DNA of 62,888 nucleotides, counting the filler, from Octopus bimaculoides (taxonomy: Eukaryota): the NCBI RefSeq assembly GCF_001194135.2. It is 5 parts of 5 records of this genome, joined end to end, with 100 filler letters (N's around TTAATTAATTAA, not from the genome) between each part and the next. Parts side by side here need not be neighbours in the genome. Positions count along the whole stretch, not along the records: positions 22,899 to 33,918 come from NC_068986.1; 4 more parts are not named here. One strand, written 5' to 3'. Shown here in pieces: positions 1-62,888 of the stretch. How positions within the stretch are numbered: position 1 is the stretch's first letter; the number at the start of each line of letters is the position of its first letter. Both the position numbers and the translations under genes were made by a program. Under the pieces are notes generated by a model. The model was not told the DNA's origin. It worked only from the letters and a program-made list of their open reading frames with translations, and ran no database searches.

Positions 1-32
1 TTTTGTTTTTTTTGTTTTTTTTTCTTAAAAAT

Positions 33-75
<43 letters not shown>

Positions 76-131
76 TTAATAATGATATTATTAATATATA
101 ATTTGGAAAAAAAAAAAAAAACTGCAAACTT

Positions 132-267
132 CTAGGAGTAAAAAGTTAAAACACTCTTCTGGTTTCCTCTCAACAACAAAATTGGTGGCATGTCTCTTGT
201 GAGAGTATCTATCCAGGCCATGTAGAGACCAGATGAACAGGTGCCTTTTCGGGGCATTGGTAAAGTC
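132..267 (-). CDS. SLC12A2: SLC12A2/NKCC-like cation-chloride cotransporter, terminal coding exon
   Basis: After ctctcttttcag acceptor: (M)[44 protein letters not shown], matching the conserved NKCC/NCC C-terminus (LLxRGNxxSVLTFYS). Phase 2 matches the upstream exon. Confidence 0.95.
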
Positions 268-442
268 CTGAAAAGAGAGAGAAAACTAATTACAATACTT
301 ATTACCATTATTATTTTCTGAAAAGAAATATAACCATTATGAAAGTTCATTTACCAATTTATCCCTTACACTCTCCCAAATTTATTCAAGGTACAAATTC
401 ATTATTACTAATTTTTATTGTAACTAAGCACAATGAAGTTCT

Positions 443-668
443 CTTTACTCTTTTACTCTTTTACTTGTTTCAGTCATTTGACTGCGGCCATGCTGGGCAC
501 CACCTTTAGTCGAGCAAATCGACCCCAGGTTGTATTCTTTGTAAGCCTAGTACTTATTCTATTGGTCTCTTTTTGCCGAACCACTAAGTTACGGGGACGT
601 AAACACACCAGCATCAGTTGTCAAGCGATGTTGGGAGGACAAACACAGGCACACAAGCACACACACAC

Positions 669-702
<34 letters not shown>

Positions 703-859
703 GACGGGCTTCTTTCAGTTTCCGTCTACCAGATCCACTCACAAGGCTTTGGTCGGCCCAAGGCTATAGTAGAAGACATTTGCCCAAGATGCCATGCAGT
801 GGGACTGAACCCAGAACCATGTGGTTGGTAAGCAAGCTACTTATCACACAGCCACTCCT
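443..859 (-). mobile_element. Full-length tRNA-derived CORE-type SINE (family A) with internal (TA)/(CA) microsatellite
   Basis: tRNA-like head (gtggctgtg..ggtaag, ggttcagtccc), CORE-like accttgggcaa segment, internal microsatellite and (GAGTAAAA)n tail. Many similar copies in the window. Confidence 0.85.
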
Positions 860-1328
860 GAAGCATTTTTCTTTTTTGTTGTTTTGGTGATGGATGAGTG
901 TGACATTGAAAGCAGACTTATAAACACGAAACACATAAACACACATATCCAGGATCAAAGATACACAGAAAGAGTAAAGAGGGACAGACAGAAATATTGT
1001 TTCTAGAATAGGTACAAAGCCAAAAATTTTGGAGGAAAGGAAGAGTTTATAATATTGATACCATACATTGCTGGTACTTTATTTCGTGACTCCTGAGAGA
1101 ATGAAGTGCAAAGATGACCTCGGCAAGATTTGAACATAAAACGTTAGGAGCCGAAATTAAATGCCACACAGCATTCTGCTCCAGAATTTACCGTTTATAC
1201 CAGTCGTATGAAAATGCATGGAAATGAAAGCGTAGTGTGAAGGAGTTATCTCCCTTCGTACTATCAGCGAAAGATTTTCGTATTAAGATACACACACACT
1301 AACATACTCTCTCTCTCTCTCTCTTTCT

Positions 1329-1370
<42 letters not shown>

Positions 1371-1795
1371 ATAATTTTTCTCAAACAAGACTTTATTTAT
1401 TATTTCAGCTAGTAATTATGAGCGTCTTCATGTGTGTGTGTATACGGCGGGTGCTGNNNNNNNNNNNNNNNNNNNNNNNNNNNNNNNNNNNNNNNNNNNN
1501 NNNNNNNNNNNNNNNNNNNNNNNNNNNNNNNNNNNNNNNNNNNNNNNNNNNNNNNNNNNNNNNNNNNNNNNNNNNNNNNNNNNNNNNNNNNNNNNNNNNN
1601 NNNNNNNNNNNNNNNNNNNNNNNNNNNNNNNNNNNNNNNNNNNNNNNNNNNNNNNNNNNNNNNNNNNNNNNNNNNNNNNNNNNNNNNNNNNNNNNNNNNN
1701 NNNNNNNNNNNNNNNNNNNNNNNNNNNNNNNNNNNNNNNNNNNNNNNNNNNNNNNNNNNNNNNNNNNNNNNNNNNNNNNNNNNNNNNNNNNNNNN

Positions 1796-1827
<32 letters not shown>

Positions 1828-2475
1828 CGAATGGTTTTGATAAGCGGTGTTGAGTTTTACAATTCTGTAAATAATAAAAATGGTACTTTTTTTTTATAAG
1901 CTTACAGCTTATAGCAATCACCATGCAAACGACTAAGGAAAACAGTCTAATAATGGGGCTTATAAGCCCTCGACAGAAAAAAATTGGCTTTCCCATACGC
2001 ATGGGAAACGAACCCTCATCCCTTTCTTAATGCAACTAAGTTTATTACCAATTACACGTGTAGAGAAAAGTCTGCAAAAAAGGGCTAACACCCCAAAACC
2101 ATGTGATCCTAAAGCAAATTTCTAAACCACAAACCTACAAAATCTATATCTCTCCGAGAGAGTGTATGTGTGATTAATATAAGAGTGAAATGGCAAAAAA
2201 TTCATGTTTTGTTCAGAGTTGTGGTGACCGTCTCAGTTACTTCCCTTTGCTCTCGATGCGGTTCTGCCATCATTGAGGCAGATAATAGATTAAGTTTCCA
2301 GAATAATTCACACATACACAATAAAAAAAAAATGTAAAAGAAGTCCCCAACACAGTAGTAAGTTCAATGAAAGAAACCAGTCAACAAATATAACACAAAA
2401 TAAAAATAATAAATCTTCATGTGCTGAAAAAATAAAAGGAAATAGCTGAAGTAAGAAAACATTTGTGTTACTTAC

Positions 2476-2543
2476 ATAACAATTAAACTGGCCTCAGAGG
2501 AGTGTTGCAACAATAACTCCCTTAATCGTATGTGTCGGTTTGT
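2476..2543 (-). CDS. SLC12A2: SLC12A2-like internal exon
   Basis: ttctcttcag|TNRHIRLRELLLQHSSEASLIV+AT|gtaagt. 68 bp, phase 0 to 2; matches the NKCC TxRxxRLxELL.xHS motif. Not in the ORF track. Confidence 0.93.
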
Positions 2544-3011
2544 CTGAAGAGAAAGTAGGGGTAAGTATTTATTATTATTATAGTTGATGATGATGACAAC
2601 AACAATGACAAAATGATGATGAGGAGGAGGAGGATAATGATGATGTTGATGATGATGATGAATATGGTGGTGATGATGACAATAAGTTGTATTATTTGAT
2701 AGCAGGGCAACAAGTTGAGAATGACAATCACAAACACAACAAAACTATTTAACATAAGAGATCAAATTGATGGGTTGAAATTTGTATGTGTAACAAAGAT
2801 GTGTCATTGATCATTAAGACAATAAATTACAATTTATTTAAAAATATAATGATGTATTCATTATAATGCTAACAATATTTAATTATTCACTGCATTGTAG
2901 AATATATATGTTACAATGGCAACAATTATGTGTAGCTTAAGAGAAATGCTAATTTGAATTGTAACCTCTCTCTCTCTCTTTATCTATCTATCTATCTATC
3001 TATCTATCTTA

Positions 3012-3240
3012 TTTCTTTACTGCCCACAAGGGGCTAAACATAGAGAGCACAAACAAGGACACACAAAGGTAATAAGTTGATTACATCGAACCCTGTGCGT
3101 AACTGGTACTTATTTAATCGACCCCGAAAGGATGAAAGGCTAAGTCGACCTTGGCAGAATTTGAACTCAGAATGTAGCTGCAGACGAAATACCGCCAAGC
3201 ATTTCACCTGGCGTGCTAACATTTATGCCAGCTTGCTGCC
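3012..3240 (-). mobile_element. SINE family B
   Basis: Shares ctgagttcaaattc..ggtcgact..cctttcatcctttcggggtcgat..aagtaccag with 4184-4410, 22970-23380, 24460-24660, 25600-26050 and 61770-61972. Confidence 0.85.
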
Positions 3241-3773
3241 TTTCTATCTATCTATCTCCTTCTGGGTGTGTATATCTGTCTATGATAAATTGCCATTCAA
3301 ATAGTGAGAGAGAACGATTATGGCTTCTGACAAGGAGATGCTCGGAGGAAATAAGTGGTCAGTGAGGTGTCAACATTTAGACCTTATGACTGAAACAATG
3401 TGTAAAAACATTTAAAAAGAATATAGTTACACACACAAATTTGTAGCAAAAAACAAAACATTTAGTGGCAGTAGGGCTCAATACTTTTAGTAGGGTAAAA
3501 TTTACTAACATTAAGTTGACTTTGTACACACACACACACACACACACAAATACATGATACATATATTAGTACTTTTTTATACAACTGATGCACATATAGG
3601 AATGAAAATTAAATTTCCTGTGTAATTTAAGTGATAATCCAAAAGAAATAATAAGATAGGTACCTACCTAAATATAAATAATGAATTAAAAAATGGTTTT
3701 TGTTTTTGTTTTTCTTAACATATCACTAATTAAACAATGCTTCTTGTGTATTAAGGCATGGTGAACAACCTAC

Positions 3774-3891
3774 CTTATCTTTAAGAAGTTTCAATTGGTC
3801 ACGAGTTGTTTTCCATGGATACTTCTCTTTAGTTTCCCCTTTCTCTTCATCCAAGATGAAACCTTCAAGAAGATTGTCAAATTCTTGCCTC
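3774..3891 (-). CDS. SLC12A2: SLC12A2-like internal exon
   Basis: cttattcag|G RQEFDNLLEGFILDEEKGETKEKYPWKTTRDQLKLLKDK|gtaggt. 118 bp, phase 2 to 0; PW motif at the expected position. Confidence 0.9.
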
Positions 3892-4183
3892 CTGAATAAG
3901 AAAATAATGGAAAGATTCAATTATTATAATGTGAATACGGTTGGCTGCCAAAATCAACAAGGTCCTTTAAAAGATAGGGAAAGAGAGCGAAACATTATAT
4001 CCCCCACAACCACCACCACCACTTAATCCATTTGTAATTATTAGTCTTTTACTCAAAGAAGAAATCTCATTTTGACAGAGGCGATAAAGTAATGGACAAG
4101 AATATTCTTCAGTATTTGGCTACATTTGACTATGTTCTGAATACAAAACCTCTAAAAGTTGACTTTTCCTTTATTTTCCTTTC

Positions 4184-4410
4184 TTATTTCTGTATTGCCC
4201 ACAAGGGGCTAAACATAGGGGGGACAAACAAGGACAGACAAAGGGATTAAGTCGATTACATCAACCCCAGTGCGCAACTGGAACTTAATTTATCGACCCC
4301 CAAAAGGATGAAAGGCAAAGTCGACCTCGGCGGAATTTGAACTCAGAACGTAACTGCAGACGAAATACCGCTAAGCATTTCTGGCGTGCTTACGTTTCTG
4401 CCTGCTCGCC
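4184..4410 (-). mobile_element. SINE family B
   Basis: Close homologue of 3012-3240 and 61770-61972. Confidence 0.85.
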
Positions 4411-4559
4411 GCCTTTTCCTTTATTTTCCTTTCTAGGAGGTTGATCACAGATTTCTCGCAGAGATGCAAGCCAGCATGGACAAGAGATGTTATATGATGA
4501 TGATGATGACAAGACATGCTGCTGTCCTTCTGCCATGCTTTCCTATCCTTCAGTACTAA

Positions 4560-4810
4560 ACCCACTCAGCTGAGGGTGTCTTGTCTTGTGTGTACTTGTT
4601 GACCTCACCCAGTGTTGGTACCATGATAAAAAGCACCCGCTGCACTTTGTGAAGTGGTTGGTAAGTAGGAAAGGGATCAAGCTGTAAGAACCATAACAGA
4701 GCAGGCACTAGAACTTGGCACAGCTCTCTTCTTCCTCTTCGTATTGAACCATCCAATGCACACCATAATGGAAAAAGGATGTTGATGATGATAATGATGA
4801 GGAGGAGGAC
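4560..4810 (+). mobile_element. SINE family C ((GAT)n-tailed)
   Basis: aaaaagcacc..gtggttgg..aggaagg..ca(a)gctgta body ending in tccaa..catggaaaa..gatgatgat. Confidence 0.7.
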
Positions 4811-5244
4811 GAAGAAGAAATTTTAAGGGCTGCCAATTGGCAGACTCATCAAAGCACCAGACAAAAATGCCTTGTGGTATGTAGTTACGGCCCTTTACTT
4901 CCCGAGTTCAAATCTTGCTCTTCAACTTTGCCTCTTATTTTCTGGATCAATAAAAAAAACAACAGTTAAAGGCTGAAGCTGGTTTAATCAATTATAACTT
5001 CCACTAACACACACACACACAAACATACAAAAAAATATAATGTCATTGTCTGCCAATATTACAAATCAACATGATTAGAGTCCTCAATATCCATATAAAT
5101 ATTTAGGGAACCTTGCCAACACTCTTTACTTCGCAGATAAATCAATAACTGATTCCATCTGAGACTGGCTGAAAAGAGGAAATATTACCAAAATACGACA
5201 GAGGGAAAATGTCTACGAATAAACCAATGATAATTCCAACTTAC

Positions 5245-5331
5245 TTCTCTTTCCGCGGAATCTTGCCAACATCTGGAATCACAGTCATATCTTTGCATTC
5301 TATACGGAATTTGCTTAGCAACGTTGCAAGT
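5245..5331 (-). CDS. SLC12A2: SLC12A2-like internal exon
   Basis: tccatttag|A LATLLSKFRIECKDMTVIPDVGKIPRKE AA|gtaagt. 87 bp; LLSKFRI is the NKCC signature. Confidence 0.94.
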
Positions 5332-5544
5332 CTAAATGGAAGGAAAAAAAATAAAAATAAATAGAAATAAAAGAATCACTTGAATTCAACAGAATGAGTG
5401 GAATGATGGGCAAAAAAAAAAAAAAGAAATGTGGGTATTTAGTTGCATCTCTTTACAATTTGAGTTCAAATCCTGTGACATTCATGCTTTTAAAAGAAGT
5501 ACTTAAAAAGTTTAGCCCTTTTGTTACTATGTAGGTGTAGGTGA

Positions 5545-6045
5545 GTATGGGTGGTAAGAAACTTGCATCCTGATCACATGGTTCCGGGTTCAGTTCCACT
5601 GCGTGACACCTTGGGCAAGTGTCTTCTACTATAGCCTCGGGCCGACCAAAGCCTTGTGAGTAGATTTGGTAGACGGAAACTGAAAGAAGCCCATCACACA
5701 CACACATATAGTGAAGACATATGGCCTAATGGTTAGATTGTTGCACTTACAATTAGTAGATCATGGGTTCGATTCCCAGGCCTTGCAGTGCATTNNNNNN
5801 NNNNTATATATATATATATATGTATGAGTGTGTATATGTTTGTCCCCCCAACATCGCTTGACAACCGATAGTGGTGTGTTTACATCCCCGTAACTTAGTG
5901 GTTTGGCAAAAGAAACCGATAGAATGAATACTAGGCTTACAAAGAATAAGTCCTGGGGGCGATTTGCTCGACTAAATGTGGTGCTCCAGCATGGCCGCAG
6001 TCAAATGACTGAAACAAGTAAAAGAGTAAAAAAGTAAAGAGTATA
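5545..6045 (+). mobile_element. SINE family A interrupted by a gap and a partial duplicate
   Basis: Head ggtggtaagaaacttgc..ggttcagttcc, CORE-like segment, 3' half and gtaaaaga tail. Confidence 0.8.
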
Positions 6046-6390
6046 GCCTAAAGTAAACCAAAGCCTTGTGAGTGGACCTGACAGATGGAAACTGAAAGAA
6101 GCCCATCACACACACACATATAGTGAAGACATATGGCCTAATGGTTAGATTGTTGCACTTACAATTAGTAGATCATGGGTTCGATTCCCAGGCCTTGCAG
6201 TGCATTGTGTTCTTGAACAAGACACTTCATTTTACATTGCTTCATTCCTCCTTCTCAACCAATGGTAAATGTTGGCTTGCTCAACCAGCCAGCAGGACGG
6301 CACCATTCAAGACTAAAATGATGCAAAGCACATTGTGACTAGCGATGTGTAACAACACCTGATAGTCTGGTCAGCCAAGTGATCACATGG

Positions 6391-6426
<36 letters not shown>

Positions 6427-7448
6427 GCACGGGCATGCGTATATATGTTTGTCTGTCTGTCCCCTACCACTACTTGACAACTGATGTTGGTGTGTTTATG
6501 TCCTCGTAACTTGGCAGTTCAGCAAGAGACTAATAAAATAAGTATGAGGCTTAAAAAATAAAACAAGGACTGAGGTCGATTCATTCGACTAACAATTCTT
6601 CAAAGCAGCGCTTCAGAATGGCCAGAATCAAATGACTGAAACAAGTGAAAGATGAAAGATAGGGGTCTGTCATAAGCCTCAGGACTCATAAGGCCAGAAC
6701 TTAGCCAGGTTTCCACAGCATACAAGTCACTGGAATTACAATGCTCCCGATACTGCTAAACATGGAACTAGTCCATCGCAAGCTCAACTTCCCGACGACT
6801 ACAACTAAACCTCATTTATATTTGAGTGGATTGAACCAACATGAAATGAAGTGTTTTGTCGAAGAACACAATACACCATCCAGGAATTGAAACTATGATC
6901 TTATAATCATGAGTGAAACGCACTAACCTGGTGGTCACTGGTTCATCACAGAATCAACTTCGCAGCATCTGCTAGAACTCATTTACAGCTTGGCAGATTG
7001 AAGCAAAATGAAATGAAATGTTTTGTCCAAGAACACAATACACAGCCTAGTCCAGGAATTGAAACCATAATCTTATTATCATGAGTGCATCTAACCACTA
7101 GGCCATGTGCCATCACTTTTGTTATAGAAAATGATGAAGCATTTAGATGTCCAGACTCCGATTGCCTGTTGTGGCATGGTTTCTACAGCTGGATGCCCTT
7201 CCTAAAACCAACCATTCTACAGAGTGTACTGGGTGTTTTCTACATGCCACCAGCACAAGTGCATTTTATGTGGCACCAACACCTCCATGTATGGATGACT
7301 GCCATTTTACTCAGCTTGATGCATCTTCTCAGGAACATCAAATCACTACAACTCCCAGTCCCTTGTATTGTAATTTCCTCAAAAACGTTTTAAGACACAT
7401 GCAAAAAGTAAATAGCATATACTGGAAAGTTCTGGGCTGTTGACTTAC

Positions 7449-7563
7449 TGTCGCTGTTCACGATCCAGTTCTCCCTTCTTGGTCCCAGCAGTAAATACCC
7501 GTAACTTGTTTTTATTCCAGTTAGATTCCAGGGAAATCAAGTATGGAATCAACAGAGTCAGAC
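7449..7563 (-). CDS. SLC12A2: SLC12A2-like internal exon
   Basis: ttttaccag|(G)LTLLIPYLISLESNWNKNKLRVFTAGTKKGELDREQR CA|gtaagt. 115 bp, phase 1 to 2; continues DDGG-LTLLIPY. Confidence 0.95.
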
Positions 7564-7915
7564 CTGGTAAAAGAAAGAAAAGAAATGTTAGCCACAAACA
7601 TCCATGAGGGGAAAAATACTAAAACAACTAAGAAAGTTGCAGAGAAAAAAAAAAAGATACATGCATGATAGGTAGGGACTTATGCAATCCAATGTTAGGG
7701 GAAGAAAAAAACTAGGCATAGTGGGAGTGGTGAGATGGGGTGTGTTATATGGATCAAGTGTTTGTACATCTGGTACTTATTTAGCAGTCTCATTTACTGA
7801 ACCATTAACTTATGGGAATGGAAACAAACCAAATCAGTTGTACAATAGTGGTAATGGGAGACAAACATGCACACTCACACACAAACACACACACACATAC
7901 ATATATGTATAAGTA

Positions 7916-7948
<33 letters not shown>

Positions 7949-8039
7949 GGGAGAATATACAAAAAATAACAACAGACGAGGACAGGTGGTGTAAATAACA
8001 AAAGTATATATTAGTATGACGCTCGGGAATACGGAAAGT

Positions 8040-8074
8040 CTTTGACGTTTCGAGCTACGCTCTTCAACAGAAAG
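8040..8074 (-). ncRNA. Minimal hammerhead-ribozyme-like motif
   Basis: CUUU-CUGUUGA-A-GAGC gua GCUC-GAA-ACGU-C-AAAG: stem I, stem II and palindromic stem III all pair; core deviates at A6. Confidence 0.55.
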
Positions 8075-10655
8075 AATACGGAGACAAGGAGAAAAACACG
8101 GAGAAAAAAAATTGAATAGTGTTCAGTCAACGGTCAATCATAATAATCTATATATATATATANNNNNNNNNNNNNNNNNNNNNNNNNNNNNNNNNNNNNN
8201 NNNNNNNNNNNNNNNNNNNNNNNNNNNNNNNNNNNNNNNNNNNNNNNNNNNNNNNNNNNNNNNNNNNNNNNNNNNNNNNNNNNNNNNNNNNNNNNNNNNN
8301 NNNNNNNNNNNNNNNNNNNNNNNNNNNNNNNNNNNNNNNNNNNNNNNNNNNNNNNNNNNNNNNNNNNNNNNNNNNNNNNNNNNNNNNNNNNNNNNNNNNN
8401 NNNNNNNNNNNNNNNNNNNNNNNNNNNNNNNNNNNNNNNNNNNNNNNNNNNNNNNNNNNNNNNNNNNNNNNNNNNNNNNNNNNNNNNNNNNNNNNNNNNN
8501 NNNNNNNNNNNNNNNNNNNNNNNNNNNNNNNNNNNNNNNNNNNNNNNNNNNNNNNNNNNNNNNNNNNNNNNNNNNNNNNNNNNNNNNNNNNNNNNNNNNN
8601 NNNNNNNNNNNNNNNNNNNNNNNNNNNNNNNNNNNNNNNNNNNNNNNNNNNNNNNNNNNNNNNNNNNNNNNNNNNNNNNNNNNNNNNNNNNNNNNNNNNN
8701 NNNNNNNNNNNNNNNNNNNNNNNNNNNNNNNNNNNNNNNNNNNNNNNNNNNNNNNNNNNNNNNNNNNNNNNNNNNNNNNNNNNNNNNNNNNNNNNNNNNN
8801 NNNNNNNNNNNNNNNNNNNNNNNNNNNNNNNNNNNNNNNNNNNNNNNNNNNNNNNNNNNNNNNNNNNNNNNNNNNNNNNNNNNNNNNNNNNNNNNNNNNN
8901 NNNNNNNNNNNNNNNNNNNNNNNNNNNNNNNNNNNNNNNNNNNNNNNNNNNNNNNNNNNNNNNNNNNNNNNNNNNNNNNNNNNNNNNNNNNNNNNNNNNN
9001 NNNNNNNNNNNNNNNNNNNNNNNNNNNNNNNNNNNNAAAATGGGACAAGAACGCAAAACATCCAGACAGTTAGGTGATACAAAAAAGGGGACAGCAAAGC
9101 ATTCAGATAGCCGATACAGAGAAAACATGGGATGGGTCATTCGGAGTTTTCTTTCCTCAGTCGAGTTCCAGATTATTTTTGCAATTTCGGCTGGTTCTAG
9201 TCTCTTATATATATATATATAAATAATACAGAATGGGACAAGAACGCAAAACATCAAGACAGTTAGGTGATACAAGAAAGGGACAAAACATCCAAATAGA
9301 CGATACAAAGAAAACACGGACAGATCATTCGGAGTTTTCTCTCTTCAGTCAAGATCCAGATTATCCTTGCAATTTCGGCTGGTTATACTCGATATTGCTC
9401 CAATCTATATACATACACACATACAAACATATATATATACATCATATTTTAACGTGTATAAGGAATCCATCTTTGTCAAAAATTAGGTTGAAAATATATA
9501 GGAGTTTCTTATACATGAATAGTATTATAATCCCCAACAAAACCTTTTTCCAAATTTTAAGACCCAAAAATTAGGAGCTTCCTTATAAGCACTTAAATGC
9601 GGTATTAGTGTGTGTGTATACATACACATAAATATATATATACATACACACATATATGTACAAAAACACATTATATACATATATATATATATGTGCGTGT
9701 GTGTGTGTGTGTGTGTATACATACACATAAATATATATATATATATACACACATATATGTACAAAGATACATTATATACATATGTGTGTGTGTGTGTGTG
9801 TGTGTATACATACACACGTGTGCATACATACATACATACACACACATACATACATACATACACACACATACACACATACACACACATAACAGGCTTCCCA
9901 CTCAGAAAGCTTTGGTCAGCTCGAGACGATAGCAGAAGACACTCGCTCAAGGTACTGGGTAGTGGGACAGAATCTAAATCTGTGTAGTCACACAGTGATC
10001 TTCTTAACCACATAACCAAGAAAAAAAGGGGGGGGGGGGGAGAAAGGGGATAAAAAATATCTGTCTCTTATGATGATAACTGTCACAAATTACAAACATT
10101 CACTGATTCCAAATGATTTTCTGTAACATTGGCCTTTTATGTAGAGCCAGGAGAAAAATCTATATTTTAGCAGTGATTACAGAGAGACAGAGACAGAAAG
10201 ACAAATTCTGGATACAGAGAGCTGGGGAGGCAGGGGGGGAGGCAGAGAGAGACAGGCAAACAGGCAGAGGTTGGCAGACAAGCAGGTAGACAGATGGATG
10301 GATGGATGGATGGATGGATGGATGGATGGATGAATAGATGTATGTATGTATTGATTGATTGAGTGAGGGAGAGACTGATGTAAATACTAAGCCAGATGTA
10401 TTGACAAACAGTCATATGTAACGGCAGGCAAACAGGAAGGAAGACATAAACACTCATAGAGGGAGCCACAAATAAAGAGATATACTGACAAGCATTTGGA
10501 GACAGACATAAATACCAATAGACATATATATATATATATATATATANNNNNNNNNNNNNNNNNNNNNNNNNNNNNNNNNNNNNNNNNNNNNNNNNNNNNN
10601 NNNNNNNNNNNNNNNCATCATTTAATGTTTACCTTCCATACTGGCATGGGTTGGA

Positions 10656-10701
<46 letters not shown>

Positions 10702-11089
10702 ATGGTAAACAATTTGGAGAAATAAGTATAAGCTGATTAGTGTGTTTAAATGCTGAATAGAGCATCAACACAGTTTAGGTTACCTGTTGTCATTCGCAGA
10801 GAAGGAAAAAAAATACATGCATGATAGGTAGGGACTTGTACAATCCGATGTTTGGGGAAGAAAGAACTAGGCACTAAAAATCTGTTGAGAGACATCTTTA
10901 TCAATGTACTTGAAAAGACCCAGACTGATGGGTCAAAACATATGTACACACATAGAGAAAGACACACAGACAGACAGGGCAAGAGACTTGCATATACAGA
11001 CAGACAGGCAAAAGTAAACTTAGATAGAGAGAAGAACAGACAGACAGAGACAAGCAGGTAGCAACAGATTTGCATGACAGCCCTGCATC

Positions 11090-11490
11090 GTAGTCATAGT
11101 CAATGACGGTGCCATGTAAATTGGCACCTGGGAATCGTGGTAGTTGGTGGTGCCATGTAAATGATACCCGTGCATTGTAGCCATGGTTGTTGCCTGTGCC
11201 ATGTAAACGGCACCCACCCATGAATCATAGACATGGTCATTGATGGTGCCATGTAAGAGGCACCCACCCATGAATGGTAGTTGTGGTCTTTGTGCTGGTG
11301 ACATGTAAATGGCACGTAAAAGCACCCATTACACTCCTGGAGTGGTTGATATTAGGAAGGGCATCCAGCTGTAGAAACCATGCCAAATCAGACTGGAACC
11401 CGGTGTAGCCCTCCAGCTCATCAGATCCTGTCAACCCATCTAACCCATGCCAGAATAGAGAGCAGATGTTAAATGATGATGATGAAGATG
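11090..11490 (+). mobile_element. SINE family C carrying an expanded palindromic array
   Basis: Five GGTGCCATGTAAA..GGCACC units followed by the standard aggaagggcatccagctgtagaaac body and (GAT)n tail. Confidence 0.8.
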
Positions 11491-11656
11491 AGAGAGGGAG
11501 AGGTGGAAACAGACAAATATGTGTACTGACACACAGAAAGACAGAAAAAAAAAGACGTAAAGACAGGGGTAGACAAATACTGAGAAATAGACAAACAGAC
11601 ATAGAGATACACACACAAATACACGCACGGAAAGACAGGCAGACATATGTGAATAC

Positions 11657-24430: not shown

Positions 24431-25190
24431 ATAGTAGTAGTAGTAGTAGTAGTAGTAGTAAGGCGGTGAACTGACTGGATCGTTTGCATGATGTACAAAA
24501 TACTTAGCAACATTTGTTTCGGCTCTTTACTTTCTGAGTTCAAATTCTGCCCAGCTCATCTTTGCCTTTCATCCTCTTGGCATCGATAACATTAAATTCT
24601 GGTTAAGTACTGGCGTCGATGTATTCAACTAACCCTCTCTTCAAAACTCCTTGCTCTGAGTCAAAATTTGTTTCATTATTGTTGTCGTTATTGATTCGAG
24701 TCTATATCAGATATTTCCATTATTCTTCAAATCATCCAAACAACAAGATTTGGGAATGCGGGATTATTGTTTGTGAGAGGAAAAAAATTTTGAAAGGCTG
24801 GAAATTGTTTACCACAATATATAGAATTAATGGTGGCCTTGTACTATATTATTTAATGGAATCATGGACATGTTGAAACTATTTCAAACGATATAAACAT
24901 TATTCGTTTATAATTTACAGCGAGATAATATGGTCCAGGGCTCATACTGCTTTAGAAAGAAATATGGGATGGTTATGACTTAATCGTTTTTGATTATGTT
25001 TTCTAGATTAAGGTTGACTGGGGTTAGGCAATGATAATAAGAACAACATAACTGTTCTTAACAGATTTGTTTATTTATTTATATATATATTTGTTTAACC
25101 AAAATATTAACAGTAAACGAAGTGCGTTGTGTTTATGTCAATGGTAATTTTTATGGCAAGTCGAAATATAAAAGCAATTTAAATGTTGGT

Positions 25191-25376
25191 TTACTCGTTT
25201 TTTCGTATAAAGGAGGTAAGCATATTAACATTATTTCGTTTCTTTTCTTTTTTTCTCCAGCTTTTTCCCTCAAAAGTATAACTATAAGTATGTGACTCAT
25301 CTTCAGAAGTCATAATATACCCTAGAGTCTCAGACAGTAATGATACCGTAGCTCTGGGGTACTGACCACCCAGGAA
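25191..25376 (-). CDS. Putative terminal exon of unidentified gene B
   Basis: Strong acceptor tttttaatctgcag, then phase-0 open frame FLGGQYPRATVSLLSETLGYIMTSEDESHTYSYTFEGKSWRKKEKKRNNVNMLTSFIRKNE* in non-repetitive sequence. No family recognised. Confidence 0.5.
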   Translation of the reverse strand, partial: FLGGQYPRATVSLLSETLGYIMTSEDESHTYSYTFEGKSWRKKEKKRNNVNMLTSFIRKNE

Positions 25377-26294
25377 CTGCAGATTAAAAACGCAAACAGT
25401 AGTGCAAAACGTGGCAGTAGAGGGATATTCAGGTATCATGGCCTGGATGTGATTCGAACCCCCTAATAGTATAAGGAGTTTACAGTCGAAACACTTGCAT
25501 TAGCGGGGCACTTCTATGAAGACCTCCTGCTGTTCATCTCTCCCTGGAATACTTTACTACCTTTATATATTTAAATTTAATGCTCACTTTGCAGAGTAAA
25601 ACGCTTAGCGGCATTTTGTCCGTTTTTACATTCTACGCTCAAAATCTGCTGAGGTCAACTTTGCCTTCTATCCTTTTGATGAATAAGTACCTGTTGAGTA
25701 CTGAGGGTCGATGTAATCGACAAGCCCCTTCCTTCGAAACTGCTGGCCTTGTGCCAAAATTTGAAGCCAATATTTAATATTTTCTCCCCGCTCCATATCG
25801 ATGGAAAAGTCTCTTTCGGTTACATGTCTTCAGTATAGAGTAATGGAACAGTAGATAATAATAATATGGATTTAAAATTTTGGCACAAGGCCAGCAATTT
25901 CGAAGAAGAGGGAAATCGATTACATCGACCCCAGTCTCAACTGGTGCTTATTTTATAGACCCCCAAAAGGACGGGGTAGGGCACATAAAGACATGAGAAA
26001 TGTCACTAAGCATTTTGCCTGGCGTGCTCACGACTCTGCCAGCTCACCCTCTTAGTTAAGCACTGAAATTTACCAGGTAATTGTCTCCATTTTAAATTTG
26101 ACAGATAAGAAAAGAAAGAAACTGAAATAGTGTCACTTATACTCTCAGAAATAGATAGAAACAATTTTGAATGTACTTATTTCATATTCTGTCGCAATTT
26201 AACCAAAAGCAATTCAAGTTCGAATTCAAGTGTGCTATGGAAATTTATTAACATGAAGGTTTGTCTTTCTGGAGTGAGAAATAATTGAATCAAA

Positions 26295-26680
26295 TCCAAT
26301 GCATGGACTGTCTTTTTGTCTTTGGCTCACAGTGATGGATCCAACACTCATCCTGAGTTAGGAAACGTTCAAGGAAACCAGCTGCATCTACCTTAAACAA
26401 CGTCATAATTTCCCATGATGTGATCAGCCTAGTGCACTTTTGATCAGTTGTCAGAAGACGTAGCACAGAAACGTTCGTGAACAGAAACTTTCATCATACT
26501 AACTTCATTGTGCAGAATATTCTAAACTCTCTCATGGGATATGCCAATAGCGTCTAGCTCTTTGATTTATAGTCAATTGCCTGTTGTCCATCAGCATGTT
26601 GTGAACAAGATTGATGTTTTCCTCGGTGGTGGCAGTTGCAGGACATCCAGACCTTGGATCACCATCAAGACTCCCCCTTT
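26295..26680 (-). pseudogene. Mariner transposase remnant
   Basis: Frameshifted DGDPRSGCPATATTEENINLVHNMLMDNRQLTI (HTH region) followed by decayed SARWVP and DExW regions. Confidence 0.8.
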
Positions 26681-27545
26681 CCCTCCTTAATCCCCTAATG
26701 TAACAACCATATTAGCAGGAATGTCCCGGGTGGTGGTGGTGGTGGTGGTGGTGGGGATAAATCCTTTATCTGCAGGTACTTTATAACACCACGGTGCTAA
26801 ATTCTGTTCATGTTCAAGAGAAGTTGCTACAAGTTACTTCTGAAGTCTTCTTTAAGCAGTCAAATAGTTTACCTGGAAAGAAACAACGCAGTTATTAATA
26901 AAAAGTGTTGAAATTANNNNNNNNNNNNNNNNNNNNNNNNNNNNNNNNNNNNNNNNNNNNNNNNNNNNNNNNNNNNNNNNNNNNNNNNNNNNNNNNNNNN
27001 NNNNNNNNNNNNNNNNNNNNNNNNNNNNNNNNNNNNNNNNNNNNNNNNNNNNNNNNNNNNNNNNNNNNNNNNNNNNNNNNNNNNNNNNNNNNNNNNNNNN
27101 NNNNNNNNNNNNNNNNNNNNNNNNNNNNNNNNNNNNNNNNNNNNNNNNNNNNNNNNNNNNNNNNNNNNNNNNNNNNNNNNNNNNNNNNNNNNNNNNNNNN
27201 NNNNNNNNNNNNNNNNNNNNNNNNNNNNNNNNNNNNNNNNNNNNNNNNNNNNNNNNNNNNNNNNNNNNNNNNNNNNNNNNNNNNNNNNNNNNNNNNNNNN
27301 NNNNNNNNNNNNNNNNNNNNNNNNNNNNNNNNNNNNNNNNNNNNNNNNNNNNNNNNNNNNNNNNNNNNNNNNNNNNNNNNNNNNNNNNNNNNNNNNNNNN
27401 NNNNNNNNNNNNNNNNNNNNNNNNNNNNNNNNNNNNNNNNNNNNNNNNNNNNNNNNNNNNNNNNNNNNNNNNNGGCACATTGGGCAAGTGTCTTCTACTG
27501 TAGTCTTGTGAGTAGATTTGGTAGAAGGTAACTGCAAGAACCCCG

Positions 27546-27589
<44 letters not shown>

Positions 27590-28031
27590 AAATGGAGAAA
27601 CTGCCACATAACAGAGTATATATATATATTTGTGTGTGTGTGTGTGTGTGTGTGTGTGATGTATATGTACGTGTGTGTGTCTTTGTGTCTGTGTTTGTCA
27701 CCCTCTGCCGCTTAAAACCGGTGTTGTTGTGTTTACGTCCCCATACCTGAGAGGTTCGGCAAAAGCGACTGATAGAATATGTACCAGGCTTTAATAAAAA
27801 TAAGTACTTGGGTCGATTCATTGAACTAAAAGTCCTTCAAGACGGTGCTGCAGCATGGCCACATTCAAATGACTGAAGCAAGTGAAGGATTATACTTACA
27901 TACATGCATACATTTATTTATTCATTCATTCATTAGTTGGGCAGGGGCGCTGTACATTTTTCAGGGTTGCCACTTCTTTGTCGACGGCGTGAAATATAAC
28001 CATTGTGAGAATTTTTACGTGGGCGTTCAAC

Positions 28032-28088
28032 CTGCAACAATTCTTTCATGTGTTCCATAATGGAGCATTTGAATTCCTTAATCACTTC
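28032..28088 (-). CDS. Putative internal exon of gene B (or 5' part of an alternative terminal exon to 27933)
   Basis: atatccgtttag|EVIKEFKCSIMEHMKELLQ|gttgaa. Only the phase-0 frame is open, as the flanking exons require. The donor is weak, and the frame stays open to TAA at 27933-27935. Confidence 0.4.
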
Positions 28089-28889
28089 CTAAACGGATAT
28101 GTCTTTGTAATGAATATTTATGTCCCCATTTTATGTCTAATATACAAAGTTATATATGTTCAACTGAGGAAGCTCTGTCTGCTAATGCCTATTATATCTT
28201 TCAAGAACATATTTCTCTCTCAAGAAAGACGTTAACAACGTATTTCTGTAGTTGTGCACAACCGTAGAAATATTTCTACTGCTACTACTGTTGTCGTTGT
28301 TGTTACTGGTTAGCCCCAACGTCAGATCAAGACCATATTAAGTCAATGAGCAAGAGCATTCCAGCCATGACCATCGCGTTTTTTTGTACTTATATAATGG
28401 ATCTTAGACTATATTGCTCATTATGTCTATGCTGAAGTGTCATGACATCTTGGATAATATGACCATCCCGCCTTTTTTTACTGGCAAGATAAATATAATA
28501 CTATATTATCCGATATGTCGTGGTGGCTCAGCAATGTCATATTAGATAATATGACTAGAACATCTTTTCCCAGTGTACAGAGCACTTTGAAACGCTTTAT
28601 CCAATGATCATAGAGTGTAAATTGAGTAAGATCTGGCTATTATTATTAATAGATGAAACGCCTATGTAGAGGCCCCTCTGCTGGAAGGTATTCCTACTAT
28701 TGTATATACTACTATAGGAATATTTTTCTACTGTACTCACCTGTATTTCTTGATGCTACTAGAGGTGATTCTAGACATAAACTGGCAGTGTTGCTTGAGG
28801 GATAGAATGCCTCACGGAATTTGTTTCGACACGTTGTTCTCTGAGTTCAAATTCCACTTTGGCCAATATATATATATATGTATATATAC

Positions 28890-28961
<72 letters not shown>

Positions 28962-29085
28962 TTTGGATGGTGGAATGATAAAAAAGGACTAATTCAGGTC
29001 GGTGGACCCGGAAACCGATCCAGATCGCTGACCCAGAAACCTTGTTACATGTCTCCGCTCCTTGTGTTCTGAGTTCATATCTCAC

Positions 29086-29269
29086 CGTGGCCTGCTTGGA
29101 AATTAGACTTAATCCATTATCCGGTTTAACAATACCGTCAGGCACCTTGTCTATCTCTAACGGAGTCTCCACTGTTGCAAGTACTCGGATCAGATTTCCA
29201 GTTTGAGGATCCTTCGTTCCTCCAAGCCACCAGTCTTGGAAATCCTTGTAAAAGACTCTGTCTTCCCTT
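29086..29269 (-). CDS. Putative internal exon of gene B, uncharacterised protein
   Basis: ttttttagtattttag acceptor and ACG|gtgaga donor. Single open frame (R)EDRVFYKDFQDWWLGGTKDPQTGNLIRVLATVETPLEIDKVPDGIVKPDNGLSLISKQAT with protein-like composition. Start is 29269 or 29266 (NAGNAG). Confidence 0.65.
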
Positions 29270-30435
29270 CTAAAATACTAAAAAATAGCAACATATGATA
29301 AGAACAAATATCTAAGCTCAATGTGGTAGCTCAAACAGCGTTACGTAGCAGCCAAATCGCCTCGCATCGCCCAACCGACTTAAAATAGAAACAACACCTA
29401 GAATAATGTAGTTTTGAGCACATTGCGCTTAATAAAAGGACTGAAATATCATAGTTGGAAGGATTTTGATCATAGGTATGCTCAGGGAGGGCCGGTTTGG
29501 TGTTAAACAACAACATATTTAGAAACTCCAGTGTATTTGCGACAGCGGTTATTGACAAATTAAATATTTTGTTCTTTTAAGGATCAGCCAAATTAGTAAG
29601 GGCAGCACTCATATTTTTTTTTCTGGGTTTCCATACTGATAAGACGAAGGGAAATTATCCACTGACCGGAAACTTGGACCGAATATTTGTATCAATTGTC
29701 TCAGCTGAAGGCACTCAAGAAGACTGGAGTAATGTGAAATAAAGTGCCTTGCTTAAGGAACAAACGTACTGCCCGGTCCAGAAATCGAACCCGTGACCTT
29801 ATAATCCATAACCACTAGGCCGTGAACCTTCATAGTAGATAATTTATTTCTTCATAATCCTCCAGAGAGACGATAAGGCTACAGTTGTGACTGTCTTTCT
29901 TTTTTTTTTTACTATAAGTTTGCTATATCTTAGTCTAAACAGAAGATAAACAACTTCAGAACCAACAAAATCTTGTTAAATCTAATGTCGAATTATTGAA
30001 CGCCTTAAGTTCAAGATCCCTTTGGAAAGTAGAGGCAAATATGTCACAATTCTCAAAAGAACTATGTTACTTATAATGTTAATGGCATGACCAGTCTTCA
30101 ATCGATAAATGCTGATAAGATTTCGTTTACTTTAAGCGGAACGGTACATAAAACCACCAAAAATTTCATTATCTTGGTATAATATAAAAGAAGGTAACAG
30201 AAGTGGGATTTTTATTTTATGAGTATAAAGTAAAAGATAAAAGCAGATGTGCTTTATTTCTGAGATATAATATAAACTTACTGGCTGTAAAAGCATGGAA
30301 TGGATTTATAAGAACACATTGAAAAAGATGATGTATTGAAACGAGTGCAGAATAGGAATTTCTGCAATAAACAATAAAATACATTCACAAACACCAAAAT
30401 GTTGTCGAAATCACTACATTGCTATCTCCTCCCTA

Positions 30436-30469
<34 letters not shown>

Positions 30470-30592
30470 ATACACACACACATACACAAACGTACATATA
30501 AATAAATAAATGAATATATATATATATACACATGCATAATATGTACATACATGCATACATTCATACACATATGTATAAATACATATATTTAG

Positions 30593-30623
<31 letters not shown>

Positions 30624-31277
30624 ATACGTTTGGATGTATAAAAGAGAGTACACTATGTGAAGTAGAATGTATTTATTCGTTCAATGCTGATGGTTCAACG
30701 CGTCACTCCAATTCCTAACCGTCGAGATACGAACAAACGACCGCGTTCTTGATTGAATATGCCAGCAATTGGTGACCTAGGCTTTCTAACAGTCATGTTT
30801 CTAACTAAAGACATTTTTTTCTTAAATTAAGTTGACATGTAACTGACTAAACAGACATTTTTCCTTCTGATTAAATATTTTCTTTTTTTCATCGAATATC
30901 ACAACACATATTTAAAGGCATATTTTTATGCAAGTTTGTTTACAGACTCAGTAATGTCTCCTCCACTGTTCTACAGCTTTGTTTTCGATACTAAAGACGA
31001 AATTTTAAACCTGTGCTCTCTTACTATTATTACTACCATTACACTAATAACATCATTTATTTAGGTTATTTAAAAAATTTTGGGATGGTAGAGTATATGT
31101 TTTCAGTAAGCCGTAAGCTTAAAGCCTCATGGTTTAACAATCCAGTTCACTATTTTCCACAGTTAGAAGCACAGTTTCTGACACAATATAAGACCGAGAC
31201 TGCAATTTTCTCCTTCGTAACTACTTTTGCCTCAGTCAGAAATAAAGAAACTTTGTCAATTATGACATAGCAATTAC

Positions 31278-31389
31278 CAGTCATGCGAAACATTGACTAT
31301 CTCAACGGCGGCAGCAGTATCAGTGTCTCTTACACGGGAAGTCTCAAAGCGAGAAAATACGACAAATGTGGAATCACTCTCTCTCTCGA
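31278..31389 (-). CDS. Putative gene B exon, copy 1 (identical to 32533-32644)
   Basis: cttttcttgttttcag|TC ERESDSTFVVFSRFETSRVRDTDTAAAVEIVNVSHD TG|gtaatt. 112 bp, phase 1 to 2. Lies in a block duplicated across a gap. Confidence 0.4.
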
Positions 31390-32532
31390 CTGAAAACAAG
31401 AAAAGAAAAAAAGGAACATCTAAATTTCAAGAATCACGGTTTTAGTTGCTTTATTTTTCGTATATACATATATAACATATATATATATATATATATATAT
31501 ATGTTATATATNNNNNNNNNNNNNNNNNNNNNNNNNNNNNNNNNNNNNNNNNNNNNNNNNNNNNNNNNNNNNNNNNNNNNNNNNNNNNNNNNNNNNNNNN
31601 NNNNNNNNNNNNNNNNNNNNNNNNNNNNNNNNNNNNNNNNNNNNNNNNNNNNNNNNNNNNNNNNNNNNNNNNNNNNNNNNNNNNNNNNNNNNNNNNNNNN
31701 NNNNNNNNNNNNNNNNNNNNNNNNNNNNNNNNNNNNNNNNNNNNNNNNNNNNNNNNNNNNNNNNNNNNNNNNNNNNNNNNNNNNNNNNNNNNNNNNNNNN
31801 NNNNNNNNNNNNNNNNNNNNNNNNNNNNNNNNNNNNNNNNNNNNNNNNNNNNNNNNNNNNNNNNNNNNNNNNNNNNNNNNNNNNNNNNNNNNNNNNNNNN
31901 NNNNNNNNNNNNNNNNNNNNNNNNNNNNNNNNNNNNNNNNNNNNNNNNNNNNNNNNNNNNNNNNNNNNNNNNNNNNNNNNNNNNNNNNNNNNNNNNNNNN
32001 NNNNNNNNNNNNNNNNNNNNNNNNNNNNNNNNNNNNNNNNNNNNNNNNNNNNNNNNNNNNNNNNNNNNNNNNNNNNNNNNNNNNNNNNNNNNNNNNNNNN
32101 NNNNNNNNNNNNNNNNNNNNNNNNNNNNNNNNNNNNNNNNNNNNNNNNNNNNNNNNNNNNNNNNNNNNNNNNNNNNNNNNNNNNNNNNNNNNNNNNNNNN
32201 NNNNNNNNNNNNNNNNNNNNNNNNNNNNNNNNNNNNNNNNNNNNNNNNNNNNNNNNNNNNNNNNNNNNNNNNNNNNNNNNNNNNNNNNNNNNNNNNNNNN
32301 NNNNNNNNNNNNNNNNNNNNNNNNNNNNNNNNNNNNNNNNNNNNNNNNNNNNNNNNNNNNNNNNNNNNNNNNNNNNNNNNNNNNNNNNNNNNNNNNNNNN
32401 NNNNNNNNNNNNNNNNNNNNNNNNNNNNNNNNNNNNNNNNNNNNNNNNNNNNNNNNNNNNNNNNNNNNNNNNNNNNNNNNNNNNNNNCAGTCAGAAATAA
32501 AGAAACTTTGTCAATTATGACATAGCAATTAC

Positions 32533-32644
32533 CAGTCATGCGAAACATTGACTATCTCAACGGCGGCAGCAGTATCAGTGTCTCTTACACGGGAAGTCTC
32601 AAAGCGAGAAAATACGACAAATGTGGAATCACTCTCTCTCTCGA
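32533..32644 (-). CDS. Putative gene B exon, copy 2
   Basis: Same sequence and splice sites as 31278-31389 (offset 1255 bp). Confidence 0.45.
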
Positions 32645-32942
32645 CTGAAAACAAGAAAAGAAAAAAAGGAACATCTAAATTTCAAGAATCACGGTTTTAG
32701 TTGCTTTATTTTTCGTATATACATATATAACATATATATATATATATACATATATACGACAGGCTTATTTCAGTTTCTGTCTACCAAATCCACTCACAAG
32801 GGTTTGGTCGGCCCGAGGCTATAGTAGAAGACACTTGCCCAAGGTGCCACGCAGTGGGAATGAACCCGGAACCATGTGGTTGGTAAGCAAGCTACTTACC
32901 ACACAGCTACTCCTGCGCCTATGTATGTATGTATGTACATAC

Positions 32943-32989
32943 TCATCGACCACAACCCAGTGACAAGTATTTTCTCGTAATTGCTTTCT
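32943..32989 (-). CDS. Putative small upstream exon of gene B
   Basis: ccatctcag|A ESNYEKILVTGLWSM A|gtatgt. 47 bp, ends in phase 1, which fits the next exon (A+TC = Ile). Short, so could be chance. Confidence 0.3.
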
Positions 32990-33072
32990 CTGAGATGGAT
33001 TTACGATAATGCATATTCAATTTTGATTTGTTTAACAAACACATTAACAGACTACACGTAACAACTTATACA

Positions 33073-33875
33073 TATTTGGCTGAGTCAAAAGTTTTTTCGT
33101 ATTTCAAGCTTTAATTAGTTCAAACGGATTACATAGCAAAAGCGTTCATTTATCAAAATATAGCTCAGCATATTCTATTGTCTGTTACCATCGTTATGCC
33201 AGAAGCTCAGTTCCACGCTTATAACATTTGGCTTGTGTAGAGGCCAAAAACTCCCTGCACCCATTTTATACCTCACGCATACTGTTGAATCTCCATCCAT
33301 GCAGTAAATTAGCCATGACTCGCAAAAGGTGGTAACCTCGTAGTGCAAGGTCTTGACTGTAGTCGGTAAGGTAACATTTCCAGCCCCTCAGCTTCCTCAA
33401 GTTTGCGCTTGATCACATTGGCATTGTGTTCTTGGGCATTGTCATGTTGTAGGAGCGCACGTCTTGGATTAACCAGTGGCGAATAGCAGGCTTTCAAAGC
33501 ATCCTAAACTTGCTGCAGTTGGTGCACATAAAGTTTTACGTTCACAGTATAACCATCTAGTTCAAAGTGTCACACTCTCTCCAAATTCCACCAAATACAC
33601 AACATGACTGTTTGTTCAAATTGCTCTTGTTTTACAACAGGTCCTGAAGCCTGAACGGAACGATGCCACTGGTTTCTTTTAAGATTACGAAAATAGATTC
33701 ACTTTTCATCCCCATTTACAATTCGACGCCAACAGCGGGCATCTCGAGGATTTGCCAGCAGTTGTTCTCGCGTCGTTTAGCCTGGTCATTGGTCAATTCA
33801 TGAGGAGCTTCTTGACAGTATCTGTTCACAAGGTCGAGCTTATAGAGGTGTCGACTGATGGTGCTTTGTGAAGCA
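33073..33875 (-). pseudogene. Mariner (Mos1-like) transposon remnant
   Basis: Fragments RHLYKLDLVNRYCQEAPHELT and LLQHDNAQEHNANVIKRKL..LEMLPY. TIR-like end tatttggctgagtcaaaagttttttcg near 33073. Confidence 0.85.
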
Positions 33876-33880
33876 CAAGT

Positions 33881-33918
<38 letters not shown>

Positions 33919-34683
33919 NNNNNNNNNNNNNNNNNNNNNNNNNNNNNNNNNNNNNNNNNNNNTTAATTAATTAANNNNNNNNNNNNNNNNNNNNNNNNNN
34001 NNNNNNNNNNNNNNNNNNATATATATATATATACAGAAATTGGGTACGGTGGAACACCTGCGTACTGAGCATCCACACACATAAATATATACAGACGCAC
34101 GCGCAAACTCGTTCCCCCACACATACATACATTCAATTACACACTGACATACACACACATAAACACACCATGAACGTGTGTGACATGACTTCATTTGCTA
34201 GTTTCTCTACGTTTCAGCCATCGTCATTGAATTTCATTATATTATACTTTAATCAAGAATTAATTTTATTTTCATTCTTAATGCCTAACATGACAGCAGT
34301 GTTGGGTTTATATTTATGAAACGTCTCTTTATACACAGACACAAACACACACACATACAAATGCTTGCGCACACACATACACATACATGTACCTCTACAT
34401 AAACACATAATTATACATATACATATATATATATATGTGTGTGTGTGTATGTGTGTGTATGTGTGTGTATGTGTGTGTGTGTCTGTATGTTTATGTGCGC
34501 GTGTGTGTGTGTATGAGTCTATGTCTCTGGATCTAAATAAATACGTGCATTCAACTACTGGTATTTACAGGTACGTATGTATATATGTATGTATGCATGT
34601 ATGTGTGTAAGTTCATATGCATATTTGTATATATGTATGCGTGTATGTATGTGTATGTTTATGTGTATATATATGTATATATA

Positions 34684-34721
<38 letters not shown>

Positions 34722-35649
34722 NNNNNNNNNNNNNNNNNNNNNNNNNNNNNNNNNNNNNNNNNNNNNNNNNNNNNNNNNNNNNNNNNNNNNNNNNNNNNNN
34801 NNNNNNNNNNNNNNNNNNNNNNNNNNNNNNNNNNNNNNNNNNNNNNNNNNNNNNNNNNNNNNNNNNNNNNNNNNNNNNNNNNNNNNNNNNNNNNNNNNNN
34901 NNNNNNNNNNNNNNNNNNNNNNNNNNNNNNNNNNNNNNNNNNNNNNNNNNNNNNNNNNNNNNNNNNNNNNNNNNNNNNNNNNNNNNNNNNNNNNNNNNNN
35001 NNNNNNNNNNNNNNNNNNNNNNNNNNNNNNNNNNNNNNNNNNNNNNNNNNNNNNNNNNNNNNNNNNNNNNNNNNNNNNNNNNNNNNNNNNNNNNNNNNNN
35101 NNNNNNNNNNNNNNNNNNNNNNNNNNNNNNCACACACATATATATATATATACATATATACGACAGGCTTCTTTCAGTTTCCGTCTACCAAATCCACTCA
35201 CAAGGCTTTGGTCGGCCCGAGGCTATAGTAGAAGACACTTGCCCAAGATGCCACGCAGTGGGACTGAACCCGGGACCATGTGGTTGGTAAGCAAGCTACT
35301 TACCACACAGCCACTCCTACGCCTATTATATATATATATATCAAAACCAGGTGAGCCAGTAAGCTATTTTCATTCAAGATTTATTGAATTCGAATTTACT
35401 ATCAATAGACGAAAATAATATAATAAAATAACTGACGTTACTCTGGGGAAATAAGTTCGTGAGAAAATTTAATCAAGTGAAAATTGCAAGTCAGGGTTAC
35501 ATTTCTTGCGTTATTTTCTGACAACTCTATATTTTTACATCACGATATATAAGTTATATAAGTGACATCTTATAAAAACGATGATCTTTTACAGCAGAGT
35601 TTCAGAAAAATTAATAACGAATGATCGAGAAAGTGGATGATAAAACTGA

Positions 35650-36200
35650 TATGAAATAACTGTTTCTAATTCAGTTTGGAATAGCAGGCTCTGTCTTTAG
35701 GAGCCTCAGAAACGCCTGGCAATTTAATCAGATAGAAGCAAGTTAGTTTTCTAAGAAGCAAGATAGTTTCGCATAATTCTTCGGTCATCCCAGTTGCCAT
35801 TTATGTCAGCGAAGATGACAGCAAGATTTCTTCACAAGCTAGAACAGTATTCAAACAGAAACTCATTAACATTTGTTTGCAAGACAGAATAACCAATGAA
35901 GAAGTCTATAAGAGAACCAAGCAGAAACCTCTAAGCATCACAGCGAAAGATCGTCGTCTGAGGTTTCTTGGACAGTCTTTACAATGCCATGAACAAGATA
36001 CCCAAATCTCTCCCTCGACTGGAACCCAGAAGGAAGTGAAAAAAGGTAACTTGGTGCCCATTAATAATATGGAAGAGTTCTGAAGGACTAGATTCTTCAG
36101 AGCTTTTCTAAATGCAGAGGAATTGAGCTTTGAGGATGACAAATATCTTTCAGAAGACTGCAAACGATGGAGATCTTTTGCATGTCCGATATAGAATAAG
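35650..36200 (+). pseudogene. RTE-like LINE C-terminal remnant
   Basis: IAGSVFRSLRNAW..QDRITNEEVYKRTKQKPLSITAKDRRLRFLG..DCKRWRS, the typical RTE post-RT segment. Confidence 0.75.
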
Positions 36201-37810
36201 AGTAACGGACTAATTCAGTTAAGTTAATTTTCNNNNNNNNNNNNNNNNNNNNNNNNNNNNNNNNNNNNNNNNNNNNNNNNNNNNNNNNNNNNNNNNNNNN
36301 NNNNNNNNNNNNNNNNNNNNNNNNNNNNNNNNNNNNNNNNNNNNNNNNNNNNNNNGCCCTTGGTATTCCACATAAGATTTGTGGCTAAAGTTTATATGCA
36401 ATATATCGTTAATTTAATATTCTTTTAATGCAATTCCTAATATTTAATTATAAAAATTTTTTTTTTTTTTTTAATGGTTTTGAGGGTCCAGTCTGTTAAA
36501 ATAGGGAACAGAGACGTTCGTAGAAACAAATGGTTGAGAACCACTGGCTTAATTGATGCCATCTGCCTGGGAAATTGATGGGTATATTATTTTAGTGTCT
36601 CTGGTGTGCTGGTGGAAAAACAGCGTCGGTGAGATTTGAATCTCAGCAAGATAAAAATGTTACTGGGATGTGATTGTGAGAAATAATGGTTTTAAATTTT
36701 TCCATAAGGGCAGCCATTTGGGGGGGAGGGGATGAGGCGATTAGATCGACCCCAGCGTTCAACTGGTACTTAGATTATCGATCCCGAATGGATGCTGGTG
36801 TGTTTACGTCCCTGTAACCTAGCAGTTCGGCAAAAGAGCCCCATAGAATAAGTACTAGGCTTACAAAGAATAAGTCCTGGGGTCGATTTGCTCGACTAAA
36901 GGTGATGCTCCAGCATGACCGCAGTCAAATGACTGAAACAAGTAAAAGAGTAAAAGAGTAAAAAATCTAATTTTTAAGCTGCGAGTGGTAATAGGGGCCC
37001 ACCAGAACAAAATAGCTATCAAACAGGTTCAGAACCACTGAGCAACACGGGTAAACGTTGCTAGCCAGGCAGAATCGGCGCTCTTGTATAGTATCATGCA
37101 GCGGTTGTGAACATATTCTTTTCATATTCTCCTTATTTTCACACTGTCCCGCTAGTTATCTCTCAGTATCTTTCTGAGGAACATTTGATAGAAAACATTT
37201 AATTTTCTACTCGTCTTTCCAAATAGTTTATATACCAAATACTGTTGCTTTCTATGAAAATGAAAGTAAAAACATTCATTTTATATGTAAAATATTGTAT
37301 TTAAGTTAACATTGCTTAAATCTGAAGCAACATAAATAGGTTGTACGGTGCAGAAGAAGAGATTAAGGAGCGGAATAAGTCCTGACAGTTCAGTTCGTTC
37401 AGATCATAGTGTTCTCGTTCGTATGCTTTTTTAATCCAAAAATATGTGTATGTTAAGATGAATTATACTTACCCTCACACACACACGCACATACAAACAT
37501 ACACATATATGCATACATACCCACATATAGACATACATACACACGTATATGCATATAGCTGACTTCTACTGTAGCTCCATATTGTACACAGAATTCGGTA
37601 GATGGAAAATGTGTAGTGGCCACTTACGCACTTTTGTACTTACATGCACACACACGCATACACACGGATGAACACACACACGCATGAATACAAGCCCGTC
37701 GCACACAGACACACACAAATTATGCAAGTGCATATATACATACATACACATATGTATATACACATAGAGAGAGACAGAAACATGCATGTATACATACATA
37801 CATACATACA

Positions 37811-37842
<32 letters not shown>

Positions 37843-37849
37843 AAATACA

Positions 37850-38070
37850 TACATGAGAATATCTACTCTGAACTATTGAGAAATCTACAGTTACTCTATC
37901 CAGATTACAAGTTGCAATCATTCGGCCCCGGAATCTGTAACACACTGCCCGAATACCAATCTTCAGAAATTAGGCTTCTCAAAACCAGAAAGCTAATTCG
38001 AAGCCCACAGATCCAATCCATCACTGAAACTGTAAAAATCTGTAAAACTTTCCAGAAGTTTATCATTTAA
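37850..38070 (+). pseudogene. RLE-type LINE extreme 3' fragment
   Basis: YSELLRNLQLLYPDYK..ITETVKICKTFQKF resembles the end of the 43840-45950 element (YPD*KVTLQPTIIGA..RTVKLCKTFLRF). Confidence 0.65.
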
Positions 38071-38755
38071 ATATATTGTGATACACACCACGAAGAAATG
38101 ATCAAGATCAATAACAATCTATTAAACAACAACTACCCCAAAAGCATGCTATCCACTCCACTTATGAAGAACATAGAGGATGAAACCAATAAACTATCCA
38201 CAGTTTGTCTACCCTATGTGAAAGGCCTCTCCGAAAAGATACAAAAGATATGCGGCCCATATGACATAAGGACAGTATTCAAGAGTAATACAACACTTCA
38301 CAAATATCTCCGAGTAAAACCACCAATAGAAGAGAATATGACCAAAAACTGTGTGTACTCCATCTCATGCAGCTGTGAGCGAAACAAAGGCGAAACATGC
38401 CACCCTCTCAAAATAAGGGTAGACGAACATTGCAAAGCTGTGACACGAGGAGATATTGATAAATCGGGTATAGATGGTCATGTATAGAAAAATGGAGACC
38501 ACCTCACCCTGTGGGATGAAGTTAAAATAATAGACAGAAAACACCACTGGAAAATTCGAAAACTAAAAGAAGCAGCACATATGCTAGGACACAACAGCAA
38601 CCTCCTAAGCAGACCGAGTGCAGATATGAGTAGCATATGGGAACCAGTATTCAGGAAGGATAGGAAAATATTAGATTTATAAGTCCTAAAATTCACTACA
38701 AAATTGCCCACGGGCATATGGCATAGTTTGTTGAGAGTTCGATTCCAAGCAGTGA

Positions 38756-38759
<4 letters not shown>

Positions 38760-38839
<80 letters not shown>

Positions 38840-38852
38840 CAACAATAATAAC
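38760..38852. repeat. (TAA)n microsatellite
   Basis: Near-perfect run inside the Penelope-like element. Confidence 0.98.
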
Positions 38853-38900
38853 TTCGAAAAATACCTTAGGAATGAGAACCCAGGTTCGAAATTTCACCAA

Positions 38901-38946
38901 GACACCTGATGAAGGCTGGAGGGTATATCAGCTGAAGCACTGTGTT
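38901..38946 (+). ncRNA. Degenerate hammerhead motif in Penelope pLTR-like segment
   Basis: GACAC-CUGAUGA-A-GGCUG..CAGCU-GAA-gcacu-GUGUU; stems I and II pair, stem III is mutated. Confidence 0.55.
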
Positions 38947-41053
38947 AACAACAAACAAGATGAGGACAAATATGCGTCAAATGTAAATAATGTAAATAAT
39001 GTACATAATTCCTCATCTCTTAAATATAGAACTGTACTTTTGTATATCTTCAGAGATATACGGAAGGCATATCCAAGGTGTCAATTTTTGTTGGTTCGTA
39101 AGTTTCAAATATAATTTTTTACGGTGTAGGAATGTGGGAAGAGAAAGTAGTAGCTGTACTGAAAGTGGTGAAAGAGAGAGATAGAGAGAAAGAACGTAAA
39201 TATTATAAAGCGAGTCATATTAAATAGATAAATAAATATGTGTCAGGGAGAGAGTCCAAAATAGCCAGATGTCATCTAACAGTCAGGTGAAGAGATGCAG
39301 AAAAAATAGAGATGAAGGAATAAATACTGAGAGAGAAAGAGGTCGTGGGAGATAGTGTCATTAACAAAAGCACAGGAAAGAGAAAATGAGTGCGATAGAT
39401 CGACAGAGAAAGAGAAAAACAAAAAGAAGTTTTAATAGGATAACGAAATCTGTGTAACAGGAAAGACTTTGAGAAATGAAATAAAGAATTATTTACTGCA
39501 GAACTTCGTTGAGAAAAGAAAACGAAGGAAACTGTATTGTCCTTCAGTCAGTAATTAATTCCGTCTTTAATGTTTAATATTTAATCATTAAGTCACAGAT
39601 TACGTCATACTGATGATTTCTAAAAAGAATAAAAGGATGCGATATATGATTACCAATGACTTGAAATTTCTTCATAATACGAGCAAAATAATAATAATAA
39701 AAGAAATAAAATTTACTTTCAAATTCTGCCTTATATCATAATGTGAAAGAAGTTTTCTTCTCAAGAACACAAGGCACAATCTGATCTGGGAATTGAAACC
39801 GCGATCTTACAATCGTGAGTACAACGCCCTAATCAATAGGCTACGCACCTTTACATTAATTGACTCTTATAAAATATACCAATTAGTCTTCTTGTTTAAC
39901 ATTGGTTCAATCCTAATTTACAAGACAAATGATTTTAGACGTTCTAACCAAGACGATCTCGTAATGTTTCAAGCATAGTGCATTTCACACTACCTTAACC
40001 AACATATAGCCCCGTCTGGGAATAGAAACCATGGTCTAGTGGTCGGGACTGCAACGCCCTAGCCACTAGAACATGCGTCTTCATAAAAGCATGGCAATAA
40101 AGAAATGAAAAGCCGATTTTTCAAATACCACAAATCATTGCAACGAAGTTTTCATGGATAGAAAAGAAAAAACAACTTCTTTAATTTTCGAATAGAGAAA
40201 AAATACGATTATCAAAATCAAACTAAATGCTTGACGTGATCTGAAGAGGAAAATAAGAAGTCCTGCAAAACGATAACAATGGCACAAGAAGAAGTAGAAG
40301 ACGGAAAGTAAGGTGAATAAAAATAAAAGCAAGAAGACAAAATTAACACAGGAATTAATGAAAGAAGATTGAAACAGGAAGATTAAGAATTGCTTGAGGG
40401 AGACAGAAATAAACCGCGTTATTTTTGACAAGTACTAAGCTTTCTGGTTAGTACTTGTCAAACATATACACAAACACGCGCGCATAAACAGAAATAAACG
40501 CATACACACATATATAAATTTGTAGCGTAATATATAGATTCATAGAATCAAATGGCTATCAGGGAAAGCTTCCCTAGCGGACCCGGCTAGCATACCACAG
40601 AATAATCGATTTTTAAATATATAACTGTATTGTATAATGCGTAGCATGCATATTAGTGGAGATATAATTTATTATACGCTGAAATTATTATTACATGATT
40701 AAGGTTGCGAAACGGCCGTAACCTTAAGGAAGGCAAGTGGCTAAATAAATATATTCACCCTTCATACCTCCGAACTTTTTATGTTTGTGCATGTGTGTGT
40801 GTGTATGCGTGTGTGTGTATAAACATACATGTACTTTATACACACACACAAACACGCACACAAACACACACTCTCTCTCTCTCTCTCACAGACACACACA
40901 TATATATACTTGCTTATATGTAATATACATATATTCATATATATCTGTGTGCTAAGCTGATAAACACATGTACATACACAGACAGACATAGATATATTGA
41001 GACATACATTTATACACACGCACATATCGATAAATACACATGTATATACATAT

Positions 41054-41102
<49 letters not shown>

Positions 41103-41120
41103 NNNNNNNNNNNNNNNNNN

Positions 41121-41172
<52 letters not shown>

Positions 41173-41814
41173 CACACACATATATACATACATGCAAGCA
41201 AAGATACATACAGAAGATAGACAGGCATGTATGTGTGTGTCTGTGTCTGTGTTTGTTTGTTTGTGGGGCGGGGGGTGGGGGTGTAATTATGTATAATTAA
41301 TATCAGATGATTTCTAAGCTCTTCTACTGAAACTCTCAAACTGCCAAATCTTTCTAATGAAACTCCATTCATCATACTTGGGGAATTGCTTTGATACAAA
41401 ACACAAACTATTGACAGAACCTACCTGACTGGCTAATCATCAAATTACGTCAAATATGTTAATGTCAGCCTAAATGATTGATCATTAATTAATCGGATTA
41501 TTGCATACCATTGACCCATTGAAGAATTGCTCTGAGAAACGTAAAGTAATTATTTGCGGCATTAGATATCGGCTGAAGTTTCCCATTGGTCTTTATTCAT
41601 TGCCTATCTTCCAACTTTTATCTTTTACCTGTTTCAGTCATTGGACTGTAGCCATAGCAGGGCACCACTCTAGTAATTATATGTTCTTAAAAGTCTGGTG
41701 CTTATTCTATAGGTCTTTTTTGCCTTTGCCAAAGTGCTAAGTTATGACAATGTAAACAAATCAACACTGGTCGTCAAGCGGTTGGTGGGGCAGACACATG
41801 CACAAAGATACACT

Positions 41815-41846
<32 letters not shown>

Positions 41847-43282
41847 TATGTGGAGGCGGGTGGCTTAGTGGTTACGGTGTTGAACTCATGATCGTAAGAT
41901 TGTGGTTTCGATTCCGGGATCATGCGACGCGTTGTGTTCTTAAGCAAAACACTTCATTTGATGTTGCTCCAGTCTACTCAGCTGGCAAAAATGAATAATC
42001 CTGCGATGGACTGGCGTCCCATCCACGTTGGGAATATATACGCCATTGAAACCGCGAAATCGGCCCTCATGAGCCTGGTATGCATGGCTGGAGAAAGAAA
42101 CAGTTATATATATNNNNNNNNNNNNNNNNNNNNNNNNNNNNNNNNNNNNNNNNNNNNNNNNNNNNNNNNNNNNNNNNNNNNNNNNNNNNNNNNNNNNNNN
42201 NNNNNNNNNNNNNNNNNNNNNNNNNNNNNNNNNNNNNNNNNNNNNNNNNNNNNNNNNNNNNNNNNNNNNNNNNNNNNNNNNNNNNNNNNNNNNNNNNNNN
42301 NNNNNNNNNNNNNNNNNNNNNNNNNNNNNNNNNNNNNNNNNNNNNNNNNNNNNNNNNNNNNNNNNNNNNNNNNNNNNNNNNNNNNNNNNNNNNNNNNNNN
42401 NNNNNNNNNNNNNNNNNNNNNNNNNNNNNNNNNNNNNNNNNNNNNNNNNNNNNNNNNNNNNNNNNNNNNNNNNNNNNNNNNNNNNNNNNNNNNNNNNNNN
42501 NNNNNNNNNNNNNNNNNNNNNNNNNNNNNNNNNNNNNNNNNNNNNNNNNNNNNNNNNNNNNNNNNNNNNNNNNNNNNNNNNNNNNNNNNNNNNNNNNNNN
42601 NNNNNNNNNNNNNNNNNNACACCGCACGCATAAATATACGATAGGATTCCTTCCGTTTCCTGCAACCAAAATCTCGTAAGGCTTTAGTCGGTTTTTGTTA
42701 TTATAGTAGGAGGTACTTACCCAAAGTGCTCCACAATAGGAACAAACTCGAAACCATATAATAATATAAGCTCAGCCAGGGCTTTCCTTTTATACATTGC
42801 AAACAACTTGCATATGCAAGTGCTACCAGTTGAAACTCCACATACCGGAAGTCAGCAAGTATATGGGGTCGTTACTGCGCACCAGCCCCCACTCCTCACT
42901 GATATGAGGCCCCGCTTGCTAGATCAACTAGTTATCAAATAAAGCTCAGTATTCTTCTAGCCTTCGCTCATCGTCTCTTTTTAACCAAATCCAGTGGCTA
43001 GCCTTCTCCACTGTAGTTTAGATATCGGTCATGGTGGCATTTACTTTACGATGAATTAGGCCTAACGATAACCACGGTCGCCTGACACTGTGTCCAACAA
43101 ATACTCTACTGAGGTCGATCCAATCGACTGCCCCCACCAAAAAAAAAAAAAAAATTGGGGCTTTGTTCCTAGAGTAGAAAAGAAAATATTTTGGCAAATT
43201 AAATTTAAATGTTGAAGTAAACCTAACGGTTTTTGTGTGTCCTTAAATGGCTTATAAACATCTTCCACGTTGCAATTGTTGT

Positions 43283-43323
<41 letters not shown>

Positions 43324-43839
43324 CATTATATAAACAAGTAATTGAAAGCTGAAGACAGGAATATATTTTTAATATTTTTACACGATTTGTTTATTCATTA
43401 TCTACAAAAATAATATTTTATCGATGGAATTGAAAATGTTTAAAACTGCTTCAAGGCCAGAAACCAGACTATGAGCGTTTATTTTTGTATTTATTTATTT
43501 ATCTATTTATCTATGTGTGTGTTCGTGAGTGTGGTGGTGTGTGTATGGTGTGGTGTGCGTGGTGTGTGTGTGGGGTGGGGGTGCACGTGTGCGTATTTAT
43601 TACTAAATTATGAAATATTAGATTTAAATATCGAAGACGTAAAAATTTTTTTAAATACATGAAATTTAATTTAGATAAGCTATTAATATTTTTTATTATG
43701 GGAAAGCATTTTGTTTTTCTGAAACTATTTATTTCTATAAAAAAGATGTCAGTACATTATTTTTATTTTCAAAGATCAGATTCGCTTTTTATCCTGTGTT
43801 GAAAATTGTACTGGCTGTATATACTACATTTTTAAAACA

Positions 43840-45950
43840 AACGTACATGCGTGCGAATCTTGTGGCCAAGCATGCAACCATTGAGTTTCTAGAAAACCAC
43901 AGGCCCATTGTTTGCCGAAACATTATGTACAAACTATACATAAGATGCCTCAACCAATTCTTCCAGGATCATTGAGGTTCAACAACTTAGTGACTGATGA
44001 GCAGGCGGTTGAAAAGAAGGGAGTGTGGAGTATGCCAAACAATTTTCGATAAACAAAGCTGTACTTTCTGTGGTATAAAATGCTTTGCTAAGATATTGTT
44101 GGAATATAGCAAGGCATTTGACTCTATTCCTCATTCATGGCTGCTGTAGTGTCTTCATTTGACGAAAATTTCAGCTATCTTATTTGTTGCCTTTGAGAGG
44201 CTCACAAAAGCATGAGCAACAATTCTTAAACTTAGAACTGGGAGGGGGAACAATCGTTTCCAATGTCATAAATATCTCAAAGTGAATATTCCAAGGAGAT
44301 AGTCTTTCTGTAATTCTGTTCATTTTGGCGTTAAGTCATTGCTGTTACAAAATCAAAGTCTGCAACTTCTAGAGATATTAACGTACCCCATATTTTTATG
44401 TGGGTGACCTCGAGATTTATGCTAGAAATGTTAACGATGCCAAAAATGTAATTGGAATTAGTAACAACATGGTTGATATAGGAATGGAATTTGGTCAAAA
44501 ATATGCTCATATTTGATTGCTGAACTGGGAAAATTAGTTCTTCGGACACAAAACCTGTGCATCAATGGCCTCACTATGTCTTCTGTCCCGCAAAGAATGC
44601 TACAAGTACCAAGGCATAAATGAAATTATATCACACGAAGGTATTGTGAAAAAGATAGAGTCATCCAAGAATCCAAGATAGAGTCATCCAAGAATATTAT
44701 ACCAAATATGGCAGTCGGAACTCTCCTCTTACATGACTACATCACACAAGGCATTTGCAGTACCAGTGCTTATTTCACCATATGGGATACTTGACTGGTT
44801 TATAGAAGAAACTCATTCCATAGATATTAAAACCCGCAAGATTCAGACATCAACTGGAAATCTCCACGGAAATAATGATATCGACAGGCTCTCCTTAAGA
44901 AGAGATAAAGGAGATAGGGGTTTGAGATTAGTGCAGGCAGCCTTGCTAAACAACAGCAGCAAAAATCAACGCATTAATGCTAAAAAGTGAAGAAAACAAT
45001 ATCCTATGTATTGGAAGTGAGCTCCTCAGGAAACATTCTCTTCCTGGTGTCTTCCCATACCACCTCAAAACAGCCGGACTAATACACCCCAAAGAATACC
45101 CGTTCCGCATACCAAAAACAGACCACGCATGGGGATGCTTCCTGAAGACTTGATGAAGACGGTGACATTGACATGAAGTGAAGCTTTTCTTGGACCCTGA
45201 CCGCTATATCACATCACAAATCGTAGGCAATGCATTTGCAATCCAAGAACAGGAGATTCCTACTAAACACCTAATAGACAATAGAGAATAGCGGATTGCT
45301 ACTAAATACCTCATAATTAAGAGACAATGAAGCCCTTGGAGTTCCAAGATGCAACCGAAAATATAGATCGCCATATTTCTTTGAAAGACATCACACATGT
45401 GGTTAGCAGCTGCCCAATAATGTCATCAAGGTACTATCTCCCTATACGACACGACGTTGTCGCAAAAACAAATTACAATATCATGTGGAAAAAAAACTGT
45501 CCTGAAATAAGTATAGAGAATCCTTCTGTCGTTGAATACGTACACGAACATCAACACAAGGAATACCGGTGGAATTTTTCCATCAAAATCTCTGTCAAAT
45601 GTAAGCATATCATGCCTGATATTGTTGTTTCAAACCAGCAAGTAAAAAGCATATACCGCCATAAAGGTCAACTGTCCTGCTGATGTGAATATTTCTTTGA
45701 AAATCGAAGAAAAAGGAGGTAACTACGGACAACGGCTTCGAAACGTTCGCTTCTATATCCGGATTGAAAGGTTACTTTACAGCCAACAATAATTGGAGCA
45801 CTTAGTTTTGTAAGTAAATGCTTAACTGTCAGACTGGATAAGCTGGGATTTTCACAAAAAGAAATCAACCAACTGACTCGCACATTACAATTACAATTTG
45901 TAAGTAGAACAGTAAAATTATGCAAAACTTTTCTCCGGTTTAAAACGTGA
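43840..45950 (+). pseudogene. Decayed RLE-type LINE (RT plus endonuclease), R4/Dong-like
   Basis: Frameshifted RT motifs (AFDSIPHSWLL, IFQGDSLSVILFILAL, FLCG*PRD/YVDDL-like, YKY.G), then CCHC region, RHDVVAK and PDIVV. Confidence 0.85.
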
Positions 45951-47769
45951 CATTGCTTTCGTTATCCACGTTCCAAAGATAGAGCTTCATATCTTTGTTA
46001 GAAACCAACTCCTACTTCAAAGGAAAAAGTTAAATAATTAAAAACAGTAAAGAACATACATACATACATGCACGCGCACACACACACACACACACATGCA
46101 TACATATATACTTACTAAATTTCAGGAATTCTTTACATAGTTTTACAATTTCATTAATATCATGCTATAGTAATTCTCTAATTAGCCGTCTCTTGTCTGC
46201 TTTTACGAAGCCAGGTTTCTAAAGATTAATACTGAACCAGTCAGTTACATAACAAACTTTACCCATAATCACATTTATAAATCTAAAATCATAATTCATG
46301 TCATATCTGGAGACTTCTGCTGAGTTCAGCATTGGTATTTTCTTTCTCATTTATCTTTAATATCCACAGGACAACTTATATTTATTACAGCACACACTTC
46401 CTTTCCTTAGTCTTAGGTCACAATGTCAGATAAGTTAGGCTTTCATTTCATATAAGTTTGACAGAAACATTGCATAAGTATTGATTCATATAATGGCTGA
46501 TATTACTTGGTACATCACTGTAATTTCTCGTATTTTGACCTTACTTTCTACGAATTACAAATCATAAGGTTTTAACAAATGCACTAAACCGTATAAATGG
46601 ATAGTATGTAGTATCAATGCGTGCGTGGATAGTATATATAAGTATCTATTGATATATATACGTATGTATGTATGTATGTATGTATGTATGTATGTATGTA
46701 TGTATGTATGTATGTATGTATGTTTGTATATATAGAGGCATGTGTGGATGGATGGATGTTTGCGTGTATGTATGCGTATATGTAGTTCTACAGCTATATA
46801 TTTATGCTTGAATATATGCATGTATGCACGCATTTATGTATATATGTATCCCTGCGTGTATGAATGAATGTATATATGTGTCAATGCATATATGTCTGTA
46901 TGTACGGACATATGCATGTATATATGGGCTTACGAAGAAATATACATATATATATATAACCTCAACCTCCACAATGACTCATTACATAACCTCCANNNNN
47001 NNNNNNNNNNNNNNNNNNNNNNNNNNNNNNNNNNNNNNNNNNNNNNNNNNNNNNNNNNNNNNNNNNNNNNNNNNNNNNNNNNNNNNNNNNNNNNNNNNNN
47101 NNNNNNNNNNNNNNNNNNNNNNNNNNNNNNNNNNNNNNNNNNNNNNNNNNNNNNNNNNNNNNNNNNNNNNNNNNNNNNNNNNNNNNNNNNNNNNNNNNNN
47201 NNNNNNNNNNNNNNNNNNNNNNNNNNNNNNNNNNNNNNNNNNNNNNNNNNNNNNNNNNNNNNNNNNNNNNNNNNNNNNNNNNNNNNNNNNNNNNNNNNNN
47301 NNNNNNNNNNNNNNNNNNNNNNNNNNNNNNNNNNNNNNNNNNNNNNNNNNNNNNNNNNNNNNNNNNNNNNNNNNNNNNNNNNNNNNNNNNNNNNNNNNNN
47401 NNNNNNNNNNNNNNNNNNNNNNNNNNNNNNNNNNNNNNNNNNNNNNNNNNNNNNNNNNNNNNNNNNNNNNNNNNNNNNNNNNNNNNNNNNNNNNNNNNNN
47501 NNNNNNNNNNNNNTATATATATATATATATGTATGTATGTAAGTGTGTGTCTGTGTTTGTCCCCCCAACATCGCTTGACAACCGATGCTGGTGTGTTTAC
47601 GTCCCCGTAACTTAGTGGTTCGGCAAAAGAGTCCGATAGAATAAGTACTAGGCATCCAAAGAATAAGTCCTGGGGTCGATTTGCTCGACTAAAGGCGGTG
47701 CTCCAGCATAGCAGTAGTCAAATGACTGAAACAAGTAAAAGAGTAAAAGAGTAATGAGTAAAGAGTCTT

Positions 47770-48260
47770 CGCTACTGATTCAGCTAAGTTTGGAGACACA
47801 CACGTATTTAGCGATGGCGGGAGCGATGATTGGTTTACATTATTTTTTACGCCGCTTCTGACAGATTTTGGCCCATTCTCAGTGTTTTGAGAAGATCGAG
47901 GATCAGTTGACTTGCTATCTACAAAAAAATGCTTGTTGTCGGAGCTGTGTTTCGCTGTGAATGTATTTAAGTTGGGATGAGCTTCGTCCCAGTATTGTTT
48001 TAACCGCTACGTCTATCCGATTGAAGGGTCATCTCGGGCTTTTTTAAAGCATTGAAATAAATCTTGGTTTAGTTGTTGGCTCCAATTAAAATGAGAAGAG
48101 TACTTACGTCTTCTTAAATAACTTATTGGTGAAGAAATTCTGCTTTCATCGGTGGTGGTGATGTTGTTATTTGCATCTCTGGTGGTGTTAGTTTCAGCCT
48201 TAATCGTGTTGGCGAGTTTTTTACGTGATGTAGACATATATTTTTAAATCAGTTAAGGAT
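47770..48260 (-). pseudogene. N-terminal fragment of an R4/Dong-like LINE ORF
   Basis: RRRKYSSHFNWSQQLNQDLFQCFKKARDDPSIG*T*RLKQYWDEAHP resembles the Myb-like N-terminus of R4-clade elements (inference). Confidence 0.55.
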
Positions 48261-48754
48261 AGCGCTACGTTGGTGGTTAAAAGGTGTTTCCCTTATTAAT
48301 TATTCGAGAAATAAGCCAGTTACCGATTTAGGCTGGAGAAGTCAGCACATTTCTAGAAGACGTTCAAAACGGACATTTTAAACAATTCTCTACACCCGCA
48401 CTTTCGATGTTGACGGCGTACGTATGTACGTATGTATGTATGTATGTATGTATGTATATACGTACGTTTGTATGTATGTATGTATGTATGTATGGATGGA
48501 TGGATGGATGTATGTACGTAGTTGTATTCCAAGCTTCTAGTGAGAGTTTTGCCACATTCATCTGAGCAGATATGATAACATTTATAAATTTATAATCTAC
48601 TAAGTAATATTGATTTAGCTTCTTCTATTTTATCGTTTCTTAATAAATATATCTTGACAGACTACAGTAAAAAAAAAAGAAAATGAACACAGAACGACAG
48701 CACAGCAATGTAATACAGCGATATGCCTGTTTTCGTTGCGCTCCACATACATAC

Positions 48755-48853
<99 letters not shown>

Positions 48854-50239
48854 TATAAAATATAAAANNNNNNNNNNNNNNNNNNNNNNNNNNNNNNNNN
48901 NNNNNNNNNNNNNNNNNNNNNNNNNNNNNNNNNNNNNNNNNNNNNNNNNNNNNNNNNNNNNNNNNNNNNNNNNNNNNNNNNNNNNNNNNNNNNNNNNNNN
49001 NNNNNNNNNNNNNNNNNNNNNNNNNNNNNNNNNNNNNNNNNNNNNNNNNNNNNNNNNNNNNNNNNNNNNNNNNNNNNNNNNNNNNNNNNNNNNNNNNNNN
49101 NNNNNNNNNNNNNNNNNNNNNNNNNNNNNNNNNNNNNNNNNNNNNNNNNNNNNNNNNNNNNNNNNNNNNNNNNNNNNNNNNNNNNNNNNNNNNNNNNNNN
49201 NNNNNNNNNNNNNNNNNNNNNNNNNNNNNNNNNNNNNNNNNNNNNNNNNNNNNNNNNNNNNNNNNNNNNNNNNNNNNNNNNNNNNNNNNNNNNNNNNNNN
49301 NNNNTATATATATATATAATTTCATAATCTTTCTATTGAATTTCCAGCTATATATTCATTAATAAATATCGTGAGAGAACTAGAAAGTAAAAAAAAAAAA
49401 AACGTTGTGATGCAATGATAGAGATGTTTTAGCTGATTTTGATGAATTCGAGGAATGGAAAAAAAAAAAAACGAGACAAAACGAAATAATGCATTCATTG
49501 TCTTGTCAACAAACTACTATTGTCAATTGCTGGGCGATGTTGAAGTTGTTCTATTGGAAATGAAAAATTGATTTCATATCAGAGTTGATTTGTTCTGACA
49601 GGCTTGAGGTTGTGATATCTAATGGCGAATTTTATGTAGATACTCACAATCAAAACAAAACAAACAAACAAACAAACAAAAACATACGCGCTCAAACAAC
49701 AGATATACACACAATTACACACAGACGTACATATGCGAATAACGCATATATGTATGTATGTATTCGTATGCATACACACACACATGCACACATACACATA
49801 CATAATACACACCAGGAGTGGTTATGCGGTAAGTAGCTTGCTTAGCAACCACATAGCTCCGGGTTCAGTCCCACTGTGTGGCACCTTGGACAATAACCTC
49901 GGGCCGAATATAACCTCGGGCCAACTAAAGCCTTGTGCGTGAAACTTACAGAAACCCGTCGTACATATACATATATTTATGTGTTTGTCTGTCTGTGTTT
50001 GCCCCACCACCACCACCATTGCTTGGAAACCGATGTTGGTGTGTTTATGTCCCCGTAACTTAGCAGACCGATAGTATAAGTACTACGCTTAAAAGAATAA
50101 GTCCTGGAGTCGATTTGTACGAGTAAAGATGATGCTCCAATATGGCTGCAGTCAAATGACTGAAACAAATAAAAGAATATATTCGTATACATTTACATAT
50201 TTCCATCCATATATACATATACGAACGCACATAGGCACA

Positions 50240-50287
<48 letters not shown>

Positions 50288-50492
50288 NNNNNNNNNNNNN
50301 NNNNNNNNNNNNNNNNNNNNNNNNNNNNNNNTTAATTAATTAANNNNNNNNNNNNNNNNNNNNNNNNNNNNNNNNNNNNNNNNNNNNTATACCGGAATAA
50401 TCACATAAATGCAAAACAAGATGGATAAAAGAGCACTCAAATACCAGAGGTAGAGTAATATGCTTTATTAAAAAGCTGCCGAAATATCACAT

Positions 50493-62888: not shown

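What the first reader, a model, noticed from the sequence alone, without database searches (positions are those of the whole stretch)
25191..32989. Unannotated multi-exon gene for an unrecognised protein on the SLC12 strand
Seen: five exon candidates (32943-32989, 32533-32644, 29086-29266, 28032-28088, 25191-25376) with GT-AG sites whose phases chain correctly. Together they give ESNYEKILVTGLWSMIERESDSTFVVFSRFETSRVRDTDTAAAVEIVNVSHDWEDRVFYKDFQDWWLGGTKDPQTGNLIRVLATVETPLEIDKVPDGIVKPDNGLSLISKQATEVIKEFKCSIMEHMKELLQFLGGQYPRATVSLLSETLGYIMTSEDESHTYSYTFEG.. The ORF track shows only fragments of this. I cannot assign a family. I noticed only a faint pattern resemblance (DRV..xTPL..F...LL spacing) to STING-type ligand-binding domains, which I cannot support. 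If SLC12 continues upstream, this is a rare same-strand nested gene.
Basis: partly seen in the sequence, partly recalled or inferred. Interest (0 to 1): 0.7.

Follow-up and report, generated by a model that had tools for sequence, protein, structure and literature searches.

The report
Probable unannotated orphan-gene exons, cephalopod-type DNA
Two of the five proposed exons look like genuine protein-coding exons of a spliced gene with no recognisable relatives, while the other three exons, the hinted STING resemblance and the "nested in SLC12" idea have no support; it is an ordinary candidate lineage-restricted gene that still needs RNA evidence.

Summary
The five minus-strand segments exist as described. 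Only exons 2 (32533-32644) and 3 (29086-29266) stand out from chance. The best exon in 150 simulated sequences averaged 10.2 and never exceeded 18.9. Codon-position-1 G is 0.35 against a null of 0.19.

Exons 1 and 4 score no better than chance candidates. Exon 5 is only the best non-transposon terminal candidate.

Gap 31512-32487 looks like a false gap. Its flanks overlap by 269 nt at 99.6% identity, so exon 2 appears twice. The exon 2/3 join needs the third AG of a TAG..TAG.AAG cluster, and the second AG gives TGA.

No homologue was found in Pfam, PDB sequences, the 5.8-billion-protein database, or (exon 3 only) 1.84 billion representatives. STING is rejected (hhalign probability 0.1%). A local SH3-like "RVFYKDFQDWWLG" motif is not significant.

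Best reading: the 3' part of an unannotated, lineage-restricted protein-coding gene of unknown family. Cephalopod sequence data could not be reached, so expression and conservation remain untested.

The parts
32533..32644 (-). Exon 2 (112 nt), copy to the right of the gap. It encodes (I)ERESDSTFVVFSRFETSRVRDTDTAAAVEIVNVSHD(W). High confidence.
   Evidence: The acceptor tttttcttttcttgttttcag| is at the 99.6th percentile and the donor CTG|gtaatt at the 96.7th. Blind exon-finder score is 19.8, against a null maximum of 18.9. It is the window with the highest codon-position-1 G excess on the strand; G1 is 0.47.
31278..31389 (-). Second, identical copy of exon 2, to the left of the gap. It is probably the same genomic exon assembled twice.
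   Evidence: Block 31233-31501 equals 32488-32756 at 99.6% over 269 nt, and the right copy starts at the first base after the gap.
29086..29266 (-). Exon 3 (181 nt). It encodes EDRVFYKDFQDWWLGGTKDPQTGNLIRVLATVETPLEIDKVPDGIVKPDNGLSLISKQAT. High confidence as an exon; its 5' border is uncertain within 11 nt.
   Evidence: It is the top blind exon-finder hit (23.4), and the donor ACG|gtgaga is at the 99.1st percentile. It is the top protein-likeness segment of the piece. The in-frame stop lies 11 nt upstream of the acceptor.
29267..29280 (-). Acceptor cluster ttttttAG tattttAG aAG upstream of exon 3.
   Evidence: The three AGs would start the exon at 29277, 29269 and 29266. After the exon 2 donor at 32533, a start at 29277 shifts to a frame that stops after about 29 codons (my reading of the sequence and the frames). 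A start at 29269 gives TGA. A start at 29266 gives TGG and keeps the frame.
32589..32589 (-). Alternative phase-0 donor CGT|gtaaga inside exon 2. Joined to the first AG (exon start 29277), it is also in frame and reads ...FETSR|YFRREDRV...
   Evidence: The donor is at the 94th percentile. It is disfavoured because the 19 codons it would remove are strongly coding-like (11 of 19 start with G; my count from the sequence). The top G1-excess window, 32535-32633, covers them.
25191..25376 (-). Exon 5, the candidate terminal exon (FLGGQYPR...FIRKNE, stop at 25191-25193). Low to moderate confidence.
   Evidence: The acceptor is at the 94.3rd percentile. The coding score is weak. It ranks 5th of 136 phase-0 terminal candidates, and the four above it lie in repeat-derived sequence as I read it. 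It is in frame with exon 3 with or without exon 4.
25070..25075 (-). AATAAA (tandem AAATAAATAAAC) 115 nt after the stop; a possible polyadenylation signal.
   Evidence: The motif is common in AT-rich DNA, so this is weak support.
32943..32989 (-). Exon 1 (47 nt, ESNYEKILVTGLWSM). Not distinguishable from chance.
   Evidence: The acceptor is at the 82.7th percentile and the donor at the 74.6th. G1 is 0.27 over 15 codons.
28032..28088 (-). Exon 4 (57 nt, EVIKEFKCSIMEHMKELLQ). Not distinguishable from chance and not needed to keep the frame.
   Evidence: The acceptor is at the 70th percentile and the donor CAG|gttgaa at the 68th. The total score is -4.3, below other phase-compatible candidates.
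31512..32487 (.). Assembly gap whose flanks overlap; probably a false gap at a (TA)n tract.
26917..27473 (.). Assembly gap inside the proposed intron 4. The flanks do not overlap and the content is unknown.
32710..32920 (-). SINE copy filling most of intron 1. Its (TA)n tail is where the assembly broke.
   Evidence: It matches 27474-27592. The tRNA-like head ggcgcaggagtagctgtgtggtaag... starts about 25 nt after exon 1. Calling it an octopus-type SINE rests on my memory, not on a tool.

Best explanation
The region holds the 3' part of a spliced, minus-strand protein-coding gene that has no detectable relatives and is probably restricted to a cephalopod lineage.

Shown:
- Exons 2 and 3 have strong splice signals placed exactly at the ends of unique open frames with coding-type composition.
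- They sit in non-repeated sequence, and their phases are compatible.

Inferred:
- The pre-mRNA is spliced exon 2 to exon 3 at the AAG|G acceptor, which makes a Trp codon.
- It may continue to a terminal exon at 25191-25376. That exon could equally lie elsewhere, in the unread gap or beyond the piece.
- The 5' exons lie beyond 33918.
- Exons 2 and 3 give about 98 residues of an acidic (pI 4.5), soluble segment without cysteines.
- There is no membrane segment and no catalytic motif, so my best guess is a protein-binding module rather than an enzyme.
For: - The peptide and splice borders are reproduced.
- Splice-site percentiles are 99.6 and 96.7 for exon 2, and 95.9 and 99.1 for exon 3.
- The blind exon finder returns exactly these two exons as the top hits (23.4 and 19.8). 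The null top score over 150 simulations was 10.2 +/- 2.5 with a maximum of 18.9, and the best plus-strand exon scored 10.4.
- G at codon position 1 is 0.35 against 0.19 +/- 0.03, and exon GC is 0.46 against 0.37 for the background.
- The exon 3 frame is the most protein-like segment of the piece.
- The exons do not overlap any repeat detected within the piece.
- Stops appear within 11 nt outside the exon borders.
- There is no membrane segment (maximum Kyte-Doolittle 0.65) and the pI is 4.5.
Against: - No protein in a 5.8-billion-protein database shares these exons. That database does hold annotated animal proteomes and transcript assemblies.
- An exhaustive search with exon 3 found only a spurious bacterial repeat protein.
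- So no annotation, transcript or conservation supports the gene. A LINE control found no near-identical cephalopod hits either, so cephalopod coverage of these databases is unproven.
- The exon 2/3 junction needs the third AG in a 14-nt cluster, and the second AG gives TGA.
- Exons 1, 4 and 5 are weak.
Confidence: 0.6

Rival explanations
1. Exons 2 and 3 are real or former exons, but the locus is no longer, or never was, translated. It could be a decaying gene, an NMD-prone or non-coding transcript, or exons of a differently built gene whose other exons lie outside the piece.
For: - No annotated or assembled protein contains them.
One shifts the frame to an early stop and the other gives TGA.
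- The remaining three exons are at chance level or weak.
Against: - Both exons keep intact open frames with strong coding composition.
- An in-frame join does exist.
- The databases may simply lack cephalopod data.
Confidence: 0.22
2. This is a chance coincidence of open frames and GT/AG dinucleotides in AT-rich, repeat-rich non-coding DNA.
For: - Open frames of about 100 codons are expected about once in 11 kb at this base composition (my estimate).
- Exons 1 and 4 are indeed chance-like.
Against: - Two exons on one strand each exceed the best exon of all 150 simulated sequences.
- The codon-position-1 G excess is about 5 standard deviations.
- The plus strand and the rest of the minus strand yield nothing comparable.
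Confidence: 0.06
3. The exons are relics of a transposon or viral gene, not a host gene.
For: By my reading, backed, the piece is full of mobile-element remains: SINE copies, a LINE fragment with an intact 154-residue frame, and mariner-like frames. Such relics keep coding composition.
Against: - The exons lie in sequence that is unique within the piece.
- There was no hit to any Pfam family, any viral contig (one pattern-seeded spurious hit) or any open frame on invertebrate holobiont contigs. The LINE frame did find such relatives.
- Strong splice signals sit exactly at the frame ends.
Confidence: 0.07
4. The peptide is a very divergent STING-type cyclic-dinucleotide-binding domain.
For: By eye there is a DRV...TPL pair and a later helix with F..C, which is reminiscent of human STING residues 237-239, 263-265 and helix alpha3 (from my memory of the sequence).
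Against: - There is no PF15009 hit at E<=10 and no STING chain among the PDB hits.
- BLASTP against the human STING C-terminal domain finds nothing aligned.
- hhalign probability is 0.1%.
- In an unfiltered hmmsearch the peptide does not appear among the best-scoring frames, all of them random open frames at about 1 bit or less.
- The Arg-to-Thr spacing is 31 residues against 25 in human STING. The E and A of the E.ATPL motif, invariant in the 14 sequences, are missing; the peptide reads TVETPL.
Confidence: 0.02

Closest known systems
Taxonomically restricted ('orphan') protein-coding genes of animal genomes
   Same: It is a spliced, multi-exon gene with intact open frames and coding composition. 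It has no detectable homologue in family libraries or large protein databases.
   Different: Expression, translation and conservation within cephalopods are untested here. Only two exons are secure, and the 5' end lies outside the piece.
SH3 domains, best match the SH3 of Jouberin/AHI1 (PDB 4ESR)
   Same: There is a local motif: RVFYKDFQDWWLGGTKDPQTG against [21 protein letters not shown], with 12 of 21 residues identical. In a by-eye alignment, the distance from an ALYDY-equivalent position to the WW is the same as in c-Src.
   Different: - There is no Pfam SH3 hit.
- The E-value against PDB sequences is 0.045-0.07.
- My 17-sequence SH3 model gives 4.9 bits, which 10 of 2000 shuffles reach.
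- hhalign probability is 6% over 17 columns.
- The ALYDY aromatic residues and the invariant Pro of the P.NYV segment (invariant in all 17 SH3 sequences) are absent.
STING (TMEM173, Pfam PF15009) ligand-binding domain
   Same: Only a by-eye DRV / TPL / helix pattern.
   Different: All sequence and profile tests were negative. The invariant motif residues and their spacing are not kept.
PWWP domain of LEDGF/p75 (PSIP1)
   Same: There is a short local match: IDKVPDGIVKP against VDEVPDGAVKP.
   Different: The E-value is 0.27-1.6. The PHWP motif is replaced by ETP-L, and there is no Pfam PWWP hit. I treat it as chance.

Membership tests
Spliceosomal protein-coding gene (generic) | GT-AG introns with consensus-like splice signals at the exon borders | tested here: met
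   Exons 2 and 3 are at the 95.9th-99.6th percentile of all AG/GT sites on the strand. Exons 1 and 4 are only at the 68th-83rd.
Spliceosomal protein-coding gene (generic) | Open frames with coding-type composition confined to the exons, and compatible phases | tested here: met
   G1 is 0.35 against 0.19. These are the top blind exon-finder hits. Stops lie within 11 nt outside the borders. The phases chain, although the exon 2/3 join needs the third AG of a cluster.
Spliceosomal protein-coding gene (generic) | Transcript evidence (spliced reads or cDNA) | not testable with these tools
   No cephalopod RNA data could be reached. No transcript-derived protein in the database contains the exons, but coverage of cephalopods is unproven.
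Spliceosomal protein-coding gene (generic) | Conservation under purifying selection in related species | not testable with these tools
   No cephalopod genome collection is available. Protein and contig searches were negative.
STING (PF15009) | Significant match to the STING family profile | tested here: not met
   Pfam gave 0 hits at E<=10. hhalign probability is 0.1%. hmmsearch --max scores the peptide below random open frames.
STING (PF15009) | Conserved ligand-contact motif: R238, and E260/T263 in E.ATPL, at fixed spacing | tested here: not met
   E, A and P of the motif are invariant in the 14-sequence alignment. The peptide reads TVETPL, and its Arg-to-Thr distance is 31 rather than 25.
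STING (PF15009) | N-terminal transmembrane or TIR module, and the dimerisation helix with Y167 | not testable with these tools
   These would lie upstream of 33918, outside the piece.
STING (PF15009) | STING fold of the joined peptide | not testable with these tools
Exon 3 alone gave pLDDT 51, which is uninformative.
SH3 domain | Significant match to SH3 profiles over the whole ~55-residue domain | tested here: not met
   There is no Pfam SH3 hit. My own HMM gave 4.9 bits over 19 residues. hhalign probability is 6% over 17 columns.
SH3 domain | ALYDY aromatic residues, WW, and the Pro of the P.NYV segment | tested here: inconclusive
   WW followed by G is present (DWWLGG). The ALYDY-equivalent reads VRDTD, and the invariant Pro is absent. 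The pairwise score against the AHI1 SH3 is 65 against 31.6 +/- 4.7 for shuffles. That family was picked post hoc from a database search with E=0.045-0.07.
Transposable-element or viral gene relic | Repeated copies, or homology to mobile-element or viral proteins | tested here: not met
   The exons are unique within the piece. There are no Pfam, viral or holobiont open-frame relatives. Copy number in the whole genome could not be tested.

The most novel reading that the evidence does not exclude
Exons 2 and 3 belong to an expressed, cephalopod-restricted gene. Its product carries a previously undescribed small beta-rich domain, possibly a highly derived SH3-like barrel that keeps the DWWLG strand but has lost the proline-peptide-binding residues. 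That would make it a new protein family missed by the public annotations represented in the searched database.
Probability: 0.12. Interest if true: 0.45.

Novelty: new member of a known kind. Interest (0 to 1): 0.3.

Why it matters
If confirmed, it would add one unannotated, lineage-restricted gene to a cephalopod gene catalogue. It would also show that simple intrinsic signals can recover exons that annotation pipelines missed in repeat-rich, gap-ridden scaffolds. It does not open a new mechanism or settle an open question.

The practical lessons are these:
- The gap at 31512-32487 looks like a false duplication that would corrupt any gene model built across it.
- The STING and nested-gene ideas should not be carried forward.

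Tried and rejected
- Family and structure-sequence libraries gave nothing usable. Pfam on the joined peptide and on four alternative joins gave 0 relevant hits. PADLOC gave 0 hits. PDB sequence searches gave only sub-threshold hits: a glycosyltransferase, the Jouberin SH3 and the LEDGF PWWP.
- The 5.8-billion-protein search with the joined peptide found none.
- The exhaustive 1.84-billion-representative search with exon 3 found one hit, P0028. This is a 5589-residue bacterial surface-repeat protein whose E-value is inflated by nine weak repeat matches, so I rejected it.
- The metagenome contig scan found none. The viral contig scan found one hit, seeded by the exact pattern DGIVKPDN with nothing around it, so I rejected it.
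- Exact-product look-ups of three window open frames found nothing on record.
- A full-text search for six tryptic peptides found 0 papers.
- Rfam and tRNA scans of the piece found nothing.
- STING was rejected.
- SH3 was tested with an HMM, hhalign and pairwise alignment against shuffles. There is only a local motif, so membership is not supported.
- The database control with the LINE frame found only 50-62% identical open frames on ENA holobiont contigs. Negative results therefore do not prove absence from cephalopods.
I did not try to get round this. Exon 3 alone folded at pLDDT 51, so no fold search was run.

Full report
**Scope**

Only 22899-33918 is genome; the rest of the window is N or linker. 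The piece has 37% G+C. By my reading it is full of mobile-element remains and microsatellites.

**Gaps (tested first, as asked)**

- Neither gap cuts an exon or a reading frame. Both lie in proposed introns.
- Gap 31512-32487: the 269 nt at 31233-31501 are 99.6% identical to 32488-32756.
  - The right-hand copy begins at the very first base after the gap.
  - The left-hand copy ends in a (TA)n tract at the gap edge.
  - This is the signature of two contigs that overlap but were scaffolded with an estimated gap.
  - Using both copies would add 224 nt and break the frame, so a single copy is the sensible reading.
- Gap 26917-27473: no overlap between the flanks was found, so its content is unknown.

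**The observation**

Each is preceded by AG, and the first four are followed by GT.
- Joining them reproduces the peptide exactly. After ...TFEG it runs on as KSWRKKEKKRNNVNMLTSFIRKNE and stops at 25191-25193.

**Is it more than chance?**

I scored every AG and GT on the strand with simple consensus weights taken from general knowledge of metazoan splice sites.

| Exon | Acceptor percentile | Donor percentile |
|---|---|---|
| 1 | 82.7 | 74.6 |
| 2 | 99.6 | 96.7 |
| 3 | 95.9 | 99.1 |
| 4 | 70.1 | 67.9 |
| 5 | 94.3 | not applicable (terminal) |

- **Blind exon finder.** It adds acceptor score, donor score and amino-acid log-odds over every open AG...GT interval of 50-400 nt.
  - In 150 second-order Markov simulations the best exon scored 10.2 +/- 2.5, with a maximum of 18.9.
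  - The best plus-strand exon scored 10.4.
- **Composition.**
  - G at codon position 1 is 0.35 in the joined coding sequence, against 0.19 +/- 0.03 for other open frames of the piece. It is 0.47 in exon 2 and 0.37 in exon 3.
  - Exons 2 and 3 have 46% G+C.
  - The exon 3 frame is the most protein-like segment of the whole piece, ahead of a genuine LINE frame.
  - The window with the strongest position-1 G excess on the strand is exon 2.
  - Stops close the frames within a few bases outside the borders.
  - The exons do not overlap any repeat detectable within the piece.
- **Conclusion for exons 2 and 3.** I regard them as real exons, present or past.
- **Exons 1 and 4.** They are no better than many chance candidates. 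Exon 4 totals -4.3 and is outscored by other phase-compatible candidates. Exon 4 is 57 nt and exon 3 ends in phase 0, so exon 3 joins exon 5 in frame with or without it.
- **Exon 5.** It has a decent acceptor but a weak coding score. It ranks fifth of 136 phase-0 terminal candidates downstream of exon 3. The four above it lie in what I read as SINE, mariner-like and LINE sequence. An AATAAA lies 115 nt after its stop, which is weak support in AT-rich DNA.

**A weak point in the best junction**

- Upstream of exon 3 there are three AGs within 14 nt (ttttttAG tattttAG aAG|G).
- After the exon 2 donor at 32533, only the third AG keeps the frame, by making TGG. The second gives TGA. By my reading of the sequence, the first shifts to a frame that stops after about 29 codons.
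- A second in-frame solution exists: donor 32589 (CGT|gtaaga, 94th percentile) joined to the first AG, giving ...FETSR|YFRREDRV....
- Only RNA can decide.

**What is it?**

- No family was found.
  - Pfam gives nothing at E<=10 for the joined peptide or for four alternative joins.
  - PADLOC gives nothing.
  - PDB sequences give only sub-threshold hits.
- The 5.8-billion-protein database holds no protein sharing these exons.
- That database does contain annotated animal proteomes and transcript assemblies. A STING query returned NCBI, UniRef, nr and Logan entries, including a hemichordate.
- A control with the 154-residue LINE frame of this piece returned only 50-62% identical open frames on ENA holobiont contigs. 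It returned nothing cephalopod-like. Coverage of cephalopods is therefore unproven, and I do not read the negative as proof of absence.
- The exhaustive search of 1.84 billion representatives with exon 3 gave one hit, a bacterial 5589-residue repeat protein. Its E-value comes from nine weak repeat matches, so it is spurious.
- Metagenome and viral contig scans gave nothing real.

**STING**

- There is no PF15009 hit.
- BLASTP against the human C-terminal domain aligns nothing.
- hhalign against a 14-sequence vertebrate-to-hemichordate profile gives probability 0.1%.
- With all HMMER filters off, the joined peptide and its exon frames score below random frames of the piece.
- The invariant E and A of E.ATPL are missing, and the Arg-to-Thr spacing is 31 instead of 25.

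**SH3 lead**

- The best PDB hit is the SH3 of Jouberin/AHI1, with RVFYKDFQDWWLGGTKDPQTG against [21 protein letters not shown] (E=0.045-0.07).
- Against shuffles, the pairwise score is high: 65 against 31.6 +/- 4.7. But the family was chosen after the search.
- A 17-sequence SH3 model gives only 4.9 bits, which 10 of 2000 shuffles reach.
- hhalign gives 6% over 17 columns.
- The ALYDY aromatic residues and the invariant Pro are absent.
- I record it as an unexplained local resemblance, not as membership.

**Likely nature of the product (inference)**

- Exons 2 and 3 give about 98 residues, pI 4.5, with no cysteine.
- The full model has no membrane segment.
That suggests a soluble binding module rather than an enzyme.
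Exon 3 alone gave pLDDT 51, which is meaningless.

**Verdict**

- This is probably the 3' part of an unannotated, lineage-restricted, spliced protein-coding gene. Two exons are secure and three are doubtful.
- The STING idea is rejected.
- The SLC12 nesting idea is void, because that exon belongs to an unrelated piece.
- The finding is ordinary in kind. It is worth a line in a re-annotation, pending RNA evidence.

Noticed in passing
window 31233-31501 and 32488-32756: A 269-nt block is duplicated at 99.6% identity on both sides of the 976-N gap. The right copy starts at the first base after the gap, and the left copy ends in (TA)n. This is probably an unmerged contig overlap, i.e. a false gap and a false duplication of one exon.
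   Followed up: yes
window 23570-24034 (-), extending to about 24355: There is an intact 154-residue frame (MCGERSETVWHIVGECPKLAQRK...). It is 50-62% identical to open frames that sit next to RVT_1 reverse-transcriptase frames on ENA holobiont contigs. It is the 3' end of a LINE-type retrotransposon, with frame-shifted upstream parts.
   Followed up: partly
window 22901-23182, 23191-23385, 24393-24670, 25598-25774, 25871-26054, 27474-27592, 32710-32920: At least seven copies of one SINE family, 69-80% alike. They include a head-to-head inverted pair (25682-25952) and one copy that fills most of the proposed intron 1. The tRNA-like head is not recognised by ARAGORN or Rfam. I recognise the element from memory as an octopus-type SINE, which is the only basis for calling the piece cephalopod.
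   Followed up: partly
window 26290-26711 (-) and 33178-33916 (-): There are broken frames that look like mariner/Tc1-type transposase remains, such as FLERFLTQDECWIHHCEPKTKRQSMHW and LLQHDNAQEHNANV. Pfam gave no hit, so this rests on my recognition only.
   Followed up: partly
window 22899-22968, 23380-23495, 24359-24460, 27548-27698, 28866-28959, 30455-30621, 33882-33913: There are many microsatellites: (ATT)n, (TAG)n, (AT)n, (TG)n and (AC)n. Several create long spurious open frames, for example the IYIYIY stretch that extends the exon 3 frame to 168 codons.
   Followed up: yes
window 29146-29208 (-) and 29086-29160 (-): Two short local resemblances to SH3-like barrel domains sit inside exon 3. 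RVFYKDFQDWWLGGTKDPQTG resembles the AHI1 SH3 (12 of 21 identical). IDKVPDGIVKP resembles VDEVPDGAVKP of the LEDGF PWWP domain. Neither is significant.
   Followed up: yes
window 32943-32945 (-): The last full codon of the weak exon 1 is ATG (TCG ATG A|TC). If exon 1 were real, translation could start there and give a 179-residue protein. The start context is poor (T at -3).
   Followed up: no
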